Sequence record: PZ445489.1
Strand: one strand, 5' to 3'
Length of the DNA stretch: 64,000 bases
Origin: a phage
In this document: piece by piece, positions 1 through 64,000 of the stretch
Layout of the letters: each line of letters opens with the position of its first letter
How positions within the stretch are numbered: the stretch's first letter is position 1
Program-made: the position numbers and the translations under genes
Notes under the pieces: generated by a model
What the model saw: only the letters and a program-made list of their open reading frames with translations
What the model was told of the DNA's origin: nothing
Databases searched by the model: none

Positions 1-1317
1 ATGGAAGTATCAAGACCCTATGTTAATACAGTAGATGTTATTGATTTCGGAATAGATAAGCGTTTCTTTCGTTTACCCGTTTCCGGAATACTAGCACAAG
101 AGGGTATCACACCTAATGGCCCTCAAATAGCAATTATCAATGCCCTAGAAGACCCTAGACATCGTTTTGTAACGGCATGTGTATCACGCCGTGTAGGTAA
201 ATCTTTTATAGCGTATACACTTGGGTTCCTAAAATTGCTGGAACCTAATGTGAAGGTACTAGTAGTTGCCCCTAACTATTCACTAGCTAATATCGGATGG
301 TCTCAGATTCGTGGTCTTATTAAGAAGTACGGCCTACAAACCGAACGTGAAAACGCTAAAGATAAAGAGATTGAGTTAGCTAATGGTTCTCTATTTAAAC
401 TAGCTTCCGCGGCTCAGGCTGACTCCGCGGTTGGACGTTCATATGATTTTATCATCTTTGACGAGGCGGCAATTTCCGATGTGGGTGGTGATGCCTTCAG
501 GGTTCAGCTGCGTCCTACCCTAGATAAGCCTAATTCTAAGGCTCTATTTATTTCCACCCCTCGCGGAGGTAACTGGTTTAAAGAGTTTTACGCCTACGGA
601 TTCGATGATACGTTACCTAACTGGGTGTCTATTCATGGTACATATCGTGATAACCCACGTGCTGATTTGAATGACATTGAGGAGGCACGCCGTACGGTTA
701 GTAAAAACTACTTCCGCCAAGAATACGAAGCTGACTTCTCTGTATTCGAAGGACAGATATTTGATACCTTTAATGCTATCGATCATGTTAAAGATCTCAA
801 AGGTATGCGTCACTTCTTTAAAGATGATGAAGCATTCGAAACGTTGCTTGGTATTGACGTTGGTTATCGTGATCCTACAGCAGTTCTTACTATTAAATAT
901 CATTACGATACGGATACTTACTATGTATTAGAAGAGTACCAGCAGGCGGAGAAAACTACAGCTCAGCATGCTGCTTATATTCAGCACTGTATAGATCGTT
1001 ATAAAGTTGATCGTATTTTTGTTGACTCTGCAGCAGCTCAGTTCCGCCAGGACTTAGCTTATGAGCATGAAATTGCCTCAGCTCCAGCTAAAAAATCTGT
1101 CCTAGATGGCCTAGCATGCCTGCAAGCACTGTTCCAACAGGGCAAGATTATTGTAGATGCCTCATGTTCCTCCTTAATTCATGCATTGCAGAATTACAAG
1201 TGGGACTTCCAAGAAGGTGAAGAGAAATTATCACGTGAAAAACCACGTCATGATGCTAACTCTCACCTTTGTGATGCGCTCCGCTATGGAATTTATTCTA
1301 TTTCCCGTGGTAAATAA
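1..1317 (+). CDS. Terminase large subunit (ATPase + nuclease); ORF begins at window edge so true start may lie upstream
   Basis: 438 aa; Walker-B-like FIIFDEAA, N-terminal ATPase region then C-terminal acidic nuclease region; first gene of head module. Confidence 0.85.
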   Translation: MEVSRPYVNTVDVIDFGIDKRFFRLPVSGILAQEGITPNGPQIAIINALEDPRHRFVTACVSRRVGKSFIAYTLGFLKLLEPNVKVLVVAPNYSLANIGWSQIRGLIKKYGLQTERENAKDKEIELANGSLFKLASAAQADSAVGRSYDFIIFDEAAISDVGGDAFRVQLRPTLDKPNSKALFISTPRGGNWFKEFYAYGFDDTLPNWVSIHGTYRDNPRADLNDIEEARRTVSKNYFRQEYEADFSVFEGQIFDTFNAIDHVKDLKGMRHFFKDDEAFETLLGIDVGYRDPTAVLTIKYHYDTDTYYVLEEYQQAEKTTAQHAAYIQHCIDRYKVDRIFVDSAAAQFRQDLAYEHEIASAPAKKSVLDGLACLQALFQQGKIIVDASCSSLIHALQNYKWDFQEGEEKLSREKPRHDANSHLCDALRYGIYSISRGK

Positions 1318-1431
1318 ATAAGTATAGGATGGGATACTACTCAGTTGGTATCCCATTCCTGTATTTTAAAATCCCCTTTACAAATTCGATACGATTATGT
1401 ATACTATATTCATACAGTTGAGGAGAACACT

Positions 1432-1869
1432 ATGGCAAGCAATATAAAATATAAACGCGATGCTATATCCCTTATGAGAGACGGAATAAAAAGTCAATAT
1501 AAAAAAGACTCTCAATGTGCTATCTGCGGTTGTGCTGAAGAATTAGAGCTTCATCATTACCATACGGTGTCTCTACTAGTTAAAAAATTTGCTAAAGAAC
1601 TCCAATTGGATTTCACTGACGAAGAAACAGTCCTTTCAAATAGGACGGCATTCTATGATCGATATAGGCATGAGCTAGTAGAAGACACTGTTACCCTCTG
1701 TGTACACCATCACCAATTATTACATAAGGTTTACACAAAAGAACCTCCTTTATTTTCTGCTAATAAGCAAAAAGTGTGGGTTCAAAAGCAGAAAGACAAA
1801 TTACAGAATCCTCAAGAAAAGACACAAGTCAAGACTGAAACAAAATCAGGATTCGCAAGGTTCTTATAA
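1432..1869 (+). CDS. HNH-type endonuclease-like protein
   Basis: CAICGC...LHHYH...N...LCVHHHQLLH matches the C-x2-C/HH/N/C-x2-H HNH pattern; start moved to ATG 1432 with AGGAG 6 nt upstream (track start 1345). Confidence 0.55.
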   Translation: MASNIKYKRDAISLMRDGIKSQYKKDSQCAICGCAEELELHHYHTVSLLVKKFAKELQLDFTDEETVLSNRTAFYDRYRHELVEDTVTLCVHHHQLLHKVYTKEPPLFSANKQKVWVQKQKDKLQNPQEKTQVKTETKSGFARFL

Positions 1870-3086
1870 TGGGTTTTAAAAGCTGGATTACTGAAAAGCT
1901 AAATCCGGGTCAACGTATTATAAGAGACATGGAACCAGTTAGTCATCGCACTAACCGTAAGCCTTTTACCACTGGACAAGCCTACAGTAAAATTGAGATT
2001 CTCAATAGAACTGCTAATATGGTTATAGATAGTGCGGCGGAGTGTTCTTATACTGTCGGAGATAAATATAATATTGTTACGTACGCTAATGGCGTCAAAA
2101 CAAAGACTCTAGACACTCTCTTAAATGTACGACCTAATCCATTCATGGATATAAGCACATTCCGTAGACTTGTAGTCACTGACCTACTTTTTGAAGGTTG
2201 TGCATACATCTATTGGGATGGCACATCGCTTTACCATGTCCCGGCCGCTCTTATGCAGGTCGAGGCAGATGCCAATAAGTTTATCAAAAAATTTATATTT
2301 AATAATCAGATAAACTATCGCGTAGATGAGATTATCTTTATAAAGGATAACAGTTACGTGTGCGGCACAAATTCTCAAATTTCTGGACAATCTCGTGTTG
2401 CTACTGTTATTGATTCTCTTGAGAAGCGTTCCAAGATGCTTAACTTTAAAGAGAAATTCCTCGATAACGGAACCGTGATTGGTCTTATTCTTGAAACGGA
2501 TGAAATCCTGAACAAGAAATTGCGTGAGCGTAAACAAGAAGAATTACAACTCGATTATAATCCTAGTACTGGTCAGTCTTCTGTCCTGATTCTAGATGGT
2601 GGTATGAAAGCTAAACCGTACTCCCAAATATCCTCTTTTAAAGATCTAGACTTTAAGGAAGACATCGAAGGATTTAATAAATCTATTTGTCTAGCCTTTG
2701 GAGTTCCGCAAGTACTGCTTGATGGTGGTAATAATGCGAATATTCGACCAAACATCGAATTGTTCTATTATATGACTATCATTCCTATGCTGAACAAACT
2801 GACTAGTTCTCTTACTTTCTTTTTTGGTTATAAGATTACTCCTAATACTAAGGAGGTAGCTGCATTAACACCAGATAAAGAAGCTGAGGCTAAACATTTA
2901 ACCTCATTGGTTAATAATGGTATTATGACTGGTAACGAAGCTCGTTTAGAGCTGAACCTTGAACCTTTAGATGATGAGCAGATGGATAGGATTCGTATTC
3001 CTGCTAACGTTGCTGGTTCTGCAACAGGTGTATCTGGTCAAGAAGGTGGTAGACCTCAAGGTTCCACCGAGGGAGATAAAGAATGA
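1869..3086 (+). CDS. Portal protein
   Basis: 405 aa directly after terminase and before protease/capsid; size and position as in T5-like phages. Confidence 0.8.
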   Translation: MGFKSWITEKLNPGQRIIRDMEPVSHRTNRKPFTTGQAYSKIEILNRTANMVIDSAAECSYTVGDKYNIVTYANGVKTKTLDTLLNVRPNPFMDISTFRRLVVTDLLFEGCAYIYWDGTSLYHVPAALMQVEADANKFIKKFIFNNQINYRVDEIIFIKDNSYVCGTNSQISGQSRVATVIDSLEKRSKMLNFKEKFLDNGTVIGLILETDEILNKKLRERKQEELQLDYNPSTGQSSVLILDGGMKAKPYSQISSFKDLDFKEDIEGFNKSICLAFGVPQVLLDGGNNANIRPNIELFYYMTIIPMLNKLTSSLTFFFGYKITPNTKEVAALTPDKEAEAKHLTSLVNNGIMTGNEARLELNLEPLDDEQMDRIRIPANVAGSATGVSGQEGGRPQGSTEGDKE

Positions 3087-3577
3087 TTGATTATAATGGT
3101 CTAAAGACCATTTTTGGTGAAAAACTACCAGAATCTCATATCTTCTTTGCTACGGTTGCTGCGCATAAATATGTTCCTAGCTATGCTTTTCTGCGTAGAG
3201 AACTAGGGCTTTCATCTGCGCATACTAACCGTAAAGTATGGAAGAAATTTGTAGAGGCTTATGGTAAAGCAGTTCCTCCTGCTCCACCGGCCCCACCGTT
3301 AACTCTTTCTAAAGATTTAACTGCTAGCATGTCGGTTGAAGAGGGAGCAGCATTAACACTTTCTGTTACTGCAACTGGTGGTACTAGTCCATATACTTAT
3401 GCATGGACTAAAGATGGTTCTCCTATTCCGGAAGCTTCAGGAGCTACCTATACTAAGCCTGCAGCAGCTACGGAGGATTCTGGAGCCTATAAAGTAACTG
3501 TAACAGATAGTAAGCAAGTAAGTAAGGATTCTACTGCATGTGCTGTGACAGTTAATCCTACTGTTCCTGGAGGCTAA
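3083..3577 (+). CDS. Head decoration protein with C-terminal Ig-like domain (pb10-like)
   Basis: 164 aa; PPAPPAPP linker followed by Ig-like segment (YTYAWTKDGSPI...GAYKVTVTD); overlaps portal stop. Confidence 0.65.
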   Translation: MIDYNGLKTIFGEKLPESHIFFATVAAHKYVPSYAFLRRELGLSSAHTNRKVWKKFVEAYGKAVPPAPPAPPLTLSKDLTASMSVEEGAALTLSVTATGGTSPYTYAWTKDGSPIPEASGATYTKPAAATEDSGAYKVTVTDSKQVSKDSTACAVTVNPTVPGG

Positions 3578-3580
3578 TAA

Positions 3581-4213
3581 ATGACACAAGCTGCTATTGA
3601 CTATAACAAGTTAAAATCAGCACCCGTTCATTTAGATGCTTATATTAAATCTATTGATAGTGAATCCAAAGAGGGCGTTGTAAAAATACGTGGATTCGCT
3701 AATACAATTAGTAAAGATCGCGCTGGCGATGTAATCCCTGCTTCCGCATGGAAAACATCTAATGCACTTACTAACTATATGAAAAACCCGATTATTCTTT
3801 TCGGACACGATCATCGTCGTCCAATCGGTAAGTGTATTGATCTTAACCCTACTGAAATGGGTCTCGAAATCGAATGCGAGATCTATGAAAGTTCTGACCC
3901 GGCTATCTTTTCACTAATTAAAAACGGTGTACTGAAAACTTTTAGTATCGGATTCCGCTGCCTAGATGCAGAGTGGGATGAAGCTACTGATATATTTATT
4001 ATTAAAGATTTAGAACTATACGAAGTTTCGGTAGTTTCTGTACCTTGTAATCAGGACTCAACGTTCAATCTCGCTAAGAGCATGAATGGTCATGATTATA
4101 CTGAATGGCGTAAATCTTTTACTGCAATAAGTTCTAAAGCTGTCCCAGCTCAAGAACGTAATCTTTCTGAACTAGAAAAACTTGCGATAGCTTTAGGCTA
4201 CGTTAAAGAATAA
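3581..4213 (+). CDS. Prohead maturation protease (HK97-type)
   Basis: 210 aa; DRAGDVIPASAW and ILFGHDHRRPIG motifs typical of prohead protease family; sits between decoration and capsid genes. Confidence 0.8.
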   Translation: MTQAAIDYNKLKSAPVHLDAYIKSIDSESKEGVVKIRGFANTISKDRAGDVIPASAWKTSNALTNYMKNPIILFGHDHRRPIGKCIDLNPTEMGLEIECEIYESSDPAIFSLIKNGVLKTFSIGFRCLDAEWDEATDIFIIKDLELYEVSVVSVPCNQDSTFNLAKSMNGHDYTEWRKSFTAISSKAVPAQERNLSELEKLAIALGYVKE

Positions 4214-4230
4214 CGGAGAATTATTTAAAA

Positions 4231-5607
4231 ATGACTATTGATATTAATAAGCTGAAAGAAGAACTTGGTCTGGGTGATCTGGCTAAATCTCTGGAAGGTC
4301 TGACCGCTGCTCAGAAAGCTCAGGAAGCTGAACGTATGCGTAAAGAGCAGGAAGAAAAAGAACTGGCTCGTATGAATGACCTGGTTTCTAAAGCAGTTGG
4401 CGAAGATCGTAAGCGTCTGGAAGAGGCTCTGGATCTGGTTAAGTCTCTGGATGAGAAATCTAAGAAGAGCGCAGAACTGTTTGCACAAACTGTAGAAAAA
4501 CAACAGGAAACTATTGTTGGTCTTCAGGATGAAATTAAATCTCTGCTGACAGCTCGTGAAGGTCGTTCCTTCGTTGGTGATAGTGTTGCTAAAGCACTGT
4601 ACGGTACTCAGGAAAACTTTGAAGATGAAGTTGAAAAACTGGTTCTGTTATCTTATGTAATGGAAAAGGGCGTATTCGAGACCGAACACGGTCAAAAACA
4701 CCTGAAAGCAGTGAATCAGTCTTCTTCTGTAGAAGTTTCTAGTGAAAGCTATGAAACTATTTTCTCTCAGCGTATTATCCGTGACCTGCAGAAAGAGCTT
4801 GTAGTTGGCGCACTGTTCGAAGAACTGCCGATGTCCAGTAAGATTCTTACTATGCTGGTTGAACCGGATGCTGGTAAAGCTACTTGGGTTGCTGCTTCTA
4901 CTTATGGTACTGATGCAACTACTGGTGATGAAGTTAAAGGTGCTCTTAAAGAAATCCACTTCAGTACTTACAAACTGGCTGCTAAGTCCTTCATTACTGA
5001 TGAAACTGAAGAAGATGCAATCTTCTCCCTGCTGCCACTGCTTCGTAAGCGTCTGATCGAAGCACACGCTGTTTCTATTGAAGAAGCCTTCATGACTGGT
5101 GATGGTTCCGGTAAACCGAAAGGTCTGCTGACTCTTGCTAGTGAAGATAGTGCTAAAGTTATTACTGAAGCTAAAGCTGATGGTTCCGTACTGGTAACTG
5201 CTAAAACTATCTCTAAATTGCGTCGTAAACTGGGCCGTCATGGTCTGAAACTGAGCAAACTGGTACTGATTGTATCTATGGATGCTTACTATGATCTGCT
5301 GGAAGATGAAGAATGGCAGGATGTTGCCCAAGTTGGTAATGATGCTGTTAAACTGCAGGGTCAGGTTGGTCGTATTTATGGTCTGCCGGTTGTAGTTTCT
5401 GAGTACTTCCCAGCTAAAGCTACTTCCGCAGAGTTCGCAGTTATTGTTTATAAAGATAACTTCGTAATGCCACGCCAGCGTGCTGTTACTGTTGAACGTG
5501 AGCGCCAAGCTGGTAAACAGCGTGACGCATACTACGTTACTCAGCGTGTTAACCTGCAACGTTACTTTGCAAATGGCGTTGTATCTGGTGCTTACGCTGC
5601 ATCTTAA
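4231..5607 (+). CDS. Major capsid protein precursor with N-terminal scaffolding (delta) domain
   Basis: 458 aa; charged coiled-coil N-terminus then HK97-like body; host-optimal codon usage; terminator follows. Confidence 0.9.
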   Translation: MTIDINKLKEELGLGDLAKSLEGLTAAQKAQEAERMRKEQEEKELARMNDLVSKAVGEDRKRLEEALDLVKSLDEKSKKSAELFAQTVEKQQETIVGLQDEIKSLLTAREGRSFVGDSVAKALYGTQENFEDEVEKLVLLSYVMEKGVFETEHGQKHLKAVNQSSSVEVSSESYETIFSQRIIRDLQKELVVGALFEELPMSSKILTMLVEPDAGKATWVAASTYGTDATTGDEVKGALKEIHFSTYKLAAKSFITDETEEDAIFSLLPLLRKRLIEAHAVSIEEAFMTGDGSGKPKGLLTLASEDSAKVITEAKADGSVLVTAKTISKLRRKLGRHGLKLSKLVLIVSMDAYYDLLEDEEWQDVAQVGNDAVKLQGQVGRIYGLPVVVSEYFPAKATSAEFAVIVYKDNFVMPRQRAVTVERERQAGKQRDAYYVTQRVNLQRYFANGVVSGAYAAS

Positions 5608-5626
5608 TACAGGCTTTTCAGCCGAT

Positions 5627-5652
5627 AAGGAGAGCTTCGGCTCTCCTTTTTT
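5627..5652 (+). terminator. Rho-independent terminator after capsid gene
   Basis: AAGGAGAGC-TTCG-GCTCTCCTT hairpin followed by TTTTTT. Confidence 0.8.
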
Positions 5653-5666
5653 ATTGGGAAAAATAA

Positions 5667-6179
5667 ATGCAAATAATCACAGCTGAAGACTATAGATTAT
5701 ATGGTGGGTTAAAACGACCTGAACTAGAATCTGGAGTAGAGATGATGATTACTGCTGCCAATGCGCTGATTACTAGCCTTTTAGGTATGGATGATGCTGA
5801 TGCGGTAGACCAGTTAATCAATACAAAACCTACTCGTAAAAAATACTTCTTAAGTTCTCCCTCGGCTACTTCAGTAACCAAAATGACTATTAACGACAAG
5901 GAGATAGATCCAGAACAATATAAGTTGTATTCTGATGGGGTTATACTTCTTAAATTTAATCCCCCAGAAGGTTATATGGGTGTAGAATACACACAAGGTG
6001 GATTTAATCCAATACCTGAGGATCTCAAACTTGCAGCATGTATGCTAGTAGATCATTGGCATAAACAGGATTACCGTCAAGCTAAAACAATTGGCGGAGA
6101 AACAGTTACTTTTAATAATACTAAGTCTGGTATTCCAGAGCATATTCGTACTATTATTGAAGTTTACAGGAGAGTATAA
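5667..6179 (+). CDS. Putative head completion / connector protein
   Basis: 170 aa ORF immediately downstream of capsid gene in head-tail junction position; no recognisable catalytic motif. Confidence 0.45.
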   Translation: MQIITAEDYRLYGGLKRPELESGVEMMITAANALITSLLGMDDADAVDQLINTKPTRKKYFLSSPSATSVTKMTINDKEIDPEQYKLYSDGVILLKFNPPEGYMGVEYTQGGFNPIPEDLKLAACMLVDHWHKQDYRQAKTIGGETVTFNNTKSGIPEHIRTIIEVYRRV

Positions 6180-6946
6180 TGTCTCTTTCTGATTTAGCTA
6201 CACAAATTATTAAGGAGCAGCTAGATAATGTTGGGCGTTCCGAGAACAATAAGAATACTGTTGTATATTCTGTTGAAACAGGACTGAAAGATCCTACTAG
6301 AGATGGTACTGTTGCTCAGGTATCTTTTAAATTCTCAAAACCTATATCCCAAGATCTCCTTAATGTTAGGACCGCTTCTATTCTAAAAGCAGTTTCTTCT
6401 AGCTTAGATCTAACAGGAGATTTAGGTGCTCTAGAGAATTTAATACAAGCAACCGCTGGTAAAAAATCTGCTGTAGGTAAAAAACGTTCTACTGGTAGAG
6501 TTCAAGTAAACTTTGGGGATCCTAGAGACGTAGAAGATGGATATTCTGGTGCAGTAACAGGTGCTTCTGGTCGTTTTGTATCAAATAGTAATATGAAGGT
6601 TATTCTGGAGTTGGTTGCTAAAGAATACTTAATAAAGGATATGAAAAAAGCAGGAGCTCCACTTAAATTTAGAACAGGTCGTTTTGCAAACTCTCTAAAA
6701 GTTAAAGATGTTATGCTTAGAGATGCTGGAACTAGCAAAGGTGCTCCGGAATTAAACGTTACATATAATTATATGGTACGTCCATATTCAGTATTTAATC
6801 CTGCAGTATCTACATATCGAAGATTGTCACTACGACCCTACCCAGGTGCTAGAAACCCTCAAAGACTAATTGGAGAGGCGATAGCTAAAGCTGCAAGAGA
6901 CTTAATTCACTCCAGATACAAAATTAAGGTTAATCAAGGAACCTAA
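6179..6946 (+). CDS. Hypothetical structural protein (head-tail joining region)
   Basis: 255 aa ORF, translationally coupled to neighbours within the structural operon. Confidence 0.4.
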   Translation: MSLSDLATQIIKEQLDNVGRSENNKNTVVYSVETGLKDPTRDGTVAQVSFKFSKPISQDLLNVRTASILKAVSSSLDLTGDLGALENLIQATAGKKSAVGKKRSTGRVQVNFGDPRDVEDGYSGAVTGASGRFVSNSNMKVILELVAKEYLIKDMKKAGAPLKFRTGRFANSLKVKDVMLRDAGTSKGAPELNVTYNYMVRPYSVFNPAVSTYRRLSLRPYPGARNPQRLIGEAIAKAARDLIHSRYKIKVNQGT

Positions 6947-6949
6947 TAA

Positions 6950-7435
6950 ATGGATCACAGAACAAGTATAGCACAAGCTCTGGTTGATCGAATAGCCAAA
7001 CAAATGGATGGCTCTCAACCAGATGAATATTTTAATAACTTGTATGGAAACGTCTCACGTCAAACTTATAAGTTTGAGGAGATACGAGAGTTTCCTTATG
7101 TTGCAGTTCATATCGGAACTGAAACTGGGCAGTATCTTCCCTCAGGTCAACAGTGGATGTTTTTAGAACTTCCTATCCTGGTGTATGATAAAGAGAAAAC
7201 AGACATTCAAGAGCAACTTGAAAAACTCGTAGCGGATATAAAAACCGTTATTGACACAGGTGGAAATTTAGAATATACTGTTAGTAAACCTAATGGATCG
7301 ACCTTCCCATGTGAGGCGACTGATATGAGCATTACATCAGTTAGTACAGATGAGGGTCTACTGGCCCCATATGGTTTAGCAGAAATAAATGTAACAGTGA
7401 GGTATCAGCCTCCACGTAGGTCACTTCGCAGATAA
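6950..7435 (+). CDS. Putative tail terminator / tail completion protein
   Basis: 161 aa ORF immediately upstream of the tail tube gene. Confidence 0.4.
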   Translation: MDHRTSIAQALVDRIAKQMDGSQPDEYFNNLYGNVSRQTYKFEEIREFPYVAVHIGTETGQYLPSGQQWMFLELPILVYDKEKTDIQEQLEKLVADIKTVIDTGGNLEYTVSKPNGSTFPCEATDMSITSVSTDEGLLAPYGLAEINVTVRYQPPRRSLRR

Positions 7436-7461
7436 GTTACAGATTAGGAGAAAATAATTAA

Positions 7462-8868
7462 ATGTCTTTACAACTATTACGTAATACTCGAATCTTCGTG
7501 TCTACGGTTAAGACTGGTCACGATAAGACCAACACGCAAGAGATTCTAGTTCAGGATGATATTTCTTGGGGTCAGGACAGTAACTCAACAGATATTACTG
7601 TTAACGAAGCTGGTCCGCGTCCTACTCGTGGTTCTAAACGTTTTAACGATTCCTTGAATGCAGCTGAGTGGAGCTTCTCCACCTATATCCTGCCATACAT
7701 GGATAAAACTACTAGCAAACAAATTGTTCCTGACTATATGTTATGGCATGCACTTTCTAGTGGTAAAGCTATTAACCTTGATGGAGATACTGGAGCACAT
7801 AATAATGCTACTAACTTCATGGTTAACTTCAAAGATAACGCATATCACGAACTGGCTATGCTGCATATTTACATTCTAACTGACAATGCGTGGAGTTACA
7901 TTGACTCTTGCCAGATCAACCAGGCAGAAGTTAACGTTGATATTGAAGATATTGGTCGTGTAACTTGGTCTGGTAACGGTAATCAGCTCATTCCGTTAGA
8001 TAGCCAACCATTTGACCCTGATGCATTAGGTATTGATGATGAAACTTATATGACTATTCAGAGTTCTTACATTAAGAACAAGTTAACTATCCTAAAAATT
8101 AAGGATATGGATTCTGATAAGGCATATGATATTCCTATTACTGGTGGTACTTTTACCATTAATAACAACATCACGTACCTAACCCCGAATATTATGTCAC
8201 GTGTAAATATTCCAATCGGCTCATTTACGGGTGCGTTTGAGTTAACGGGTTCTTTGACAGCTTACCTTAATGATAAGTCTCTTGGTTCTATGGAACTGTA
8301 CAAAGATCTGATTAAAACCCTTAAGGTAGTTAACCGTTTTGAAATCGCACTTATTTTGGGTGGAGAATATGACGAGGAACGTCCGGCAGCTGTGTTAGTT
8401 GCTAAACAGGCGCACGTTAATATCCCTACTATTGAGACTGATGATGTACTTGGTACTTCAGTAGAGTTTAAAGCTATTCCTACTGATTTGGATACTGGTG
8501 ACGAAGGTTATCTTGGATTTTCTAACAAGTATACAAAAACTACTGTGGCTAATCTGATTGCTACGGGGGATGGTGCTAAAATTCCTCCAGTTCCCGTTAA
8601 ATCCATTACAGTTAAGTCGGCAGGTGAGGCTGTTTCTGTAACAAATAGTAATACTTTACAGATGTCTGTTGAGGTAACACCTTCAGAAGCTACTAATAAG
8701 GCTGTAACTTGGTCTATTTCTAGTGGTAACGCAGCTACAATTGATGCAGAATCTGGGTTATTAACAGCTGATGCCTCTAAAACTGGTGCAGTTACTGTGA
8801 AGGCTGTAGCTAAAGATGGTTCTGGTGTAGAAGGTACTAAAACTATCACAGTTAGTGCTGGTGGTTAA
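7462..8868 (+). CDS. Major tail tube protein with C-terminal Ig-like (BIG2-type) domain (pb6-like)
   Basis: 468 aa; C-terminal ~90 aa Ig-like segment (SITVKSAGEAVSVTNSNTLQMSVEVTPSEATNKAVTWSISSGN); position before chaperones and tape measure. Confidence 0.8.
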   Translation: MSLQLLRNTRIFVSTVKTGHDKTNTQEILVQDDISWGQDSNSTDITVNEAGPRPTRGSKRFNDSLNAAEWSFSTYILPYMDKTTSKQIVPDYMLWHALSSGKAINLDGDTGAHNNATNFMVNFKDNAYHELAMLHIYILTDNAWSYIDSCQINQAEVNVDIEDIGRVTWSGNGNQLIPLDSQPFDPDALGIDDETYMTIQSSYIKNKLTILKIKDMDSDKAYDIPITGGTFTINNNITYLTPNIMSRVNIPIGSFTGAFELTGSLTAYLNDKSLGSMELYKDLIKTLKVVNRFEIALILGGEYDEERPAAVLVAKQAHVNIPTIETDDVLGTSVEFKAIPTDLDTGDEGYLGFSNKYTKTTVANLIATGDGAKIPPVPVKSITVKSAGEAVSVTNSNTLQMSVEVTPSEATNKAVTWSISSGNAATIDAESGLLTADASKTGAVTVKAVAKDGSGVEGTKTITVSAGG

Positions 8869-8872
8869 ATAA

Positions 8873-9775
8873 ATGTACTACTCTCTAATGCGAGAGTCAA
8901 AAGTTATAGTTGAGTATGATGGTAGGGCATTTCATTTTGATGCCCTATCAAACTATGATATACAGACTTCCTACGAGGAATTCAAGACTCTTCGTAGGAC
9001 TGTTCATCGTAGAACTAACTATGCAGACTCTATTATAAATGCTCAAACCCCCTCTTCTATCTCTCTAGCAATAAATTTCAGTAATACTCTTACAGAGGCT
9101 AACTTCTTTGAATGGTTAGGTTTTGATAGAAAAGGTAATACTTTCTTACTCCCACTATATAGTAGTAATATTGAACCTATTATGTTCAATATCTATATAG
9201 TAAATAAAGATAATAACTGTGTATATTTTGAAAACTGTTATGTATCTACGGTAGATTTTTCTTTAGATAAGAACATACCAATTCTTAATGTTGGTATTGA
9301 GTCTGGGAAATTCTCAGAAGTATCTACCTATAGAGAAGCAGCTTCTATTATACAGGGTGAAGTAATGTCTTACAGCCCAGTAATAGCTTCTACTAATGGC
9401 AGCATCTTACCCGGTCTTATTTCTGCCTCTTTATCTTTCCAACAGCAGTGCTCCTGGAGAGAGGATAAGAGTGTTTTTGATATAAATAAAATTTATAATA
9501 ATAAAAGAGCTTATGTAAATGAAATGAATGCTTCGGCAACCATTTCTCTATATTACTTGAAACGTTTTGCAGGAGATATGGTTTACAATATCGAACCGGA
9601 GACAGATGTACCTTTAAATATAAGAAATAATAATATTTCTATAGATTTTCCTTCAGCACGTATTACAAAACGCCTAGATTTCTCAGATGTGTATAGAGTT
9701 GAGTGGGATATTATACCTACTGCTTCTTCAGACCCAGTGAGAATAGATTTCTTTGGAGAAATTAAAAATGATTAA
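8873..9775 (+). CDS. Hypothetical tail structural protein (p140-like position)
   Basis: 300 aa, N/I/S-rich, AT-rich codon usage contrasting with neighbours; between tail tube and chaperone genes. Confidence 0.4.
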   Translation: MYYSLMRESKVIVEYDGRAFHFDALSNYDIQTSYEEFKTLRRTVHRRTNYADSIINAQTPSSISLAINFSNTLTEANFFEWLGFDRKGNTFLLPLYSSNIEPIMFNIYIVNKDNNCVYFENCYVSTVDFSLDKNIPILNVGIESGKFSEVSTYREAASIIQGEVMSYSPVIASTNGSILPGLISASLSFQQQCSWREDKSVFDINKIYNNKRAYVNEMNASATISLYYLKRFAGDMVYNIEPETDVPLNIRNNNISIDFPSARITKRLDFSDVYRVEWDIIPTASSDPVRIDFFGEIKND

Positions 9776-10172
9776 TTTAAAAGATATTACTCTTGATACT
9801 CGTACTATTACTCTTTCCTACCCAGGTATGCCGAACTTTAAATTAGAACTTAACTATATGTCTCGTGCTACCTCTAAACGTGTTATTTCTTCTGCTAAAC
9901 GCGATGAATGGGTTAATGGTACTTTGATTCAGGTACAGGATGATGATAAGTTCATTGAAGCCTTCGTTGACGCAGCTATTAAAGGTTGGACCGGTTTGAC
10001 TGTAGGTGACGTTGAAAAACTGATGCTGATTGAAACAGATGCTGATCCTGCTACTGAAGTTCCTTTTAGCCGCGATAATGCTGTAATGCTCATGCAGAAC
10101 TCTGCTGCGTTTGATTCTTGGATCAACCAGACAGTGTTCCACTTAGACACTTTTCGTAGCCCAAAAGCGTAA
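9753..10172 (+). CDS. Putative tail assembly chaperone
   Basis: 139 aa ORF upstream of tape measure gene; typical chaperone position. Confidence 0.45.
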   Translation: MEKLKMINLKDITLDTRTITLSYPGMPNFKLELNYMSRATSKRVISSAKRDEWVNGTLIQVQDDDKFIEAFVDAAIKGWTGLTVGDVEKLMLIETDADPATEVPFSRDNAVMLMQNSAAFDSWINQTVFHLDTFRSPKA

Positions 10173-10233
10173 AGAACTCCTAGATGCTGTTGCTGATTTT
10201 GCAGATAAGTGTATTAAAAGCTCAGCATCTAAA

Positions 10234-10602
10234 ATGACTAAACAACAATATTTAATACTTTGTGAATCAATGGGTATAGAGCCTGATCCTAAGGCCATGC
10301 CTGTTGAACTTGAAGACTTTCCCCCTATTGTAGCTACTAGTATGAATATTTATAACAGTCTAATTGACTGCTTCATACCAGGTGACTTTCCTATCTTTAT
10401 AGGTAAAGATAAGGCTGCTCTAGGTGTTTTATTTGATATTTATGGGATTACTGATCCTATAGAGAAAGAATTTGTTCTACACATTATCAATATATTTGAT
10501 GCTAAAGCTGTAGATGCTGCACGTAAACGTGCTGAGAAGCATAAACCGCAAAACGGAAGGATTCCTAACGTTAAGCCACATGCTAGATCTCGTGCACGGT
10601 AA
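10234..10602 (+). CDS. Putative tail assembly chaperone (possibly expressed as a frameshift extension of the upstream ORF)
   Basis: 122 aa; its reading frame is open back to 10147 and overlaps the end of the upstream chaperone ORF. Confidence 0.4.
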   Translation: MTKQQYLILCESMGIEPDPKAMPVELEDFPPIVATSMNIYNSLIDCFIPGDFPIFIGKDKAALGVLFDIYGITDPIEKEFVLHIINIFDAKAVDAARKRAEKHKPQNGRIPNVKPHARSRAR

Positions 10603-10637
10603 AAGTTTCCTCCAATGGGCGTTCCACGATGAGGCTT

Positions 10638-10668
10638 GGCTCTGGGTGATTTGCCCAGAGCCTTTTTT
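10638..10668 (+). terminator. Rho-independent terminator
   Basis: GGCTCTGGG-TGATTTG-CCCAGAGCC hairpin followed by TTTTTT. Confidence 0.75.
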
Positions 10669-10685
10669 ATTGGGAAAAATAAAAC

Positions 10686-13600
10686 ATGACTGATAAGCTA
10701 ATACGAGAATTACTAATAGACGTTAAACAGAAGGGGGCAACTCGTACTGCAAAGTCTATTGAAAACGTATCTGATGCGTTGGAAAATGCTGCTGCTGCTT
10801 CCGAACTGACAAATGAGCAGTTAGGTAAAATGCCCAGAACTCTTTATTCCATTGAGAGGGCAGCAGATAGAGCAGCGAAAAGTCTTACTAAAATGCAAGC
10901 TAGTAGGGGTATGGCTGGTATCACTAAATCCATTGATGGTATTGGTGATAAGCTAGACTACCTGGCTATCCAGCTTATTGAAGTAACAGATAAACTAGAA
11001 ATTGGATTCGATGGAGTTTCTAGATCTGTTAAAACAATGGGTAATGATGTTGCAGCTGCAACAGAAAAAGTCCAGGATAGATTATATGATACTAATAGAG
11101 CATTAGGTGGCACAGCTAGGGGTTTTAATGATACTGCTGGTGCCGCTGGTAGAGCTTCTAGAGCTATTGGTAATACTTCTGGTTCAGCACGTGGTGCAAC
11201 TCGTGATTTTGCGGCAATGGCTAAGATCGGTGGTAGTCTACCTATTATGTACGCAGCTCTTGCTTCCAACATCTTCGTTTTGCAATCAGCATTTGAACAA
11301 CTTAAACTAGGTGATCAGCTAAATCGTCTAGAAAAATTTGGTGTTATAGTAGGTACTCAGACAGGTACTCCTGTTCAGTCCCTTGCTAGATCACTACAAG
11401 AGGCAGCTGGCTATGCAATCTCTTTTGAAGAAGCTATGAGGCAAGCATCCTCAGCGTCCGCTTATGGATTTGACGCCGAACAACTTAATAAATTTGGTTT
11501 AGTAGCTCGTCGTGCTGCTGCTGTTCTTGGCGTTGATATGACTGATGCACTTAACCGTGTAATTAAGGGTGTATCTAAACAAGAAATCGAACTTCTGGAT
11601 GAACTTGGTGTTACTATTCGTCTTAATGATGCTTATGCTGATTACGTTAAGCAGTTAAATGCTGCAAACACAGGTATAACATATAATATTAACAGCCTTA
11701 CTACTTTCCAGAAACAGCAGGCGTATGCTAATGCTGTTATAGCAGAGTCTACTAAACGTTTTGGCTACTTAGATGAAGTTTTACGTGCTACTCCGTGGGA
11801 GCAATTTGCCGCTAATGCTGATGCCGCACTGAGAAAGATTCAGCAGGCTGCTGCTAAATACTTAGGGCCCGTAATTGATGCTATCAACACAGTATTTTAT
11901 ACTTCTCAGGCTTCTGTATCTGCTGAAGCAGCTAGAGCTCAAGAAAAAACTAATAGACAGATAGATCCTACCAACGTTGGTGCTGTTGCTTTAAGTTTAG
12001 CCGCTTCTGAAGAAGGGTATAATAAAGCTCTAGATATGTATAAGGAATCTCTTGATAAGCGTAATAAGCTAAAATCTGAGTTCGATAAACGAATGGAACA
12101 AGCAGATTTCTATACAAAATTAGCTATACGTCAAGTTGGTGAAGGTATTCCTGTTGGTCTTGCGGCAGCAGGTGCTTCGGAGGCCAATAAGCAATTTGTA
12201 GCAGAAACTGCAGCTATGGGTCTACAAGTAACTAGACTTGGTAAGGAAGTAGAGGATTCTACAGAGAATCTCAATGCTTGGAAATCAGCGTATCAAGCTG
12301 CTGGGGCCGCTGCTGCAAAGGCTAGTCCAGAGTTTCAGAAGCAAATTAATCTACAGAGAGATACTACTGATCCTGATGCTGTATACGATTTTAACTCTAC
12401 TGTATTAAAAGGACTAACTGAGCAGCAGAAAGCGTACAATCAGACTAAGAAAACGGCTAGTGACTTAGCTAATGACATACAGAACGTTGCTCAGAATACA
12501 GATACTGCTGCTAAAACTAGTGCTACTTTAGCAGATGCTATAAAAAACATAGAATCTCTATCTCTAGGTACTGGTAAGAGTGCTGATGAATATGTTAAAA
12601 ACCTTAATCTGGGTTATAACACCCTGTCTGAAATGAAAACTGCATCTCAGGCTCTATCTGAGTATGTTAAACTAACTGGTAATGAAACTAAAAATCAGTT
12701 AGCAGTTCAACAGAAGATAGCTGATGTATACAATCAAACTAAGGATAAGGAAAAGGCTCAGGAAGCTGGTAGACGTTTAGAGTTGCAACAGTTAGAAGAG
12801 CAAGAAGCTGCTTTACGCCGTGTTCTTCAAACAAACCAGGGGAATAAAGCTGTTGAGAAAGAAATTGAAAAAATTCAGCTGGAGAAACTTAAACTTACCA
12901 ATCAGGGTATGGAAGCTCAGAAGAAGATCAAGGATTACACAGATAAAATTCTTGGTGTAGATCGTGAGATAGCTCTTCTGAATGACCGTACTATGACTAC
13001 TACTCAATATAGATTAGCTCAGCTAAAACTAGAACTAACTGTAGAGAAAGAGAAGTACGAATGGTATACAAAACAAGCGGACAAACAGAAAGAGGCGGAA
13101 CAGTCTAGACGTGCTCAAGCACAAATAAGCAGGGAACTATGGGAAACGGAGAAGCAGGCAACTGCCTCACATGTATCAGCTCTCATGGATGCACTAGAAG
13201 TCAGCCAAACACAAAGAAATGTTACTGGCCAAGCTCAGATTCTTACGGAAAGATTATCTGTTTTGCAAGAACAGCTAGAACTATCTAAGGGCAATACCGA
13301 AGAAGAGATCAAGTATCGTAATGAGATCTATAAAACTGCTGCTGCTCTAGAGCAACTTAGAAAGCAAAGAGAAGGCCAAATGCAGCAACAGGTAGGATCT
13401 TCTGTGGGTGCTGTGTACACTCCTACAACTGGACTATCTGGGGAAGACAAAGATTTTGCAGATATGCAAAATAGAATGGCTTCTTATGATCAGGCAATCT
13501 CTAAGCTATCTGAATTAAATTCTGAAGCAACCGCTGTGGCTCAAAGTATGGGTAACTTAACTAACGCTATGATCCAGTTCTCTCAGGGATCCCTAGATAC

Positions 13601-14366
13601 TACCTCCTTGATTGCTTCTGGCATGCAAACTGTATCTTCTATGATTCAGTATAGTACTAGTCAACAGGTTAGTGCTATTGATGCAGCTATCGCAGCGGAG
13701 CAGAAACGTGATGGTAAATCAGAAGCATCTAAAGCTAAATTGAAGAAGCTAGAAGCTGAAAAGCTGAAGATTCAACAAGATGCAGCTAAGAAGCAGATTA
13801 TCATCCAAACTGCAGTAGCAGTTATGCAGGCAGCAACAGCTGTACCATACCCGTTCTCTATCCCTCTGATGGTAGCGGCAGGTTTGGCAGGTGCATTAGC
13901 TCTTGCTCAGGCATCCTCTGCATCTAGTATGTCAAGTATTGCGGATTCTGGGGCGGATACAACTAGTTACTTAACCTTAGGAGAGCGTCAGAAGAATATA
14001 GATGTGTCCATGTCTGCTAATGCAGGTGAACTATCTTATATTCGTGGCGATCAAGGTATAGGTAGTGCCAACTCTTTCGTTCCTCGTGCTGAGGGTGGTA
14101 ATATGTATCCAGGGGTTAGCTATCAAATGGGTGAGCATGGTACAGAAGTAGTTACCCCTATGGTTCCTATGAAAGCTACACCTAATGATGAGCTAAAAAC
14201 CTCGTCTAACTCAACTTCAGGAAGACCTATCATCCTGAATATTAGTGCTATGGATGCTGCAAGTTTTAGAGAGTTTGCCTCTAGTAATAGTGGTGCTCTG
14301 AGAGACGCAGTAGAATTAGCTCTGAATGAGAACGGTGCTAGTCTGAAAACATTAGGAAATTCTTAA
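10686..14366 (+). CDS. Tail tape measure protein (pb2-like)
   Basis: 1226 aa, long coiled-coil-rich Ala/Gln/Lys sequence with hydrophobic segment near C-terminus; between chaperones and distal tail protein. Confidence 0.9.
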   Translation: MTDKLIRELLIDVKQKGATRTAKSIENVSDALENAAAASELTNEQLGKMPRTLYSIERAADRAAKSLTKMQASRGMAGITKSIDGIGDKLDYLAIQLIEVTDKLEIGFDGVSRSVKTMGNDVAAATEKVQDRLYDTNRALGGTARGFNDTAGAAGRASRAIGNTSGSARGATRDFAAMAKIGGSLPIMYAALASNIFVLQSAFEQLKLGDQLNRLEKFGVIVGTQTGTPVQSLARSLQEAAGYAISFEEAMRQASSASAYGFDAEQLNKFGLVARRAAAVLGVDMTDALNRVIKGVSKQEIELLDELGVTIRLNDAYADYVKQLNAANTGITYNINSLTTFQKQQAYANAVIAESTKRFGYLDEVLRATPWEQFAANADAALRKIQQAAAKYLGPVIDAINTVFYTSQASVSAEAARAQEKTNRQIDPTNVGAVALSLAASEEGYNKALDMYKESLDKRNKLKSEFDKRMEQADFYTKLAIRQVGEGIPVGLAAAGASEANKQFVAETAAMGLQVTRLGKEVEDSTENLNAWKSAYQAAGAAAAKASPEFQKQINLQRDTTDPDAVYDFNSTVLKGLTEQQKAYNQTKKTASDLANDIQNVAQNTDTAAKTSATLADAIKNIESLSLGTGKSADEYVKNLNLGYNTLSEMKTASQALSEYVKLTGNETKNQLAVQQKIADVYNQTKDKEKAQEAGRRLELQQLEEQEAALRRVLQTNQGNKAVEKEIEKIQLEKLKLTNQGMEAQKKIKDYTDKILGVDREIALLNDRTMTTTQYRLAQLKLELTVEKEKYEWYTKQADKQKEAEQSRRAQAQISRELWETEKQATASHVSALMDALEVSQTQRNVTGQAQILTERLSVLQEQLELSKGNTEEEIKYRNEIYKTAAALEQLRKQREGQMQQQVGSSVGAVYTPTTGLSGEDKDFADMQNRMASYDQAISKLSELNSEATAVAQSMGNLTNAMIQFSQGSLDTTSLIASGMQTVSSMIQYSTSQQVSAIDAAIAAEQKRDGKSEASKAKLKKLEAEKLKIQQDAAKKQIIIQTAVAVMQAATAVPYPFSIPLMVAAGLAGALALAQASSASSMSSIADSGADTTSYLTLGERQKNIDVSMSANAGELSYIRGDQGIGSANSFVPRAEGGNMYPGVSYQMGEHGTEVVTPMVPMKATPNDELKTSSNSTSGRPIILNISAMDAASFREFASSNSGALRDAVELALNENGASLKTLGNS

Positions 14367-14373
14367 AACTGGA

Positions 14374-14400
14374 GGAGGACTTTGAGTCCTCCTTTTCTTT
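14374..14400 (+). terminator. Rho-independent terminator after tape measure gene
   Basis: GGAGGAC-TTTGA-GTCCTCC hairpin followed by TTTTCTTT. Confidence 0.75.
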
Positions 14401-14419
14401 ATGGAAAAATAAAAATTTC

Positions 14420-14448
14420 TTGATAAAATTTTCTAATACTATTATAAT
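14420..14448 (+). promoter_or_regulatory. Sigma70-type promoter upstream of distal tail gene
   Basis: TTGATA-17 nt-TATAAT, followed by AGGAG RBS and ATG at 14476. Confidence 0.5.
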
Positions 14449-14475
14449 ATTGTTATTAAAGAGGAGAAATTAACT

Positions 14476-15090
14476 ATGAGATTACCAGACCCATACACGA
14501 ATCCAGAACTTTCAGGCTTAGGATTCGAAAGTGTTAACCTGATTGATAATGACCCAGTAATTCGTGATGAGTTACCTAATGGTAAAGTTAACGAAGTTAA
14601 GGTATCCGCTCAGTACTGGGGTATAAACATTTCTTACCCAGAATTGTTTCCTGATGAATTCAGTGTTCTAGATTCCTTTATTCTAGAGTATAAGAGGACA
14701 GGAGGCTACATTGATGTTATACTACCTCAGTATGAGGCTTTTAGGGTTAGGGGTAATACTAACTTAGTAAATATACCTGCTGGACAGAAAGGTTCCAATA
14801 TTACTATGGATACAAAAGGTGTTCTTACCGGTATTCCTAAACCAGGTGATTTATTTAAGTTATCCAATCACCCAAAAGTTTATAAAATAACATCATTTAA
14901 TAGATCTGGTAATTCATGGTCTATTAACGTATATCCTGATTTATTTGTAACTACTACTGGAGCTGAAAAACCAGTATTTAATGGGATACTATTTAGAACA
15001 AAACTCATGAATGGTGATGCTTTCGGATCTACATTAAATAATAACGGAACATATTCCGGCATCTCATTAAATTTACGGGAAAGTTTATGA
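14476..15090 (+). CDS. Distal tail protein (Dit, pb9-like)
   Basis: 204 aa directly after tape measure; strong RBS AAAGAGGAGAAA. Confidence 0.75.
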   Translation: MRLPDPYTNPELSGLGFESVNLIDNDPVIRDELPNGKVNEVKVSAQYWGINISYPELFPDEFSVLDSFILEYKRTGGYIDVILPQYEAFRVRGNTNLVNIPAGQKGSNITMDTKGVLTGIPKPGDLFKLSNHPKVYKITSFNRSGNSWSINVYPDLFVTTTGAEKPVFNGILFRTKLMNGDAFGSTLNNNGTYSGISLNLRESL

Positions 15091-17936
15091 AAAAAATACT
15101 AGATAGTGCTAGAAACTACTTAAAAAATAATAGCAGAATAAAAACTGCTAGTCTAATTTCTCTAGAGTTACCTGGCTCTACTGGTACTAGTACTGCTTTT
15201 ATTTATTTAACTGATTATTTTAGGGATGTACTATATAATGGCATCCTATACCAGGCGGGTAAAGTTAAGTCTATTAGCACACACAAACAAAATAGAGATT
15301 TATCTATTGGTAGTCTATCTTTTACTATTACTGGTACAGCACAGGATGAAGTACTAAAACTAGTGCAAAATGGTGTATCCTTCTTAGATAGAACCGTATC
15401 AATTCATCAAGCAATTATTACCGAAGATGGTTCTATTCTACCAGTAGACCCAGATACAAATGGTCCTCTACTATACTTTAGGGGGAGGATTACTGGAGGG
15501 GGCATTAAAGATAACATTAGTACCTCTGGAGTAGGAACCTCTACAATTACCTGGAATTGTTCTAACCAATTCTATGACTTTGATAGAGTTAATGGTAGAT
15601 ATACTGATGACGCCTCCCATAGGGGACTTGAAGTTGTAGCTGGACAGTTAGTACCATCTAATGGTGCTAAAAGACCTGAGTACCAAGAAGACTATGGGTT
15701 CTTTCATTCTAATAAGAGTATATCTATACTAGCAAAGTACCAAGTACAGGAAGAAAGGTATAAGCTAAAATCAAAGAAAAAACTATTTGGCTTATCTAGA
15801 AGCTACAGCCTTAAAAAATACTATGAAACTGTCACTAAGGAAGTAGATATAGATTTTAACCTTGCTGCTAAATATATCCCAGTAGTTTATGGCGTACAGA
15901 AAATACCAGGAATACCAATTTTTGCTGATACAGAACTACACAATCCCAACATAGTTTATGTCGTATACGCCTTTGCTGAGGGGGAGATTGATGGTTTTCT
16001 TGATTTCTCTTTTGGTGATAACCCTATGATCTGCGTAGATGCTAATGATAGCTCCGCTAGAACCTGCTTTGGTACTAAAAAAGTGGCTGGGGACACCATG
16101 CAAAGAATAGCGTCAGGAACACCTTCTAGTAGTCCTTCCGTGCATGGGCAGGAGTATAAGTATAATGATGGTAATGGTGACATAAGAATTTGGACGTATC
16201 ATGGAAAATCTGATCAAACGGCTTCTGAAGTACTAGTAGATATAGCTAAAGAACGTGGGTTCTACCTTCAGAATATGAATGGCAATGGACCGGAGTACTG
16301 GGATGCTAGGTATAAACTATTAGATACTGCATACGCAGTGGTGCGCTTCACTATTAATGAAAATAGGACTGAGATTCCTGAAGTTAGTGCTGAAATTCAA
16401 GGTAAAAAAGTAAAAGTCTATCATTCTGATGGTAGAGTAACTGCTAATAGTACTAGTTTAAATGGTATTTGGCAAACACTTGATTACTTAACCTCTGATA
16501 GATACGGTGCTAATATTACCATTGATCAGTTCCCCCTTCAGCAATTAATACAGGAAGCAGCTATTTTAGATATTATAGATGAATCCTATCAGGTATCTTG
16601 GCAGCCATATTGGAGATACGTTGGGTGGACTGATCCACTAGCAGAAAATAGACAAATAGTACAAATGAATACTATTCTGGATACATCTGAATCAGTATTT
16701 AAAAATGTGCAAGGTTTATTAGAGTCCTACGGTGGGGCTATTAACAACTTATCTGGCCAGTACAGGGTTACTGTAGAAAAATACTCTAATACTCCATTAG
16801 AGATTAATTTTCTAGATACTTATGGTGATTTGGAGCTATCAGATACTACTGGTAGAAATAAATTCAACTCAGTTCAAGCATCTATCGTAGACCCAGCCCT
16901 TAGCTGGAAAACTAATTCCATTACATTCTATAACTCCAAGTATAAGGAACAGGACAAGAACCTGGATAAAAAATTACAACTATCTTTTGCTAATATTACT
17001 AATTACTATACTGCAAGAAGTTTTGCGGATAGAGAACTTAAGAAATCCAGATACTCAAGAACACTTTCTTTCTCATTGCCATATCAATTCATTGGTATTG
17101 AGCCTAATGATGCTATTGCATTCACATATGATCGTTATGGATGGGACAAAAAGTATTTCCTAGTTGATGAGGTTGAAAACTCTAGAGAGGGTAAGATAAA
17201 TGTTACTCTACAGGAGTATGGAGAAGATGTATTCATCAACTCTGAGCAGGTTGATAATAGCGGTAATGATATACCAGATATTAGTAACAATGTTCTTCCT
17301 CCTAGAGATTTTAAGTATACTCCTACACCCGGTGGCTTAGTTGGTTCTATAGGTAAAAATGGTGAGTTATCCTGGCTTCCGAGTCTAACCAATAATGTAG
17401 TTTATTACTCTATCGTGCATTCCGGTCATGCTGAACCTTATATTGTGCAGCAACTAGAAACAAACCCCAATGAACGCATAATCCAAGAGATAATTGGAGA
17501 GCCTGCAGGTTTAGCAATATTTGAAATAAGGGCTGTGGATATAAACGGTAGAAGAAGTTCTCCAGTAACATTATCTATAGAACTTAACTCTGCTAAAAAC
17601 CTAAGCGTAGTATCTAATTTTAGAGTAACTAATACTGCCTCTGGAGATGTAACTGAGTTTGTTGGCCCAGATGTGAAACTAGCCTGGGATAGAATACCTG
17701 AAGAAGATATAATAGAGAGTATATTTTATACCCTTGAAATACACGATTCGCAAAATAGGATGTTAAGAAGTGTACGTATTGAAAATCAGTATACTTATGA
17801 CTATTTATTAACGTATAATAAGGCAGATTTTGCTCTCCAGAACAGCGGTGCTCTAGGTATAAATAGAAAATTGTATTTTCGTATTAGAGCTGAAGGGGAT
17901 GATGGAGAACAGTCTGTGGAGTGGGCATCCATTTAA
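15087..17936 (+). CDS. Baseplate hub / tail-associated lysin-like protein (pb3-like)
   Basis: 949 aa following Dit, overlapping stop/start; canonical Dit-hub order. Confidence 0.75.
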   Translation: MKKILDSARNYLKNNSRIKTASLISLELPGSTGTSTAFIYLTDYFRDVLYNGILYQAGKVKSISTHKQNRDLSIGSLSFTITGTAQDEVLKLVQNGVSFLDRTVSIHQAIITEDGSILPVDPDTNGPLLYFRGRITGGGIKDNISTSGVGTSTITWNCSNQFYDFDRVNGRYTDDASHRGLEVVAGQLVPSNGAKRPEYQEDYGFFHSNKSISILAKYQVQEERYKLKSKKKLFGLSRSYSLKKYYETVTKEVDIDFNLAAKYIPVVYGVQKIPGIPIFADTELHNPNIVYVVYAFAEGEIDGFLDFSFGDNPMICVDANDSSARTCFGTKKVAGDTMQRIASGTPSSSPSVHGQEYKYNDGNGDIRIWTYHGKSDQTASEVLVDIAKERGFYLQNMNGNGPEYWDARYKLLDTAYAVVRFTINENRTEIPEVSAEIQGKKVKVYHSDGRVTANSTSLNGIWQTLDYLTSDRYGANITIDQFPLQQLIQEAAILDIIDESYQVSWQPYWRYVGWTDPLAENRQIVQMNTILDTSESVFKNVQGLLESYGGAINNLSGQYRVTVEKYSNTPLEINFLDTYGDLELSDTTGRNKFNSVQASIVDPALSWKTNSITFYNSKYKEQDKNLDKKLQLSFANITNYYTARSFADRELKKSRYSRTLSFSLPYQFIGIEPNDAIAFTYDRYGWDKKYFLVDEVENSREGKINVTLQEYGEDVFINSEQVDNSGNDIPDISNNVLPPRDFKYTPTPGGLVGSIGKNGELSWLPSLTNNVVYYSIVHSGHAEPYIVQQLETNPNERIIQEIIGEPAGLAIFEIRAVDINGRRSSPVTLSIELNSAKNLSVVSNFRVTNTASGDVTEFVGPDVKLAWDRIPEEDIIESIFYTLEIHDSQNRMLRSVRIENQYTYDYLLTYNKADFALQNSGALGINRKLYFRIRAEGDDGEQSVEWASI

Positions 17937-19993
17937 TGATTTCGAATAATGCACCAGCCAAAATGGTCTTAAATAGTATAATGACTGGATATACAATGGC
18001 GTATGTCCAGCACTCTATATATACTGATTATGACGTTATTGGTAGATCTTTTTGGTTAAAGATGGGAGAAAGTATAGATAGACGTGATTATACCGGTATA
18101 GATACTTTCTTCGTAATGATTAATAATCTAACCCCTTCAACCTCTTACGAGATTCAAGGGGCTTTCTACGACTCTATTATTGATTCTGAACTGCTAGAGG
18201 CTAAGATTGGTATCAATCTCTCTAATGAGACTAACTTTAGGACAAAGGAAAAGCCAATAATTACTGCAGCAAGATCTGAATCAGAACCCGTTGACGTTGG
18301 TGTTGGTGCTCCAATAGTTGTTGTAGAGACTGCTGGTGAAGCTAGTTACTGCACTATTGAATTAAAAAGTACTGCATCAGAAGATAGTGAATGGGTTAAA
18401 TATTATATAGGCGCACTGGGACCTACTATCAAATTTGGTGGTGTTCCTGTTGGCGACTATAAGATCAGAATATCTGGTCAAGTTACGATGCCAGATGGTG
18501 TTACAGTTGACTCATCTGGTTATTATGAATATCCTAGCGTTTTCACTGTAGCTTATAATTTTGTACCACCTACTGCACCTACTAACATTGCCTTTAAAGC
18601 TGCACGAATTGCAGATGGTAAGGAACGATATGATGTCAGAATAGAGTGGGACTGGGAACGTGGTGCGGGTGCTAATGTCCGTGAATTTCTGGTTACTTAT
18701 ATAAACTCTGAAGAATACGCTAAGACTGGCTGGGCTAAAGCTCAAAAGATAAACGTTGGGGCTGCTAGAGCTGCAACGATTATATCATTCCCATGGAAAG
18801 TTGAACATATTTTTAAGGTATCATCAATTGCCTGGGGACCAAATAAGCAAGATATAACAGAATCACCTCCTGTAACATTTATATTGAATGAAGATACTCC
18901 CCTAGACAACAGCTTTGTCAATGAGACGGGTATTGATGTTAATTATGCCTTTATTAAGGGCAGCATGAAAGATGGAGAAATCTGGAGACAGACATTCTTA
19001 ATCGACGCAGCTACTGGTGCTATTAACATTGGTCTGCTAGATGAAGAAGGAAAAGCACCTATTTCTTTTGACCCTATAAACCGTGTTGTTAACGTTGATG
19101 GTAAAGTAATTACTAGAGATATCAATGCTGCTAACTTTATCATGACTAACTTATCTGGTAAAGATAATCCAGCAATCTACACACAAGGTAAATCCTGGGG
19201 GGATAATAACTCTGGTATTTGGATGGGTATGGATAATACTTCAGCCAAAGCTAAGTTAGACATTGGTAATGCTACACAATGGATTCGTTATGATGGTGAT
19301 ACTCTTCGTATATCTAGTGGGGTTGTTATTGGAACCCCTAATGGTGACGTAGATATTGGTACTGGGATGCAGGGTAAACAAACAGTATTTGTTTATAAGT
19401 TAGCAACATCTCTACCTGCTAAACCACTAGAACAAGATTATCCTCCTCCTGGTTGGTCAAAAACTCCACCTAACCGTACAGATATGACACAAAATATCTA
19501 TGCGACTACAGGTACGCTTGATCCGGTTACTAACAAACTTCTTGAAGGTACTAGCTGGTCTGATGTAGTTCAGTGGAGTGGTACTGAAGGTACTATAGGA
19601 CATGATGGACAACGTGGTCCTGGAATGTACTCCTTAGGTATTCCTGGTCTTGGGGGCTGGGATGATGGACAAGCTAATGCCTTCTTCCAGAATAACTTTG
19701 GTAGTCCTCCTGTTAGATATGATGTATTAACCGAATTTAATAGTAATGCTCCACAATCAGCATTTACCAGACAATGGAATGGATCTGGGTGGGTTAACCC
19801 TGCAATGGTTCTTCATGGGAACATGATTGTTAATGGAACAGTGACGGCAGATAAAATTGTAGCAGGAAATGCTTTCTTGTCTCAAATTGGTGTTAATATC
19901 ATTTATGATAGAAATGCTGCGTTATCCGGGAATCCTGAGGCATACTACAAGATGAAGATAGACCTAAATAGTGGGTATATCCATATAAGGTAA
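17936..19993 (+). CDS. Tail tip / central fibre protein (pb4-like)
   Basis: ATG overlaps hub stop (TAATG); track start 17921 is a GTG 15 nt upstream. Confidence 0.65.
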
Positions 19994-19998
19994 GTATA

Positions 19999-20421
19999 AT
20001 GAGTACTGAAAATAGAGTTATAGACTTAGTAATAGACGAAAATGTACCATATGGTTTAATGATGCAGTTTTTAGACGTTGATGATAGTACTTATCCGCCT
20101 ACAGATACTCCAGTTAACTTAACTGGATATTCTCTAAGAGGTACTGTAAAAAATAGTCTAGATGAGAATGCGGAGATATTAGCATCTTTTACTACTAAAA
20201 TTATTGATGCTGCTCAAGGGGCTGTAGCTATAAGTTTGCCAGTAGAATCTGTGGAAAATATAGGAGCTAGAGCATCTAAAGATAGAGATAAATATAACCC
20301 TCGTCAGCGATTCGCAGGATACTATGATATAATTATGACTAGAGATGTTATAGGATCTGCAATTAGCTCCTTTCGTATAATGGAGGGTAAAGTATTTATC
20401 AGTGATGGGGTAACTAAATAA
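19999..20421 (+). CDS. Collar protein (p132-like)
   Basis: 140 aa ORF between pb4-like gene and tail fibre gene. Confidence 0.55.
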
Positions 20422-23189
20422 TGGCAGTAACTACTAAAATTATTGTACAACAAATATTAAATATTGATGATACTAAAGCTACTGCTAGTAAGTTTCCTAG
20501 ATATACAGTAATTCTAGGCAATTCTATTAGCTCTATTACTGCAAGTGAGTTAGTGTCTTCTATTGAGGCAGCAGCTAAGTCTGCTGCAGCTGCAAAAGAT
20601 TCTGAGATAGCGGCTAAAACTTCGGAACTTAACGCTAAAAACTCTGAACAGGAAGCTGCTATTTCTGCTGGAGCTTCTGAAACTTCTGCTACTCAGTCCG
20701 CTGCTTCTGCCGCCCAATCTGCTGCATCAGCTACTAAATCTGAGGAATCAGCAGCTGCAGCTAAAATATCTGAGACTAATGCTAAAACTAGCGAAGATAA
20801 GGCAAAGGCTAGTGAAATTAATGCAAAAACTAGTGAAACTAATGCAAAAACTAGTGAGACTAACGCAAAGGCTAGTGAAGATAAGGCAAAGGCTAGTGAA
20901 ACTAATGCTGCTGCTTCTGCTATTGCAGCAAAGGCTAGTGAAGATAAGGCAAAGGCTAGTGAAACTAATGCTGCTGCTTCTGCTTCGGATTCTAGAGGTT
21001 ATAGAGATGAGGCAGAAATATTCTCTACACAAGCCGGCGCATCAGCATCCGCTGCAAAAACCTCGGAAACAAATGCTAAAACTAGTGAAACAAATGCTAA
21101 AACTAGTGAGACTAATACAAAAACTAGTGAAACCAATGCAGCCCATTCCGCAGCCTCAGCTAGCCAATCAGTAACTACTATTCAAGGCTTAAAATCAGAT
21201 GTTGAGCAATTAAAAACAGATACTCAACTAATTAAAGACAGCACTATAGGTGAAACAACGGCTTTAAAATCTGATGTTGAGCAATTAAAAACAGATACAC
21301 AGAGTATTAAAGATAGTGCGGTAACGGAAACTACAGCGATAAAAGATGCTGCTGCAGCCGAGGCTGCACAAGCAAGTAATAGCGCTACCGAAGCAGGACG
21401 ACAAGCTAGCAATGCTGCTGGTAGCGCACAAAGTGCATCTACAGACGCTGGGCGTGCGGAAGTAGCTGCTGGCAAAGCTGAAGGTATTATTAGTAAATCG
21501 TTATTAAAAGAAAATAATCTTTCAGATCTGTCGGATATTAATGCTTCTCGTCAAACACTCCTTATAGACTCACTTGTGCAGGATGGGGTTCATACTTTTT
21601 TATATTCACATAATAGATTATATAGATTTGTTATTAGGGATGATGGTCTTATCGTTCTTCAGAAAAACATAAATGGTGATGGTATCTCATGGGAATCTCT
21701 TCCATTATCAATTATTGCTGGTGGTACTGGAGCGGATACACTTGAAGGTGCGAGATATAATTTAGGAGTTGATAGGCTGTTTCAGAATTCTGGTGAAACA
21801 GTTTTATACTCTCCAAACAAAGATAAGTATCTAAGCATTTCATCTGATGGGGATCATTGGGGCGTTTATGATGCTACAACCGATCAATGGCTACCACTAG
21901 GTATTCAATTTGGTGGTACAGGAGCTAAGGATGCGAATGGTATTAGAAATAATATAGGACTTGGCGAGAAACATGCACCAAAGTTCTTGAGTCTTACTGT
22001 TGAAAACGAAACGGAAAATGCAACTACTGCAAACGCAGGTCTATACCATTCAAAATTAAAGAGTGCACAAGGCGAAGATATTGGTTCATCTCAGTCTTAT
22101 TTTGAGACTCAATTAGGTGTAGGTAAACACACAATTGGTGTGTTTCATAATAACTTGTCTCACTATTATCAGTTTAATGAAAATGGTACTTTTTCAGGAG
22201 CTAAATCAATCGCATTAGCTGCTGGTGCAGGTATTTATGTTGACGGAAATGAACGCAATCCGTCACAACTATTTTCAATCATGAATCCACCAATAAACAC
22301 ATGGACTGGTGTAAGTCGTTACAACTGGTATGACGATTATGCTATCGCTGGTTTAATCAGAAGAGGTGACACACACATTGAATCTTTTGGAATAGAACTG
22401 TATCAAGCAGGTATACAGAACTATATGCACAAGTTTTACCCTGACGGAAGAACCCATTCCGCCCAATATACAGGGAAGACCCAACAAATGGGCTGGGATG
22501 ATCCTAACTATTGGGGTAACGCTCTAGTTTGGGGCGAGATTATTGGTAACAATGATGGTGGATGGGCGCCAGGTCTATCATGGGGTACTCAATCAACAGG
22601 TGGATATCCACTTCGCGCAACATGGGGGCTTATCCCACAAGGTAATAATGCTTGGCCTTTTTGCTCGTTAAGACTTCGTGGTGATGGGGAGTTTTTCTGC
22701 AACTTCCAGTTTCAACCAGCGTCAAATGATATAACAACATGGTCATCAAGTGGAAATTTCATTTTTCAAAAGGCCGCTAACTCTGACAGAGATTTAAAGC
22801 ATGATATAATTTATACAGATGGAAAAGAAAGCTATGACCGAGTTATGCAGTGGTTGCCAACGATGTTTAAATACAACGGTAGCGACATTCAACGATTCGG
22901 CTTAATAGCTCAAGACCTGCTAAAAATAGACCCCGAATACGTAAAATTAATCCCAGGAGGTGATATTTTTGCAGATGTTGTAGGTGTTAACGATGATGGT
23001 GAAGAATATGTAGATCGTCAAATTGTTGTTGACAAAGCGGATGACACATTAGCGCTTGATAACAACGTCATTATGGCAGATTTAGCTTGCGCATTTCGTT
23101 ATCAAGCCGATAAAGTTAACAAACTTGAGCAAGAATTAACCGAACTGAAAAAACTTGTGAGTGAGCTCATTAAGCCAGATAACTCATAA
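20421..23189 (+). CDS. L-shaped (lateral) tail fibre with C-terminal intramolecular chaperone domain
   Basis: 922 aa; N-terminal Ala/Ser-rich heptad repeats (TSETNAK, KASEDKAKASETNAAASA); C-terminal DLKHD...FGLIAQDL segment resembling S74 autoproteolytic chaperone. Confidence 0.8.
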   Translation: MAVTTKIIVQQILNIDDTKATASKFPRYTVILGNSISSITASELVSSIEAAAKSAAAAKDSEIAAKTSELNAKNSEQEAAISAGASETSATQSAASAAQSAASATKSEESAAAAKISETNAKTSEDKAKASEINAKTSETNAKTSETNAKASEDKAKASETNAAASAIAAKASEDKAKASETNAAASASDSRGYRDEAEIFSTQAGASASAAKTSETNAKTSETNAKTSETNTKTSETNAAHSAASASQSVTTIQGLKSDVEQLKTDTQLIKDSTIGETTALKSDVEQLKTDTQSIKDSAVTETTAIKDAAAAEAAQASNSATEAGRQASNAAGSAQSASTDAGRAEVAAGKAEGIISKSLLKENNLSDLSDINASRQTLLIDSLVQDGVHTFLYSHNRLYRFVIRDDGLIVLQKNINGDGISWESLPLSIIAGGTGADTLEGARYNLGVDRLFQNSGETVLYSPNKDKYLSISSDGDHWGVYDATTDQWLPLGIQFGGTGAKDANGIRNNIGLGEKHAPKFLSLTVENETENATTANAGLYHSKLKSAQGEDIGSSQSYFETQLGVGKHTIGVFHNNLSHYYQFNENGTFSGAKSIALAAGAGIYVDGNERNPSQLFSIMNPPINTWTGVSRYNWYDDYAIAGLIRRGDTHIESFGIELYQAGIQNYMHKFYPDGRTHSAQYTGKTQQMGWDDPNYWGNALVWGEIIGNNDGGWAPGLSWGTQSTGGYPLRATWGLIPQGNNAWPFCSLRLRGDGEFFCNFQFQPASNDITTWSSSGNFIFQKAANSDRDLKHDIIYTDGKESYDRVMQWLPTMFKYNGSDIQRFGLIAQDLLKIDPEYVKLIPGGDIFADVVGVNDDGEEYVDRQIVVDKADDTLALDNNVIMADLACAFRYQADKVNKLEQELTELKKLVSELIKPDNS

Positions 23190-23207
23190 TGTATACATAG
23201 TAAAAAG

Positions 23208-23241
23208 AAACCCCAGCGAACAAAATCCGCTGGGGTTTTTC
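23208..23241. terminator. Bidirectional rho-independent terminator between convergent late and early modules
   Basis: CCCCAGCG-AACAAAATC-CGCTGGGG hairpin flanked by A-run on one side and TTTTT on the other. Confidence 0.8.
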
Positions 23242-23246
23242 TATAA

Positions 23247-23507
23247 CTAGCTTCTACAACCTTCTATAATACCAAGATTATAAATAGTTAATAGTATTTT
23301 TAAATGCTCAGTATCCGTATTAGTACAAAGATCCACAAAACCTTCAGGATCCCAGAAAATAACATTACCTTCTTTATCTGTTTTTAGTACGACCGTTTCT
23401 GGTTCAGTAGTTTTAATCTGATAAGTTGACGTATTAGTATCAATACCTACCATATTAGGATCGGTAAAATTATTTGCTTCCTGAACTTCCAAATCCGCCT
23501 TCACCAC
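23247..23507 (-). CDS. Hypothetical small protein (start uncertain)
   Basis: 86 aa ORF downstream of dUTPase; 38-nt overlap with dUTPase suggests a later start may be used. Confidence 0.35.
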   Translation of the reverse strand: MVKADLEVQEANNFTDPNMVGIDTNTSTYQIKTTEPETVVLKTDKEGNVIFWDPEGFVDLCTNTDTEHLKILLTIYNLGIIEGCRS

Positions 23508-23916
23508 GATTAGTCTCCCCTAGTTCGTCAACGATTTCAAAATTATGAGTTGAGTAGTGTGGTACTACTACTAGCTGACAAAGTCTTTCAAAATTCTCCA
23601 GAGTTTGTATTTCAGAACCGTAGTTATAAAGGTTCATCTTAATAGTACCACGATAGTCTGAGTCGATCACTCCTGCGGTATTTGCAATCATCAAATGACG
23701 TTTACCTAAAGAACTACGAGGAACCACCAAACCGAACCAACCTCGCGGAATTTCTACCGCGACACCGGTGTCAATCATTAGGGATTTGCCTGGTGCAATA
23801 GCTCGTAAGTCTGCGGCAGGGTTAGTACCAAAGAATGCTCGCAGATCCATACCCGCGGCATCTTCGGAACCAATCTTAGGCATACAATCTGGATGAGTTA
23901 ATTTAATTTTAATCAT
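23470..23916 (-). CDS. dut: dUTP pyrophosphatase (dUTPase)
   Basis: 148 aa; AAGMDL, GLVVPRSSL, GVIDSDYRG and C-terminal RGEGGFGSSG motifs. Confidence 0.9.
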   Translation of the reverse strand: MIKIKLTHPDCMPKIGSEDAAGMDLRAFFGTNPAADLRAIAPGKSLMIDTGVAVEIPRGWFGLVVPRSSLGKRHLMIANTAGVIDSDYRGTIKMNLYNYGSEIQTLENFERLCQLVVVPHYSTHNFEIVDELGETNRGEGGFGSSGSK

Positions 23917-24788
23917 TGTTCTGCAATCTCCAAAATATCTTTTGTAAACTTATCTAACACATCTTGACCTACAGCAGCAATAGCATCCACACAGTAGGTA
24001 GGTAAATCAACCAGAATTAGGTTTCGATAAAGCAACTCTTCCGAAGCATTTAAATTCTGTATATACTTCTGTTTTCCAGGCAGTGGAAGCTGATCAATAA
24101 TATCCAGAACGTTACCGAATTCACGAATAATGTTATATCCGCGTTTTGCCCCAATACCTTCAACACCTCGGATATTATCCCCTAAATCACCCATAATTGC
24201 TTTCAGAGAGATAAACTGCTCTACATCGTCAACATTATGATGCTCGTACATATCACGAAGATGGTATTCACGACGTGTTGTGAAAGAAAAACGAGAAACT
24301 TTATCTGTTAATAAAGTATCCCAGTCACCGTCAGTAGAAATCAACCAAACGTGATCATATAGATGCCCGATGAGCTTAACAATATAAGCTGCCATGTCGT
24401 CTGCTTCTACACCACGAATAGTGAAAGTTGGGAATGTAGTTTCACATAATTCGAAAGCATCTTTCAAATACTCAAAGAACTGCTCATCTAATGCTTTCTC
24501 CTCTTCCGTACGCTGCGAGTATTTCTCATCTCGGTTCCCTTTATACTCGGGGAGATGTTCTAAGCGGAATACAGACTTCCCCTTATCTCCTAAAACTATT
24601 GTAGTTCTAGCAGAATAAGATTTTGCAAGAGACTGAATAGTGGAAACATAACTTGAGGCAAATGGTTTTTTACTATTGTTATGCTTGAAGCGAAAGCCTA
24701 AGTTAGTTCCATCGACAATCATTAGGTTACGACGGGAAGCCATTTCAGCTTCCTCTTCTTCAATAAATTTTCCCCAGGATTTACTCAT
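23913..24788 (-). CDS. Flap endonuclease / 5'-3' exonuclease (D15-like)
   Basis: 291 aa; N-terminal acidic PIN-like and helix-hairpin-helix segments (GIGAKRG); overlaps dUTPase start. Confidence 0.85.
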   Translation of the reverse strand: MSKSWGKFIEEEEAEMASRRNLMIVDGTNLGFRFKHNNSKKPFASSYVSTIQSLAKSYSARTTIVLGDKGKSVFRLEHLPEYKGNRDEKYSQRTEEEKALDEQFFEYLKDAFELCETTFPTFTIRGVEADDMAAYIVKLIGHLYDHVWLISTDGDWDTLLTDKVSRFSFTTRREYHLRDMYEHHNVDDVEQFISLKAIMGDLGDNIRGVEGIGAKRGYNIIREFGNVLDIIDQLPLPGKQKYIQNLNASEELLYRNLILVDLPTYCVDAIAAVGQDVLDKFTKDILEIAEQ

Positions 24789-25270
24789 TATTTAATTAAG
24801 TCCTCAACAGATGCATGACGTAGCCACGGCTCAAATAAACCAATTACGATTTCCATGTCTTTCTTATTTAACACCATATGGGTACGACTCATTAAGTTGT
24901 CAACCATTGGGTCTGAGCTATCCAAAGCTATTAACCACTGTCCTCTGTCTTTCTTGAATATTAAGGCAGGCTTGGAGTTCATCTGCTCACCTTCACGTGA
25001 GCATTGCTGCCACCACTTCTCTAGAGTGGATTCACCAACATTAAATAAATTACTTGATAATGCGTCATCTTTATACCACTTAACTTCGAAGCAGTATTTA
25101 CTAATGTGTCCGCTTTGTGGTGGAAGGTAGATGTCACCTTTCAGTCCGTGGCTCTGGCCAAAAGCACCAGAGCCAGGAACACGTTCCCACTCAAGACCTG
25201 TACGCTCACGTAGAATATCTCTTACCTGATATTCACCACGTTTACCTTTCTCTCTACTATCTACAGCCAT
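24788..25270 (-). CDS. Putative PD-(D/E)xK-type nuclease (D14-like position)
   Basis: 160 aa; GDIY...EVKW segment resembling restriction-endonuclease-fold catalytic core. Confidence 0.45.
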   Translation of the reverse strand: MAVDSREKGKRGEYQVRDILRERTGLEWERVPGSGAFGQSHGLKGDIYLPPQSGHISKYCFEVKWYKDDALSSNLFNVGESTLEKWWQQCSREGEQMNSKPALIFKKDRGQWLIALDSSDPMVDNLMSRTHMVLNKKDMEIVIGLFEPWLRHASVEDLIK

Positions 25271-25273
25271 GTT

Positions 25274-27112
25274 TTATTCTAAGTAGGAAAATCCTTCTGC
25301 ATCTTTTTTGACAGTAATCTTATGAGCTAGTGGATGCGTATGCCCATGAGAAACAATGATAGAATTTAGACTTTCTTCCTCATTTAATAGTTCAACGAGA
25401 GTATCAAGTCCTTTTGTATCAATAAAGCTAATTACTTCATCAAGGAATAGAAGATTAATATTAACTTTACTAATAGATGTTAACAGCATCCGAATAGCTA
25501 ACAGGGTTGCTAGATTAATTCGACTTTGCTGACCAGTAGAGCAGTTCTCCATACTGGTACGGTTTCCATCATTGAAGATTACTACTTGTAATTTTGTTTC
25601 ATCAAGTTCAAATCCAAGTGCGAATTTACCACCAGTCATAATAGAAAGGTATTTATTAATTAATTCTTCGAATACTTTCACACTATGCTCTAGTTTATAT
25701 CCTACTAGATTCTTCAATGCAGCAATCAGAATATCGAGATCAGCAACAGCTTCTGATACTTCATTTAATTTGGAAGTAATCTCAGACATTTCTGCTTCAG
25801 CTTTCTCAATCTGTTCTAGTTTCGCTTTATATTTCGCATTGGCTAATTCTACATTTGCATTATGCTCTTTGGCAATTGCAACCTTAGAGCGGCCATCAGC
25901 GATTTCCTGTTCTAATTGTCGGATTTGCACCTGTAGGATTTGCACATTGAGTTCTTCAAAAGAAGTATCACTCATTGAATTTTTGAACTCGTCTCTAGCT
26001 ACCACTGCTTTATCCAAAGCATCCTTTGCTCTAGTATATGCAACGTACTCAAGTTGTTCTTTCTTCAACTGTTCTAGCTTAGCTTCAAGAGATTGCTTCT
26101 CTTTGAACAGAGGATCATATTCTATTCTAGCCATATCCATTGCTTTTTGAGCAGCAGTTGTATCCAGATGAGTACCGCAAGTAGGGCATTCAGTATTTGA
26201 AGCCTCTTGCTTGAACTTCTGATAACGTTTCTTAACTTCGCCTGCACGTGAGGTCACAATCGTTAGGTCACGCGTAACACTTGAGATCTCTTCATTTTGG
26301 TCGGTGGGCGCAGGTAAATTTTTGAAAGGCTCGAAAGATTGTTCGGCAACTTGTACAGCTTTGTCCAAATTACGCAACTTAGTAATATTAGCCTCTTGAG
26401 ACTTGGCTAATACCGCCTTAATTTTCGATTCAGTAAGTTCTTGTGCTAATGGTTCTTCATCAAACTCCGGTACTTCTACAGGTTCCTGTAGAGTTCCTAG
26501 ATTATTCTTTCCATTAAGGATTTTCGTAATTACAGCCATTTGGCCCTGCAAATTATTTAAGGTATTTGCTATTTCTTTACGGTCAGCCTTAATAGTTTCT
26601 GACATTTCTTTATATTGTTCTTGATTGAACAAGTTAACAAGAAAAGCCTTACGTGTTGCATCTGTTGCTTTTAGAAAGTCTAGATTGGAACCCACTGATT
26701 GATAAATTAGTTTGGTGAATGTTTGGAAGTCACCACCCATAATCTCTTCAATCATCTTGTATGTTTGGGTTGCCGTGTGTCCACTAATATCTTCCCCATT
26801 TTTAATAAGAGTTACTTTAGCAGTTGACTTAACTACTTTATGTAGTTCATACTCATCTTCATCTTTCGAGAAATAAGCGTGCATATCATACTCTTTTTTC
26901 GGAGAAGACCAAGAGAACAGAGCATCTTTCTTAATACCGCGTGAGTTCTTATTATAAAAGAGTTCTTCAATAACAGTGGCGATGGTGGATTTTCCTAATC
27001 CATTGCCACCAATTAGTTGAGTAACTGGATTCTTATCGAAATGAATTACGATGTCCTTACCGTAAGACATAACGTTACTAAATTTTAGTGTCTTAATTGT
27101 AATCTTTGACAT
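25274..27112 (-). CDS. SbcC/Rad50-like ATPase (D13-like)
   Basis: Walker A GGNGLGKST, long coiled coils, central CPTCG zinc hook, C-terminal LLFLDEV Walker B; start placed at internal Met (track start 27187 overlaps sbcD-like gene). Confidence 0.8.
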   Translation of the reverse strand: MSKITIKTLKFSNVMSYGKDIVIHFDKNPVTQLIGGNGLGKSTIATVIEELFYNKNSRGIKKDALFSWSSPKKEYDMHAYFSKDEDEYELHKVVKSTAKVTLIKNGEDISGHTATQTYKMIEEIMGGDFQTFTKLIYQSVGSNLDFLKATDATRKAFLVNLFNQEQYKEMSETIKADRKEIANTLNNLQGQMAVITKILNGKNNLGTLQEPVEVPEFDEEPLAQELTESKIKAVLAKSQEANITKLRNLDKAVQVAEQSFEPFKNLPAPTDQNEEISSVTRDLTIVTSRAGEVKKRYQKFKQEASNTECPTCGTHLDTTAAQKAMDMARIEYDPLFKEKQSLEAKLEQLKKEQLEYVAYTRAKDALDKAVVARDEFKNSMSDTSFEELNVQILQVQIRQLEQEIADGRSKVAIAKEHNANVELANAKYKAKLEQIEKAEAEMSEITSKLNEVSEAVADLDILIAALKNLVGYKLEHSVKVFEELINKYLSIMTGGKFALGFELDETKLQVVIFNDGNRTSMENCSTGQQSRINLATLLAIRMLLTSISKVNINLLFLDEVISFIDTKGLDTLVELLNEEESLNSIIVSHGHTHPLAHKITVKKDAEGFSYLE

Positions 27113-28070
27113 ATTTCGCAGCTCTAGCCAAGATTCTATCAATGTCGCCTTGAGATAGCTTCTCGACTTCACGGAAGTAAAGTTCAAGTTCGCCTAACAT
27201 ATCAAGATCAACAAGATTTAACTTAGCGTCTTTAGTAACTCGATGGTTAATCTTCTTATCTAATAAATCAGAGTCTTTGATAGACTTTAACTGAACAACG
27301 TCACCAGTAACTTCATAGACTACACGATCATAATCACTAGGTTCCATCTCTTCACCAGCTCCGATTGTTTTACGAATCAGTTGTGGTAAATCACCGAGTT
27401 CAATCCATTCTACTTTTAATGTGTCGGTATCAACGATAAAGCAACCATTTGTACCTTTTGTGCGTTCTCTATGGAACGATGTAGTTAATGGAGACCCTGG
27501 GTAGAGGAGCCTAGTAGATCCGATAGTCTGGCTATTAGTATAAGAATGTAAATCGCCAGCAACTACAGTATCATAACAGTTGTACTTAGTTAGATCAATT
27601 TCTGGTTTTACATGCGGAGGGATTTCACCGCGAACATGCGTGAAACATAGTTTTGATTCAGATGGTTTCCACTTAGATTTATGGATTTCGTCATATGGAA
27701 CAATATCAAATTCAGGGGAACGATATGGTTTGGTAATTACTTCCCACTTACCACTCGTTACTTTATTAATAACTCCTGCATAATGATACAGACATGAAAT
27801 GGTTTTCGTTAACATTTCATGATTTCCAGTAAAGATTTTGCCTGGATGGTCAAGTCTTGACATGAACTGTTCAAGCAGTTCTATTTCTTCTGACGACGGG
27901 TCGGCAACATCAAGTATATCACCGCCAGCAATATGAAGATCGCAGTTATGATTATGGAATATATCATTTAACCGTTCTCCTAGCATCAGGAAGCGACGCT
28001 TCTGCCATTCCTTTGGAACTTTATCTTGTCCTAGTTTGATATGATGATCAGCACTAAATAATATTCTCAT
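27093..28070 (-). CDS. SbcD/Mre11-like metallophosphoesterase nuclease (D12-like)
   Basis: 325 aa; SADHH, GGDILD, GNHE metallophosphatase motifs. Confidence 0.85.
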   Translation of the reverse strand: MRILFSADHHIKLGQDKVPKEWQKRRFLMLGERLNDIFHNHNCDLHIAGGDILDVADPSSEEIELLEQFMSRLDHPGKIFTGNHEMLTKTISCLYHYAGVINKVTSGKWEVITKPYRSPEFDIVPYDEIHKSKWKPSESKLCFTHVRGEIPPHVKPEIDLTKYNCYDTVVAGDLHSYTNSQTIGSTRLLYPGSPLTTSFHRERTKGTNGCFIVDTDTLKVEWIELGDLPQLIRKTIGAGEEMEPSDYDRVVYEVTGDVVQLKSIKDSDLLDKKINHRVTKDAKLNLVDLDMLGELELYFREVEKLSQGDIDRILARAAKYVKDYN

Positions 28071-28090
28071 TGGTTAAAAAGAAAGGGGCC
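28062..28090 (-). terminator. Rho-independent terminator (GGGGC-GAAA-GCCCC type hairpin)
   Basis: Hairpin followed on - strand by TTTCTTTTT; downstream of 28107..28880. Confidence 0.65.
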
Positions 28091-28106
28091 GAAGCCCCTC
28101 TATTTA

Positions 28107-28880
28107 TTAGTCGTCCAGATCGCTTGCAGCTTCTTGGTCAATACCTTTCTGGGAACCAGCATTGCTGTTACCAGATTTGGCATCATCATCTTTATTCTCA
28201 CGACCTTCCATGAAGGCTTGAATTGCTTCTTTCTGCTCTTCATAGGTAGGAACCGGATAGGTTTGTTCCAGAGAAGGAACTTTTTCGAACTTAATGATGT
28301 CACCATCTTCATCACACATAGCTTCACCGATCAGATCTACATCCGCAGCATATTGCTTAGATTCCGCACTGTTAGGATCTTGCAGCTTAATCTGGAACTG
28401 CATAGCAGCAATCTGCTGTACATCATACTCAGTATCGAAACCTTTACCTTTTTTCTCGATAGAAATATCAATATCAAACGGAGTTGCCAGGTTCAACTGC
28501 TTCATGATAGACTGGATGCCTTTCAGAATAGTAGCCTTGACTTCCATTACTTTCAGTTTGTTATCAGAACGGTCAATAACAAAAGCGATATAGTTTTTCT
28601 TCGGTTTCAGCGGAACACGATTACCGTCTTTATCCAGCTCTTTCTCAAAGAAGCCCATCTCATGAACCGGATCGGCTTTACCACGAACAAAGCTCTCTTT
28701 GTCACGGTTGAAACGAAGACATTCGAAAGGAGCTACGCTACCCTCTTTATTAGTCAGCCAATAGACATAACGTGGAAGAACACCAGAAACGATACGAACA
28801 CGAGTGATACCGTTGTTGAACTTCAGGAATTCGATTTTATCGTTAGAACCGCCAGTAGTTTCGCCCCAAGACTTAGCCAT
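28107..28880 (-). CDS. Putative ssDNA-binding protein (D11-like position)
   Basis: 257 aa with strongly acidic C-terminal tail (AASDLDD) as seen in SSB proteins; replication-module location. Confidence 0.4.
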   Translation of the reverse strand: MAKSWGETTGGSNDKIEFLKFNNGITRVRIVSGVLPRYVYWLTNKEGSVAPFECLRFNRDKESFVRGKADPVHEMGFFEKELDKDGNRVPLKPKKNYIAFVIDRSDNKLKVMEVKATILKGIQSIMKQLNLATPFDIDISIEKKGKGFDTEYDVQQIAAMQFQIKLQDPNSAESKQYAADVDLIGEAMCDEDGDIIKFEKVPSLEQTYPVPTYEEQKEAIQAFMEGRENKDDDAKSGNSNAGSQKGIDQEAASDLDD

Positions 28881-29157
28881 ATTTTATTTCCTCTTTAAAG
28901 ATTAATTTCGATTTGTTAATTGCGATTAGTGGGTTAGTGTCGATTACTAAACGTGGTATCCATACTGGAACATATTGTATGTCCAAACTAGGATCGTTTG
29001 TAAACTTGTATTCGGCATAATTTCGTAGACTTAAAATTCCTAGATATTCTGCCAGTTGTCTATTAGACAATTTATTTGGATTATCAACTATTGTTGATTC
29101 ATTCAAAATGAATGAAGAACCGACCAATAATTGGTGAGCATCAGGCTCTGTAAGCAT
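28873..29157 (-). CDS. Hypothetical protein
   Basis: 94 aa ORF downstream of tandem promoters. Confidence 0.4.
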   Translation of the reverse strand: MLTEPDAHQLLVGSSFILNESTIVDNPNKLSNRQLAEYLGILSLRNYAEYKFTNDPSLDIQYVPVWIPRLVIDTNPLIAINKSKLIFKEEIKYG

Positions 29158-29257
29158 TCTTTTGAATAGCTTAATAATTAGGTCGGAATTTCCTCTAGCT
29201 AGTAAGTATAGCTTTTCATAATCGAAGAATTTAATTTTTGTTTTCTCCTCGAATTTA

Positions 29258-29295
29258 TGTATATATTATACTAGATTTCGAGAGAATTTAGCAAC
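29258..29295 (-). promoter_or_regulatory. Early sigma70-type promoter (proximal copy of tandem pair)
   Basis: TTGCTA-18 nt-TATAAT with conserved downstream TATAATATATACATAAATT box. Confidence 0.55.
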
Positions 29296-29359
29296 TAAAA
29301 TTTTTATTTTTCTGCTTCGTACTTTCTTATCAATCCGAAACTTTCTCTCTCAAATTTAT

Positions 29360-29395
29360 GTATATATTATACATCATTTATGAGCTATTGCCAAA
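29360..29395 (-). promoter_or_regulatory. Early sigma70-type promoter (distal copy of tandem pair)
   Basis: TTGGCA-17 nt-TATAAT with the same ~25-nt downstream box repeated about 95 bp from the first copy. Confidence 0.5.
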
Positions 29396-30730
29396 TGCAA
29401 TTTTAGCTAATTGAACTGCTTTCTCAGGAGTCATGGTAATAGTTTTCCACCCGTTATTACGATATACTGCCATACGCCCAGAAGCCTGTCTTAGCCCAGT
29501 ACCACCTTTCATAATTAGATCTACAACAATAGGGTCGAGTTTACCCTCGACAATACGTTGAACACGACCTGCAAGCTGTTCAATGAGAGACTCATTATTA
29601 ATGAGACTTCCCATTATTAAACAAGACAACTCATTAAGAGAAATACCTTCAGAGAAGATACTTTGAGCTGCTGCAAGTACACAAGGTCCACCTTTTGCTA
29701 TATCTTCCTGAATTTTTAATCGGTCATCCAAGTGGGTTGCCCCTATAATTTCATATGTTGTAACACCACGCTGTGCAAGAGCTTCTAGTACTGTTTGGAT
29801 TAACTCTGTTCTATCACTTACAATGAGTACTTTATGCCCCATATTCACATATAAATGTGCTAGGTTTATAATAGTTTCTCGATATTCAGGATGATTATAC
29901 ACATCGTTAGCACGTAATGCCCATGGTACGTTTTGGTTTCCTGATAACTCAACAGGTACGGAGTACCTATGGATTGTAGGTGCAACAGTATTATTAACCG
30001 GCGGACTAAATATCTTATATCCAAAGAAATCTTTGAACATAACTTGTAGACCGTCTTTCCGTTTTAATGTGCCGGATAGTCCAATTTTATAGCGAGCACA
30101 GGATATTTCTAGGAAGTTAGTGAAAGTTGTAGCCACACAATGGTGAACTTCATCAACTATAACAGTACCGAATACTTTAGAAAGATTATTCGCATGTTTA
30201 TTCACTGTTTGAATATTACTGACCACAATTGGTGGATCAATGTTATATTTCCCAGAACCTATTATGCCTGGTTCAAACCCAAACCATTTACGAACTTCTG
30301 CTGCCCACATCTCACGAATAGATGTATTTGTACAGATTACCAAAGTTTTCTGGCCAAATTTATACGCAAGTGCAAGGGCTAGGATAGTTTTACCAAATCC
30401 AGGTTTACCATTAATAATACAGGTATCGTCACATTCTTCATATATTGGAAGCTGATCTTCTTCACGCAGCTTGAACTTAGGTTCTGGTATAGCTACTGGA
30501 GCTAATGTGCGTTTATCTACTAATTCGTATTTTACTCCTTTAGCATCTAGTAAGTCCAGACGCGTAATAGGAATCCACTTAATCTCTTTGGCAACAACAC
30601 CACTATTCTTGTACATAATAGGGTATTTACTAGTCATTGTCTCTATGTGATAAGTGGTTTGCTTACTACAATAATCCCAAAGTTCATCATCGGGCTTGAA
30701 ATAGGCTTTATTAGATATAACAACTTTCAT
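29378..30730 (-). CDS. SF2 DEAD/DExH-box helicase (D10-like)
   Basis: 450 aa; Walker A GKPGFGKT, Walker B VIVDEVHH, C-terminal helicase motifs. Confidence 0.8.
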   Translation of the reverse strand: MKVVISNKAYFKPDDELWDYCSKQTTYHIETMTSKYPIMYKNSGVVAKEIKWIPITRLDLLDAKGVKYELVDKRTLAPVAIPEPKFKLREEDQLPIYEECDDTCIINGKPGFGKTILALALAYKFGQKTLVICTNTSIREMWAAEVRKWFGFEPGIIGSGKYNIDPPIVVSNIQTVNKHANNLSKVFGTVIVDEVHHCVATTFTNFLEISCARYKIGLSGTLKRKDGLQVMFKDFFGYKIFSPPVNNTVAPTIHRYSVPVELSGNQNVPWALRANDVYNHPEYRETIINLAHLYVNMGHKVLIVSDRTELIQTVLEALAQRGVTTYEIIGATHLDDRLKIQEDIAKGGPCVLAAAQSIFSEGISLNELSCLIMGSLINNESLIEQLAGRVQRIVEGKLDPIVVDLIMKGGTGLRQASGRMAVYRNNGWKTITMTPEKAVQLAKIAFGNSS

Positions 30731-31224
30731 AATTTTATTCTAAGTCTAGGAATTTCAGGCTCCTCTTGATGGGCTTGATAAATAACAGGGCTATTATTTA
30801 CCAGAATATAGCTTATGTAAGCTGGAACATAGGATAATACAAATGGATATGGAACTTTAGCCACATAGCATTGGTATTTTCCATTATAAATTCTAGCTGA
30901 ATGCAAAACTTTAGAGGTGACAACATCATAGAACGTAGTTTTCTTCCAATTAATAAGATTTCCATCAGAATCTATAAATTGGTTACGCTTTGACCCCACT
31001 AATTGAGACAACATTGATATTCTACCCCTAATAGGATAGAGCTTGTATGGTAATTCTTTCCGTTTCTCAAATAGAATAAGCCTACGTTGAGAAAACGTGC
31101 CAGGCAACTTCCTGTTATCTAGCACATATTTATTATATCTTGTTGTAATTACGGAATAATCACCTTCTTGCTCAATTGATACAAATGCCCGTAACGCATA
31201 GACGGGCAATTTGAAATTAAGCAC
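30727..31224 (-). CDS. Hypothetical protein
   Basis: 165 aa ORF between helicase and polymerase genes; no confident motif. Confidence 0.45.
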   Translation of the reverse strand: MLNFKLPVYALRAFVSIEQEGDYSVITTRYNKYVLDNRKLPGTFSQRRLILFEKRKELPYKLYPIRGRISMLSQLVGSKRNQFIDSDGNLINWKKTTFYDVVTSKVLHSARIYNGKYQCYVAKVPYPFVLSYVPAYISYILVNNSPVIYQAHQEEPEIPRLRIKL

Positions 31225-33784
31225 CGAGAATCCTTTTCACGTTATCCAGATCTTTACATACAGCAATAAACTTATCATCCTTGTACTTGCTATGATCTGG
31301 ATGCTCTTTATCCATTGCAGCTAGTTTCTTATACTCGAACTCTGCATCAAGTAATACACCCTTGACATAACGAGTATATTCATCATCATCAATACAAGCG
31401 ATTGATGGATGCTGTTTCTTCATCTTACCACAGGAGTAGTCACGAGAACCTCCAGCCTCAGAATCAGAATCAATACCAATCGGACAGCCAGGGATACTGA
31501 TACCACGGTCTTTCTGAATATTACGAATCAGGATTTCATTGTATTGGTCGATCAAATCCTCACGAACAATAGCAACTACGGAGTCATGAACCAGCATAAC
31601 AACCTTCATCTCTTGTTCTAGGCCAAGAGAAATGATCTCATTATCTGCATCTACCGCACCTAAAAGGAGGCTATCAGAAGAAGCAGACTGAATGATTGCG
31701 TTAAATCCAGAACGGATTTCTTCACCCTGAACACCACGGTCTTCGGAGTGGATATTATGCAGACGACGTTTACGACCAAAGTGACTATAGATAAATCCAT
31801 GATTCTTGATCTGATCGTGGCACTTATCAATCCAACGCTTAAGCTGCGGGAACTGACCGAAGTAAGTTTCAATGTACTCTTTAGCATCTGCAACAGTACA
31901 CTCTACAAACGGTTCGCCTGTCTTAGCAGCCTGTTCCAGAAGAGCTTCGTTAACAGAATGAGCTACTTTAGCTGGGCCAGAACCATACAGAATACCAAAG
32001 GTGATTGCTTTAGCTGCTTGACGCAGAGCTGGGAATAACTTTTTAACATCACGAGGTTCGCATTGGAGCTTAAATACCATGTGTGCGATGTTAGAGTGGA
32101 AGTCAGGGTATTTATCAGGTTCATTTCTCATGTTGATAAATACCTGTTGCATATTTCTATCACCAGATAGAACAGCAGCATAATAAACTTCCGCAGTTGT
32201 TAAGTCCCATGCGATTACACGGTATCCAGGTGGTGCAACCACACAACCCTTGATAATAGATTCATCACGAGGTAACTGTTGCAGGTTCAGTTTACCAGAA
32301 GAACTCAGACGACCAGAAGTAGTCATGTGTTCGTGGAAGCCAGTACGAATGCAACCATCAGCATCAATGCTCAGAAGAATCTTCTCAACGTAAGTAGAGA
32401 TCAGCTTAGTCAGCTTACGAATCTCTAGTAGAGTCTTAGCAATTGGATGCTGCGTAGACAATTCGTTCAGAGCTTCTGCATCTGTAGAGTCTGCTCCAGT
32501 ATCCGTCAATTTACCTGTTGGGGTTAAGCCAACATAATCAAACAGAAGAACACGTAGCTGCTTAACAGAGTTTGGGTTAAACGCTTCGTTCTGATCTTTC
32601 TCTAGCTGAACGACTTCTGGATAAGTATACAGCTTCTCACGAGCTTTATTCAGATTATGAGTTAACTGGTACTGAGCTTCTTTTAAACGATCAATAGAAA
32701 TAGGTACACCACGATCCTCAACACGCTGGAGAAATACACAACCAGGCATTAGAACATCATAATACAGACTGCAAAGTTTTTCATTCTTCTCAATTTTTGG
32801 TAAGAAGAAGTTGTGCAAACGTATGGTAGCATCTGTATCTTTTGCAGCGTAAGGCCACATAATATCAAACGGAATTAAATCATATGTGAAATCTTCTTTC
32901 TTGATTTTATGTGCTTTGCAGTAATCATCCTTGAACTTATCTAGTTCAAAGTCATAGTCGCCCATATCGGTATACTTCATTGCTAGAGATTTCAAGCCAT
33001 GAGTACCACGACGCTCATCTAGAACATAATGCTGCAACATAGTATCATGGAGCCTGCGTTCTTTATGTGCTTTATCAAAAGTAAGTCCCAGATGGTACTT
33101 ATAAAAGTGCATATCAAACTTCAAGTTGTGAAAAACAATAGTGTGGTTTTCACTATCCAGAATTTTCTGGAGATAATATACTGCAACCTCTGTGAGACAA
33201 TCAGAATCGATATATACACCCTGGTACTCTTGGTGAGATATAGAAACACCAAGCAGATAACCATCTCGACAGTATAGTGCTGAGGTTTCAGAGTCAAATG
33301 CGACAGGTCCGATAACCATATTATACACCATCTTGATATATTCTTCCGCCTCGTCAGGGTCAGTAATAGGACGGTAATCACCAGCTTTTGCAATCTTCTC
33401 ACGACCATTGATAATATCGTGGATATTCTCTACTGTTGCATCGAAAACTGGTTTCATTTCAGGCTTAAAGTGTAACTGGGCTGGGCTGATACTCGCAATC
33501 CAGTTAGCATATCCATTATACTCTACACGTTTACCAGTATAATCACCAATGCCTTTCTTACCTGCGAAATACAGGAAAGGTTCAGCACCTACTAGTATAA
33601 CAAAATCATAATCATTCGGATCAAATGGGTTTTCTGGTGTTCCAATAGTAATGTGCTTTTTAAGCAAACGACCAGATAACTTCTCGTTACACATATGGAA
33701 TACATCAACTTCCTCGCCGTATAGCTGGAAATGTTTATCATACCGAGTGTTATTTAGAGCTTTATCAACTACTGCGATTTTCAA
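31217..33784 (-). CDS. DNA polymerase, family A, with 3'-5' exonuclease domain
   Basis: 855 aa; exo motif FDSETS, Pol A motif B KAITFGILYG and motif C VHDS. Confidence 0.9.
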   Translation of the reverse strand: MKIAVVDKALNNTRYDKHFQLYGEEVDVFHMCNEKLSGRLLKKHITIGTPENPFDPNDYDFVILVGAEPFLYFAGKKGIGDYTGKRVEYNGYANWIASISPAQLHFKPEMKPVFDATVENIHDIINGREKIAKAGDYRPITDPDEAEEYIKMVYNMVIGPVAFDSETSALYCRDGYLLGVSISHQEYQGVYIDSDCLTEVAVYYLQKILDSENHTIVFHNLKFDMHFYKYHLGLTFDKAHKERRLHDTMLQHYVLDERRGTHGLKSLAMKYTDMGDYDFELDKFKDDYCKAHKIKKEDFTYDLIPFDIMWPYAAKDTDATIRLHNFFLPKIEKNEKLCSLYYDVLMPGCVFLQRVEDRGVPISIDRLKEAQYQLTHNLNKAREKLYTYPEVVQLEKDQNEAFNPNSVKQLRVLLFDYVGLTPTGKLTDTGADSTDAEALNELSTQHPIAKTLLEIRKLTKLISTYVEKILLSIDADGCIRTGFHEHMTTSGRLSSSGKLNLQQLPRDESIIKGCVVAPPGYRVIAWDLTTAEVYYAAVLSGDRNMQQVFINMRNEPDKYPDFHSNIAHMVFKLQCEPRDVKKLFPALRQAAKAITFGILYGSGPAKVAHSVNEALLEQAAKTGEPFVECTVADAKEYIETYFGQFPQLKRWIDKCHDQIKNHGFIYSHFGRKRRLHNIHSEDRGVQGEEIRSGFNAIIQSASSDSLLLGAVDADNEIISLGLEQEMKVVMLVHDSVVAIVREDLIDQYNEILIRNIQKDRGISIPGCPIGIDSDSEAGGSRDYSCGKMKKQHPSIACIDDDEYTRYVKGVLLDAEFEYKKLAAMDKEHPDHSKYKDDKFIAVCKDLDNVKRILGA

Positions 33785-33877
33785 ATTTAATCTCCTCTTG
33801 GTAAGTAAGTATAACTTCAGTGTTTCTTCTCTAACTTACCAATATATTATATCAAAATATTGGGATAATAGCAAATA

Positions 33878-34207
33878 CTATTTATAAGTATGAAGTAATT
33901 TACGCATTTCATTACGCTGCTTTTCTAGTACCCGAAATTCTTCATCTATACGCAGAAAAGCACCTAACACTTTCATAGATTGCTCAGTATTTTCTACAAC
34001 AGCCCAATCATAAGTTAGATACACCTCTTGACCTGTATCTTTTACTTTAAAGAAAATATAAGATGCAGGTAATTTAGGATCACCAAATAAATGAAAATCC
34101 TTCCGTTTATTAAGGGACTCTAGTACTGTAAACAGCTCTAGTTTAATCTCTTCGTGTGTTATACTATCGTATACTGGAACATCTTCATAAATATATACAT
34201 ATTCCAT
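33878..34207 (-). CDS. Hypothetical protein
   Basis: 109 aa ORF between primase and polymerase. Confidence 0.45.
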   Translation of the reverse strand: MEYVYIYEDVPVYDSITHEEIKLELFTVLESLNKRKDFHLFGDPKLPASYIFFKVKDTGQEVYLTYDWAVVENTEQSMKVLGAFLRIDEEFRVLEKQRNEMRKLLHTYK

Positions 34208-34233
34208 AGTAGCTCCTCAGTTATTTAGGACTA

Positions 34234-35124
34234 TTATACCAAATCTTTAAGCGATTCAGCAACTAAAATTTCAATACGTTTTGCCAACATATCGATCTCT
34301 TCTTTATTTAAATCACCTGGATCTTTGCCTTCAGGCAGGAGGAAGTTAGCAACTACAGGTGTTAAACGCGTTTTTGTACGAATTAGCTTAGCCAATGCTT
34401 GTGCAGCTTTATTACCAGAAGCATCATTATCTAGTAAGATAACAACAACTTTTACCCCAGCAATAATATAAGGACTGAACTTATCTGCAATGTTATCCGA
34501 AGTAAACTGATGTGTACCAAAGCAGCAAGAAGCATAGTCTATACCATTATCCTCTAGGTTCAGCATATCAAAGATACCTTCAACTAGAATAAGAACTGGA
34601 GTATTATATCGTACAGGGAAAATTGGTGGTGAAACTTGTTTTGGTTTTACTAAGTATTTAGGAGGGGCAGAACTGTTTATAGAACGACCCAAAAATAGGA
34701 TATTGCGTCCAACAGCATCTGTGATTGGGAATACAATTCTGCCTTCCCAGTCTGCTTGGTGTTGGAAAGCAAAATATTTCTTCAAGGTCTTAGAACTTAT
34801 ACCTCGGAAATCACCTTCGAAAAGGTAAGCAGATTCAGGAATTGCAAGATTCGTAGATCCATTCCTAATCTCTGAAATCTTTTTACGTACCTGTGATAGT
34901 CTTGGGGACTGCCGGTACTGAGTCTCATTAAAATAATGGTAAATGCTCGGTATACCTTTACCGAAGCCACAACTCAAGCAGTGCATAATACCTGTTTCAG
35001 GATCAATACGCAAACTTGGGTGTTTATCGTCATGATCTGGATTGAGACAACAGATGAGGATGTCCCCACCTGTGTCTTTATATTCAATGCCTTTCAGATC
35101 AAGTAGTTCTGTTATTCTACTCAT
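34234..35124 (-). CDS. DNA primase (zinc-binding + TOPRIM, DnaG-like)
   Basis: 296 aa; N-terminal CLNPDHDDKHPS...CLSCG zinc finger, TOPRIM acidic motifs EGIFD and LLDNDASG. Confidence 0.8.
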   Translation of the reverse strand: MSRITELLDLKGIEYKDTGGDILICCLNPDHDDKHPSLRIDPETGIMHCLSCGFGKGIPSIYHYFNETQYRQSPRLSQVRKKISEIRNGSTNLAIPESAYLFEGDFRGISSKTLKKYFAFQHQADWEGRIVFPITDAVGRNILFLGRSINSSAPPKYLVKPKQVSPPIFPVRYNTPVLILVEGIFDMLNLEDNGIDYASCCFGTHQFTSDNIADKFSPYIIAGVKVVVILLDNDASGNKAAQALAKLIRTKTRLTPVVANFLLPEGKDPGDLNKEEIDMLAKRIEILVAESLKDLV

Positions 35125-36644
35125 ATATCGCTGGCCTGTTCACCTGTTGAATTTTCAGTTTTATCTTTCTTAGCACGTTTAGGTTGAGCCGACTTATCCT
35201 TCTCAATAGGGATAACGAACTCAGCTTCCATTTGAGATATGTCTTCCATTGCTAGGTTAGTTGTATTATCCATTCGCAGAGTTTCCCAGTTCATCTTAGG
35301 CATAAACTTCACGCTATCAGAAGAACGAGTCTTAACGAAGTCAAACATAATAGCACCTTGACCATTATCAGCTTTTGCAGCATTAAGATTAGCAGCCATG
35401 TCTGCGGAGTCAAGAATCCCCTTTGACATACGTGTTCTACCATCTTGATCGATCTGGTAAGGAGCTACACCAGCCACGTTATGTTTCTGGCAGATAGATT
35501 TGAAAGATGAGCTAACAACCATCTGTTCTTTCCAGTCATACATATCAATGGTTTTAGAGTCTGGAAGTCGGGTTTGGTTAATATAGTCCAGTAAAGCTAC
35601 TGTAACTTTATCACCATATCTAGCAACTAATTTATTTAATTCTACGTCAACTGTTGTAATGGACAGTTCGGGGTCATAAACAATAATCATAGGAGTATGT
35701 AGTTCATATCCCTCTATTAGCTTACTCTCCATATCGTAGAAATCACTCATCTTAGCCATTGTGTACTGTTTAACGAAGCTATCGAAAAGCTCTTCACCAC
35801 CATTAAACATTCTAGCTCTAGTTCTGGCTAATCTCAACAGAGCTGCACCTTCTAGAGTATTATTACGCATTGCTAATGCTGATACACCAGCTAACATGGC
35901 TAGATTACGTCTAAATACTTCATGTTCTTTCATCTCAATTGAGAAGTATGGAGCAATATCCCCATTCAAATATTGCTGAACCTGTATGTTTGAACAGATA
36001 ATGGATTTACCAGTACCACGCCAACCACCAAGCAGTAACGTTTCTGTGCGAGCTAAACCAATTTGAGCGTCGAACTCATTACAAATACCAAGAGCGATTA
36101 AGTTCAGTTTGGTATCTTCTTCTCTCTGGAAAATACGCATGTTATCTGCGTTGAATACTTTTCCAGTATTCGTTACTTTCTCTTCTAATTTTAAGTGAAG
36201 GGAGGCAACTCGGTTGAGAATTTCTCCCTGATCCAGCATTGTTAAATCTTGAAGCACGTCTGTTTCTAGAAGCTTCAGGAATAAATCCTGTGTATATTCG
36301 GCCTCTAGGACTTCAAGTGCCTGTTCCATGCTCACTTCTGGAATTTGAGTGTTAGCTAAGACGACTAGAGCTTGAGAAAGGCGGGCGTTCCTATTAGCTT
36401 CAAGCATAAGTGCGTCAATGGACGGCATTGTGTTATATTTTTTATAATAATTCTGGACGGCTTGGTAAATTGAGGAGAAAGCGTCATTAAAATGATCTTT
36501 ATGCAGTTTTGAGAATGTTTCCAATGCTATTTGCTTCTGTTCGGAAGCTAGAAGCATCTTCAACACTACAGCTTGCACGTTAAACAAGGTCATTCTCCTT
36601 TGCACGCTTTCGTGCCTTCTAAATGCAAAAAGGGGAAGGAGCAT
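35121..36644 (-). CDS. Replicative DNA helicase (DnaB/RecA-fold ATPase)
   Basis: 507 aa; Walker A GGWRGTGKS; overlaps primase start; exact start uncertain (alternative Met 51 nt downstream). Confidence 0.75.
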   Translation of the reverse strand: MLLPLFAFRRHESVQRRMTLFNVQAVVLKMLLASEQKQIALETFSKLHKDHFNDAFSSIYQAVQNYYKKYNTMPSIDALMLEANRNARLSQALVVLANTQIPEVSMEQALEVLEAEYTQDLFLKLLETDVLQDLTMLDQGEILNRVASLHLKLEEKVTNTGKVFNADNMRIFQREEDTKLNLIALGICNEFDAQIGLARTETLLLGGWRGTGKSIICSNIQVQQYLNGDIAPYFSIEMKEHEVFRRNLAMLAGVSALAMRNNTLEGAALLRLARTRARMFNGGEELFDSFVKQYTMAKMSDFYDMESKLIEGYELHTPMIIVYDPELSITTVDVELNKLVARYGDKVTVALLDYINQTRLPDSKTIDMYDWKEQMVVSSSFKSICQKHNVAGVAPYQIDQDGRTRMSKGILDSADMAANLNAAKADNGQGAIMFDFVKTRSSDSVKFMPKMNWETLRMDNTTNLAMEDISQMEAEFVIPIEKDKSAQPKRAKKDKTENSTGEQASDI

Positions 36645-36658
36645 AGCCCCCTCCCCTT
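36626..36658 (-). terminator. Terminator-like hairpin after D5-like gene
   Basis: AAGGGGA-loop-TCCCCTT hairpin followed by TTTT on - strand; overlaps the possible helicase start region. Confidence 0.5.
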
Positions 36659-36675
36659 AGGTTTAATTTACCAGA

Positions 36676-37443
36676 TTATTCAGCAGCCGCAGCTTTTGCA
36701 TCCAGTTTAGCACGCTTAGCGGCACCATCATAGTCCTTAGCAACCAGACCACGACGAGACAGCATAGATTTAACACCACGCTCAGACTTACCAGTTTTCT
36801 CAGCGATCTCAGCAACAGTCATGTTAACCAGATCCAGACCTTCTAGCAGATCTTCACGAGTTTTAGCACTTGAAGTTTCCTGTACCGGCATAGCAGCGAT
36901 ACGACCTTCACGAAGCAGGCTCAGAGCTTTACCACGGATCTGCTTGATATTACGACCGAAGTGAGCAGCGATAGCTTCAATAGTAGCACCAGCAACAACC
37001 TGATTAACAAAATCAGTTTCTTCATCCGGAGTGAAGGAACGAACAGCAGCAGCTTTTTCAGTTGGCTTAACAGAAGCGGTCATTTCTAGACTCAGGATCT
37101 TACCCTGTACCTGTTTAGCACCGAACTGACCACCAGCTACAGCAGCAGCGATTTCAGCATAGGTATACTGACCAGCATGAGCGTTCAGGAAATCAACCAG
37201 TTCAGCTTCCTGCTCAGGAGTCCACGGAGATTTCTGCACTTCGTTAGCTTTTTGTACTTCAAAACCTTCTTTACGCAGTTTAGAGCCAACAGAGCGAGCA
37301 GTAACATCTTTGCCAGTTTCAGCAGCCAGTTCAGCAGCGATAGCCGCTACTTGTTCTTGAGAGATTACAGCAACACCCAGAGCAGTGGCTTTTGCTTTCA
37401 GAGACTCGGTTACACCTTCTACGTTCCAGTTCAGTTTAGACAT
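36676..37443 (-). CDS. DNA-binding protein with four internal helix-turn-helix-like repeats (D5-like)
   Basis: 255 aa; four repeats of ~30 aa (e.g. TVAEIAEKTGKSERGVKSMLSRRGL); host-optimal codon usage. Confidence 0.65.
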   Translation of the reverse strand: MSKLNWNVEGVTESLKAKATALGVAVISQEQVAAIAAELAAETGKDVTARSVGSKLRKEGFEVQKANEVQKSPWTPEQEAELVDFLNAHAGQYTYAEIAAAVAGGQFGAKQVQGKILSLEMTASVKPTEKAAAVRSFTPDEETDFVNQVVAGATIEAIAAHFGRNIKQIRGKALSLLREGRIAAMPVQETSSAKTREDLLEGLDLVNMTVAEIAEKTGKSERGVKSMLSRRGLVAKDYDGAAKRAKLDAKAAAAE

Positions 37444-38209
37444 TATTATTTTTCTCCAATAGTTCTTTAATCGACAGGATTTCTATCCCATTCGTTTCGG
37501 CTTTCTTATAAGATGAGGAAGAACGCTTCGATTCATCCTCACAGATTAGGTATTTGACGTCTTTGGTAACGGATTTCTTAACCGTATATCCTAGACCTTC
37601 TAAATAGTTTGTTGCATCCGTTCTATTTGCAAAATCTTGCAAAGATCCGGTAATACATACCGCGATTCCATTTGGCTGGGCAACTAATTCATCTGCAATG
37701 ACGGTTTTAGCTTTAGCACCAGTTGAGAATTTCCACGGTAGTTCGATAACATCCTTGCCTTGTGGGGAACTTAGCCAGGCTTTGTAGTTTTCTCCAGCCT
37801 TGCCGTCAGCCTTCACATCGTGGAAGCTAGTGCAATTTTGGGATAATTTCTTTGCTGCAACCTCTCCGATTAGGGGGATTCCTAAAGAACCGAGAACTGA
37901 ACCAAAGTCAATGTCTCCGCGAACTTTAGTGTTTAATTCGCTAATTAATTTAGCGGCAACCTTGCTACCCACTGCTCTAACCAAATCTTCTTCGGTTAGG
38001 TAAAATAGTTCTGAAATCTTCGTCAGCTCCAGCTTCTCAATAGTTTTTGGGCCAAAGCCCTTTAACTTCATTTTTGTACAAAAGTTCTCAATTAGCTTAC
38101 TTGATTGCGCTGGACAGTTGGACTTATTCCTACAGAATAATTGCCCGTTGACAAGATCTAGCTTAGAACCACAAGAGGGACATTGTGTTGGAATTTCGAT
38201 TTTCATCAA
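37436..38209 (-). CDS. NAD-dependent DNA ligase, C-terminal part (zinc finger, HhH, BRCT-like)
   Basis: 257 aa; CPSCGSKLDL...CRNKSNC zinc-finger; glycine-rich HhH segments. Confidence 0.8.
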   Translation of the reverse strand: MMKIEIPTQCPSCGSKLDLVNGQLFCRNKSNCPAQSSKLIENFCTKMKLKGFGPKTIEKLELTKISELFYLTEEDLVRAVGSKVAAKLISELNTKVRGDIDFGSVLGSLGIPLIGEVAAKKLSQNCTSFHDVKADGKAGENYKAWLSSPQGKDVIELPWKFSTGAKAKTVIADELVAQPNGIAVCITGSLQDFANRTDATNYLEGLGYTVKKSVTKDVKYLICEDESKRSSSSYKKAETNGIEILSIKELLEKNNNV

Positions 38210-38236
38210 ATTTCTTCCTTATCAATTTATATAAAT

Positions 38237-38265
38237 ATTATAGCAAGTATTTAAGCATTTAGCAA
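38237..38265 (-). promoter_or_regulatory. Early promoter located between the two ligase ORFs
   Basis: TTGCTA-17 nt-TATAAT with conserved downstream ATTTATATAAATTGAT box. Confidence 0.6.
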
Positions 38266-38408
38266 CTACAATTTTAACTAACTTTGCTTACCCTCGCCAT
38301 AACTTTCTATCCCTCAACTGAATGATAATAGTATATACCTAAGCGGCGAAAATGTCAATAACCACTTTATAATTCCGATATGGTAGATGGGTAGCAAAGG
38401 GTTATGTA

Positions 38409-39383
38409 TTAATCGTATACTCGCTCTACTATGCACGGGATTACACCACCAGCACGAATTACTCGAATCTGGCAACCGATCTCTAGATCGAGAGAGTTAA
38501 TATAATCAACGTTATTAAGAGTCGCTTTAACAATTGTAGCGTCATCAATAATTACCGGTTCGAAATAACCAACAGGAGTTACTTTACCAGAAGCCCCTAC
38601 CTGCCATTCAACTTTAGTAAGAGTTGTAATCTCGCCTTCTTCATCCTCTTTAATAGCGAATGCCCCACGAGGGAATTTATTAGTCCAGCCTTCTCGGAAG
38701 AATTTGTTGTTGTCATTAATACGAACAACTTTACCGTCCGTCGGAATCCATTTAAAGAAGGAACGCACATTAACAACTGTTAAGAAATCTTCATTCTCTA
38801 GCCAGAGCATATCTTTTAAATATGCTTCTGTAATACCTACAGACTCAGCAGAACATTGGATACCATAAGCAACGAAGATTAAACCACCTTCCCCGATACG
38901 TTGTACGAAATCATCACTATCTTTGAGGTTAATAGCACCAGAGGCAAAGTTACGTTTATTTTCTACTTCTTTTGTAATTAGAACTTCACCAGTGATTTGA
39001 GTAGGTACTTTTTGGGAAATCTTTTTAGGGATGTTCAGCAATCTTACGTTGCTTGTGACATCATTCCCTAGAATACCATTACCACGAGTTAGTGCTTGAA
39101 CAAATTCTCCATTAATATATAACAGAGAAATTGCACAACCATCTAACTTATCAGTTTCTACTTGACCTAATGGGTTAAATGGGGGTTTATCTCCACGATT
39201 ATAATAAACTTTCTGTAAAGAATACATACGATACAGATGTGGAATATCACCCTTAGGCCCGATCTCTTCTTCTAGTGGGAAGCGTTTTACCAGGCAATCA
39301 TACTCCTCATCAGAGATTAAAGACATACCTTGATAATATGCTTCTTGACAGCGTTTAATAAATTCTTTTACATTATTCATCAT
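38409..39383 (-). CDS. NAD-dependent DNA ligase, N-terminal adenylation/OB-fold part
   Basis: 324 aa; adenylation motif KLDG, NAD-ligase-like N-terminus (EEYDCLVKRF). Confidence 0.8.
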   Translation of the reverse strand: MMNNVKEFIKRCQEAYYQGMSLISDEEYDCLVKRFPLEEEIGPKGDIPHLYRMYSLQKVYYNRGDKPPFNPLGQVETDKLDGCAISLLYINGEFVQALTRGNGILGNDVTSNVRLLNIPKKISQKVPTQITGEVLITKEVENKRNFASGAINLKDSDDFVQRIGEGGLIFVAYGIQCSAESVGITEAYLKDMLWLENEDFLTVVNVRSFFKWIPTDGKVVRINDNNKFFREGWTNKFPRGAFAIKEDEEGEITTLTKVEWQVGASGKVTPVGYFEPVIIDDATIVKATLNNVDYINSLDLEIGCQIRVIRAGGVIPCIVERVYD

Positions 39384-39567
39384 CGGCGATTTCCATCTTG
39401 AGTTCTTTATTATATTGTGTAACCATATCCATCAAATCAGCAGATTCTTTCAGAAACGCATCTTTGTACACCTTTTGATTTACTGTGCCTATGCTATCTT
39501 GATAATTAATGCGTGCTGTGGAAAGTAGATTAAGTTTTGCTTGAATCTTGGGAAGTGTTACTTTCAT
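39373..39567 (-). CDS. Hypothetical small protein
   Basis: Start moved to ATG with GAGAGGA RBS; track start 39582 lies inside the conserved promoter downstream box. Confidence 0.4.
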   Translation of the reverse strand: MKVTLPKIQAKLNLLSTARINYQDSIGTVNQKVYKDAFLKESADLMDMVTQYNKELKMEIADDE

Positions 39568-39596
39568 AATTGATCCTCTCATTAATTTATATAAAT

Positions 39597-39625
39597 ATTA
39601 TATAACAAAACTGAGTTGAAAGCAA
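39597..39625 (-). promoter_or_regulatory. Early sigma70-type promoter
   Basis: TTGCTT-17 nt-TATAAT with conserved downstream box. Confidence 0.6.
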
Positions 39626-39652
39626 ATACATTTATAAAGAAAAAGCCAAGAA

Positions 39653-39961
39653 CTAGGCATTCTTGGCTTTGAGTTCTTCAGCTCGTTTCTGTACTTCATG
39701 TAAAACCTCAGATTCGCTAAGAATCTGTGTAAACGCATAGAAAAGCTGTGATGTTGTTTCCAGGGTGTAAGGAAAAGAGAAGCCAGATTTCGTTGGAAAC
39801 CATTCATCATTAATATCAAGAAGCCAGTAACGAATACCCATGTATAGATTCCCACGAAATTCAGATACTGTTAATCTTACTTGTTCCCCCTCCTTCTCCC
39901 AAAGTATGATGGACTGGTCATCAACGTGTCCTTCATAGTTTTGATTTACCTGTTCGCTCAT
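39653..39961 (-). CDS. PC4/YdbC-like ssDNA-binding protein
   Basis: 102 aa; RLTVSEFRGNLYMGIRYW segment resembling the PC4-family fold. Confidence 0.55.
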   Translation of the reverse strand: MSEQVNQNYEGHVDDQSIILWEKEGEQVRLTVSEFRGNLYMGIRYWLLDINDEWFPTKSGFSFPYTLETTSQLFYAFTQILSESEVLHEVQKRAEELKAKNA

Positions 39962-39977
39962 TTACATATCCCAAATA

Positions 39978-40001
39978 CACAAAAAGCCCCATATAGGGGC
40001 T
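39978..40001 (-). terminator. Rho-independent terminator
   Basis: AGCCCC-ATAT-AGGGGCT hairpin followed by TTTTT on - strand. Confidence 0.7.
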
Positions 40002-40011
40002 AATTGGTTTC

Positions 40012-40308
40012 TTATCGGCCTACTGGAGAAGCACGATCTAACTCTGATTGGAGGCTAGTCACACGACGGACTTTCTCGACAGGAATAAAACGGAAACTAT
40101 CATTAGTACGAGAGAAGACAAGAATTTCATCATCTTTCGCTTTACGAATACGTTCACGTTTAATACGCTCAGCCAGATATTTATCTTGGGCTGGATCAAA
40201 TTCCATCGTACCCTGAAGGTACGTGGTTCCTTTCTGACGAAGTTTCTCGTAATGAAGATAAAACTCACCAAATTTTTCGCACTGTGCAATAATTTCAGCT
40301 TTAGTCAT
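40012..40308 (-). CDS. Hypothetical protein
   Basis: 98 aa ORF with terminator downstream. Confidence 0.5.
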   Translation of the reverse strand: MTKAEIIAQCEKFGEFYLHYEKLRQKGTTYLQGTMEFDPAQDKYLAERIKRERIRKAKDDEILVFSRTNDSFRFIPVEKVRRVTSLQSELDRASPVGR

Positions 40309-40345
40309 AGCTATAGTTCCTTTTGTTGGTGGATTTATCTAAAAA

Positions 40346-40756
40346 TTACTTAGTGATAGCTCGGATTGCTTCTGCCAGATGAGCGGCCGCTTTACCAGTC
40401 AGTTTGTCGATAATTGCATCATCCAGAAAATCTGGTGCTAAGCCAGCATCAGAGAATGCTGCGCGAAGGTCGGCATGGGCTTGAGCTTTGGAGGTACGAG
40501 AACCACCGGAAGCTTTTTCTCCAGTAGATGCGCTAGATTTAGAAGTAGAACCAGCAGCTTTCTTAATATACAAACCTGCTTTAGTCAGCTTCATACGAAA
40601 ACCGTTCGGAGTTACACCATTTTCCTGGGCAATTTCGCTAACAATTTCCATGCTAACACCCGGACGTTCATCCTCTGGGAATTGCTCCATACGAGCAACG
40701 TATTCGGAAGACATTTTTTCGAACAGTTCATCAGTCCACTGAGTTGGAGTAGTCAT
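40346..40756 (-). CDS. Hypothetical protein with motif related to the D5-like repeats
   Basis: 136 aa; EIVSEIAQENGVTPNGFRMKLTKAGL resembles the repeat unit of 36676..37443; own promoter upstream. Confidence 0.5.
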   Translation of the reverse strand: MTTPTQWTDELFEKMSSEYVARMEQFPEDERPGVSMEIVSEIAQENGVTPNGFRMKLTKAGLYIKKAAGSTSKSSASTGEKASGGSRTSKAQAHADLRAAFSDAGLAPDFLDDAIIDKLTGKAAAHLAEAIRAITK

Positions 40757-40813
40757 ATTTTATATTTCCTTAATTAAGAATTAAACAGAATAGTTCTTTC
40801 AAACTATGAGAAT

Positions 40814-40842
40814 ATTATATCAAGAATTGTAGGATTAAGCAA
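40814..40842 (-). promoter_or_regulatory. Early sigma70-type promoter
   Basis: TTGCTT-17 nt-TATAAT. Confidence 0.55.
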
Positions 40843-40862
40843 CTGAAATTTTTCGGTAATTG

Positions 40863-41132
40863 CTACACATCTAGCTCAACAATCTCCCAATCATCTGCTA
40901 GAATTTCTTCTAAAGTTAACTCTACATCTTGCTTATGTGATCGTTTAAAATTTTCAAAAATACCTGTGGGCAATGGTGCAAAACTTTTGATAGTATCATT
41001 GTCAACATTAAACTCAAAAAGAAGCATAAAGTTTTTATCGTTTTTCCAGCAATCTCGCTGAAGATATTTTATGTCTCCAGCTTTAAGCAAATCTGTTAGC
41101 TTACTCACGACGTTTTCCTTTTTCTTTATCAA
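40863..41132 (-). CDS. Hypothetical protein
   Basis: 89 aa ORF overlapping end of upstream gene. Confidence 0.4.
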   Translation of the reverse strand: MIKKKENVVSKLTDLLKAGDIKYLQRDCWKNDKNFMLLFEFNVDNDTIKSFAPLPTGIFENFKRSHKQDVELTLEEILADDWEIVELDV

Positions 41133-41805
41133 GTTTCAGGGCAGCCTTAACAGCCTCATTAATCAACGTAATAATTTCTTCACGAGTCCACTTATACCCT
41201 AGAGATTTTACGTCAACCCCTAACTTTTCCAGATGTTTAACAGAAGCCAGCTCGTAATTCATATAATGAACGTTCTGTTGTTTGCTTTCTGATAGAAGCC
41301 ATACACGGTAACAACCAACAGGATTATCCATTGCTTTTTTGATTTCACCAATACACTGGTATCCAGGAACCCAAACAAGTTCTCCAACCTCAAATTCTTC
41401 TGCCACAGCATCGTCAGGAATAATTGGAGGATTCAATGGATCTACAATATCGTTCAAACGAAGTAGAGCACCATATCGTTCCAGAACAGATTTAACCATT
41501 GCTACAGAGCGGTAATTACGATCGGCAATTTCTTCAAAAGAATCACCAGATAGGTACTGTTCAATAACGTTGGCCAACTCAATACCTTCAATGAGTGTAC
41601 CACGTTTCTTTTTCTTCATTTCGGCAACTTGAATCTGGCGGTCTTGCCACTCTTCAATCATCCTTTCCATAGTCGGATTGGAAGATACGCCGAGCATTTC
41701 ACAAGCTGCTTTCTTGGTACCACCGTTCTCCAGATGCTCTATAACCTTTTTAAAGACTTCATCAGGGATTTCATGGATATGTTTCTTTCTGCGAGAACCA
41801 GCCAT
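41101..41805 (-). CDS. Early protein with putative HTH (first gene of N25-type transcript)
   Basis: 234 aa starting MAGSRRKKHIHEIPDEVFKK; expressed from the promoter at 41837..41865. Confidence 0.6.
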   Translation of the reverse strand: MAGSRRKKHIHEIPDEVFKKVIEHLENGGTKKAACEMLGVSSNPTMERMIEEWQDRQIQVAEMKKKKRGTLIEGIELANVIEQYLSGDSFEEIADRNYRSVAMVKSVLERYGALLRLNDIVDPLNPPIIPDDAVAEEFEVGELVWVPGYQCIGEIKKAMDNPVGCYRVWLLSESKQQNVHYMNYELASVKHLEKLGVDVKSLGYKWTREEIITLINEAVKAALKLDKEKGKRRE

Positions 41806-41836
41806 ATTTAAACTCCTCTCTCAAATTTATGAATCT

Positions 41837-41865
41837 ATTATACAGAAAAATTTTCCTGAAAGCAA
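41837..41865 (-). promoter_or_regulatory. Strong early promoter matching the T5 PN25 core
   Basis: - strand reads TTGCTTTCAGGAAAATTTTTCTGTATAATAGATTCATAAATTTGAGAGAGGAG, as I recall the N25 promoter used in expression vectors. Confidence 0.85.
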
Positions 41866-41874
41866 ATAAAATTT

Positions 41875-42117
41875 TTACGATTCCTTGAGCAGAGAAGAAA
41901 GTTCAGCATATACTTTATCTAACTCAAACCCTATGCGAAGGGATACGTTAGTCCTCCGTTGTTTAAGTAACCATTCGGATATGTTAGGGATGCCAGCTAA
42001 TCTGTGTGGTACCACCCTACATAGCTTTTCCGAAGTATCATAAACAGGAACTTTACGTTCTTTTACTGGAAACTTCCTTGTTTCCCATTTTTTATTCTTC
42101 ACTGTCATTTCTAGCAC
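41875..42117 (-). CDS. Hypothetical protein
   Basis: 80 aa ORF; overlaps stop region of large ATPase gene. Confidence 0.35.
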   Translation of the reverse strand: MLEMTVKNKKWETRKFPVKERKVPVYDTSEKLCRVVPHRLAGIPNISEWLLKQRRTNVSLRIGFELDKVYAELSSLLKES

Positions 42118-44881
42118 CTAGCTCTGACATTGCTTCATCATGCATATGTTTTTCCTCGTCAGTCATGAACTTATAAGGAATTGGCATACACTCGATTTTA
42201 CAATAGGTTCTGTACCAGTCTACAATATTTTCAGTGTTCATATCCTTACCAATACCCATCATACCAAGATACATTCTTGCATATTTTGGGTTAGCACTCT
42301 GACCTGTTTTAAGGAAGAAATCTTTCTTCTTACCTTTCAGAGCTTCTATGAATGGTTTGATAGTGACATTTGAACACTTCTTAATATCTTCCCAGAACAT
42401 CTCGTGCATTTTATGGAAGAATGCCGCTCGATCATTCGGTTTATCCTTGATATACTGTTCAACATGCTCAACTGTTACATCTTTAATAGACTCAAGATGA
42501 TAATAGCGAACAAGAAGTAGTTTAGCTTCATACGCATCCGCATGACGTGGAGCACAATAATCCGGAGTTGAATGTAGAATAGCTTTGATTCGCTCTTCTG
42601 TGTATTCTTTACCAGCACCTTCAATAGTTCCCCAGCTTTCGCTGAAAATATCAATAGTTGCACCCTGATCAAGCAAGTAATAACGTAAAGTACTAGTATA
42701 GTTCCTAGATTCCAGCTCTCTGCGACGTGCGTATAATTGCTGTGCTAACTCCGGCCAACCTTCATCAATATTATATTGCTCAGAACCTGCAGAGAACCCA
42801 CTAGTGGATTTATCAATAAAATAATAGATATTCTGAGCACCACGGTCGCGCCTGATTGCTTGGAAACGCATGTTTGGCGCTTGGTTACTAGTTCTAGTGA
42901 TAACGAATACGTTATCAAAATAGTTGAAGTCAACACCACTCGTTACGGATGGACTACATAATAAGCAATCAATTTGTTGATCAATTAGCTCATTAGTTGT
43001 GTAATCCAGAATACGTCTAATATCTACATCAGATGTAGAGTTTGAGTGGATTTCCTTAACTAACGCACCCGTATTACGACGCAATGCCATGCCCTTCTCA
43101 TTCAGTTCATCTGGACCACAGTCAGATACTAGGATAGATTTCTCACCCATCTCTAGAGAAGTCTGAAGTGCAACCCAAATACTGGACTCATCAGGGAACT
43201 CATAAGCATGAGCTTTTGACAGCATTTTACGGTGATGATTGTAAAATGCAACCGGTTTATCAAACTCAATCAAAGAACCATATGCTTCAATTGTTTCTGC
43301 ACTAATATCCCCATCAGATAATATAATGATTTTTGCAGTTGCAAGAATGTCCCGAAGAACCTGAATACATTCACGACGTTGTTTAACAACCGGGGCGAAT
43401 AATAGGTCATTCATTACAGCGTCACATTCATCGATAAAGATTGCATCAATTTGACCAATAAAACTCTTGAACTTATGCAAAGAGTGAATAGTTGTGGACA
43501 TACGGTCAATAGCACCACGCTTAAAATTAAGCATATCTACAGACTTATCATATTGTCCTGCACTAAATTTCTTAGCATTTGAAGATACCAGTGCTCGAGT
43601 ATTGGTAATTGCTAAGAAATTACCTTTAATAACTCCTGAATCCAGCCAACGCACAACCGCTGTAGTTTTACCTGTACCTAGACTTGCTTTTACAAAAGTC
43701 ATATAACCTTCTGGTGGCACGGTATTTAATTTCAAGAAGTTATCAGTTTCTAGAGAATTAGTTTCTAGCTTTTTAAGTGGAATACCTTTTAAAACATCTG
43801 GTATATCACGTTTAGAATTATTAACAAACGCTTTCAGAGCCTGTTTACGACCGTTGTTAAAATAATCTTGAATATTACGACTATTATCTTTAGTTGCAAT
43901 ATACTCAGATAAAGCTGGGCGGATCTCCTTCTCTAGCCAGCCAAAATCTACACCATCCTCTAGTGCTCGGTGATAGAGTTTAGGAATAATACGTAGATAT
44001 ACACCATCCTCAGCTTCTTCTAATTCGCTGATAGTTTCCTCTACTTTATCAGAGGCAGCTTTTTTACCTTTAATTTGGTCGAGTAAAGAATAGAACTCCT
44101 CCTTAAACTCACCTCTAGTTGTTTCATAGTCAACTAGATTATTAGGTAAATTTACTTTTGAGCCTTTAACAAATACCAGACGTGAAGTACCCTCCGCTTT
44201 AAACGGATCTACTATACCATCAGTAAATAAAGGATCTGCAAAGTAATGGAGCTGTACGGAAGAGTAATAAGCTAAGTCGGCAATATCAAAGCCATACTTT
44301 TGTCTACTACTTTCGTTGATAGATGTAAATAAGAACTTGATTTGACCCTGAGTTACTTTAACATTAGATTCTAGTATTAAGTGCATTCGGATACCTGGTT
44401 TTAGCCCAGCCGAAGATGACGCATGAGCGATAAACCCTGCATCAAGAGGAAACATATCCTCACTAATACTATTTAACATCCTAATAATATGTCGAGCCAT
44501 GCCAACAAGATCAAACTTGTTACAACCTCCTGTATCTACAATACCATCCACATCCATTGCGATTATATGACTTGGATTAGATACATTAAAGTTGCCCTTC
44601 TTACGTCGCACATTATTTTTAGGTGCAAGACATCGACCTCGTACCGCAACGATATGAGGGTCAGACGTTAAACGTCTCATAAGAGGAAGCATTTCTACTA
44701 GGGTTTGAGGATCAACTTCATCAATTACATCAAACTTGAAGGGCATTGAAGCTGGTTTACCTTCAGGATGCTTTGAGGAAAATCTTTTAGCAAAAAGATA
44801 ATCTTCTGCTTTAACTTCTCGCCAATTGCCTGTGGCTAAATCGCGATGAAATCCTGCATGACCTTGTAGGATTGAAAACAC
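42092..44881 (-). CDS. Large replication-associated ATPase/helicase (origin-binding-protein-like)
   Basis: Walker A ASLGTGKTT and Walker B AIFIDECD; start placed at GTG with AGGAG 7 nt upstream (track gives TTG at 44959). Confidence 0.6.
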   Translation of the reverse strand: MFSILQGHAGFHRDLATGNWREVKAEDYLFAKRFSSKHPEGKPASMPFKFDVIDEVDPQTLVEMLPLMRRLTSDPHIVAVRGRCLAPKNNVRRKKGNFNVSNPSHIIAMDVDGIVDTGGCNKFDLVGMARHIIRMLNSISEDMFPLDAGFIAHASSSAGLKPGIRMHLILESNVKVTQGQIKFLFTSINESSRQKYGFDIADLAYYSSVQLHYFADPLFTDGIVDPFKAEGTSRLVFVKGSKVNLPNNLVDYETTRGEFKEEFYSLLDQIKGKKAASDKVEETISELEEAEDGVYLRIIPKLYHRALEDGVDFGWLEKEIRPALSEYIATKDNSRNIQDYFNNGRKQALKAFVNNSKRDIPDVLKGIPLKKLETNSLETDNFLKLNTVPPEGYMTFVKASLGTGKTTAVVRWLDSGVIKGNFLAITNTRALVSSNAKKFSAGQYDKSVDMLNFKRGAIDRMSTTIHSLHKFKSFIGQIDAIFIDECDAVMNDLLFAPVVKQRRECIQVLRDILATAKIIILSDGDISAETIEAYGSLIEFDKPVAFYNHHRKMLSKAHAYEFPDESSIWVALQTSLEMGEKSILVSDCGPDELNEKGMALRRNTGALVKEIHSNSTSDVDIRRILDYTTNELIDQQIDCLLCSPSVTSGVDFNYFDNVFVITRTSNQAPNMRFQAIRRDRGAQNIYYFIDKSTSGFSAGSEQYNIDEGWPELAQQLYARRRELESRNYTSTLRYYLLDQGATIDIFSESWGTIEGAGKEYTEERIKAILHSTPDYCAPRHADAYEAKLLLVRYYHLESIKDVTVEHVEQYIKDKPNDRAAFFHKMHEMFWEDIKKCSNVTIKPFIEALKGKKKDFFLKTGQSANPKYARMYLGMMGIGKDMNTENIVDWYRTYCKIECMPIPYKFMTDEEKHMHDEAMSELGARNDSEE

Positions 44882-45380
44882 AACAATACTCCTGTATTGG
44901 AAATGAAATAAGTTTTCTTTAGGACTATTCAGAAAGAATAGAACAACTGTTACTGTCAATTTCTCAACAAATTAATCGCAAATACTGAAGGGGGGTGGCA
45001 ACTTCCCCTTTCACGCTACACTGCCGCTTCACTATACCGCACAAATCCTTGAGGATGGCCGCTAAGCCAGATTTGCTCACCTAATGCTTCATGTACTAGC
45101 TCATACTAGATGTAGTATACCTTACGTCATCACTTCTCAGAGTTTTTCACTCTTCCCGTCTCACTTCACAACCACCTCACACTAGGTTGCTTCGAGGCCT
45201 TACCAGGGTTCCTACGGGATGTAGATCGCTAAGTATTCTATTAACTATTTGTTTAAAAACTAACACGTAACAGTTAAAACAACCCTTAATGGGGCAGCCT
45301 AACTGTTCCGTATCGCGGATTGTAAACAAGAAAAATTAGCAAAATCAATTTTTACTAATGTCTCTCAATTCAATATAAAT

Positions 45381-45409
45381 ATTATATCAAGATTTTGGGC
45401 ATCATGCAA
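45381..45409 (-). promoter_or_regulatory. Early promoter driving a ~400-nt ORF-free transcript region
   Basis: TTGCAT-17 nt-TATAAT with conserved downstream box; no start codon or RBS follows for ~480 nt. Confidence 0.55.
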
Positions 45410-45449
45410 GTAAAATTTTCCGGATGGTGCTATCATTGGTCTTGAGTAC

Positions 45450-45478
45450 GGATAAAACCGAGCCAAAATGACTCGGTT
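45450..45478 (-). terminator. Rho-independent terminator at end of Sir2-containing operon
   Basis: ACCGAG-loop-CTCGGT hairpin followed by TTTTA on - strand. Confidence 0.6.
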
Positions 45479-45485
45479 ATGTGGA

Positions 45486-45683
45486 TTAGACACTTAAAAT
45501 ACTTCTAATCTCTTCTATATACTTATCTACTTTTTTAGCATCTACTTTATTTAGTTTTCCTATATCAAAACTAGGATCAGTAAACATTCTAGCTATCTCT
45601 ATCTCTAGAGACTTACTAATTTTCCCTGTAGTATTCCACTTAGAAATCTTACCTTTTATTTTCCAAAATTCCTTATTCATCAT
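45486..45683 (-). CDS. Hypothetical small protein
   Basis: 65 aa, Lys-rich; last ORF of the operon. Confidence 0.4.
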   Translation of the reverse strand: MMNKEFWKIKGKISKWNTTGKISKSLEIEIARMFTDPSFDIGKLNKVDAKKVDKYIEEIRSILSV

Positions 45684-46065
45684 TTAATCCCGGAACATAT
45701 ATCCCAACACGGTTTAATTGTTCTTTAGCTTCTTTGAGAATATCTGGAGTGTACTCCCAAATATCATCTTCCACCTGTAAAAGATGGGGCGAACAACCAT
45801 CATCAGGCACACGACATATGGCAAAACCACGTGGATGGAACAAAGAGAAATTTAGTGCAACAATTAAACCCATAGCAGACAATTCATTCCAATCCAATTC
45901 CCATTCCCCAGCGTAGCCTGATAGGCAAACACCAATACAGGGATCGTCTATTTGCTGCTCCGGAAAAGTGAAGGAGACTTGTCTTACTCCCAACCAACGT
46001 TGTAGCAGCTTCTCCGCACGTTTCACCAAACTAGGGTCAATCTGACGCCAATATACTTGTTCCAT
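45673..46065 (-). CDS. Hypothetical protein, paralog of 46075..46503
   Basis: 130 aa; shares PCIG, W-EL-EMGL-ALN-LF-P and Y-PGL blocks with the adjacent ORF. Confidence 0.5.
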   Translation of the reverse strand: MEQVYWRQIDPSLVKRAEKLLQRWLGVRQVSFTFPEQQIDDPCIGVCLSGYAGEWELDWNELSAMGLIVALNFSLFHPRGFAICRVPDDGCSPHLLQVEDDIWEYTPDILKEAKEQLNRVGIYVPGLNDE

Positions 46066-46074
46066 TCTGCCTCC

Positions 46075-46503
46075 TTAAGCAGTTAAACCTGGGATCATAT
46101 ACCCGAAACGTCGAAGTTTCTGAATCCCCTCATTTACTTCTTCCGGTGAGTAAGACCAACCATAACGTTCATTAACCTGAAAACCAGGAGATTCACTAGT
46201 TTTATAGTTAACAACGAGGCGATGCTTAGCAGGCATAAACAGCTTATAGTTTAACGCAAAAACTAAGCCCATTTCATCTAACTCTTTCCAGCCAACAATT
46301 TCTTCAAGACCATCTTCTACCTGCACAATTAAACCAATACAGGGGGCCTCATCAATATCATCTTTAAAAGCAAAGGAGATTTCATTATTCTCACACCATA
46401 TTTTCAGAGCATTAATAGCCTCATTGTACAGGTTGGCTGGAAGAGTATGCCAAAAATTAACCAATATTGGGTTAGCTTCTTTAGAGAATACATTATTGAA
46501 CAT
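46075..46503 (-). CDS. Hypothetical protein, paralog of 45673..46065
   Basis: 142 aa; same conserved blocks as neighbour, tandem arrangement. Confidence 0.5.
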   Translation of the reverse strand: MFNNVFSKEANPILVNFWHTLPANLYNEAINALKIWCENNEISFAFKDDIDEAPCIGLIVQVEDGLEEIVGWKELDEMGLVFALNYKLFMPAKHRLVVNYKTSESPGFQVNERYGWSYSPEEVNEGIQKLRRFGYMIPGLTA

Positions 46504-46505
46504 AT

Positions 46506-47012
46506 TTACACCTTAAATTGTTGTAAGGATTTACACATTTCAAGATCTGGGCTAAATTCTAGCATATAGCTAACAGCTTTTAAATCTTGAAGATTTATTC
46601 CAGTTCTACCATTGACTATAACTGTTGGATACTGATACATCATAGCACCAGCGTCATCCAGTACACACCAATGTTTGAGCTTATGCTTTTCAACGAAGCG
46701 AAGAACAGAATTACCCCTAGATAGCCCACCACCAGTAAAATCCGTTGTACCAAGAAAACGATCGATAAGACCTAATCCGGTCATAATCTGAACGTTCTCC
46801 ATCTCATTCCTGACAGAGAACCATGAGGATACTCCAACAATCATTATCGGAGAAGGACGAATAAAGTCCTGAAAAGCCTTGAGAAGCGGTTTGAAAACCC
46901 AGTCACTTCCAAAGAAAATCTTTTCATCATCAGGTGCATGATGGTGGGAGATGCTCGAATTGAGCACCCCATCAATGTCTAGAAAAATAATTGGAGTATT
47001 ACTTATTTCCAT
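46506..47012 (-). CDS. HAD-superfamily phosphatase-like protein
   Basis: 168 aa; N-terminal FLDIDGVLN (DxDxV nucleophile motif) and later acidic LDDAG segment. Confidence 0.55.
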   Translation of the reverse strand: MEISNTPIIFLDIDGVLNSSISHHHAPDDEKIFFGSDWVFKPLLKAFQDFIRPSPIMIVGVSSWFSVRNEMENVQIMTGLGLIDRFLGTTDFTGGGLSRGNSVLRFVEKHKLKHWCVLDDAGAMMYQYPTVIVNGRTGINLQDLKAVSYMLEFSPDLEMCKSLQQFKV

Positions 47013-47181
47013 TTTTGTTCCTTTCTAAGAACGTATCATACTCAACCGTATTCACATATATAACACCATAGTCATCGGATTTATAGTCCATTTCCCACAA
47101 CTCACAGCGATAGTACCAACTACCGTCCGCCCATACAAATATATCATCAGGGTGTGTATACACAGATTTAATTATGGACAT
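46999..47181 (-). CDS. Hypothetical small protein
   Basis: 60 aa ORF with overlapping start/stop coupling inside the operon. Confidence 0.35.
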   Translation of the reverse strand: MSIIKSVYTHPDDIFVWADGSWYYRCELWEMDYKSDDYGVIYVNTVEYDTFLERNKNGNK

Positions 47182-47996
47182 ATTTGTTTCCCTGGCATAT
47201 AAGGTCTACCCTCTAGATGAGCTTCTACACGAGCAATAAAATCAGGGTCACTAAAAGCATCTACCGCACCTTTACTCCAGTAAGGAATACCACGATCTTC
47301 CAACTGGTACATCTCACTACGAGTCATACCTTGATAGCCCGGTTCTGCCGCTAGGGCACTATCGTAGTAGTTAACTACCATTAATTTGGCAGCAGTCAAA
47401 TTAAGAACAGGAAATAATTCCCAGTAGAAGTTAATTACTTGGTTAGAACAACCAACCACAATGATCATATCTTGACTGGTAATATCATCAAAAACATTGT
47501 ACATTTCTGTATATGCTGGAGCATGCTCACCAAAGAAGATTACATTAGGTTTAACCCATTTATAATCATCTGGGTCAATAGAGCTATACCCAACATCAAT
47601 AATTCGTTTATTACTACTATTGTAGCTGTCAGCTACAACAACCTCTTTTAAATATCCGTGAATGTGCAGAATGTCACTATGTGGAACGCCAGCACGTTCA
47701 ATAAGGTCATCAACATTGGTAGTCAAGTTTACTACTTGACCTGGATATTGTTTATACCATTCACCAATACGCAAATGTGCAAGATTGGGTTCAACAGTTT
47801 TTAGCTCTTCACGACGCTTGTTGTAAAACATATGGGTTTTATGATAAAAATTACCACGAAAGGCATGAATATTACATACTTCTTCTAGATTATAATCATC
47901 CCACAATGCTTTACCACTAGCAGTATCAGTACGAAAAGCTCGTACACCACTTTCAACACTCAAACCCGCACCGCTAATAATAATTAATCTACGCAT
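47172..47996 (-). CDS. Sir2 (sirtuin)-family NAD-utilising protein lacking zinc-ribbon cysteines
   Basis: 274 aa; GAGLSVESGVRAFR, LTTNVDDLIERAG, catalytic-type HG, VIFFGE and IVVGCS motifs; no CxxC pairs. Confidence 0.65.
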   Translation of the reverse strand: MRRLIIISGAGLSVESGVRAFRTDTASGKALWDDYNLEEVCNIHAFRGNFYHKTHMFYNKRREELKTVEPNLAHLRIGEWYKQYPGQVVNLTTNVDDLIERAGVPHSDILHIHGYLKEVVVADSYNSSNKRIIDVGYSSIDPDDYKWVKPNVIFFGEHAPAYTEMYNVFDDITSQDMIIVVGCSNQVINFYWELFPVLNLTAAKLMVVNYYDSALAAEPGYQGMTRSEMYQLEDRGIPYWSKGAVDAFSDPDFIARVEAHLEGRPYMPGKQICP

Positions 47997-48210
47997 TTTT
48001 CACCTGTTCTCTGAAGTTTTGCCCAATACTGTCTAATAGCTCAGCTAATTCTTTATTGCCTTTCTCCATTAAGGTGTTAGCAATAACTTCTAGCATAGTA
48101 GCGCAGGATTCAACCCCATCCTTATAGCCAGTTTCCCAGTGCTGCATTAATGCGTTTTCCAAAGCGGCGTTTAAACCCTTATCTGGTAGCATCGGCTTCG
48201 AGAATGCCAT
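47989..48210 (-). CDS. Hypothetical small protein
   Basis: 73 aa ORF, translationally coupled. Confidence 0.4.
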   Translation of the reverse strand: MAFSKPMLPDKGLNAALENALMQHWETGYKDGVESCATMLEVIANTLMEKGNKELAELLDSIGQNFREQVKNA

Positions 48211-48382
48211 AAAGTTTCTCCTCTAGTTCCATAACACGATTTTCATAAGAGGCACGCAACTTTTCAATTGCCAGTGCACGCACTGTAACCTCATTAGAAT
48301 TAATAGCTAACTGGGCCAGATCTTCTGTTTCCATACGTCCGTTGTAAATTAAGCGATATTTAAGATGTTTTACGTTTTTCAT
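48179..48382 (-). CDS. Hypothetical small protein
   Basis: 67 aa ORF. Confidence 0.4.
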   Translation of the reverse strand: MKNVKHLKYRLIYNGRMETEDLAQLAINSNEVTVRALAIEKLRASYENRVMELEEKLYGILEADATR

Positions 48383-48391
48383 TCTTGTTCC

Positions 48392-48673
48392 TTAGTTCTG
48401 TACTGTAAATTCATTCTTATCACAGTGAGCATAATAATACCCATACATACGATAAATTTTCACAGCCTTAGTAGACCCCTTCGATTCTTCATAATCAATC
48501 CAGAGCCACTTGTCTTTACCTACATAATGTACCCGAAACTTCTTAGCTTTCTTATCATTCCATGTTGCAACAACACGACGATAATCAAATCCGCCCAACC
48601 AATCTAGAGCCTTACGTTCTTCACTAGGCTCTCCAAGATGGGAGACATCTACTTTAGGAAGCAATTCGCTCAT
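48392..48673 (-). CDS. Hypothetical protein (first gene after strong early promoter)
   Basis: 93 aa; GGAGAAAGCT RBS and promoter directly upstream. Confidence 0.5.
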   Translation of the reverse strand: MSELLPKVDVSHLGEPSEERKALDWLGGFDYRRVVATWNDKKAKKFRVHYVGKDKWLWIDYEESKGSTKAVKIYRMYGYYYAHCDKNEFTVQN

Positions 48674-48691
48674 AGCTTTCTCCTCTCAAAT

Positions 48692-48720
48692 TTATAAATC
48701 TATTATATATAAATTTTTGG
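48692..48720 (-). promoter_or_regulatory. Strong early promoter, near-duplicate of the N25-type promoter
   Basis: TTGCTTTCAGCCAAAAATTTATATATAATAGATTTATAAATTTGAGAGGAG on - strand. Confidence 0.75.
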
Positions 48721-48772
48721 CTGAAAGCAAATAAAATAAAAGCCAGGTCGACTAGCAACCCGGCTGATTAGC

Positions 48773-50647
48773 TTACTTAGCTCGAATATCCTGATGCTTC
48801 ACTCTACCCATCACCTCGTGCTGTTTGCCAGGGTTAAATGGACGAGCACCCGGATTTCCAAGATACCCACAAACTCGACGAGTTACTTCAAGAGTTTCGG
48901 GGTCATGATTACCACAGATAGGACACTTAAACCCATCTTCGGATGCTATTGTTTCACCTAAGAATCCGCATTTACCGCAAGAATCCACTGGAGTATTAAT
49001 ACCGAAGTAATGAACTTTACTAGCAGCATAATTAATAACCCATTCCAGTGCATCTGGGAATCGTTTCATATCCGGTAGTTCTACATAGGAAATGCACCCA
49101 CCAGAAGCAATAGGCGTAAAGTTAGATTCATAATCAAATTTCACGTTAGGAGCAACTTTACGCTCTACATCAAGGTGGTGCGAGTTAGTGTAGTATCCTT
49201 TAGACAGAATATCTTCATGCTCTGGGAAATATTCACGGTCTAAACGGCAAAACCTATCACATAGGGACTCTGACGGTGTAGCATACAGGCTATAACCTAA
49301 CTTAGTCTCTTCCTTCTTCTGATCGACTCTATCTCGCATGTACTGCAATACACGCTGAACAAACTTGATGCAGGTCTCTGACATTGTGTCTACATCTTTG
49401 CCAAACATGAACTGTAGCATTTCATGGCAACCAATATACCCTAGAGATACAGAAGCACGGTTATAGAAATGATCGAATACATATTCATCAGGCTCCAAGC
49501 GTAACCCAAAGGCTCCTGACATATAGAGGATGGGTGCAGCTTTAGCTTGGATGTATTTTAAGCGATCAACTCTCCACTCCAATGCTTTTAACGCTGTATC
49601 CACACGTAGCTCAAGCAAATCAAAGAATAGATCAATATTTCCTTCAGCTTCGATAGCAATTCTAGGCAAGTTTACAGAAACAACACCTAAGTTATTACGG
49701 CCAGCAGTTTCACCATCTTCTGCAGCAGCTAGGAATGAACGGCAGCCCATAGAAACTTTATAGTCTCCAGTAACTTCTACAACCTTGTCATAGCTGATAT
49801 AATCTGGATACATACGTTCAGCAGTACATTTCATAGCTAACTTCTTGATGTCATAATTAACATCTCCTGGTTTCATATTTACGCCATCGCGAAGTACAAA
49901 TACCAGTTTCGGGAAGATAGCTGTACGTTTATTGATACCTAAACCATCCATGCGTACTTTCAGTATTGCTTTCTGTACTAGACGTGCTTCCCAGGAAGTT
50001 CCTAGACCAAAACCAAAGGTAATAAATGGACTCTGACCATTAGAGTTGAACATGGTATTGATTTCATATTCTAAACCCTGACAAGCGTCATAGACTTCTT
50101 TTTCAGTCATCTCCGTAGCCATTACTGATGCTTTGGCTTCATCCTTAGTCCAACGTTTTGCAAACGCATGATTTTTGTCATAGGATTTACGAACATAAGG
50201 GGCTAATACTTCATCAAGGCGATCTACAGAAGTACCACCGTACTGATGGGAGCTAACCTGAGTGATAATCTGAGCAGTAATAGCCGCCGCAGTAGTGATA
50301 GAGTTTGGAGTGCTAATTTCAGCATTACCAACCTTCATACCATTCTTCAACATATCTTCCAAAGCTACCAGACAACAGTTAGTCATGCCTAATGCAGCAT
50401 AATCAGCATCGTGGAAATGAATATCCCCAATCATATGAGCATTTCGAATCTGAATAGGCATTTCTTCTAGAATTAGATACTTACTCAATTCACCTGCAAG
50501 CATATCCCTTTGTGTAGGGAAACGTTCTGAGGGTTTATTGGCATTATTAAACAGCAGCTCTTCATCTGCTGACCCTTCGATAATCTCTTTGCAGTTTCTA
50601 ATTAACGCCTGCATTTCTTTATACTTTAGTTCTTCATTACGATTCAT
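48773..50647 (-). CDS. nrdD: Anaerobic ribonucleoside-triphosphate reductase (class III)
   Basis: 624 aa; C-terminal glycyl-radical motif RVCGYLG and zinc-ribbon cysteines CGKCGF...CPICG. Confidence 0.9.
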   Translation of the reverse strand: MNRNEELKYKEMQALIRNCKEIIEGSADEELLFNNANKPSERFPTQRDMLAGELSKYLILEEMPIQIRNAHMIGDIHFHDADYAALGMTNCCLVALEDMLKNGMKVGNAEISTPNSITTAAAITAQIITQVSSHQYGGTSVDRLDEVLAPYVRKSYDKNHAFAKRWTKDEAKASVMATEMTEKEVYDACQGLEYEINTMFNSNGQSPFITFGFGLGTSWEARLVQKAILKVRMDGLGINKRTAIFPKLVFVLRDGVNMKPGDVNYDIKKLAMKCTAERMYPDYISYDKVVEVTGDYKVSMGCRSFLAAAEDGETAGRNNLGVVSVNLPRIAIEAEGNIDLFFDLLELRVDTALKALEWRVDRLKYIQAKAAPILYMSGAFGLRLEPDEYVFDHFYNRASVSLGYIGCHEMLQFMFGKDVDTMSETCIKFVQRVLQYMRDRVDQKKEETKLGYSLYATPSESLCDRFCRLDREYFPEHEDILSKGYYTNSHHLDVERKVAPNVKFDYESNFTPIASGGCISYVELPDMKRFPDALEWVINYAASKVHYFGINTPVDSCGKCGFLGETIASEDGFKCPICGNHDPETLEVTRRVCGYLGNPGARPFNPGKQHEVMGRVKHQDIRAK

Positions 50648-50675
50648 TATACTCTCCTTCTCTAACTAAGACTAC

Positions 50676-50704
50676 TATTATAACTCATTCGAGGGCGGAT
50701 GTCA
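50676..50704 (-). promoter_or_regulatory. Perfect-consensus sigma70 promoter for nrdD
   Basis: - strand TTGACA-17 nt-TATAAT followed by GAAGGAG RBS and ATG. Confidence 0.7.
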
Positions 50705-50755
50705 ACAATATTTTACTATAAAGTTCTGTAACATGATCTGAGTCAAAAAATTTTA

Positions 50756-50784
50756 TTTGCCAATCTCTATTAAAAATTGTATAA
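50756..50784 (+). promoter_or_regulatory. Sigma70-type promoter (distal, divergent from nrdD)
   Basis: TTGCCA-17 nt-TATAAT. Confidence 0.5.
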
Positions 50785-50897
50785 TCACGCACTCGTGCAC
50801 GCGATATAAAATGATTATCTAGTATCACACATCTCACGTTAAAAGCAAGCAAATTTTTTATTTAAATGCAATATCATAGGCTTATTTAAAATTGTAG

Positions 50898-50926
50898 TTG
50901 CTTTTTACTGTATATATTGGTATAAT
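50898..50926 (+). promoter_or_regulatory. Sigma70-type promoter upstream of phoH-like gene
   Basis: TTGCTT-17 nt-TATAAT. Confidence 0.6.
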
Positions 50927-50999
50927 ATATTTGTAAGTTGATAAACAAGATCTTTTTGTTGATCCTCTGTTAGCGAAGTACACTATAGGAGTGTTATTT

Positions 51000-51752
51000 A
51001 TGGGAAAAGCACGTCAAAAAAGAGAGAACCGCAATGGTTCAAGAAAGCGTGGCAACAAATATGAGAATAACGTAATTCAGGCTGATTTTTCTAATGATTA
51101 CGCTAACCCAGTTGCTAAATCCCTAGTAGGTAAAAACCGCGAGCAAAAATCATATATCAATATGATCAAGAACAACACAGTGACTGTGGGTATCGGTGAG
51201 CCAGGTACTGGTAAAACCTTTATTCCGTCCGTTCTTGCAGCTCAGGAACTAGTAGACATTCACTCAGATATTGAGCAAGTGATTCTCGTACGTCCTAATG
51301 AACCTCTAGGTAAGTCTCTTGGTATGCTTCCTGGTGATCTAGCGGAAAAGCTAGAGCCTTGGTTGGAGCCAATAGCTGATGGTATGAAATGGGCCATCGG
51401 CGATCATGCATATAAAGGATATGTCGAACGTCAGAAAATTAAATTTTTGGCTATCGAACATGCTCGTGGCAGAACTTTCAACAACTCCTATGTAATTGTC
51501 GACGAAGCTCAGAATATTTCCGTTGAGGCAATGATTTGTCTCCTAACTCGTGTAGGGCAAGACTGCCGTTTAATTATCTGCGGAGATATAGCTCAGAAAG
51601 ACATTAAAGGTGACTCAGGTCTAGCACTCCTTCTGGAAGTCTATGAGAAATATGAAAATGCCCCATTCTCAATGATCGAATTGATTGATAACGTTCGTTC
51701 TGTTGAGTCTAAAGCATTCTATGACATTTTTAAAGACATGGGGAAGGTGTAA
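51000..51752 (+). CDS. phoH: PhoH-like ATPase
   Basis: Walker A GEPGTGKT, Walker B VIVDEAQN; start at ATG 51000 with AGGAG RBS (track start is an upstream GTG). Confidence 0.85.
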   Translation: MGKARQKRENRNGSRKRGNKYENNVIQADFSNDYANPVAKSLVGKNREQKSYINMIKNNTVTVGIGEPGTGKTFIPSVLAAQELVDIHSDIEQVILVRPNEPLGKSLGMLPGDLAEKLEPWLEPIADGMKWAIGDHAYKGYVERQKIKFLAIEHARGRTFNNSYVIVDEAQNISVEAMICLLTRVGQDCRLIICGDIAQKDIKGDSGLALLLEVYEKYENAPFSMIELIDNVRSVESKAFYDIFKDMGKV

Positions 51753-51753
51753 T

Positions 51754-51975
51754 ATGGGAAACGTCGTTCATCTGAGCCGTAAAACTAAAATACATCGTAC
51801 TTCACTGAGTGCTGCTAATATGATTACACGTAAGGAAGGGGAAGAAAGTCCTAAGACAACCCTAGCGTGGAAAATTGTAACCTCAAACCCAAATAAACCA
51901 TTCAATTATAACGAGCTGAGCACCTCCATAGATATTCTATTAAAAGAAGTAGCTAGAGCTAAAGTAATTGAATAA
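51754..51975 (+). CDS. Hypothetical small protein
   Basis: Start placed at ATG with GAAGGTG RBS; track start 51685 lies inside phoH. Confidence 0.4.
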   Translation: MGNVVHLSRKTKIHRTSLSAANMITRKEGEESPKTTLAWKIVTSNPNKPFNYNELSTSIDILLKEVARAKVIE

Positions 51976-52002
51976 GCTAAAAAGCTAGACTGGTAATATA
52001 CA

Positions 52003-52035
52003 GGCCTGGGTATGAAAATACTCGGGCCTTTTCTA
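52003..52035 (+). terminator. Rho-independent terminator upstream of nrdA promoter
   Basis: CCTGGGTAT-GAAA-ATACTCGGG hairpin (with G-U pairs) followed by TTTTC. Confidence 0.55.
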
Positions 52036-52049
52036 TCAGAAAATTTTAT

Positions 52050-52078
52050 TTGCCTAATGACCAATAATAATGTAGAAT
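52050..52078 (+). promoter_or_regulatory. Sigma70-type promoter for nrdA
   Basis: TTGCCT-17 nt-TAGAAT. Confidence 0.55.
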
Positions 52079-52116
52079 ATTCCTTAAATCCTGATAACTA
52101 TAAAAAGGAAAGCCAA

Positions 52117-54447
52117 ATGAGCCATCGCATTGAAAAAGTAATTAAACGTGACGGTACTGTAGAAGACTTTGCTCCTGAAAAACTCAATGGTTGGGCAGAG
52201 TATGGTTGCAAAACAGTTGATGTAAGTTGGTCAGCCATTACTATGGCTGCTCAAAAAACTCTACCTAAAGGGGTTGTAGATTCCGACACTCTGATGGACG
52301 CATTAATTAAAGCTGCTGAAAGTCTTATCAAAGATAATCCAGCATACGATGTGCCAGCAAAGGAATTACGTCTTGCGCAAATGCGTAAACGCCTTTATGA
52401 TTCTTTCGAACCACCCTCTCTACGCTTCTTCCATGACCATATGGTTAGCGTAGGTGCATGGGAAGACATGAGTGCATGGATTACCGATGAGCAATTTGAA
52501 GCTCTGAATCAGGTTATAGACCACGATCGTGACCGTCTTTTTACTAGTGGTGGACTGAAGCAGTTCTTTGATAAGTATTCCCGTCGTAACATAGCCACTG
52601 GTGAAATTTACGAAACCCCGCAGTTTGCCTACATGGGTATGGCAATGGCGATGTTATCTCAACCTAACTGGACAATTCTAGATGCAATCGACCTCTACAA
52701 CGCAATGTCACTCCACAAAATCAACGTTCCTACGCCGCCACTGGTTGGTCTGCGCTCTAGTGACCGTGGATTTGCTAGTTGCTGCCTCGTGGATTCCACT
52801 GACACGTTGGATTCAATCGACACCGCCGAGCACATCGTCTTCAAAATGGTCGCAGCCAGAGCGGGAATCGGGTATCATCTTGAAAGCCGATCAATTGCTG
52901 ATCCGGTGCGAAATGGGGCATTCCCACATTCCGGAAAACTGCCATATTATCGACACATTGACCGCTCAGTAAAGGCCAATACTCAGCAAACTCGTGGTGG
53001 TTCTGCCACAGTGTCTTATCCATACTTCGACCCTGAAATCATTCAATTGATGCAGGTTAAGCAACAACGTGCTACAGATGAGAATAAAATCGATAAGATG
53101 GATTATTCTCTGAGCTTTAACAATCTTTTGTTAAAACGTTATCTTAAAAACGAGGATATTACGCTAATGTCATACTTCTATGCTCCAGAAGTTCATGAAG
53201 CGTTTTATAGTGATGACGAGGCTAAATTTGAAGAAATCTACGTGGCAGCGGAGAAACGTGTGGCATCTCTTACAAAGATCGACCACGAAGGAAAAACAGT
53301 TCCTGCAGCTCCTAAAGTCTCTGCAAAAGAAATCCTAGATACTTGGCTACGTATCCGAATGGAAACAGGACGTATGTATGCTCATCACATCGGGGAATCT
53401 AATCGTCACGGTAACTTCCTTGATCCAATCCGTATGACAAACCTTTGTGTTGAAATTACTCAGCCTACGCGCCCGTTCCATCATATCACAGAACTGTATA
53501 AGACAAAAGAGCAGCTTGATCAAATGAAGCCGGAGGATATTGGTGAAGTATCTCTGTGTAACTTAGGTGGTGTTGTACTGGGGCGCATGGAATCTCTGGC
53601 TGAGTGGGAAAAAACTTGCTACATCCTCCTGAAATTCGTTGATACAATTATTGAAATTCAGGATTATCCGTTCCCAACTATGGAATATACGGCTAAGAAA
53701 CGTCGTAATGTTGGTATTGGCCTAATGAACGCAGCAGGTGCAATGGCAGCAGAAGGTCTGGCTTATGAAGGTATTGAAGCCCGTAACTGGATTCACCGTG
53801 AGGCTGAAAAACTGTCCTACTTCCTGCATAAAGCCTCTGTACGCCTAGCTAAAGAACAGGGTGCATGTGAGTGGTTTGATCGTACTAAACCATCTAAAGG
53901 AATTCTGGTAATCGACACGTACAAGAAAACTGTTGATGAACTGGTATCCGTAGGTCTAGAAATGGATTGGGAGTCTCTGCGTGCAGATATTCTGAAATAC
54001 GGTATGCGTAACTCTGTTCTGACTGCTCAGATGCCAGGAGAAAGTTCTTCTGTTCTGTTAGGTGTTACTAATTCTATTGAACCGCCTCGTAAGATTGTAT
54101 CTATCAAGGGTAGTGCAGTGAATAAAGTAATTGCAATTGCTCCGGGTGCAACCGATTGGGAAACGTTAATGAGCTATAAACTGGCTTATGATGTAGATCG
54201 TATCGAGTGGATCAAATGGGTAGCAACTATGCAGAAATTCTTCAGTCAGTCTATCAGTACGAATATGTACTATGACTACACCAAGTTTGAGAATGAAATC
54301 ATTCCTGGTCCAGTAGTAGTTCGTGATTTCATGACTGCTGTTAAGTATGGGTGGAAGACTTTCTACTACGCAAACTTCAACACCGCTAATGGTGGTGGTG
54401 CAGGGGAAGAATCCGCAGGCTGCGCTTCTGGTGGTTGTACCATCTAA
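52117..54447 (+). CDS. nrdA: Ribonucleoside-diphosphate reductase alpha subunit (class Ia)
   Basis: N-terminal ATP-cone, catalytic cysteines, C-terminal CASGGC tail; start at ATG 52117 with AAGGAA RBS (track extension covers terminator and promoter). Confidence 0.9.
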   Translation: MSHRIEKVIKRDGTVEDFAPEKLNGWAEYGCKTVDVSWSAITMAAQKTLPKGVVDSDTLMDALIKAAESLIKDNPAYDVPAKELRLAQMRKRLYDSFEPPSLRFFHDHMVSVGAWEDMSAWITDEQFEALNQVIDHDRDRLFTSGGLKQFFDKYSRRNIATGEIYETPQFAYMGMAMAMLSQPNWTILDAIDLYNAMSLHKINVPTPPLVGLRSSDRGFASCCLVDSTDTLDSIDTAEHIVFKMVAARAGIGYHLESRSIADPVRNGAFPHSGKLPYYRHIDRSVKANTQQTRGGSATVSYPYFDPEIIQLMQVKQQRATDENKIDKMDYSLSFNNLLLKRYLKNEDITLMSYFYAPEVHEAFYSDDEAKFEEIYVAAEKRVASLTKIDHEGKTVPAAPKVSAKEILDTWLRIRMETGRMYAHHIGESNRHGNFLDPIRMTNLCVEITQPTRPFHHITELYKTKEQLDQMKPEDIGEVSLCNLGGVVLGRMESLAEWEKTCYILLKFVDTIIEIQDYPFPTMEYTAKKRRNVGIGLMNAAGAMAAEGLAYEGIEARNWIHREAEKLSYFLHKASVRLAKEQGACEWFDRTKPSKGILVIDTYKKTVDELVSVGLEMDWESLRADILKYGMRNSVLTAQMPGESSSVLLGVTNSIEPPRKIVSIKGSAVNKVIAIAPGATDWETLMSYKLAYDVDRIEWIKWVATMQKFFSQSISTNMYYDYTKFENEIIPGPVVVRDFMTAVKYGWKTFYYANFNTANGGGAGEESAGCASGGCTI

Positions 54448-54455
54448 TATTAACA

Positions 54456-54478
54456 AGGGGACATACGTCCCCTTTATT
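54456..54478 (+). terminator. Rho-independent terminator after nrdA
   Basis: AGGGGAC-ATAC-GTCCCCT hairpin followed by TTATT. Confidence 0.7.
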
Positions 54479-54506
54479 AGACCTTCTATGGCTGTAATTT
54501 TAAATT

Positions 54507-54989
54507 ATGGAAGAAAAATACAAAGAAATAGTGGGGTTATTTGATTATAATCCAGAAACAGGGATATTTACCCATAAAGCTAGAGAAGATAAATCCTTCA
54601 ATACTAGATTTGCTGGCAAAGAAGCTGGTTCTCTAGAAAAATGCTCTGGATATATTGTAATGCAAGTAAAAGGCACTAAGTATTACGCGCATATCCTAGC
54701 ATTCCTTATCGTTAATGGGTATATTCCAAAGGAAGTAGATCACGATAATAGAATACGGCACGATAACCGAGCTATTAATTTAAAGGCCTCTGACAGACAC
54801 AGTAATGGTAAAAATGTCGGGGCGCACAAAGATAATAAATTAGGTATTAAAAATATTCACCAAAAAGCGAGTGGATCTTACCAGGTACAGATAGCCCGTA
54901 AAGGTGTAAAATATACTAAAACATTCAAAGAACTTGAGGATGCTATAGAGTGGCGCGATATGAAACTATTGGAGCTTGATAGTTTATAA
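54507..54989 (+). CDS. HNH homing endonuclease with AP2-like DNA-binding domain
   Basis: 160 aa; HNH core DHDNRIRHDNRAINL; C-terminal segment resembling AP2-type domain; inserted between nrdA and nrdB. Confidence 0.7.
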   Translation: MEEKYKEIVGLFDYNPETGIFTHKAREDKSFNTRFAGKEAGSLEKCSGYIVMQVKGTKYYAHILAFLIVNGYIPKEVDHDNRIRHDNRAINLKASDRHSNGKNVGAHKDNKLGIKNIHQKASGSYQVQIARKGVKYTKTFKELEDAIEWRDMKLLELDSL

Positions 54990-54995
54990 TTTTAC

Positions 54996-55024
54996 TTGCT
55001 AATCGCTACCAGATTTGCTATAAT
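54996..55024 (+). promoter_or_regulatory. Sigma70-type promoter for nrdB
   Basis: TTGCTA-17 nt-TATAAT. Confidence 0.6.
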
Positions 55025-55055
55025 ATTCCTGAAATAGTGAGAAAGAGGAAAATCA

Positions 55056-56201
55056 ATGACTACTTTACTAAACCTGAATTGGGATCATACTAATGCTGAC
55101 CTTTTCCTGGGAGATTCTCTCGGTATCGCAGATTATGTACGTGTAGCACATCCAGAACTAGAACGTCTGGCACTTCTGCAACGCTCTCAATTTTGGACTG
55201 AAACTGAGATCAGTCTGGAAGCAGATAAGAAACAATGGCCTAACCTCCCACGGGAAATTCAGGAAATTACACTCCTGAACTTAGCATGGCAGACTCAAAC
55301 AGACTCCTTTATCAGTCGTGCTCCTGAAGCAGCTATTATGCCACTTGTAAGTCGTCCAGAATTGGAAGGTATGCTCAAACAGTGGAGCTATTTTGAAGAC
55401 CTGCATAGTCGTGCTTATAGCAATATTATTCGTAATGTGCTGACTGACCCAGCAGAATTTATTGATTCTGTAACCAAAAACCAAGAAGCATTCGCACGCA
55501 TCGCTGATTCTGTTGAACTATTCGATGAACTGTACCTGTTAGGTCAGTATTTCATTGCAGTACGCGATCATCGTGGCGACAATACATACCCAGAAACTGA
55601 GTTCCCTGAAGTTAAACGTGAAACTCAGGCTAAACTATTAGACGCTTACTTTGCGATCTACGGTCTGGAAGCAATGCAGTTTTACGCATCCTTTGCATGT
55701 ACCTTTGCATTAGCAGAGAATGATATTCTGCAAGGTATTGCTAAAAATCTGCAATTAATCGCTAAAGATGAAGCTCTGCATACTCAGATGTCCAAAGCAA
55801 TCATCCAGATTATGTTTCAGCAATTTGACAAAGATCTGGTAGATGAAGCAGTGGCTAAAGCACCAGCACAGCTCCTGAAAACTCTGAAAACTGAAATTGA
55901 ATGGGGTCATTTCATTTTCAAAGGTCGTAGTCTGATTGGCTTGAACGCAGAACTTCTAGAAGAATATCTGTACTTTGTGGGGCGTAATGCATTTATGCAC
56001 ATTGGTGTAGAATGGCCTAGTCACTTACCAGTAATCACCAAAAACCCTATTCCGTGGATCATGAACTGGTTGGATACTACTTCTCTACAGCCTGCTCCAC
56101 AAGAAATTCAGATTGGTGCAGCTTACCGTGTAGGTCAGGTAACTGAGACATCTACTGATACTCTGAAAGATCTGGGTAATGAATTTGGAGATTTCTTATG
56201 A
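55056..56201 (+). CDS. nrdB: Ribonucleoside-diphosphate reductase beta subunit (class Ia)
   Basis: 381 aa; di-iron ligand EDLH-type motifs and radical-site tyrosine region. Confidence 0.9.
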   Translation: MTTLLNLNWDHTNADLFLGDSLGIADYVRVAHPELERLALLQRSQFWTETEISLEADKKQWPNLPREIQEITLLNLAWQTQTDSFISRAPEAAIMPLVSRPELEGMLKQWSYFEDLHSRAYSNIIRNVLTDPAEFIDSVTKNQEAFARIADSVELFDELYLLGQYFIAVRDHRGDNTYPETEFPEVKRETQAKLLDAYFAIYGLEAMQFYASFACTFALAENDILQGIAKNLQLIAKDEALHTQMSKAIIQIMFQQFDKDLVDEAVAKAPAQLLKTLKTEIEWGHFIFKGRSLIGLNAELLEEYLYFVGRNAFMHIGVEWPSHLPVITKNPIPWIMNWLDTTSLQPAPQEIQIGAAYRVGQVTETSTDTLKDLGNEFGDFL

Positions 56202-56731
56202 TTACAGCAATGTATGCAGTTGGGCCGAATGGGGAGTTCGGCCTCCGCGGTAAACTTCCATGGGGTTCCTTCAAAGAAGAACTAGATGCTTTCTATTCTC
56301 AACTGGACGTGTTGAATCCAGATAACATCATCATTGGTGCGGGTACTTATTTAGCTCTTCCATACGCCGTTAGAGAACGTATGATTGGAGCTTCTGACCT
56401 ATTTATTCGTGCTGATCGTCCACTGCCAGACGATATTACACATGATATTTACACTCCAATTTCTAAGATTGGGGATGCTTTACCTACATTTCTGAAAGAT
56501 CAGCAGACAGTAGTTCTAGGTGGGGCTAACCTTCTTCTAGAAATGTATATTCATGGACATATTGAAAGTGCTTTTGTATCCACAATCTTTAGTGATCAAA
56601 AACTAGAGGCAGATGTACATCTGGATAATACGATTCTAGATTACAACTACGAATCTACTCGTTTAGTTTACGCAACTGGCGCAAACAGTGATAACAGCCT
56701 GCGATTTGTACAGGAATTGGTTACTTATTAA
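56198..56731 (+). CDS. frd: Dihydrofolate reductase
   Basis: 177 aa; N-terminal MYAVGPNGEFG...LPW motif; overlaps nrdB stop and thyA start. Confidence 0.8.
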   Translation: MITAMYAVGPNGEFGLRGKLPWGSFKEELDAFYSQLDVLNPDNIIIGAGTYLALPYAVRERMIGASDLFIRADRPLPDDITHDIYTPISKIGDALPTFLKDQQTVVLGGANLLLEMYIHGHIESAFVSTIFSDQKLEADVHLDNTILDYNYESTRLVYATGANSDNSLRFVQELVTY

Positions 56732-57570
56732 TGCAACAATACTTAAAAATTTTGACAGATGTAACTTTACTAGGTGAACCCCGTAATGACCGTACAGGAA
56801 CGGGCACAGTTTCAATTTTTGATTCCTATGCTAAGTTCGACCTACGTGAGGGATTCCCGGCTGTAACTACTAAACGCCTGGCCTGGAAATCAGTAGTAGG
56901 AGAACTCTTATGGTTCTTGTCTGGTTCCACAAATCTCCATGATCTACGTGTATTCACATTTGGTCGTGACGAAGGACAGTGGACCATCTGGACTCCAAAT
57001 TATGAAGACCAAGCTATAAGTATGGGGTATGATAAGGGTAATCTAGGACCAGTATATGGTAAACAGTGGCGCAACTTTGGTGGGCGAGATCAGATTCTAG
57101 AACTTATTGAAGGACTCAAGAATAATCCTCATGGCCGCAGACATCTAGTTTCTGCATGGAACGTAGCTGAACTTGATAAAATGGCATTACCACCCTGTCA
57201 CTACGGCTTCCAGTGCTATGTAAGCAACGATGGATACCTAGATCTTAAATGGACACAACGTTCTGTAGACTGTTTTCTAGGCCTACCTTTCAATATTGCT
57301 AGTTATGCTTTATTAACACATATCCTGGCAAAACTGACCGGGTTAAAACCTCGCTACCTTATCTTTAGTGGCGGTGATACTCATATCTATAATGACCATA
57401 TGGAACAGGTAGAAGAACAGGTAAAACGTAAACCTCGTTCTTTACCAACTCTAGTAATGCCAGAATTTGTAGATCTCTACGATTTACTGGAGAATAATAC
57501 TGCAGCTTGGTCATTCCATTTAGAGGGGTACGATCCTCACCCAGCTCTTAAAGCTAAGATGTCTTCTTAA
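56731..57570 (+). CDS. thyA: Thymidylate synthase
   Basis: 279 aa; active-site PPCHYGFQCYV and LPFNIASYALLTH motifs. Confidence 0.9.
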   Translation: MQQYLKILTDVTLLGEPRNDRTGTGTVSIFDSYAKFDLREGFPAVTTKRLAWKSVVGELLWFLSGSTNLHDLRVFTFGRDEGQWTIWTPNYEDQAISMGYDKGNLGPVYGKQWRNFGGRDQILELIEGLKNNPHGRRHLVSAWNVAELDKMALPPCHYGFQCYVSNDGYLDLKWTQRSVDCFLGLPFNIASYALLTHILAKLTGLKPRYLIFSGGDTHIYNDHMEQVEEQVKRKPRSLPTLVMPEFVDLYDLLENNTAAWSFHLEGYDPHPALKAKMSS

Positions 57571-57576
57571 CTCAAA

Positions 57577-57602
57577 TAGCCCTTTCGGGGGCTATTATAT
57601 TT
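57577..57602 (+). terminator. Rho-independent terminator after thyA
   Basis: ATAGCC-CTTTCGG-GGCTAT hairpin followed by TATATTT. Confidence 0.65.
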
Positions 57603-57611
57603 AAATTTCAT

Positions 57612-57640
57612 TTGCTTATTTAGTGAAATTTAAATATAAT
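57612..57640 (+). promoter_or_regulatory. Early sigma70-type promoter
   Basis: TTGCTT-17 nt-TATAAT with downstream TTTTATAAATTGGAGG. Confidence 0.65.
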
Positions 57641-57665
57641 ATATTTTATAAATTGGAGGTATACA

Positions 57666-57947
57666 ATGATTTCAGCCAAAGAAGCCCAAGAACTTGCAGG
57701 ATTAACAGAAGTACCCGCATTTCTAAAGTTTATAGAAGAAAAGATTGTAGAAGCTGCTAAGTCTGGAAATACAGAAGTAATTATTCGAGATAATCCTTAC
57801 GCTAGGTGGCTATATAATCCTAGAGAAATGCCAGGAGCAGCTAAATCGGTACTAAAAACCTTATCGGATAAGGGGTATCATCTCTCACAATACTACCGAG
57901 AAGCCGCCTTTGTAGACATGGGTCTTAAAATTAGTTGGGAGGTATAA
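57666..57947 (+). CDS. Hypothetical protein
   Basis: 93 aa ORF after promoter with GGAGG RBS. Confidence 0.45.
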   Translation: MISAKEAQELAGLTEVPAFLKFIEEKIVEAAKSGNTEVIIRDNPYARWLYNPREMPGAAKSVLKTLSDKGYHLSQYYREAAFVDMGLKISWEV

Positions 57948-58423
57948 TGTCGGTTTTCCACATTTATACAGATGGTGCTTGTAAGTCTAACCCAGGTCCA
58001 GGTGCCTGGGGTTTTATTGTCTATGATGATAACGACGATCGTTTAGGTTCTAAATCTGGTTATAATCCTAAAACTACAAATAATGAGATGGAACTCACAG
58101 CTATCGTAGAAGCCCTACGTTGGTCTGTTAAAAAAGATAATAGACCAATTGCTATCTATACTGACTCTGCTTATTGCAAAAATGGTATGGAAAGTTGGAT
58201 GTTTTCTTGGCAAAGGAAAGGCTGGAAGAAAGCAGATGGTGAAGTTCCTCTTAATCTAGAACTTTGGCAGGAAGCATTTAAATTAACACAGCAGTATATC
58301 AACTTTCATAATACTAATCCTACCTTTATTAAGGTTAAAGGACATTCTGGTATTAGTGGTAATGAAGCTGTAGATGCATTGTGTAACACAGTTATTACTG
58401 AGCAAGAACTTGCCGAGATGTGA
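57947..58423 (+). CDS. rnh: Ribonuclease H
   Basis: IYTDGACKSNPGPGAWGFIV...MELTAI motifs; ATG overlaps upstream stop (TAATG), GGGAGG RBS. Confidence 0.85.
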   Translation: MSVFHIYTDGACKSNPGPGAWGFIVYDDNDDRLGSKSGYNPKTTNNEMELTAIVEALRWSVKKDNRPIAIYTDSAYCKNGMESWMFSWQRKGWKKADGEVPLNLELWQEAFKLTQQYINFHNTNPTFIKVKGHSGISGNEAVDALCNTVITEQELAEM

Positions 58424-58442
58424 TAAATAAATTAAAAATCTT

Positions 58443-58471
58443 CTTGCTTAAAGCCCTCTAATTTAGTATAA
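58443..58471 (+). promoter_or_regulatory. Early sigma70-type promoter
   Basis: TTGCTT-17 nt-TATAAT. Confidence 0.65.
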
Positions 58472-58499
58472 TATTCGTATTGAAAGTGAGGAGGGCTTT

Positions 58500-58778
58500 A
58501 TGCGAATTTATAACTCAAATTCATTAGGATTTAAACCGTTGAGAAAACGTGCACAATCACCTCGTCAAATAAGAAAGGCTAATATTGGTGAGCCAGAGAC
58601 ACGTCTTCCGCCTCCTCCAGAACAACGTTTAGTTTATCTGGACGAAGAGTTAGCTGAACGCGAAAGAAAAGCTCAAGAAGAGATTGAGCGTAAGAAAATG
58701 TGTACTGCTCCAGCGTATAATAAAGGAGCGTATCAATATGTTTCCGACGCAGAACAAGCTAAGATGGTTGGTAGATAA
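58500..58778 (+). CDS. Hypothetical protein
   Basis: 92 aa; GAGGAGG RBS; proline/charged-rich. Confidence 0.5.
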   Translation: MRIYNSNSLGFKPLRKRAQSPRQIRKANIGEPETRLPPPPEQRLVYLDEELAERERKAQEEIERKKMCTAPAYNKGAYQYVSDAEQAKMVGR

Positions 58779-58794
58779 TTTTTAAAAAATTCAT

Positions 58795-58823
58795 TTGCTA
58801 AACGCTTCAAATTCTTGTATAAT
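58795..58823 (+). promoter_or_regulatory. Early sigma70-type promoter
   Basis: TTGCTA-17 nt-TATAAT with downstream TTCATAAATTGAT box. Confidence 0.65.
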
Positions 58824-58861
58824 ATACTTCATAAATTGATAAACAAAAAGGAAAACAAATA

Positions 58862-59377
58862 ATGGCTAAGCAGAAAAACGCAAAAACTCAAGCAGCTACT
58901 ACAGTTAAAACTTTCCCGCAGACTGAGGCTAACCGCAAAGCTCGTCTGGAACGCCACCTGCGCAAGCACCCTACTGATGCTCAAGCTGCACAGGCACTGA
59001 ATCGTCCGGCTCCGATTCGTCAAAAGCCGAAGGCTAAGAACGCTACTCGTTCTGTAGCCCGCCTTGTGACCTATGTACAAGGTTATGGTCACAAATCTGT
59101 TCCAGTAACACTGAGTTTCAATGCTGGTGCAGAATTGTTCCCTCGTAATGGCATGGCCATGAAAGATTACGAGAAAGCAGTTAACCAGAAACGCAAACCA
59201 ACGGCAGATGTACTGCGTGATGCTCGTGGACAGTTTGGTTCTGTTAAGCCAAATATCTTCGGTGTAGAGTATAGCAAAGATAACGTTCGTGCTCTGTGTT
59301 ACGGTGTAGGCATTAAGTTCACGGGTGATTCTGCTCGTAAATCTGCTAAACCAGCTCGCAAGCGTAAAGCGAAGTAA
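58862..59377 (+). CDS. Hypothetical basic protein (possible nucleic-acid-binding)
   Basis: 171 aa, Lys/Arg-rich, host-optimal codon usage suggesting high expression. Confidence 0.5.
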   Translation: MAKQKNAKTQAATTVKTFPQTEANRKARLERHLRKHPTDAQAAQALNRPAPIRQKPKAKNATRSVARLVTYVQGYGHKSVPVTLSFNAGAELFPRNGMAMKDYEKAVNQKRKPTADVLRDARGQFGSVKPNIFGVEYSKDNVRALCYGVGIKFTGDSARKSAKPARKRKAK

Positions 59378-59441
59378 TAGATAAGTAGGGGCGAAAGCCC
59401 CTACAATCTACTAATTCTCTAACTAATCAAGGATATTTTTT

Positions 59442-59657
59442 ATGTTCTCTAAGAAACCACGTTCTGTTACTGAAATCGTTGCTTCCTTTACCACTATCAC
59501 TGATGAGCTTCAAGCTCGTATTGAGGCTGATCAAAAAATCGCAGCTGATATTCAGAAACAGCAGGAAGAACTCGCTTTAAAGTTGGCTGAAACTAACAAG
59601 AGTGAAAAGTCTGCCCAAACTATTATGGAAAATATCCTTAAACTGCTGGGCAAGTGA
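59442..59657 (+). CDS. Hypothetical small coiled-coil protein
   Basis: 71 aa ORF flanked by GNRA-type hairpins. Confidence 0.45.
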   Translation: MFSKKPRSVTEIVASFTTITDELQARIEADQKIAADIQKQQEELALKLAETNKSEKSAQTIMENILKLLGK

Positions 59658-59665
59658 TTTAAATC

Positions 59666-59688
59666 AGGGGGCGAAAGCCCCTCTTATT
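59666..59688 (+). terminator. Terminator-like GGGGC-GAAA-GCCCC hairpin
   Basis: Hairpin followed by TCTTATTT. Confidence 0.5.
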
Positions 59689-59698
59689 TGGAGAAACT

Positions 59699-59935
59699 AT
59701 GCGTAATTTTGTAGCAAAGAATGATTTTAACCGTGCTAGCACCCATAAGTCCACTAGAGATTATACACGACTTTCTAGTCATGAGGTAATGGATACCTGT
59801 TATGAAGAGCTGGAAGGTAGCTGGAATGAATGGCCTGACTTTTCTATGGAAGAGAACTGGGATGTCAGTGAGGATATGCTTCCTGGTTTTAAAGACCCCA
59901 AGAAGTGGGAGTCTATTAAAGAGACAGCTCTTTAA
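59699..59935 (+). CDS. Hypothetical acidic Trp-rich small protein
   Basis: 78 aa; acidic stretch EELEGSWNEWPDFSMEENWDVSEDM. Confidence 0.45.
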   Translation: MRNFVAKNDFNRASTHKSTRDYTRLSSHEVMDTCYEELEGSWNEWPDFSMEENWDVSEDMLPGFKDPKKWESIKETAL

Positions 59936-59963
59936 TAGTTTTCTACACAATAAAGGATAAGTT

Positions 59964-60665
59964 ATGAAAGTAAAACCATTTGGTATGCTAGATATTGAAT
60001 CTCTAGGAACTCCGGGAGATTGTGGTACTACTCATATTGTAATGCCTTCTTTCGCTTTTGTGGCTATGCATGGGATTGATAAAGACCCTGATCTAGTGTT
60101 TGTTACTTTAGATGTACAAGATCAGCTTAATTCTGGAGCTAAAGTTACGGCATCTACTCTAGCATTCTGGATGGATCAAGCTAAACATAGCCCGTCTGCT
60201 ATCCACATTATGGAAGCTATGAAGGAACGTAATCCAAAACTGATTGCCTTCCAAAATGGTAAACATCATTGCACTAATAAACTCGGCTCTAACTATGCTG
60301 CCTTCTCTATGGCTAAAAACATTATGGAATTGGCTCTAGGCGACAATGCTTTGTACTATGGCAATGGCCCAGAGTTTGATATGACTATCTACTCTGCAAA
60401 TACGTTCCATGCTGGAACCAATGAAGAGGTAGTTCCGTGGAAATTCTGGAATTTGGGCAATGTTCGATCTCTTCGTAATCTCTGGATGCAAGCTGGATAC
60501 AGTTATAAGGCTCTAGAGACCGAAGGTATTAGCTGGGCAATAGCTAAAATGGAGAAGATGGACACTATTCGTTATGGGATCTATCCGGTTAAGCATGATC
60601 CTGCATTTGATGCCTTAGTTGAAAGCTATTGTGTTGCAGCTATGATCGAAAAAATGAAAATTTGA
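59964..60665 (+). CDS. DEDDh-family 3'-5' exonuclease (DexA-like)
   Basis: 233 aa; N-terminal MLDIESLG (D-x-E) and C-terminal HDPAFDA (H-x4-D). Confidence 0.55.
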   Translation: MKVKPFGMLDIESLGTPGDCGTTHIVMPSFAFVAMHGIDKDPDLVFVTLDVQDQLNSGAKVTASTLAFWMDQAKHSPSAIHIMEAMKERNPKLIAFQNGKHHCTNKLGSNYAAFSMAKNIMELALGDNALYYGNGPEFDMTIYSANTFHAGTNEEVVPWKFWNLGNVRSLRNLWMQAGYSYKALETEGISWAIAKMEKMDTIRYGIYPVKHDPAFDALVESYCVAAMIEKMKI

Positions 60666-60666
60666 T

Positions 60667-60695
60667 TTGCTTCCGGCCCCAAAATTCTGTATAAT
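60667..60695 (+). promoter_or_regulatory. Early sigma70-type promoter
   Basis: TTGCTT-17 nt-TATAAT with downstream TTCATAAATTTGAGA box. Confidence 0.65.
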
Positions 60696-60735
60696 ATATT
60701 CATAAATTTGAGAAAACAATAAAAGGAAAACAAAT

Positions 60736-60918
60736 ATGCCAGTATCTAAAAATGTTCGTAAAAATGGTAAGAAAGCTACTCGTAATCTGGGTATCCGTCG
60801 TATGGCTGAACGTCAATCAGGTATCCAGAAAATCTTTGATCTGCTAAATCGTGCTAATCCTAAAATTGATAACAGTAACGATACTGTTCTGCGCACTCTG
60901 CTGGCAATTGGTCTGTAA
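60736..60918 (+). CDS. Hypothetical small basic protein
   Basis: 60 aa ORF directly after promoter. Confidence 0.4.
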   Translation: MPVSKNVRKNGKKATRNLGIRRMAERQSGIQKIFDLLNRANPKIDNSNDTVLRTLLAIGL

Positions 60919-60971
60919 TAGACCAAATTTAAACAAATTCAAATCTCAAACTTCATATAAGGAAGCAAATA

Positions 60972-61610
60972 ATGACTACTCGTATCTCTAAAACTCGCGC
61001 TCTGGCAACTATCAAATCTCTGGAAGCTAAAATCCGTAAAGCTACTGAACAACAGCTTCTGATCGCTGTTGGTGAAGGTAAGGATAAAAATAAGGTTGTA
61101 GTTGGCGCTGCAATCGAAGTAGACGATCTATCTGCTCGTATTAAGGCAGATTTCCAGTCTCTGCTGGATATGATGTCCCAGCGTGATCGTATCAAAGCTG
61201 CTCTGATTAAGAGCAATGCGGAAACAATCGTTGAGATTGGCTCTCGTAAGATGACTGTTGCGGAAGCAATTGAAGCTAAGCGTTCTATGGAACTTAAAGC
61301 TCAACTGCTGGCTAACATGCGTAAGCAGTTCCATGCTGCTACGGTTAAGTTTAACACGCAGAAAGTACAGTTTGATGCTAAATATGAGCGTTTGCAGGAT
61401 AGCATGGCTACCCGCGATAAGAAAACTTCCGAAGATGAAGTTAAAATGCAGCTCAACCTGCTGGAACTCAAGAATACTCCATTCTTGATTGATCCGCTGG
61501 AACTGGAGAAGCTGATTAAGCAGCATGACGAGGAATATCAGGACTTTGCAACAAATGTTGACTTTGTTCTGTCCGAGTCTAACGCCTCTACCTTCATTGA
61601 AGTAGAGTAA
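60972..61610 (+). CDS. Hypothetical protein (coiled-coil rich)
   Basis: 212 aa, host-optimal codon usage, AGGAAG RBS. Confidence 0.5.
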   Translation: MTTRISKTRALATIKSLEAKIRKATEQQLLIAVGEGKDKNKVVVGAAIEVDDLSARIKADFQSLLDMMSQRDRIKAALIKSNAETIVEIGSRKMTVAEAIEAKRSMELKAQLLANMRKQFHAATVKFNTQKVQFDAKYERLQDSMATRDKKTSEDEVKMQLNLLELKNTPFLIDPLELEKLIKQHDEEYQDFATNVDFVLSESNASTFIEVE

Positions 61611-61993
61611 TAATTTAAAAGCTAGTAAATCGGTAGACGAAAGCCCAAGCATCTTACCTCGCAGCAGCGGTTGAAATACGAGGTTAAATAAGACCGCTGA
61701 CCATACTATAAGGTATAATCTATTGGAGATTATGTTTATTACATCAGACATTTAATCTGACACGTAAAAACAAAGCGTCGTTGATATTACCGACACAACT
61801 TCAAAGATCAACATTTAAGTATGAAAGCTGAAAAGTTTAAAGAACTCAAACTTCTAAACTTCTAAAGCTAAAAGATGCAAAGTATTCGTTGATGATTCAA
61901 ACCCTAGATCAAAGGTACATGGCTCATAAGATATGGCCTGTGGCGCCTCTAGGCTGTTTATCGGTTTACTAGTTTCACAATTTAAAAATGTAT

Positions 61994-62022
61994 TTGCTAA
62001 TTTACTAAATTATATGTATAAT
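61994..62022 (+). promoter_or_regulatory. Early sigma70-type promoter
   Basis: TTGCTA-17 nt-TATAAT. Confidence 0.6.
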
Positions 62023-62052
62023 ATATTTTTAAATTGATGAAACGAGGCTATT

Positions 62053-62370
62053 ATGACTTTTCATATTTTGATTGATGATGTGCGTAATCTTCACGGAATG
62101 GACATTATCATTCGAACCCCAGAAGCCGCTGTCGAGTTTCTGAATAAAACTGATACCACAGGCCACTTCGTTTATATGGATAATGACTTGGCTGTAGATG
62201 GTATGGAAGGTTATCAAATTCTTCGTTTACTCTTAGAATTTGGGCAGAGACCAAAGAAAGTGGTACTAGTAACCTCGAACCCAGTAGCTAAGCAACATAT
62301 GCGTAATGATTTGCTTGACTTAGGGTACAAAGAAAACCCCAATCGTGTTGAATATGATTGGCAGGAGTAA
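62053..62370 (+). CDS. Standalone receiver (REC/CheY)-like domain protein
   Basis: 105 aa; ILIDDV, VYMDNDL...GMEGYQIL and VVLVTSNP segments resemble response-regulator receiver motifs. Confidence 0.4.
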   Translation: MTFHILIDDVRNLHGMDIIIRTPEAAVEFLNKTDTTGHFVYMDNDLAVDGMEGYQILRLLLEFGQRPKKVVLVTSNPVAKQHMRNDLLDLGYKENPNRVEYDWQE

Positions 62371-62375
62371 AAAGA

Positions 62376-62825
62376 ATGAAGGCAGCTTTGCTTTTAGTAG
62401 CTGCCCTTACCTTCAGCTTTAGTAGTCAGGCATCGCACGATGCAAAAGAAATAGATTGCATTGCTAAAAATATCTATTTCGAAAGTCGTGGTGAGGGCAT
62501 AAAGGGAATGACGGCGATTGCACACGTTACTAAAAACCGTGTAAACTCCGGTAAATTCCCAGATTCCTACTGTAAAGTAGTATATCAGTCTAACCAGTTC
62601 TCTTGGGTATCTAAGAGACCAAAAGTTGATAAAACTGATGAGGCTTGGCAAACCGCTAAGAATTTAGCTAGAGTGATATACTACGTTGATTTACCACAAG
62701 ATCCTACACATGGAGCACTATACTTCCATAGTGGTAAAGATAAACCTTACTGGACAAAGAAGTTTAAGAAAACAACTAAGATTAAGGGACATACGTTTTA
62801 TAAACCTGTTGTCACTAAAACTTAA
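62376..62825 (+). CDS. Secreted cell-wall hydrolase-like protein (SleB-type) with signal peptide
   Basis: N-terminal MKAALLLVAALTFSFSSQA signal peptide; IAKNIYFESRGEG...AIAHVTKNR...QFSW core; AGGAG RBS. Confidence 0.55.
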   Translation: MKAALLLVAALTFSFSSQASHDAKEIDCIAKNIYFESRGEGIKGMTAIAHVTKNRVNSGKFPDSYCKVVYQSNQFSWVSKRPKVDKTDEAWQTAKNLARVIYYVDLPQDPTHGALYFHSGKDKPYWTKKFKKTTKIKGHTFYKPVVTKT

Positions 62826-62833
62826 AAATTTAC

Positions 62834-62862
62834 TTGCTTAAATACTTAAATTTCCGTATAAT
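62834..62862 (+). promoter_or_regulatory. Early sigma70-type promoter
   Basis: TTGCTT-17 nt-TATAAT. Confidence 0.6.
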
Positions 62863-62893
62863 ACTTCCATAAATTAATGAGAGGAAGCGAAAT

Positions 62894-63063
62894 ATGAAAT
62901 CAGTTGTAATTATTGGTGTTAACACTCGCGGTATTCGTACTACGAAAATTGTTAAAACTTCTAACGTTGCTGAGATCACTACGAACCCTAAAAAGTTTGA
63001 TTTCGCCAAAGTCTCAGCAGTTATGACAGAACAATCTTTTAACCAAGCGTTAGGAATGAAATA
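62894..63063 (+). CDS. Hypothetical small protein (56 aa, below ORF-track cutoff)
   Basis: ATG with GAGGAAG RBS after promoter; stop overlaps next ATG. Confidence 0.3.
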
Positions 63064-63507
63064 ATGGAAGAGAATATTTTAGATGTTTTGCGTAGAGCTT
63101 TGCAGGATTCTAAGTTTAATGGTTCTGATAAAGAAGTCGCTAAAAGCTATCAGACCATAATCGGGGATCTTCAGCGTATTAATAAAGATTTCATCACTTC
63201 TGAACAATTTGTGTCTTATCTCAAAGCTCAACTAAAAAGCATTAACCAGATGAAAGCTAAACTTCATGGTCAAGATCTTGATAGTTATAGCTTGCAGTCC
63301 GCTCAGTATGAGTACATTCTAAATAAGTGGTTGCAGGAGTATCTGCCCCCTCAGTTATCTGATACTGAGATTCGTAAATACTTTGCAGAATTAGTTAAGC
63401 TAAACCCTGGAATTACAAAAGGTATGCTGATGAAAGCGATTAAGGAAGAATTTCCTGGGCGTTATGATGGTGGTACTGCTGCTCAGATTGCTGGTGAATT
63501 TAATTAA
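63064..63507 (+). CDS. GatB/YqeY-domain-like protein
   Basis: 147 aa; C-terminal GMLMKAIKEEFPGRYDGGTAAQIAGEF resembles YqeY-type segment. Confidence 0.45.
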   Translation: MEENILDVLRRALQDSKFNGSDKEVAKSYQTIIGDLQRINKDFITSEQFVSYLKAQLKSINQMKAKLHGQDLDSYSLQSAQYEYILNKWLQEYLPPQLSDTEIRKYFAELVKLNPGITKGMLMKAIKEEFPGRYDGGTAAQIAGEFN

Positions 63508-63515
63508 AAATTTAT

Positions 63516-63544
63516 TTGCTAAATGCTTATAAATTCTGTATAAT
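63516..63544 (+). promoter_or_regulatory. Early sigma70-type promoter driving an ORF-free region
   Basis: TTGCTA-17 nt-TATAAT with downstream TTCATAAATTAGAGAAC box; no ORF of at least 60 aa follows on + strand to window end. Confidence 0.6.
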
Positions 63545-64000
63545 ATATTCATAAATTAGAGAACAGCGAGCCGATTACGCTGAACTTGTCTTAATGTAAG
63601 ATGCGTCGAGCACTAAGATTCGTTGAATAGAGTCGGTAGGTTAGTTGTAAAACTAGTACACAGGGGGCGGCAATCCCGGTTAGTGGCTAGAACGTGTAAA
63701 ATGAGGCGTCTGAAACCTCTCCCCTAAACTCTTCTCTAATTTATAAATAGTGGGGTGTGGAAATCACTTATGTAGTAACACTGCCGTCCTAGTATAATTG
63801 GTATTATCAAGCCGTAACTGGTGGAAGATATAGATTCGAATCCTACGGTCGGTAAGAACTGGATAACTGATGCTTTTAACGTAAAAGCTTCCGAGGTTAG
63901 TTGCGCACTGCCTAAACCACGCGGTAGTTGGTTCCAGGCTAACCAACCAGTCTGCTGAATAGTTTTATTACGATTTAACTATGTCCAGGCTAAAGAAGAA

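Follow-up and report, generated by a model that had tools for sequence, protein, structure and literature searches.

The divided NAD+-dependent DNA ligase of a T5-like phage: two genes, probably two associating chains, and putative early promoters between them

In the 64-kb window (the whole stretch of 64,000 nucleotides that was analysed) we find a ligA/ligB locus of the T5-like type known from Demerecviridae, in which an NAD+-dependent DNA ligase would be divided at the OB/Zn linker into two separately translated, non-covalently associating chains, with early promoters lying between the two genes; we put the probability of this reading at about 90%. Sequence comparison identifies the phage as T5-like (Tequintavirus). 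The 2.3-kb ligase region matches 514 phage records, 429 of which are collinear, and its best match is Salmonella phage phC17 (97% identical). According to the gene tables, the order D3 ... ligA, spacer, ligB, D5, D6 helicase is common to the window, T5 and DT57C. Compared with T5 ligA (T5.116, AAU05253) and ligB (T5.117, AAU05254), accessions under which the T5 genes are also listed in PMC3632103, LigA is 99% and LigB 95% identical, while the spacer is identical throughout; the window LigB is 2–3 codons shorter than that of T5 and DT57C. The arrangement as such is already known: the annotation of ligA and ligB as subunits A and B goes back to the T5 genome of 2005, with which the split was reported according to the passage in PMC1684257 that cites it, the names ligA/ligB and ‘subunit A/B’ are carried by T5 and hundreds of relatives, and the promoters have long been known. 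The features of the locus, in the order in which they are transcribed, are:

39670-39642, minus strand: terminator-like hairpin 5' of the orf69 promoter, from the structure scan
39584..39631, minus strand: promoter upstream of orf69-ligA (TTGCTT, 17 nt, TATAAT); an annotated promoter stands at the corresponding position in T5
39373..39582, minus strand: orf69 (phrog_8267), 69 aa, with an 11-nt overlap with the ligA start
38409..39383, minus strand: ligA, 324 aa; domain Ia, nucleotidyltransferase with K79 in KLDG, and OB fold, from Pfam and PDB matches
38210..38408, minus strand: non-coding spacer, 199 nt, 100% identity to the T5 spacer
38330..38358, minus strand: putative promoter P-K28b (TTGACA, 17 nt, TATACT), matching T5 NC_005859 feature 66366-66440
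38237..38265, minus strand: putative promoter P-K28a (TTGCTA, 17 nt, TG-n-TATAAT), matching T5 NC_005859 feature 66459-66533
37436..38209, minus strand: ligB; Cys4 zinc finger, HhH and BRCT, probable ATG at 38206 (256 aa)
36676..37443, minus strand: D5 DNA-binding protein gene, annotated D5 in T5 and DT57C, its start overlapping the ligB stop
36630..36658, minus strand: terminator-like hairpin 3' of D5, a 13-pair stem followed by a T run

The first-pass annotation had described two separate ORFs, an adenylation/OB half with a KLDG motif at 38409-39383 (ORF A) and a zinc-finger/HhH/BRCT half at 37436-38209 (ORF B); both are indeed found there on the minus strand, with KLDG at residues 79-82 of ORF A. 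ORF A matches Pfam DNA_ligase_aden (PF01653, E 3.6e-23) and, over residues 253-322, DNA_ligase_OB (PF03120, E 3.6e-22). Its K79-LDG aligns with K115-LDG of E. coli LigA, and K79, L80, D81 and G82 are invariant in an alignment with 5 relatives. Upstream of the motif, the conserved stretch A-Y-Y-x-G-x-x-x-I-S-D-E-E-Y-D (LigA residues 15-29) aligns with Thermus ISDaEYD within a weakly aligned region; the Pfam model Nlig-Ia gives no score on the window LigA and a weak one on fused relatives (E about 1e-3 to 1e-4). Judged by its sequence, ORF A is domain Ia, the adenylation domain and the OB fold of an NAD-dependent ligase. ORF B matches Pfam BRCT and HhH and aligns with residues 402-666 of E. coli LigA. 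It could be read from a TTG at 38209 (257 aa) or from an ATG one codon later at 38206 (256 aa); the ATG is the likelier start, because it is preceded by the Shine-Dalgarno sequence AAGGAAG and because the solved homologue starts with MKIQIP. At the N-terminus of ORF B lies a zinc finger of the form CxxC...Cx5C, all four cysteines of which are invariant in 14 relatives with identities down to 30%, and the N-terminal motif M-K-I-x-I-P-x-x-C-P-x-C is kept across 14 LigB sequences.

From these domains we propose that LigA (324 aa), carrying the catalytic core, would react with NAD+ via domain Ia and K79, and that LigB (256 aa) would provide the Zn, HhH and BRCT module that clamps the DNA. Both would associate non-covalently to seal nicks, as suggested by known LigA and by two PDB entries, 9hu3 and 9i5i, each of which holds a 339-aa chain named ‘DNA ligase (NAD(+))’ and a 248-aa chain named ‘DNA ligase subunit B’. 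The longer chain matches residues 4-324 of ORF A (E 3.9e-103) and the shorter one residues 2-253 of ORF B (E 4e-81), this shorter chain beginning at Met1 with MKIQIP. In a tblastn search, chain A of 9hu3 is a 100% match to the T5-like Providencia phage vB_PreS_PR1, whose LigA and LigB (9HU3, 9I5I) share the two-chain architecture of the window pair at ~53–55% amino-acid identity. Together with the subunit A/B annotation in T5 and its relatives, these two-chain entries support the two-subunit ligase that had been proposed for the window. In the literature searched we found no paper describing 9HU3/9I5I, and for a ligation assay or pull-down with the T5 pair it yielded annotation-level mentions and PMC1684257 only.

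For comparison across phages, LigA and LigB were searched by tblastn against phage records, giving LigA-like sequence in 1191 and LigB-like sequence in 959 records, and both halves were located in 85 sampled loci (7 from GenBank and 78 from IMG/VR, the latter having a LigA alignment). Within the 199-nt spacer, which is more conserved between the window and T5 than the flanking coding sequence, the T5 RefSeq record NC_005859 annotates ‘promoter P-K 28b’ and ‘promoter P-K 28a’. The promoter scan of the window gives 11 of 12 consensus positions for the P-K28b site (38358-38330) and 10 of 12 for the P-K28a site (38265-38237), where TG precedes the -10 hexamer and the ligB ATG follows 30 nt after the end of this hexamer. 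By identity to the T5 annotation these are assigned as the spacer promoters of the window phage, where they are putative. A spacer of about 200 bp with one promoter at 38237-38265 had been noticed earlier; the spacer holds at 199 nt and, being identical to the annotated T5 sequence, that site is P-K28a, but there are two promoters in tandem, of which P-K28b (38330-38358) had been missed. The idea that the C-terminal half may be expressed separately gains support from the annotated T5 promoters in the spacer. As for the names K28a/K28b, no relevant paper was found in the literature searched. The original T5 promoter papers reportedly date, probably, from the 1980s, one being said to be by Gentz and Bujard (J Bacteriol, 1985).

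Promoter-like sites are not enriched in the region (8 found, against 8.9 expected from shuffles). As the scan count is no higher than in shuffles, the case for the promoters rests on identity to T5 and on positional conservation in divergent relatives. Sugarland, L036, PR1 and a Proteus phage share with the window a tandem layout, despite the divergence of the remaining spacer: a promoter with TTGAC(A/G), 17 nt and TATA(A/C)T stands first, and an extended -10 promoter comes ~90 nt after it; the PR1 spacer (L039, ~195 nt), for instance, carries tandem promoter-like sites in a sequence that is unrelated to that of the window save for the promoter hexamers. In 34 of 37 distinct regions upstream of split ligB genes the -10 of the best promoter-like site ends 26–31 nt before the ligB start, also in loci with 0.3–3.8 kb of other genes between the halves; in the marine group the ligA stop codon and the -35 hexamer share bases. 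Scores of 11–12 of 12 are reached in 21 of the 37 regions, and at most 2 of 200 shuffles attain the observed score there. Going by these sites, a predicted promoter adjoining ligB is a nearly constant feature among the split loci, whatever else fills the gap.

An early sigma-70 promoter would drive the orf69-ligA unit. The orf that opens it, orf69, lies over the ligA start in the window, in DT57C (as a hypothetical protein) and in SPC35, and is unannotated in T5. We also note that the 19-mer TATAATATTTATATAAATT, comprising the -10 hexamer and the first transcribed bases, occurs exactly at 39584-39602 and at 38224-38242 and is thus shared by P-K28a and the promoter of orf69-ligA. The structure scan found no terminator-like site in the 199-nt spacer, the Rfam scan no relevant match in 36500-40500, and the coding strand of the spacer contains no ORF of at least 40 aa. 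An 8-codon mini-ORF after P-K28b (ATG GCG AGG GTA AGC AAA GTT AGT TAA) was considered and rejected as it is not kept in Sugarland, where TTG replaces ATG and a stop follows after 4 codons. Since the spacer has tandem promoters and no terminator-like site, transcription of ligB and D5 probably comes from upstream as well as from P-K28b and P-K28a, so that ligB-D5 would be served by three promoters and ligA by one. The hairpin at 36658-36630 is probably the end of the ligB-D5 unit. The D5 start overlaps the ligB stop (ATGTCTAA), which suggests that D5 is co-transcribed with ligB and probably also translationally coupled to it. Promoters of their own would uncouple the expression of ligB-D5 from that of ligA and probably raise it relative to ligA.

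This organization would tie ligB transcriptionally and translationally to D5 and not to ligA, and the promoter adjoining ligB is the most conserved non-coding feature. One could hence argue that LigA alone is a minimal working ligase, LigB having drifted to another job that would explain its own promoters, e.g. binding DNA through BRCT and HhH alongside D5 during replication or late transcription. It would fit such a division that LigN truncated C-terminally, after the OB fold, still adenylates itself, as described in the 2006 LigN paper (PMC1684257). However, LigB keeps its four zinc cysteines, the HhH region and the BRCT domain even where relatives are as little as 30% identical, every split relative of the sample has both ligA and ligB, and the two chains stand side by side as subunits in PDB 9hu3 and 9i5i. 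Moreover, deletion studies of E. coli LigA in the Shuman laboratory are said to have found that Ia-NTase-OB fails to seal nicks when Zn and HhH are removed. We therefore regard a LigA that works alone as improbable, and favour the ligase of two associating chains.

The position of the break was determined by searching an artificial fusion of A and B (B from its ATG) against PDB sequences. Query residues 215-574 of the fusion align in a single stretch with residues 284-666 of E. coli LigA (2owo), across the junction, where the final residues of A (...IVERVYD) and the first residues of B (MKIEIPTQCPSCGS) lie opposite E. coli ...VV-nvvls-ERPEDT-r-EVVFPTHCPVCGS. As the alignment is collinear across the junction, the break falls in the OB/Zn linker and nothing is absent or duplicated; the alignment to bacterial LigA that had been suggested as a check thus gives halves in the expected order, broken in this linker. 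The ligase domains are on two polypeptides and not on one, with ORFs 199 nt apart that each have a start codon. ORF A ends in TAA, with a second in-frame stop 13 codons on, and ORF B is in a different frame. Since the four cysteines are invariant and the N-terminal motif is kept in 14 LigB sequences, the break point is the same throughout.

Indeed, all sampled loci with a LigA at least 41% identical and with enough downstream sequence are split at this point, and in every one of them the A ORF ends at most 16 codons from the end of the LigA match, with LigB downstream. The gap between the halves varies from 82 to 3838 nt among the split loci: about 205 nt in Tequintavirus and Epseptimavirus, 194–202 nt in Sugarland and L036, 347–1383 nt in Proteus and Vibrio phages, 82–119 nt in relatives from marine metagenomes, and 3.8 kb in two loci. 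Going by this sample, the split goes back to the ancestor of the whole T5-like lineage.

A clean junction with no part of LigA missing or duplicated is also what a spliced gene would show, and an intron, an intein, trans-splicing or ribosomal bypassing as in T4 gene 60 might in principle make one polypeptide of the two ORFs after transcription or translation. Such joining is very improbable: neither an Rfam intron nor another RNA family is present in the region, there is no extra intein-like sequence, the end of A and the start of B being homologous linker residues, the gap ranges over the sizes given above with up to five unrelated genes inside, ligB has a Shine-Dalgarno sequence, a start codon and a promoter of its own, and chain B in the PDB begins at Met1 with MKIQIP. 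That the true gene is contiguous and was split by an error of sequencing or assembly, which had been named as a possible refutation, or that it is a pseudogene after a recent frameshift, is scarcely credible, as the halves lie 199 nt apart with several stops and in different frames, the arrangement recurs in hundreds of independently sequenced phages, with the same break in all sampled relatives with LigA at least 41% identical and a sufficient contig, metagenomic relatives whose LigA is as little as 41% identical keep both ORFs intact, and the solved protein chains are separate (9hu3, 9i5i).

The larger gaps hold a variety of genes. A NADAR-domain protein (E 1.6e-31) is encoded in the gap of Proteus phage Stubb, and a DprA-like protein (phrog_768), among others, in that of VF16-type Vibrio phages. 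Two loci (L066 and L068) have five genes each between the halves, which in L066 include one for a T5orf172-domain protein right after ligA, a 2OG-Fe(II) oxygenase, a methyltransferase and a carbamoyltransferase; in L067 a T5orf172-domain protein is encoded right before ligB. Two more distant ligases are likewise cut at the OB/Zn boundary: in one (L081) the halves directly flank a TnsA-like endonuclease gene, in the other (L083, on a 205-kb contig) the gap is 40 nt long and contains an 11/12 promoter-like site. An endonuclease ORF between the halves is absent from the window spacer and is seen in distant relatives only. We consider it conceivable, though rather doubtful, that the OB/Zn break arose more than once among phage NAD+ ligases and was favoured by selection, instead of being a single accident of T5; mobile insertions would then have started the splits, which persisted because they let LigB (with D5) be expressed independently of the catalytic half. 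The observations offered for recurrence are the cuts in L081 and L083, the existence of a fused sister group and the near-universal promoter 26–31 nt before ligB.

For genome annotation the locus is of little import, because it is textbook T5 biology that is correctly annotated in public records. It is of some interest in enzymology, as it suggests that the catalytic core of LigA need not be joined to its DNA clamp in order to function, and the structure of a homologue is available. The comparative additions are modest and consist of the fixed break point, the promoter beside ligB, the compact fused relatives and the accessory genes in the gap.

Genes in pieces that arise by insertion of homing endonucleases are known from other phages, e.g. 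Aeromonas phage Aeh1, in which nrdA is split by mobE, and T4 with its topoisomerase genes 39 and 60. Like the ligase, Aeh1 nrdA and T4 39/60 are cases of an essential enzyme cut at a domain boundary into two ORFs whose products reassemble, and endonuclease-like genes in or near the gap of some ligase relatives (L081, L066 and L067) recall this situation; unlike these genes in pieces, the window spacer holds no ORF, only promoters. The nearest unsplit relatives are compact single-chain phage NAD+ ligases (IMG/VR L073-L077, 570–577 aa, 34–36% identical), which a neighbour-joining LigA tree without support values places as the sister group of the split clade. These have the full domain set and are as compact as the split pair, but consist of one ORF without internal promoter or gap. 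Finally, bacterial LigA (E. coli, PDB 2OWO) has the same order Ia-NTase-OB-Zn-HhH-BRCT, the KxDG lysine and the Cys4 finger of the phage pair. The phage lysine is 36 residues closer to the N-terminus than that of E. coli LigA and the remaining NTase domain is ~33 residues shorter; and whereas E. coli LigA is one polypeptide of 671 aa, the phage enzyme would comprise two chains with a total of 580 aa.

In the window, the spacer promoter nearer ligB, P-K28a, and the promoter preceding orf69 and ligA carry exact copies of the same 19-mer, TATAATATTTATATAAATT, which comprises the -10 hexamer and the first transcribed bases. The features of the ligase locus considered here are:

38224-38242 and 39584-39602, minus strand: exact 19-mer copies
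38200-38323, minus strand: long predicted RNA hairpin, obtained by folding the predicted RNA from P-K28b (the other spacer promoter) up to the ligB start
36676-37443, minus strand: D5 gene, which follows ligB
39373-39582, minus strand: 69-aa ORF (orf69; phrog_8267), overlapping the ligA start by 11 nt

Allowing up to three mismatches, a scan of the window found 11 copies of the 19-mer (vs 0.19 expected). The 19-mer includes ATATT, the discriminator signature that PMC7472727 reports for early promoters of T5. The predicted P-K28b leader hairpin has a folding energy of -26.1 kcal/mol (z = -3.78; none of 200 shuffled sequences was equally stable), and the P-K28a region is paired within it. Its conservation is doubtful, as several of its pairs, judged by eye, are disrupted in Klebsiella phage Sugarland.

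In several relatives, further genes lie between ligA and ligB, or the ligase is split at the same boundary:

L002 (Proteus phage Stubb), 3495-4112: NADAR-domain protein gene between ligA and ligB (Pfam E = 1.6e-31)
L066, 5933-9570: gap genes; a T5orf172-domain (GIY-YIG-like) gene adjoining ligA comes first, followed by 2OG-Fe(II) oxygenase, methyltransferase, carbamoyltransferase and DUF6071-like genes
L067, 6584-6946: T5orf172-domain gene adjoining ligB
L081, 4989-7745: split ligase, both halves abutted by a TnsA-like endonuclease gene
L083, 4995-6897: split ligase on a 205-kb contig, 40-nt gap between the halves

Additional genes occupy the ligA-ligB gap of all three marine relatives (L066-L068), with L068 sharing the layout of L066. 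Despite these genes, a 12/12 promoter match is retained directly 5' of ligB in each of the three. In Stubb, a gene related to NAD/ADP-ribose thus sits within the locus of an NAD-dependent ligase. The distantly related phage NAD+ ligases of L081 and L083 (28-31% identical) are likewise split at the OB/Zn boundary, and the short gap of L083 holds a promoter-like arrangement of TTGACA, 17 nt and TATATT. Among unsplit NAD+ ligases, the nearest relatives of the T5-type pair are those of L073-L077, compact single-chain enzymes of 570-577 aa encoded on IMG/VR contigs of 29-59 kb.

As for the flanking genes, the D5 protein weakly matches the Pfam families for sigma-70 region 4 and HTH (E = 1.1e-6 at best, over residues 204-230), which fits the role in late transcription described for D5. 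The phrog_8267 ORF has an annotation in DT57C and in phages of the SPC35 type, whereas the T5 record carries none.

Follow-up and report, generated by a model that had tools for sequence, protein, structure and literature searches.

A large conserved structured RNA predicted in the leader of the D2 helicase gene of T5-like phages

We examined the stretch that separates a strong early promoter from the D2 helicase gene on the minus strand of a T5-like phage DNA of 64,000 nt (PZ445489.1, hereafter the window), and comparison with its relatives points to one large structured RNA of about 440-450 nt with several domains rather than to a small hairpin leader. From the sequence we infer that the region templates the structured 5' leader of the mRNA of D2 (T5.108). 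We rate the RNA as an undescribed, large structured family that is specific to the Demerecviridae and fixed before the initiator helicase gene; a literature search in which most subscription journals were beyond reach returned no description of this leader RNA.

T5 is a classic model phage whose replication origin and control of the initiator helicase are unknown, and an RNA that occurs throughout the family with strong covariation, measures about 450 nt (770 nt or so at most) and stands directly before the initiator gene offers a handle on both questions. The RNA is missing from Rfam and appears as "hypothetical proteins" in some genome records. It joins the few large structured RNAs of bacteria and phages that have no known function, and its two interchangeable core alleles together with an optional 97-nt domain provide a natural experiment.

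Results

Transcription signals and boundaries of the leader

The features of the region are given below in the order of transcription; helices are predicted, and coordinates are those of the window.

45451-45478, minus strand: intrinsic terminator of the upstream operon, AACCGAG-loop-CTCGGTT followed by TTTT (inverted repeat I13)
45381-45421, minus strand: T5-type early sigma-70 promoter, with an A/T-rich block upstream of the -35 box
45327-45367, minus strand: P1, 5'-terminal two-part hairpin, GAGAGA.AUUAGUAAAA-loop-UUUUGCUAAU.UUUCUU
45291-45308, minus strand: single-stranded linker and most conserved block, GAACAGUUAGGCUGCCCC (consensus AUACrGAACAGUynGGCUGC)
45232-45276, minus strand: 5' arm of the P2 rod, an A/U-rich long-range helix that closes the central domain
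45013-45229, minus strand: central core, closed by P3 and part of the multi-helix region of about 245 nt enclosed by P2 (covariation, folds and models)
45229-45219 with 45021-45013, minus strand: P3, closing helix of the core (covariation)
45218-45139, minus strand: 5' sub-domain of the core, P4-P6
45138-45131, minus strand: conserved GAGAAGUG within the core
45121-45031, minus strand: three-way junction whose hairpin tip is the near-invariant GCUUAGCGGC (45067-45058)
44987-45012, minus strand: P10 hairpin (GAAAGGGG / CCCCUUC), with compensatory changes
44944-44986, minus strand: 3' arm of the P2 rod, partner of 45276-45232 (folds; inverted repeat I1)
44925-44941, minus strand: small hairpin after the rod, CUAUUC-UUUCU-GAAUAG (single-sequence folds)
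44879-44924, minus strand: A/U-rich, apparently unstructured spacer, then the Shine-Dalgarno sequence and GTG start (sequence reading and alignment)
42092-44881, minus strand: D2 / T5.108 "replication origin binding protein", 929 aa, an SF2 helicase and proposed initiator (Pfam and PHROG)

The leader promoter sits precisely where an earlier note on this DNA had placed it (TTGCAT-17-TATAAT, 45381-45409), with its -35 box at 45409-45404, a 17-nt spacer, an extended -10 TG at 45389-45388 and its -10 box at 45386-45381 (all minus strand), and transcription probably starts near 45374 on the same strand. A generic promoter scanner missed this site for the sole reason that TTGCAT agrees with TTGACA at three of six positions. 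The T5 RefSeq record lists its counterpart among the annotated promoters, and 51 of the 52 relatives examined have an equivalent strong promoter at a distance of 470-770 nt before the start of the helicase; the equivalent site scores 10-11 of 12 in the Pectobacterium, Providencia and Vibrio relatives. The terminator at 45451-45478 shields the leader promoter from transcription of the upstream operon; its counterpart is annotated in both T5 and Stitch, and it is kept in an alignment of ten records. We also considered a second, internal promoter (TTGATT-18-TACAAT, 45348-45319), which is unlikely to matter and is split by the 97-nt insertion in 51 genomes.

Translation of the helicase starts at GTG 44881-44879 (minus strand), preceded by the Shine-Dalgarno sequence AGGAG at 44893-44889 (minus strand), and not at the mechanical TTG 44959; the GTG reproduces the 2790-nt CDS annotated in relatives. 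The TTG, apparently the gene boundary used in the earlier note, falls within the structured RNA. The distance from the transcription start to the start codon is about 490 nt, and the core of the leader RNA takes up about 440 nt. In the T5 RefSeq record the corresponding 470 nt between the promoter and T5.108 ("replication origin binding") stand without annotation, and no larger unannotated gap occurs in the 14 kb of T5 annotation examined. The minus strand between 44000 and 46500 yielded no terminator-like site, and neither did the Pectobacterium or Providencia leaders. Because a promoter is present, a terminator is absent and synteny is strict, we treat the leader RNA as the 5' part of the D2 transcript.

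Several genes and signals around the leader vary among relatives. Upstream of the terminator the window contains a 65-aa gene (45486-45683, minus strand; PHROG 29527, unknown function) that is also found in Baret and NR01 and is missing here in T5, where T5.107 is followed directly by the terminator. Some relatives carry a putative homing-endonuclease gene directly upstream of the leader, e.g. mar003J3 (L006:116-568), whose leader stands under a different promoter (TTGCAAGGGAGTATTATTTTATAGTATAAT) with the transcribed sequence from GAGAGA on unchanged; promoters of the TTGCAAGGGAGTATTATTTTATAGTATAAT type were also observed in L022, L028, L035, L070 and L072. In two clades a promoter-like site separates the RNA core from the start of D2: TTGATG-17-TATAAT at L011:1205-1233 and TTGACA-18-TATAAT at L047:about 1488-1517, the latter position by deduction. 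The leader of Vibrio phage pVp-1 contains a hairpin that resembles a terminator and has a U-rich tail (L013:641-662); it follows the leader promoter at a distance of about 50 nt, belongs to a 5' module kept among Vibrio phages, and is a possible attenuator observed in the Vibrio clade only.

Architecture of the predicted RNA

The conserved fold spans 45367 to 44925 on the minus strand, in the same orientation as the helicase gene, and the two sequence alleles of the region, A and B, adopt the same architecture in single-sequence folds despite their different central sequences. The earlier note had offered a structured leader as one of its suggestions, and this is supported and was understated, the conserved fold being about 440 nt long and co-oriented with the helicase gene with no terminator in between. 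The geometry of P1 (outer stem, bulge, inner stem and a loop of 4-5 nt) is identical in all clades, with differing sequences, and UUGAGAGA is kept at the 5' end of the leader throughout the enterobacterial clades. We take UUGAGAGA to resemble the initial transcribed region of strong T5 promoters. The linker GAACAGUUAGGCUGCCCC is common to alleles A and B and to the Klebsiella and Pectobacterium phages. The P2 rod of alleles A and B comprises about 40-45 bp in runs of 10, 11, 11 and 7 bp separated by single-nucleotide bulges; the sequence of allele B differs on both arms and the helix is the same. Rods comparable to P2 are predicted in the Pectobacterium and Providencia phages, and the small 3' hairpin has counterparts in Klebsiella (CUAUC-CUU-GAUAG) and Pectobacterium (CUUUCC-UA-GGAAAG) phages.

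A purine-rich stretch noticed previously is present at about 45181-45120. The AAGGGG/CCCCTT hairpin that had been described as lying just before the helicase gene is also real, with compensatory changes in five of its seven pairs, and lies 106 nt upstream of the true start; it is P10, an internal helix of the larger fold, and its conserved 11-nt loop includes AGUUGCCACC (45003-44994, minus strand). The sequence that follows this hairpin (45012-44987) is AGUAUUUGCG, which is not a U-tract, and no G+C-rich hairpin directly followed by a U-tract, as in an intrinsic terminator or attenuator, was observed. The suggestion of an attenuator therefore fails on the missing U-run after P10, on the lack of a minus-strand terminator and on the internal position of the helix. 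A small RNA, also proposed, does not fit as worded, given the size of the element and its lack of a 3'-end signal; a stand-alone RNA could arise only through processing.

Some further pairings were considered and set aside. The hairpin formed by ACGGAACAGUUA in the linker (45300-45311) and UAACUGUUACGU in the 5' arm of the rod (45265-45276) is an inverted repeat (I4) in which 11 of 12 positions pair in allele A. Its formation would compete with P2 closure, and it is not kept in allele B or in the Pectobacterium phages; it is possibly a folding intermediate or a switch in allele A. Sequestration of the Shine-Dalgarno sequence was rejected, the predicted pairings lacking covariation support: variation in the pairing of UUCUUG with CAGGAG, which touches the Shine-Dalgarno region, is almost wholly one-sided, and variants L072 and phA11 disrupt the pairing of GCGAUAC with GUAUUGU.

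Covariation, strand and stability

An alignment of seven allele-A variants, two Pectobacterium phages and one Klebsiella phage was submitted to RNAalifold, which predicted 106 pairs. Conservation and covariation across T5-like genomes, which the earlier note had put forward as a check, favoured a conserved fold: 53 of the 106 pairs exhibited compensatory changes, compared with 17.8 +/- 3.0 in shuffled alignments (0 of 500 reached 53) and 13-17 in slid registers. The percentage of paired cells was 93.7% as against 84.1% (shuffled) and 36-45% (slid), the paired fraction being inflated by prediction of the structure from the same alignment; this shared origin does not explain the threefold excess of double changes. 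Compensation above controls on one strand, the general mark of a conserved structured RNA, was accordingly observed with a structure that derives from the alignment itself.

Compensatory changes were distributed over the fold. Fifteen of the 27 pairs in the P2 rod (helices 5-7) were compensatory, and in the outer rod AACUGUUAC/GUAACAGUU of allele A is replaced by AACUAUUAC/GUAAUAGUU in allele B. P3 alternates between CUACA/UGUAG and CUGCG/CGCAG among close allele-A phages (two compensatory pairs), and the stem of P10 occurs as AAGGGG/CCCCUU, GAGG/CCUC and UAAGGG/CCCUUA with the loop unchanged. The three-way junction together with P10 was made into a covariance model (R1), which matched allele B at the syntenic place with E-values of 0.006-0.02 and Providencia weakly (E 0.14), and did not match the Vibrio-phage leaders. 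In the R1 alignment, which leans towards the model, 27 of 36 pairs were compensatory, compared with 17.4 (shuffled) and 9-17 (slid).

Eighteen pairs were mainly G-U, which the opposite strand would present as A-C, and the predicted folding energy favours the sense over the antisense strand by 24 kcal/mol. Both results assign the fold to the strand that the promoter transcribes. Thermodynamic z-scores were -2.7 for allele A, -3.8 for allele B and, with mononucleotide shuffles, between +0.5 and -5.7 for the other clades. Since these scores are modest, the case is built on covariation and not on thermodynamic stability. We regard the existence and conservation of the structure as solid.

Coding potential

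The gene-free stretch reported earlier as about 400 nt is real and is longer, with 499 nt between the -10 box and GTG 44881 and no credible or conserved ORF on the minus strand. It had also been described as free of ATG codons; three occur, each stopped after 2-3 codons. The two mechanical ORFs in the leader (50 aa with a TTG start and 38 aa with a GTG start) are not conserved and had no match in a PHROG search, and the leader of phage Stitch contains no sense ORF of at least 25 aa. A conserved ORF in relatives, named beforehand as the result that would overturn a non-coding leader, was looked for, and none was found that keeps its position and frame. Phage Baret (OR896834.1, L001:1455-1957) is annotated with three "hypothetical protein" CDSs inside its leader, which are not conserved and are very probably gene-caller artefacts.

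That the stretch consists of unannotated small protein genes, for which the Baret annotation and the two mechanical ORFs of the window might be cited, or of non-functional spacer or DNA-level sequence, is highly implausible: the ORFs begin with TTG or GTG, lack PHROG matches, shift or disappear among relatives and are absent from Stitch, the alleles differ by indels that are not multiples of 3, the substitutions are paired-site compensation and not codon-like, and conservation that spans subfamilies argues against a spacer.

Comparison with known RNA classes

The earlier note had been unable to fold the region into a tRNA, and ARAGORN agreed, returning 0 tRNA or tmRNA genes in the whole window. 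A search of the 64 kb against Rfam 15 at gathering thresholds, likewise suggested there, returned no match to any family, among them riboswitches, GOLLD, ROOL, 6S, RNase P, group I/II introns and small ribozymes. With permissive E-values the interval 44800-45500 gave only sub-threshold matches (best E 0.14; 10-18 bits against gathering thresholds of 36-56), to archaeal and fungal C/D-box snoRNA families and the sRNA sraA.

Alleles, insertion and distribution

By BLAST, the stretch is 99.6% identical to Escherichia phage phiLLS and is found in 538 phage records. In the ten-record alignment the first 105 nt or so and the last 80 nt or so are nearly identical, and the central 300 nt or so occur as two alleles, equal in length and widely divergent. 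The window, Baret, NR01, IME178 and STG2 carry allele A, and T5, Stitch, STyj5-1 and others carry allele B. The core alleles (window 45013-45229 versus L002/L036, Stitch and T5) cannot be aligned between their near-identical flanks, and GGCUUAGCGGCCA is the sole island common to the central parts in the ten-record alignment. Allele A has motifs in common with the Pectobacterium and Klebsiella phages that are missing from allele B of T5. Motifs common to the enterobacterial clades and allele A include UUGAGAGA at the 5' end, AUACrGAACAGUynGGCUGC, GAGAAGUG, GCUUAGCGGC and GGrAGUkrCCACCCC. The RNA allele tracks D2, with 99% identity in the D2 N-terminal region accompanying allele A and 87-91% accompanying allele B.

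The layout of terminator, strong promoter, gene-free leader of 470-770 nt and D2 homologue was observed in every Demerecviridae clade sampled, namely Tequintavirus, Epseptimavirus, Sugarlandvirus (Klebsiella), Hongcheonvirus and My1-like phages (Pectobacterium), Priunavirus (Providencia), contig L047 and the Vibrio phages. The Vibrio leaders repeat the pattern of conserved ends and a variable centre seen in alleles A and B; their homology is argued only from position, architecture and short motifs. Pattern scans of viral, metagenome and genome collections recovered only T5-like contigs, always with the RNA upstream of D2 (7 in IMG/VR; 8 true and 3 chance matches in metagenomes; 4 chance matches in 185,579 bacterial genomes), and the chance matches were confirmed as negative by the covariance model.

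An optional insertion of 97 nt occurs directly after P1 in 51 phage records, once per genome and in both allele backgrounds (NR01, L003:1584-1680; also L007, L008, L025, L038 and L050), and the corresponding point in the window lies between 45337 and 45336. It is bounded by an 8-nt direct repeat, TTTTTCTT, leaves P1 intact, and folds into its own stem-loop, in which the closing pair changes from G-C to A-U with compensation. The insertion behaves as an expansion domain and not as a mobile repeat.

A 2.4-kb record labelled "Listeria phage LM 4-11-1" (OR847565.1) is 98.4% identical to the present T5-like segment and is probably a mislabelled or contaminant fragment.

Discussion

Our preferred explanation, held tentatively and with somewhat less than even confidence, is that the leader RNA acts on the D2 message, chiefly in cis. 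The 5' end of the mRNA would be protected or stabilised by P1, and a protein of phage or host origin, perhaps D2 itself, may dock at the invariant loops (UUAGCG in GCUUAGCGGC; AGUUGCCACC). A protein bound there would set the amount and timing of D2 synthesis or the life of the message. P2 could plausibly be cut by RNase III, which would detach the core from the translated portion. The linkage between RNA allele and D2 allele counts in favour of a cis-acting leader. Against it, known translational operators are much smaller and simpler than this element, and the Shine-Dalgarno sequence and start lie in an A/U-rich, apparently unpaired spacer for which the touching pairings lack covariation. The exchangeable core also counts against it, since alleles A and B share only the GCUUAGCGGC junction, which is not obviously expected if a conserved protein binds an operator. 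The extra promoter-like sites in Pectobacterium L011 and in L047 hint at expression of D2 independent of the leader.

The T4 gene 32 and gene 43 operators and the ompA-type 5' hairpins resemble the leader RNA in their location between promoter and ribosome-binding site, in the 5'-terminal hairpin and in co-transcription with the gene. They differ in measuring tens of nucleotides and overlapping or abutting the ribosome-binding site, whereas the leader RNA has about 440 nt and no fewer than 12 helices, with some 30 nt between the end of its structured part (44925) and the Shine-Dalgarno sequence (44893).

In another reading, which we consider rather unlikely, P2 would be an RNase III processing stalk from which the core of about 245 nt is excised as a stable trans-acting RNA or RNP scaffold, with a role in e.g. 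host takeover or counter-defence, and D2 would simply be the next gene on the transcript. The core lies inside a near-continuous duplex of at least 20 bp in five of six clades (the Klebsiella rod is less regular), and in the predicted folds the stalk reaches the length associated with RNase III processing (at least about two helical turns enclosing an RNA). The rod is kept by compensatory changes (helices 5-7), and the sequence inside the rod has the character of an exchangeable cassette, as alleles A and B illustrate and as the Vibrio phages repeat. Invariant loops and an optional expansion domain are typical of autonomous structured RNAs, and the promoter-like sites between core and D2 in two clades fit the same scheme. 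The excised RNA would, on the other side, lack a 3'-end signal, its cleavage is deduced from helix length alone, and the pattern scans never found it away from D2; no trans target or partner was identifiable.

Known RNAs offer two partial parallels for an excised core. RNase III stalks of rRNA precursors and T7 early mRNA likewise place a long, near-perfect duplex around a structured domain in a longer transcript; P2 differs from them in its bulges every 10-11 bp and its A/U-rich composition, and its cleavage is predicted from the fold. GOLLD, ROOL and phi29 pRNA are similarly large and phage-borne, with many helices, invariant loops on variable stems and optional expansion domains, and the function of GOLLD and ROOL is unknown, as is that of the leader RNA. 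The leader RNA differs from all three in having no Rfam match, no tRNA in the window, a fixed place before one gene and a range of one phage family.

In a further reading, which we judge unlikely, the promoter and the folded, G-rich RNA would mark the primary origin of T5. The RNA would serve as a persistent hybrid or primer (cf. ColE1 RNA II and the T4 oriF/oriG R-loops) or as an origin activator, and the adjoining gene would encode the initiator helicase that loads there. Electron microscopy by Bourguignon and colleagues in 1976 reportedly placed the main first-round origin of T5 near the centre of the molecule, and the site, at 48.7% of the T5 genome, agrees with that position. The adjoining gene is a proposed replication initiator related to plasmid Rep proteins, and the transcript is richer in G than in C (G 0.24-0.30 and C 0.16-0.21 in relatives) behind a strong, conserved promoter. 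This G-over-C skew, however, continues across the neighbouring coding regions, and the cumulative GC skew turns at about 23 kb and about 51 kb of the window rather than here, tracking gene orientation.

Further points count against an origin. Between 44700 and 45700 we observed only short repeats in two or three copies, at chance level, and no iterons or other direct repeats, and the A/T-rich arms, which in an iteron origin might form an unwinding element, pair with each other with compensation. No plus-strand promoter-like site for a ColE1-type antisense regulator was found inside 44925-45367. The compensatory changes keep intramolecular helices, which an R-loop model does not require, and the T5 origin has never been mapped to sequence. 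ColE1 RNA II and the T4 oriF/oriG transcripts share with the leader RNA a strong promoter, a folded non-coding transcript of a few hundred nucleotides and nearby replication functions. The leader RNA differs from them in having no RNA I-type antisense promoter, no mapped origin and no sequence similarity, and it runs into a protein gene.

Elements of these readings can be combined. A large, ornate RNA confined to the Demerecviridae might be cut from the D2 leader at P2 and act with D2 at the T5 primary origin as a primer or loading scaffold, with the A/B core giving specificity between the RNA and its partner (protein or DNA); we consider this combination improbable.

The D2 gene and its annotation

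The protein encoded at 42092-44881 has a PF02399 match at aa 394-533 and belongs to PHROG 3712, and its helicase part resembles the NCBIfam plasmid replication protein CyRepA1 (E 7e-35, below the family cut-off). The motifs IIAMDVDG and PGIRMH in its N-terminal region (44282-44881, minus strand) are invariant or nearly so across the Demerecviridae. We take them to resemble, on sequence, the catalytic motifs of archaeo-eukaryotic primase-polymerases. A PDB profile search with the N-terminal region returned no match, and a single-sequence AlphaFold model of the N-terminal 390 aa had a pLDDT of 35, too low to be interpreted.

D2 has been described as a bipolar SF2 helicase and proposed replication initiator (Wong et al. 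2013, PMC3632103), and the 929-aa protein of the window is the same protein as the D2 of that study. The names in the T5 RefSeq record (NC_005859, L016, 7546-11827) conflict with this usage: "D2 helicase" is attached there to T5.111, and the biochemically studied D2 is T5.108, which has PF02399 at aa 392-532. Odd names of homologues were also observed for neighbouring genes, including "U3 small nucleolar RNA-associated SSU processome protein 25" and "tail tube protein".

What the first reader, a model, noticed from the sequence alone, without database searches (positions are those of the whole stretch)
45486..48673. Early operon with a zinc-less Sir2-like protein, a HAD-like phosphatase and duplicated small proteins
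Nine tightly coupled ORFs on the - strand run from a strong N25-like promoter (48692-48720) to a terminator (45450-45478). The 274-aa ORF has the sirtuin Rossmann motifs (GAGLSVESGVRAFR, TTNVDDLIERAG, HG, FGE) but none of the four zinc-ribbon cysteines. Sir2 domains lacking the zinc ribbon are best known as NAD-cleaving effectors in anti-phage systems. Here one sits in a phage early operon beside a HAD-fold phosphatase (FLDIDGVLN), suggesting a phage module that manipulates NAD or ADP-ribose, or performs ADP-ribosylation.
Basis: partly seen in the sequence, partly recalled or inferred. Interest (0 to 1): 0.65.

Follow-up and report, generated by a model that had tools for sequence, protein, structure and literature searches.

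The report
T5-type phage sirtuin–HAD phosphatase early operon
This is the known early operon of T5-like phages that encodes a zinc-free sirtuin next to a small HAD phosphatase; the pairing has already been described and predicted to repair damaged RNA ends, but nobody has tested it.

Summary
Nine tightly coupled minus-strand ORFs (48673..45486) run from an N25-type sigma-70 promoter to a hairpin terminator. They include a 274-aa sirtuin with no zinc cysteines, a 168-aa HAD phosphatase and two tandem DUF7415 paralogues.

The window is a Tequintavirus, 95-98% identical to sequenced T5-like phages. The operon is the orthologue of T5.100-T5.107.

The sirtuin is not a defence-type NADase Sir2. It is a canonical PF02146 sirtuin whose closest solved relatives are E. 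coli CobB and SIRT5. The catalytic His and the class III Y-x-x-R pocket are intact, and it matches no defence Sir2 model.

The zinc-less state of phage Sir2/CobB proteins was noted in 2016. The sirtuin plus "Swiss-army-knife" HAD neighbourhood in T5-like phage SP15 was published in 2022, with a predicted KptA/Tpt1-like role in RNA repair.

I re-derived that context. Homologues 50-65% identical sit beside T4-type RNA ligase, cREC, kinase and Nudix genes in other phage lineages. T5-like phages, however, carry no RNA ligase, and the sirtuin is acidic.

Verdict: real, already described computationally, biochemically untested. Moderate-to-low interest.

The parts
48702..48730 (-). Early sigma-70 promoter of N25 type: -35 TTGCTT, 17-nt spacer, -10 TATAAT, with an AT-rich upstream tract
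   Evidence: Sequence read. The alignment to T5 P-N25 and to the annotated promoter before T5.100 is.
48741..48765 (-). Intrinsic terminator of the upstream nrdD gene, which marks the 5' boundary of the operon
   Evidence: 10-bp stem with 6 GC pairs, followed by a T run. T5 annotates a terminator at the same place.
48392..48673 (-). ORF 1, 93 aa, basic (pI 8.9), unknown function (phrog_7953)
   Evidence: No Pfam or PADLOC hit. T5 and SP15 have a different 126-aa gene at this position.
48179..48382 (-). ORF 2, 67 aa, unknown function (phrog_5236)
47989..48210 (-). ORF 3, 73 aa, unknown function (phrog_5827)
47172..47996 (-). Zinc-less class-III-like sirtuin, 274 aa, orthologue of T5.102
   Evidence: PF02146 at 2e-25. 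phrog_2162 at 4e-121. CobB 1s5p at 1.2e-17 by sequence. AF2 model pLDDT 88.8. Foldseek to CobB 8.7e-18, TM 0.84. Invariant G9-A10-G11, Y58/R61, N94, D96, H113 and F155/E157 (G156 varies), and no zinc Cys.
46999..47181 (-). ORF 5, 60 aa, acidic, unknown function (phrog_5116); orthologue of T5.104
46506..47012 (-). HAD-superfamily phosphatase of the RNA-repair 'Swiss Army Knife' type, 168 aa, orthologue of T5.105
   Evidence: PF18143 HAD_SAK_2 at 4e-20, 73 bits against a cutoff of 27.5. Invariant D12-x-D14, S62/S63 and D119-D120. Often mislabelled 'Sir2' through phrog_18062.
46075..46503 (-). DUF7415 protein a, 142 aa, orthologue of T5.106
   Evidence: PF24187 at 1.4e-33 with two repeats. 93% identical to the SP15 protein.
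45673..46065 (-). DUF7415 protein b, 130 aa, orthologue of T5.107 and tandem paralogue of the 142-aa protein
45486..45683 (-). ORF 9, 65 aa, basic, unknown function (phrog_29527); absent from T5 and SP15
   Evidence: The first 275 nt of the query are missing in several relatives.
45456..45478 (-). Intrinsic terminator hairpin AACCGAGUCA-UUU-UGGCUCGGUU followed by UUUAU
   Evidence: dG -13.5 kcal/mol, z -4.1, 0 of 200 shuffles as stable. T5 annotates a terminator at the same position.

Best explanation
The region is the T5.100-T5.107 early operon of a T5-like phage. Host RNA polymerase transcribes it from an N25-type promoter soon after the second-step DNA transfer.

Its two enzymes are a zinc-less sirtuin of the CobB/SIRT5 (class III) lineage and a 'Swiss-army-knife'-type HAD phosphatase. 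They most likely form an NAD+-dependent RNA-end healing pair.

Proposed mechanism:
- A host nuclease or tRNA-directed toxin leaves 2',3'-cyclic, 2'- or 3'-phosphate ends on tRNA or mRNA.
- The HAD enzyme hydrolyses terminal phosphomonoesters through its DxD aspartyl-phosphate mechanism.
- The sirtuin uses NAD+ to remove a 2'-phosphate by ADP-ribosyl transfer. The phosphate oxygen attacks C1'' of NAD+ and nicotinamide leaves. [quoted passage not shown]
- This is the chemistry of Tpt1/KptA carried out on a sirtuin scaffold. The conserved Tyr58/Arg61 pair, which binds a carboxylate in SIRT5 and CobB, would bind the anionic phosphate.
- Sealing would be left to a host ligase, because T5-like phages have none.

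Shown: gene structure, family membership, fold, intact catalytic motifs, absence of zinc ligands, and conserved synteny.

Inferred: the substrate (RNA phosphate ends), the division of labour between the two enzymes, and the counter-defence role. The DUF7415 pair and the five small ORFs have no assignable role.
For: Identity of the operon.
- 95-98% nucleotide identity to T5-like phages.
- Synteny with T5 and with SP15.

Sirtuin.
- PF02146 at 90 bits.
- CobB is the best sequence match and the best fold match, on a confident model.
- NAD-binding and catalytic residues and the Y-x-x-R pair are invariant in 32 homologues. The Y/R pair is present in 109 of 146 representatives.

HAD.
- PF18143, defined on RNA-repair polyvalent proteins.
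- Catalytic Asp residues are invariant.

Genomic context of homologues 50-65% identical.
- RNA_lig_T4_1 - cREC_REC - AAA_33 - x - SIR2 in a Mydovirus.
- Metallophos - RNA_lig_T4_1 - AAA_33 ... SIR2 in an Erwinia phage.
- RNA_lig_T4_1 - cREC_REC - SIR2 in an rV5-like contig.
- SIR2 - Nudt16-like Nudix - cREC_REC in jumbo phage slurp01.
- HAD_SAK_2 - x - SIR2 in the divergent T5-like Erwinia phage KEY, with inverted order and no DUF7415.
- In total, 6 of 9 sampled lineages place the sirtuin beside RNA-end-processing genes.

Literature. Iyer et al. 2022 (PMC9503650, section 3.7.3) reached the same prediction and name SP15 as the prototype. Some submitters already label the HAD 'RNA repair protein'.
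Against: - No experiment on any member was found.
- T5-like genomes lack the RNA ligase, kinase and cREC partners seen elsewhere: tblastn against the window and against T5 1-75 kb found none, and none appears in the T5 annotation.
- The sirtuin clade is acidic, pI 4.6-5.8, which is unusual for an RNA-binding enzyme.
- Three of nine lineages show no informative neighbours: muut, ECO340P2 and Vibrio F86.
- HAD_SAK_2 also occurs without any sirtuin in T4-like Proteus and Aeromonas phages.
- The protein retains everything a protein deacylase needs.
Confidence: 0.4

Rival explanations
1. The sirtuin is a genuine NAD+-dependent protein lysine deacylase (a CobB/SIRT5-like deacetylase or desuccinylase). 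It resets the acylation state of host or phage proteins early in infection, for example metabolic enzymes, RNA polymerase or replication proteins. The HAD phosphatase is either functionally unrelated or disposes of a by-product.
For: - The closest solved relatives by sequence and by fold are all protein deacylases.
- The best NCBIfam hits are 'NAD-dependent protein deacylase' models.
- The catalytic His113, N94, D96, the FGE loop and the class III succinyl-binding Y58/R61 pair are invariant.
- The acidic pI fits a protein-directed enzyme.
- This is the function proposed for the Vibrio phage homologue (PMC5107563).
Against: - Scores are far below every NCBIfam equivalog cutoff (100 bits against 243).
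- The V-x-P half of the peptide-binding 'beta-staple' motif reads V-I-N/D-F in this clade. The motif is recalled from memory; the residues are.
- The NAD motif TQN is changed to TTN together with zinc loss.
- It does not explain why the gene is repeatedly embedded between RNA ligase, cREC, kinase and Nudix genes, or paired with an RNA-repair-type HAD in two T5-like arrangements.
Confidence: 0.28
2. One reading: the zinc-less sirtuin is an NADase or a protein/DNA ADP-ribosyltransferase. The phage uses it to manipulate NAD+ or ADP-ribose pools or immune signals (a counter-defence or host take-over module). The HAD trims phosphorylated ADP-ribose products.
For: - Sirtuins can ADP-ribosylate, and defence Sir2 domains are NADases (general knowledge; PMC9503650).
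- The operon is early and sits among small orphan genes, as anti-defence loci often do.
- In phage ECO340P2 an Acb2/Tad1-hairpin sponge gene lies 4 kb upstream of the sirtuin.
- NAD-salvage genes (NAPRTase, PRPP synthetase) and a NADAR-domain gene lie near the Mydovirus homologue.
Against: - No similarity to any defence Sir2 model or to SIR2_2.
- No ThsA, DSR or HerA-Sir2 structure appears among the top 50 fold matches.
- No macro domain partner, as in SirTM systems.
- T5 depends on an NAD+-dependent DNA ligase, ligA/ligB, so bulk NAD+ destruction would be self-harming.
Confidence: 0.15
3. The pair acts on small molecules in nucleotide or cofactor metabolism. The sirtuin would be a phosphoribosyl- or ADP-ribosyl-transferase, like the CobT-substituting activity ascribed to CobB. 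The HAD would be a nucleotidase. Both would be part of the surrounding nucleotide-supply gene block.
For: - The operon lies directly after nrdD and close to phoH, nrdA/B, thy and frd in T5-like genomes.
- One T5 GenBank record annotates the gene as 'cobb: putative transferase'.
- Single-domain DUF7415 genes sit beside nrdD/nrdG in T4-like Klebsiella phages.
Against: - PF18143 is an RNA-repair-associated HAD family, not a nucleotidase family.
- In other lineages the neighbours are RNA-end enzymes, not nucleotide-synthesis enzymes.
- Proximity to nrd genes may simply reflect the layout of the early region.
Confidence: 0.08

Closest known systems
T5 genes T5.102 (Sir2-like) and T5.105, and the identical neighbourhood in Escherichia phage SP15 described by Iyer et al. 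2022 (PMC9503650)
   Same: Same gene order: nrdD - small ORFs - SIR2 - 60 aa - HAD_SAK_2 - DUF7415 - DUF7415 - origin-binding protein. The proteins are 93-99% identical. The promoter and terminator are in the same positions.
   Different: The small ORFs at both ends differ. Here the first ORF is 93 aa, against 126 aa in T5 and SP15. T5.103 is absent. There is an extra 65-aa ORF before the terminator. There is no HNH gene after it.
E. coli CobB and human SIRT5 (class III sirtuins, protein deacylases)
   Same: Same fold: Foldseek 8.7e-18, target-normalised TM 0.84. The GAGxS, xxNxD, HG and FGE motifs and the Y-x-x-R acyl-carboxylate pocket are shared.
   Different: About 25% identity. All four zinc ligands are lost. 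TQN is replaced by TTN and GTS by GCS. The V-x-P motif is not kept. Scores fall far below the equivalog cutoffs. The substrate is unknown.
Tpt1/KptA RNA 2'-phosphotransferase
   Same: The proposed chemistry is the same: NAD+-dependent removal of an RNA 2'-phosphate through an ADP-ribosylated intermediate. The genomic company is also similar in other phages (RNA ligase, kinase, cyclic-phosphate processing enzymes; PMC9503650; PMC11417386 abstract).
   Different: The protein is unrelated (ART-like fold against a Rossmann sirtuin). There is no sequence or fold match. This is a 'works like' hypothesis only and is untested.
Defence-associated Sir2 NADases (ThsA, DSR1/2, Sir2-HerA, SPARSA)
   Same: Sir2 superfamily, and lack of a zinc ribbon.
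   Different: A different Pfam family (SIR2_2). No HMM match. No fused or adjacent sensor domain. Not among the top 50 fold matches. Encoded by the phage, not the host.
T4 Pnkp phosphatase domain and other HAD-type nucleic-acid end phosphatases
   Same: DxD(T/G) acylphosphatase motif, and a presumed action on terminal phosphates of nucleic acids (Pfam definition of PF18143). That the T4 Pnkp phosphatase domain is HAD-type is from my own knowledge.
   Different: It is a stand-alone 168-aa protein with no kinase domain. It has no detectable sequence match to any solved structure.

Membership tests
Sirtuin / Sir2 family (Pfam PF02146) | Profile HMM match above the gathering threshold | tested here: met
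   90.2 bits against a cutoff of 24, E 2e-25, covering profile positions 1-178 of 180.
Sirtuin / Sir2 family (Pfam PF02146) | Rossmann NAD+-binding motifs (GAGxS; xQN[IV]D) and the catalytic His of the HG motif | tested here: met
   G9-A10-G11, S13, N94, D96 and H113-G114 are invariant in 32 homologues. Q is replaced by T93.
Sirtuin / Sir2 family (Pfam PF02146) | Four-cysteine zinc ribbon in the small domain | tested here: not met
   There is no Cys between residues 115 and 153 in this protein or in any of 32 homologues. The CobB ligands align to Ala or to gaps. The three-stranded sheet is still predicted with pLDDT 88-95.
Sirtuin / Sir2 family (Pfam PF02146) | Sirtuin fold | tested here: met
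   AF2 model pLDDT 88.8. 284 PDB matches at E of 0.001 or better. The top 50 are all sirtuins, and CobB gives TM 0.84.
Sirtuin / Sir2 family (Pfam PF02146) | NAD+-dependent deacylase activity | not testable with these tools
   This needs an enzyme assay. No published assay was found.
Class III sirtuins (CobB/SIRT5 equivalogs) | Y-x-x-R pocket residues for anionic acyl groups | tested here: met
   Y58 and R61 align with the CobB 'FYNARRR' segment and are invariant. They are present in 109 of 146 representatives. Their role in CobB and SIRT5 is from my own knowledge; the engineered CobB Y92A entry is consistent with it.
Class III sirtuins (CobB/SIRT5 equivalogs) | Score above the NCBIfam equivalog cutoff | tested here: not met
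   The best hit, NF001753, scores 100.5 bits against a cutoff of 243. prot_deacyl_CobB scores 89.7 against 320.
Defence-type Sir2 NADases (SIR2_2; ThsA, DSR, Sir2-HerA, pAgo-Sir2) | Match to SIR2_2 or to PADLOC defence Sir2 profiles | tested here: not met
   Only PF02146 was found at E up to 1. There was no PADLOC Sir2 hit at E up to 0.1.
Defence-type Sir2 NADases (SIR2_2; ThsA, DSR, Sir2-HerA, pAgo-Sir2) | Fused or adjacent sensor or partner (SLOG, HerA, Argonaute, long DSR C-terminal domain) | tested here: not met
   The protein is single-domain and 274 aa long. Its neighbours are small ORFs, the HAD and DUF7415.
SirTM (macrodomain-linked ADP-ribosylating sirtuins) | Operonic macro domain partner | tested here: not met
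   No macro domain in any of the nine ORFs or in the SP15 neighbourhood.
Phage 'RNA-repair' sirtuin clade of Iyer et al. 2022 | Orthology to the sirtuin of the named prototype (T5-like phage SP15), with an adjacent SAK-type HAD and no macro gene | tested here: met
   The SP15 locus L012 has the same SIR2 - 60 aa - HAD_SAK_2 - DUF7415 x2 order. SP15 is a Tequintavirus.
Phage 'RNA-repair' sirtuin clade of Iyer et al. 2022 | Clade members linked to RNA ligase, cREC, kinase or Nudix genes in other phages | tested here: met
   (homologues 50-65% identical). Not seen in muut, ECO340P2 or Vibrio F86.
Phage 'RNA-repair' sirtuin clade of Iyer et al. 2022 | RNA 2'-phosphate removal activity | not testable with these tools
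   This is only a prediction in the literature. No assay was found.
HAD superfamily, HAD_SAK_2 (PF18143) | Profile match above threshold, plus the catalytic motifs I (DxD), II (S/T) and IV (DD) | tested here: met
   73 bits against a cutoff of 27.5. D12, D14, S62/S63 and D119-D120 are invariant across T5-like and T4-like homologues.
Complete phage tRNA repair pathway (T4 Pnkp + Rnl1 type) | RNA ligase and 5'-kinase encoded by the same phage | tested here: not met
   There is no homologue of Rnl1, AAA_33 kinase, cREC or the linked Metallophos in the window or in T5 1-75 kb, and none is annotated in T5. The T5 late region (75-121 kb) was not examined.

The most novel reading that the evidence does not exclude
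The zinc-less 'TTN' sirtuin is not a protein deacylase. It would be the first sirtuin shown to act on nucleic-acid phosphate ends, either as an NAD+-dependent RNA 2'-phosphotransferase or as a phosphate-ADP-ribosylating enzyme. Together with the HAD phosphatase it would give T5-like phages a ligase-independent tRNA-end healing system. That system would counter tRNA-targeting host immunity and would complement the phage's own tRNA set.
Probability: 0.3. Interest if true: 0.75.

Novelty: already known. Interest (0 to 1): 0.3.

Why it matters
If the published prediction is right, this clade would extend sirtuin chemistry from acyl-lysine to RNA phosphate ends. It would also add a widespread RNA-repair counter-defence: about 1000 of 50,697 phage records carry a homologue, including model phage T5.

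As a scan result it adds little. The gene has been annotated since the T5 genome paper. The zinc-less state and the sirtuin-HAD linkage are already in the literature.

What this analysis adds:
- an explicit exclusion of the defence-NADase analogy;
- the co-variation of zinc loss with TQN to TTN;
- the finding that HAD plus Sir2, and not DUF7415, is the conserved core within T5-like phages;
- the caveats (no ligase in T5, an acidic protein);
- a widespread annotation error, in which the HAD is labelled 'Sir2'.

Tried and rejected
- Defence-type Sir2. I looked for SIR2_2 or PADLOC matches and found none.
- RNA-repair partners. I looked for Rnl1, cREC, kinase, Metallophos and Nudix homologues in the window and in T5 1-75 kb, and found none.
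- HAD linkage in T4-like phages. I asked whether the HAD is always linked to a sirtuin or to DUF7415 there. It is not.
- DUF7415 function.
  - Sequence search against the PDB found nothing.
  - BFVD returned only the protein's own family.
  - The context of a single-domain homologue was uninformative.
  - The afdb50 library was unavailable.
- Domain fusions. I examined long representatives near the sirtuin clade and found only SIR2 plus unannotated extensions.
- Structured RNAs. Rfam gave no match in 44900-48900, and there are no tRNA genes anywhere in the window.
- Experimental literature. Seven completed full-text searches (one more attempt failed on a term that was too short) found no experimental work on T5.102, phage sirtuins, DUF7415 or HAD_SAK_2.
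- P-N25 itself. The idea that this promoter is P-N25 was rejected. In T5 that promoter precedes gene D2, and the promoter here is a near-identical paralogue.

Full report
**What is in the sequence**

The stretch 48673..45486 carries nine minus-strand ORFs of 93, 67, 73, 274, 60, 168, 142, 130 and 65 aa. Their ends overlap by 8-32 nt or are separated by 2-9 nt. Each matches a phage protein family in PHROGs at E 4e-12 to 4e-121.

The transcription signals are as follows.
- Upstream, nrdD ends in a strong terminator hairpin at 48765..48741.
- The promoter follows: TTGCTT (48730-48725), a 17-nt spacer, TATAAT (48707-48702), then the Shine-Dalgarno sequence GAGAGGAG and the ATG at 48673.
- Aligned with T5, this promoter is almost base-for-base the same as P-N25 and as the promoter annotated before T5.100. 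P-N25 itself lies elsewhere in T5, in front of gene D2.
- After the last stop codon, a 10-bp hairpin (45478..45456) folds at -13.5 kcal/mol, better than all 200 shuffles. It is followed by a short U tract.
- A second promoter, TTGCAT-17-TATAAT at 45409..45381, then starts the next unit.

**Where it comes from**

The 3.4-kb block is 95-98% identical to many T5-like phages, including Salmonella phage oldekolle and E. coli phages AZ21 and AZ23. There are 447 matching records. In phage T5 the orthologues are T5.100-T5.107, with annotated promoter and terminator in the same places. The block lies between nrdD and the replication-origin-binding protein, in the early region.

**The sirtuin**

The 274-aa protein matches Pfam SIR2 (PF02146) at 90 bits and nothing else at E up to 1.

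Its best solved relative by sequence is E. coli CobB (1s5p, E 1.2e-17), followed by Sir2Af1 and SIRT5. An AlphaFold model built on 32 homologues is confident (pLDDT 88.8, pTM 0.87). Its 50 best PDB neighbours are all classical sirtuins, with CobB first (E 8.7e-18, target-normalised TM 0.84).

It matches no defence Sir2 profile in PADLOC.

The protein has three cysteines (41, 183, 273), and none lies in the segment between HG and FGE. The CobB zinc ligands align with Ala or with gaps. No member of the 32-sequence alignment has a cysteine there. The model nevertheless keeps a three-stranded sheet at that position, with pLDDT 88-95.

Conserved residues:
- G9-A10-G11, S13, F21-R22, N94, D96, H113-G114, F155 and E157 are invariant (G156 varies in a few homologues).
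- So are Y58 and R61. These align with the 'FYNARRR' segment of CobB. From my own knowledge, that segment carries the Tyr/Arg pair which binds the carboxylate of succinyl- or malonyl-lysine in class III sirtuins.

In a search of 1.84 billion representatives, the nearest relatives split cleanly:
- 80 have at least 3 Cys and the canonical TQN motif;
- 36 have at most 2 Cys and TTN;
- only 17 are mixed between these two states (9 with Cys and T, 8 without Cys and Q).

Zinc loss, TQN to TTN, and GTS to G(C/S/A)S therefore mark one subfamily, and this protein belongs to it. Scores against NCBIfam CobB-type equivalogs are far below cutoff (100 bits against 243). It is a sirtuin, but not a CobB equivalog.

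**The HAD protein**

The 168-aa protein matches PF18143, 'HAD domain in Swiss Army Knife RNA repair proteins', at 73 bits against a cutoff of 27.5. Motif I (D12-x-D14), motif II (S62/S63) and motif IV (D119-D120) are invariant between T5-like and T4-like homologues. It has no sequence match in the PDB.

In RefSeq and many recent submissions it is wrongly named 'Sir2 (NAD-dependent deacetylase)'. The cause is that phrog_18062, which is just the C-terminal 92 residues of this HAD protein, carries that label. A few submitters call it 'RNA repair protein'.

**The duplicated small proteins**

The 142-aa and 130-aa proteins are paralogues, 31% identical at E 1e-20. Each consists of two DUF7415 repeats.

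Single-repeat versions of about 75 aa occur in T4-like phages.

Both proteins are acidic, pI 4.5-4.7. Their role remains unknown.

**What was already known**

- The T5 gene was annotated as Sir2-like or 'cobb' in the original genome records.
- Skliros et al. 2016 (PMC5107563) reported that the Sir2/CobB proteins of KVP40-like Vibrio phages lack the zinc ligand. They listed T5 among the phages that carry the gene.
- Iyer et al. 2022 (PMC9503650, section 3.7.3) described a distinct clade of phage sirtuins in three conserved neighbourhoods. [quoted passage not shown] They proposed that these sirtuins remove RNA 2'-phosphates in the manner of KptA.
- SP15 is a Tequintavirus. Its locus has exactly the gene order found here, and its 142-aa DUF7415 protein is 93% identical to the window's.
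- I found no experimental study of any member.

**Independent check of the context argument**

Homologues occur in 1007 of 50,697 phage records. I examined nine lineages.

| Lineage | Neighbourhood of the sirtuin |
|---|---|
| Tequintavirus (window, T5, SP15) | SIR2 - 60 aa - HAD_SAK_2 - DUF7415 x2 |
| T5-like Erwinia phage KEY | HAD_SAK_2 - 118 aa - SIR2; inverted order, no DUF7415 |
| Mydovirus | Metallophos ... RNA_lig_T4_1 - cREC_REC - AAA_33 - x - SIR2 |
| 147-kb Erwinia phage | Metallophos - RNA_lig_T4_1 - AAA_33 ... SIR2 |
| rV5-like contig | RNA_lig_T4_1 - cREC_REC - SIR2 |
| Jumbo phage slurp01 | SIR2 - Nudt16-like Nudix - cREC_REC |
| muut | nothing informative |
| ECO340P2 | nothing informative |
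| Vibrio phage F86 | nothing informative |

In phage KEY the 118-aa protein resembles T5.100.

Two conclusions follow.
- The link to RNA-end-processing genes is real: it holds in six of the nine lineages.
- Within T5-like phages the conserved core is sirtuin plus HAD, not DUF7415.

**Caveats that the literature does not stress**

- T5-like phages have no detectable RNA ligase, polynucleotide kinase or cREC. Any repair would stop at end-healing or would depend on host ligases.
- HAD_SAK_2 also occurs in T4-like Proteus and Aeromonas phages with no sirtuin nearby.
- The sirtuin clade is uniformly acidic, pI 4.6-5.8, which is not what one expects of an RNA-binding enzyme.
- The protein keeps every residue a class III protein deacylase needs.

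For these reasons I give the RNA-end-healing mechanism about 0.4 and a genuine protein deacylase about 0.28.

**Verdict**

The finding is a correct reading of a real, conserved early operon. However, both its striking feature (a zinc-less sirtuin) and its context (an adjacent HAD phosphatase) are already described. The suggested kinship with defence NADases is not borne out.

The open question is biochemical: does a sirtuin act on RNA phosphate ends? It can be tested directly in T5. It is not a new discovery of this scan.

Noticed in passing
window 46506-47012 (- strand); L001 3935-4441; L002 27589-28095: The HAD phosphatase is annotated 'Sir2 (NAD-dependent deacetylase)' in RefSeq T5 and in many T5-like records. 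The cause is that phrog_18062, which covers only the C-terminal 92 aa of this HAD protein, carries the Sir2 label. This is a propagated annotation error.
   Followed up: yes
window 47172-47996 (- strand), residues 92-94 and 115-153: Among 146 representative near relatives, loss of the zinc cysteines goes together with TQN to TTN in the NAD-ribose motif and with GTS to G(C/S/A)S. Counts: Zn with Q 80, no Zn with T 36, mixed between these two states 17. This defines a recognisable subfamily signature.
   Followed up: partly
window 45673-46503 (- strand): The DUF7415 proteins are labelled 'tail tube protein' or 'exonuclease' in some records. The confident model has no solved structural relative. 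Both proteins are strongly acidic, pI 4.5-4.7.
   Followed up: partly
phage records H130-H133 (T4-like Klebsiella phages); window 48773-50647: Single-repeat DUF7415 homologues lie next to nrdD/nrdG in T4-like Klebsiella phages. The T5-type operon also sits directly downstream of nrdD. This may be a coincidence of early-region layout or a functional link.
   Followed up: no
window 45381-45409 (- strand): A second N25/N26-style promoter (TTGCAT, 17-nt spacer, TATAAT) lies immediately after the terminator. About 420 nt with only short ORFs (42, 50 and 38 aa) follow before the 955-aa origin-binding-protein ORF. SP15 has an HNH endonuclease gene in this gap.
   Followed up: no
window 45486-45683 and 48392-48673 (- strand): Both ends of the operon are variable. 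The 65-aa last ORF is absent from T5 and SP15. The 93-aa first ORF replaces the 126-aa T5.100-type gene. T5.103 is missing between the sirtuin and the HAD.
   Followed up: partly
L013 940-1215 (Escherichia phage ECO340P2): A gene with the Acb2/Tad1 hairpin domain (a sponge for cyclic-nucleotide immune signals) lies about 4 kb upstream of the sirtuin homologue, on the same strand.
   Followed up: no
L003 592-3133 and 14214-14720 (Mydovirus locus): NAPRTase and PRPP-synthetase genes (an NAD+ salvage or reconstitution pair) and a NADAR domain gene lie within 8 kb of the sirtuin-RNA-ligase cluster.
   Followed up: no
window 1-64000: There are no tRNA genes in the whole 64-kb window, although T5-like phages carry a large tRNA cluster. 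The cluster must lie outside the window.
   Followed up: no

Follow-up and report, generated by a model that had tools for sequence, protein, structure and literature searches.

A probable free-standing homing endonuclease gene of the HNH-AP2 family in the nrdA-nrdB spacer of a T5-like phage

The two genes of ribonucleotide reductase, nrdA and nrdB, are separated in the phage sequence record PZ445489.1 by a small open reading frame (ORF). The stretch analysed, 64,000 nucleotides long, is called the window here, and all positions refer to it. Is this ORF a working homing endonuclease gene (HEG), the remnant of one, or a nuclease gene that the phage has put to another use? A preliminary description had read it as an HNH-AP2 homing endonuclease, inserted between nrdA and nrdB with its own terminator upstream and its own promoter downstream. 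The features of the locus are collected in Table 1.

Table 1. Features of the nrdA-nrdB junction in the window.
Feature	Position	Strand	Details
nrdA, class Ia ribonucleotide reductase large subunit (left flank)	52012-54447	+	811 aa; Pfam Ribonuc_red_lgC, E=2e-119
Recoded, HEG-linked nrdA 3′ tail	54405-54447	+	encodes ...GEESAGCASGGCTI and stop; C-terminal CX4C cysteine pair
Hairpin after nrdA, intrinsic-terminator-like	54455-54480	+	8-bp stem, loop AUAC, tail UAUU
Type A HEG, free-standing	54507-54989	+	160 aa ORF, stop codon included
HEG N-terminal module, aa 1-58	54507-54680	+	two small beta hairpins and helices; AlphaFold pLDDT 90-98 there
HEG HNH (His-Me finger) nuclease core, aa 59-103	54681-54815	+	D78-H79...N87...N91...N100
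HEG AP2-type DNA-binding domain (predicted), aa 112-159	54840-54983	+	three strands, one helix
Resident nrdB promoter and nrdB leader with ribosome-binding site	54990-55055	+	backbone, outside the element
nrdB, ribonucleotide reductase small subunit (right flank)	55056-56201	+	381 aa; Pfam Ribonuc_red_sm, E=2.2e-35

On sequence grounds the window belongs to a T5-like phage (Demerecviridae). Its junction region was 97.6% identical to that of Salmonella phage vB_Si_CECAV_FGS017, and the HEG protein was 99.4% identical to an annotated HNH endonuclease of the same phage (FGS017). Both flanking genes were complete around the HEG, and the nrdA product additionally matched Pfam lgN and, weakly, the ATP-cone. 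The G+C content of the ORF was 35%, compared with 43% for nrdA and 42% for nrdB. The ORF was assigned to PHROG 99 ('HNH endonuclease') at E=4e-49, and an exhaustive HMMER search with its protein returned 35,504 cluster representatives at E<=1e-3. Judged by these matches, the ORF is a genuine gene rather than a product of chance, and it belongs to a very large family of phage HNH proteins. An Rfam scan of 54300-55200 gave no match to an intron or structured RNA at E<=1. The gene was classed as free-standing because it is intergenic, with the nrdA stop on its left and the nrdB promoter on its right, has no Rfam intron around it and leaves nrdA and nrdB complete. No paralogues of it were found elsewhere in the window by tblastn. 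A role of the protein as the maker of the T5 genomic nicks was considered and dismissed, the gene being missing from most T5-like phages.

The nuclease core was recognised directly. Pfam HNH_3 (PF13392) matched aa 59-100 of the protein at E=5.5e-9 (36.0 bits, cut-off 24.8). An alignment of 45 HEG homologues of similar length was used as the source of a family profile; HNH_3 matched 45/45 of these sequences, D78, H79, N91, N100 and N103 were invariant among them, and N87 was nearly so. When the family profile was compared with the PDB, it found the catalytic region of I-HmuI at E=1.8e-6 (segment 'vvDHkdGNkdNNlstNLRwvTqkiN'), with the catalytic residues of the HEG lined up with the DH...NN...N segment of that enzyme. 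Lack of the HNH catalytic residues on alignment would have told against the preliminary description; they are present. A phmmer search of the PDB with the single HEG sequence returned nothing at E<=10. The AlphaFold2 model of the protein had an overall pLDDT of 90.9 and contained a beta-beta-alpha-metal fold made of strands 76-79 and 92-95 and helix 97-102. The top PDB match of the model in Foldseek was I-HmuI again (1U3E; probability 1.0, 154 columns, ~21% identity).

The C-terminal domain was recognised through relatives. Pfam AP2 (PF00847) did not match the HEG protein, either at full length (E<=1) or with the C-terminal 56 aa alone (E<=10). The AP2 assignment was therefore established through homologues, the family profile and the structure model. 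PF00847 matched 27 of the 45 aligned homologues (best E=2.8e-10), and in ten homologues that were mapped individually the matches fell on the columns equal to aa 112-159 of the HEG. Against AP2 domains in the PDB the family profile scored between E=1.9e-10 and 5.6e-4, its matches including the plant domains of WRI1 (E=1.9e-10), TEM1 (2.3e-6), AtERF1 (5e-4) and ERF096. The model of the C-terminus consisted of strands 117-119, 125-131 and 134-140 and helix 143-159, and the AP2 domain of TEM1 (7ET5) was superposed on it by Foldseek with an rmsd of 1.8 Å over 39 columns. Further Foldseek matches were PfAP2 and the arm-binding domain of lambda Int. The HNH-AP2 label given at the outset is accordingly borne out by different routes for its two halves, HNH_3 by Pfam itself and AP2 by homologues, by profile comparison with the PDB and by structure prediction; as a statement about the family, and as read from sequences and models, the architecture is firmly assigned. 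The N-terminal module is modelled as resembling the N-terminal DNA-contacting region of I-HmuI. It is also the variable half of the protein, which distinguishes subtype A from subtype A2.

The junction was matched by 445 records of the phage collection, mostly of Tequintavirus and Epseptimavirus. Representatives were classified by sequence and each state was counted with diagnostic queries; GenBank/RefSeq duplicates are present in the collection, so the counts are of records and not of independent lineages. An empty nrdA-nrdB spacer of 106 bp was found in 251/445 records. The HEG of the window (type A, subtype A2 included) occupied the spacer in 48/445, type B (T5 hegH or 'P-TflVIII', T5p093) in 75/445, type C (the AKFV33 orf096 type, found also in Klebsiella Sugarlandviruses) in 33/445 and type D (the SH9 type) in 34/445. 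These five states total 441/445, the paralogous types B-D together making up 142. Some HEG filled the spacer in about 44% of the records, and 56% had no gene there. The four types were 31-45% identical to each other, and the HNH-AP2 architecture was common to all of them. Type A was present in both Tequintavirus and Epseptimavirus. A tblastn search with the window protein gave 48 records at >=60% identity, all others falling below 60%. This number equals that of the occupied type A junctions, from which it follows that, by sequence, close relatives of the window HEG are confined to the nrdA-nrdB site. Comparison of the junction across T5-like genomes had been proposed as the check on the homing reading, and universal presence of the gene as what would refute it. 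The comparison revealed a clear presence/absence polymorphism, with 251 empty junctions to 48 of type A, and empty-site alleles are abundant. The gene between nrdA and nrdB is optional.

The positions of the insertions were read against the empty allele, in which the order is nrdA stop, GGAGATC-TTCG-GGTCTCC plus TTTTTCTTT, TTGCTA-17-TATAAT, a leader with a ribosome-binding site, and nrdB. Type A is inserted left of the nrdB promoter, between the nrdA terminator and that promoter. Its right boundary lies at TTTTACTTGCTAATC..., which is the same in empty and occupied alleles, and in place of the native terminator type A alleles have a different hairpin, by replacement or by divergence. Types B and C are inserted right after the -10 box, where they replace the nrdB leader and keep the native terminator and promoter; type D is placed like them, judged from its nrdB leader. 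The insertion of types B-D is ~70 bp right of that of type A and abuts or overlaps the nrdB start. Co-occurrence was examined for types B and C with chimeric queries in which the 3′ end of type A was followed by the promoter and then by the 5′ end of type B or C. No record with type A and B, or A and C, was found at >=80% coverage among ~440 matching records. As far as these sequences go, type A never co-occurs with B or C in the collection despite the separate insertion points.

The claims about regulatory signals fared less well. The promoter downstream of the HEG had been described as belonging to it. It is the resident nrdB promoter, a sigma-70-like TTGCTA-17-TATAAT with a TG extension at 54996-55024 (scan), and this region was identical in the empty allele of phage JLBYU40 and in all type A alleles. 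The T5 and AKFV33 alleles also keep the promoter through TATAATAT, and their HEGs come after it. The terminator upstream, likewise said to be the element's own, stands at the nrdA terminator position that is common to all alleles, here with an allele-specific sequence. In the window this is a G+C-rich hairpin at 54455-54474, AAGGGGAC-AUAC-GUCCCCUU followed by UAUU, with a fold of -19.4 kcal/mol (z=-3.3) and a core of GGGGAC-ATAC-GTCCCC at the DNA level. EPS7-like type A alleles carry GGGGC-GAAA-GCCCC and S113 carries GGGGC-TCTC-GCCCC, and the hairpin of S124 is longer and unrelated. The terminator of empty and B/C alleles is GGAGAUC-UUCG-GGUCUCC followed by UUUUUCUUU. The U-tract of the window hairpin is poor, weaker than that of the empty allele, and a consensus scan called the window palindrome on the minus strand only. 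We interpret the hairpin as a leaky terminator, which probably attenuates read-through into the HEG.

No promoter for the HEG was called by the consensus scan between this terminator and the ATG, and no Shine-Dalgarno sequence was visible before the start. A solitary TATAAT stands 22 nt before the ATG in some type A alleles, with no acceptable -35 by eye; the window has TTCTAT there. From its sequence the gene appears promoterless. Expression by read-through from nrdA transcripts, the arrangement known from a T4 analogue discussed below, is suggested because the gene shows no promoter or Shine-Dalgarno sequence of its own; we hold it tentatively, at a little under even chances. A hairpin that would sequester the start codon (window ~54483-54513) was predicted and was set aside, as it is not conserved in EPS7-type alleles.

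Traces of recent movement were sought in the flanks. The empty-site phage JLBYU40 is 97.7% identical to the window in the flanking sequence. Between positions -375 and -43, counted from the nrdA stop, the two had no mismatches, whereas the last 42 nt had 11, ten of these 11 at third codon positions. The conserved nrdA C-terminus ...GCASGGCTI was retained, with most of its codons recoded. Over the whole comparison 11/42 positions differed in the tail and 27/1758 upstream (Fisher p=2e-10). Past the HEG the two phages were identical from the promoter to nrdB +152, with the first mismatch at +153. They differ by a sharply bounded patch, in which the window has the HEG, another terminator and the 11 nrdA changes, most of them synonymous. 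Taken alone, this pair is compatible with either gain or loss of the HEG.

Most other type A alleles gave a similar picture, with mismatches clustered in the last 40-105 nt of nrdA. Compared with the nearest non-A allele, most differed by 1-2% over -1500 to -200 but had 10-25 mismatches in the last ~100 nt. In Bombadil (type A) and GRNsp8 (type B) nrdA was identical from -1500 to -200 (1300 nt), and the HEGs differed. Types B and C showed the opposite side, with 29-37 mismatches to the nearest empty allele within nrdB nt 6-126/186, an interval in which most type A alleles had none. Such side-specific clusters would fit co-conversion around a site-specific break. They suggest that type A acts at the nrdA tail and terminator, and that types B and C act at nrdB, as MobE of T4 does. 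The nrdA 3′ tail is a candidate co-conversion or immunity tract and, in alleles lacking the HEG, a candidate target region. Empty alleles, too, vary in the nrdA tail, where they have >=3 haplotypes, so the recoded tract could also reflect the history of the donor rather than target immunity. A target of the enzyme in the nrdA tail or terminator is, on the sequence evidence, put at slightly under even chances.

Taken as a whole, the sequence evidence makes it probable that the ORF is a free-standing HEG of an I-HmuI-like HNH_3 plus AP2 family which still functions or did so until very recently. The homing endonuclease reading of the preliminary description draws support from the empty sites and the intact catalytic residues, the activity being a predicted one. 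The following course may be proposed. In a mixed infection with a T5-like phage that lacks the HEG, the enzyme would be made at a low level by read-through from nrdA past the leaky terminator. Its N-terminal module and AP2 domain would together recognise an extended site, and the HEG-less allele would be nicked or cut, most likely in the conserved nrdA 3′ tail or the native terminator segment, a region that differs in all type A alleles. Repair of the break by recombination with the HEG-plus genome would then bring in the HEG along with the recoded nrdA tail (co-conversion), and the converted allele would be immune to the enzyme. Whether the break would be a nick rather than a double-strand cut is nearly balanced, and nicking is put forward with some reserve.

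Selection on the protein bears on what else the gene might be. All 12 of the 12 type A copies extracted were intact at 160 aa, and pairwise dN/dS among type A copies was 0.02-0.06, with dS up to ~1.3. By this measure the HEG protein is under strong purifying selection. Such constraint would also be expected of a domesticated nuclease or DNA-binding protein, which might exclude or degrade rival T5-like genomes, or tune nrd expression through its AP2 domain near the nrdB promoter. The HEG immediately adjoins that promoter, the exclusion of B and C by A across ~440 records is compatible with competition between phages, and nucleases have been reported at boundaries of genetic exchange (PMC10448857). 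However, the 56% of related records without any gene, and the interchangeable paralogues carried by others, make no essential or lineage-wide benefit evident. A benefit in competition would moreover use the same cut-and-convert mechanism and be an added consequence more than an alternative. Domestication is accordingly regarded as improbable.

The same constraint speaks against a decaying, inactive remnant that is kept only by its linkage to the essential nrd genes. Degeneration does belong to the life cycles of HEGs, and the spacer offers two cases: in phage H8 the AP2 helix is lost to a premature stop (a draft record, possibly in error), and in phage SB6 part of the HEG is duplicated in tandem. 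Read from sequence, both are signs of the usual HEG life cycle. The weak expression signals point the same way. Against this stand the intact copies and the low dN/dS though dS is near saturation, the invariant catalytic residues, and near-identical genomes that differ by presence or absence of the HEG with sharp boundaries. A remnant is therefore very improbable, and the gene is better read as a functional or recently functional HEG.

The window HEG itself proved to be mosaic. Its aa 1-72 were 89% identical to phage SP01 (the EPS7/SP01 subtype A) and 50% to S124 (A2), whereas its aa 73-160 were 98% identical to S124 and 94% to SP01. By these identities the HEG of the window, like that of FGS017, is a recombinant with an A-like 5′ half and an S124/H8-like 3′ half. 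That T5-like phages recombine freely and differ mainly in their HEG content (PMC10644984), that the defunct I-TevIII of T4 is mobilised in trans by another nuclease, MobE (PMC2790892), and that the window HEG is recombinant would all agree with a patchy distribution produced by ordinary homologous recombination or by trans-mobilisation rather than by the HEG's own activity, but no B or C HEG stood beside type A in any record tested, and mismatch clusters that are sharply local and on a side specific to the HEG type are better explained by a site-specific break than by random crossovers, which leaves this reading hardly credible.

Within the homing interpretation a further reading of the spacer may be considered, that of a battleground between two guilds of HNH-AP2 HEGs, which would sit on opposite sides of one promoter, attack opposite target genes, evict each other and be retargeted through their N-terminal modules. 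If it were true, the targets would be the nrdA tail and terminator for types A and A2, and the 5′ end of nrdB for types B, C and D. Eviction by co-conversion would then explain the absence of A+B and A+C in ~440 records, and swaps of the N-terminal module (A versus A2, and the recombinant in the window) would retarget specificity in an arms race. As a whole this reading is unlikely, though it keeps an appreciable chance.

The gene itself is ordinary and already known, a textbook-style free-standing HEG beside ribonucleotide reductase genes, and it matters little beyond its correct annotation. The modest value of the locus is comparative: five states in public genomes, two insertion points around one promoter, divergence tracts specific to the HEG type, and apparent mutual exclusion. 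With phages that are easily grown, the spacer is a convenient natural system for the study of HEG competition and co-conversion, and it could help to define the recognition sites of the HNH-AP2 enzymes of the T5 group.

Among known systems, the closest are orthologues of the gene itself. The 'H-N-H endonuclease F-TflVI' of EPS7, the HNH endonuclease of FGS017 and g086 of phiR2-01 are the same gene at the same site, with 90-99% amino acid identity, and orthologues have already been annotated as HNH or homing endonucleases in EPS7, FFH1, phiR2-01, FGS017 and others. No paper on 'F-TflVI' was found, and the EPS7 name looks like a transfer from a T5 gene and not like that of a characterised enzyme. 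A literature search for a biochemical or genetic cleavage test of the HEG protein or its close relatives found none. The next relatives are T5 hegH, AKFV33 orf096 and the SH9-type HEGs, which have HNH_3 and an AP2-like C-terminus, are 36-45% identical to the window HEG, and lie in the same 106-bp spacer, where they are equally optional. Divergence at the 5′ end of nrdB accompanies the T5 and AKFV33 types, whereas with the window HEG it is the nrdA tail that diverges. A parallel with mobE has been drawn for the nrdA-nrdB interval of T5-like phages, which was described as a hot spot for HEGs (AKFV33 paper, 2012, PMC3326045). T5-like genomes are recognised to vary mainly in their HEG content (PMC10644984), and HEG content has been described in general as unstable at conserved positions near essential genes, which include ribonucleotide reductases (PMC10448857).

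More distantly, by profile and model, I-HmuI of Bacillus phage SPO1 (PDB 1U3E) is the nearest structural relative of the HEG. In both, an N-terminal beta-strand DNA-contacting region precedes the HNH core. I-HmuI is a strand-specific nickase, and its C-terminus is a helix-turn-helix-type domain, not AP2. It is intron-encoded, whereas the window HEG is free-standing. The AP2 domain sets a further comparison: in the HEG it is predicted to be the DNA-targeting module of a nuclease, whereas the plant AP2/ERF proteins are transcription factors. The window protein has diverged too far for Pfam AP2 to recognise it.

The closest functional analogue, by analogy of position and putative regulation, is MobE of T4, which is not a member of the family. 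Homology of the HEG to MobE was rejected, with a BLASTP E of 1.8 and an hhalign probability of 0.1% for the family alignment. MobE is a free-standing HNH endonuclease of the nrdA-nrdB interval whose gene is promoterless, co-transcribed with nrdA and regulated by a terminator (Wilson and Edgell, 2009, PMC2790892), and it makes a strand-specific nick in nrdB (PMC2790892). Like mobE, the window HEG is a free-standing HNH gene that lies between nrdA and nrdB in a lytic coliphage and is optional among relatives. From its sequence it also appears to lack a promoter of its own, and upstream of it is a predicted intrinsic terminator that may modulate read-through; both genes are tied to polymorphism tracts in an adjacent nrd gene. 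They differ in the side of the tract, since MobE nicks nrdB and the tract linked to the window HEG is the nrdA 3′ tail, and in the phage family, Straboviridae for MobE and Demerecviridae for the window HEG.

Over 1300 nt of nrdA (positions -1500 to -200, counted from the stop codon), the Epseptimavirus phages bombadil (locus L044) and GRNsp8 (L010) were identical. The homing endonuclease genes (HEGs) that accompany this sequence differ in type (A in bombadil, T5-like B in GRNsp8) and in insertion point. The combination of identical nrdA sequence with different HEGs implies that one HEG replaced another very recently. Phage SP01 (L004) was found to carry a type A HEG, yet nt 6-126 of its nrdB gene, counted from the start, have the haplotype that elsewhere goes with type B HEGs (compared with the type B loci L008 and L025). 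This mismatch suggests that the site once held a type B HEG or that the allele has been through recombination.

Irregular HEG copies were seen in two phages. The type A HEG of Salmonella phage SB6 (L002, MK809530) is partly duplicated in tandem (see table), and both copies are annotated there as separate CDS labelled 'homing endonuclease'. The A2-subtype HEG of Escherichia phage H8 (L007, AC171169, about 2960-3477) contains an AAA-to-TAA change that ends the protein ahead of the AP2 helix. This truncated HEG is either a decaying copy or a sequence error, AC171169 being of draft quality.

Annotation of nrdA was also uneven. Its start is inconsistent among the deposited genomes, with CDS of 2436, 2394 and 2337 nt, and the window ORF starts 35 codons 5' of an alternative start (see table). 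The gene is split into two annotated CDS in phiR2-01 (L046, 812-3148) and annotated as a truncated CDS in EPS7 (L045, 1165-2394); frameshifts, sequencing errors or annotation problems could account for both.

Positions of the alternative nrdA start and of the duplicated SB6 HEG
Feature	Sequence	Position	Remarks
Alternative nrdA start, MSHRIEKVIKRDG...	window	about 52117	precedes ATP-cone; extra upstream stretch 52012-52116
HEG copy 1 (5')	SB6	2204-2530	cut off inside HNH motif
HEG copy 2	SB6	2502-2984	complete, own leader upstream

An RNA hairpin, CCUUCUAUGG...UUAUGGAAG, was predicted at 54483-54513 of the window and would sequester the HEG start codon. EPS7-type alleles have not kept this hairpin, so that its significance is doubtful. 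The terminator hairpin at 54457-54472 of the window, GGGGACATACGTCCCC, has its exact reverse complement, GGGGACGTATGTCCCC, in phage FGS017 (L039, about 3158-3173), whose junction region is 97.6% identical to that of the window; either the hairpin flipped or its loop acquired two substitutions.

Among type C alleles, an intact HEG ORF of ~163 aa was found in Klebsiella phage Spivey (L003, about 3489-3980), but its annotation is limited to a CDS of 228 nt. In type C alleles, as at 1895-1935 of AKFV33 (L009), the HEG ATG follows the -10 box of the promoter of nrdB by only 6 nt, and the HEG mRNA would therefore be nearly leaderless.
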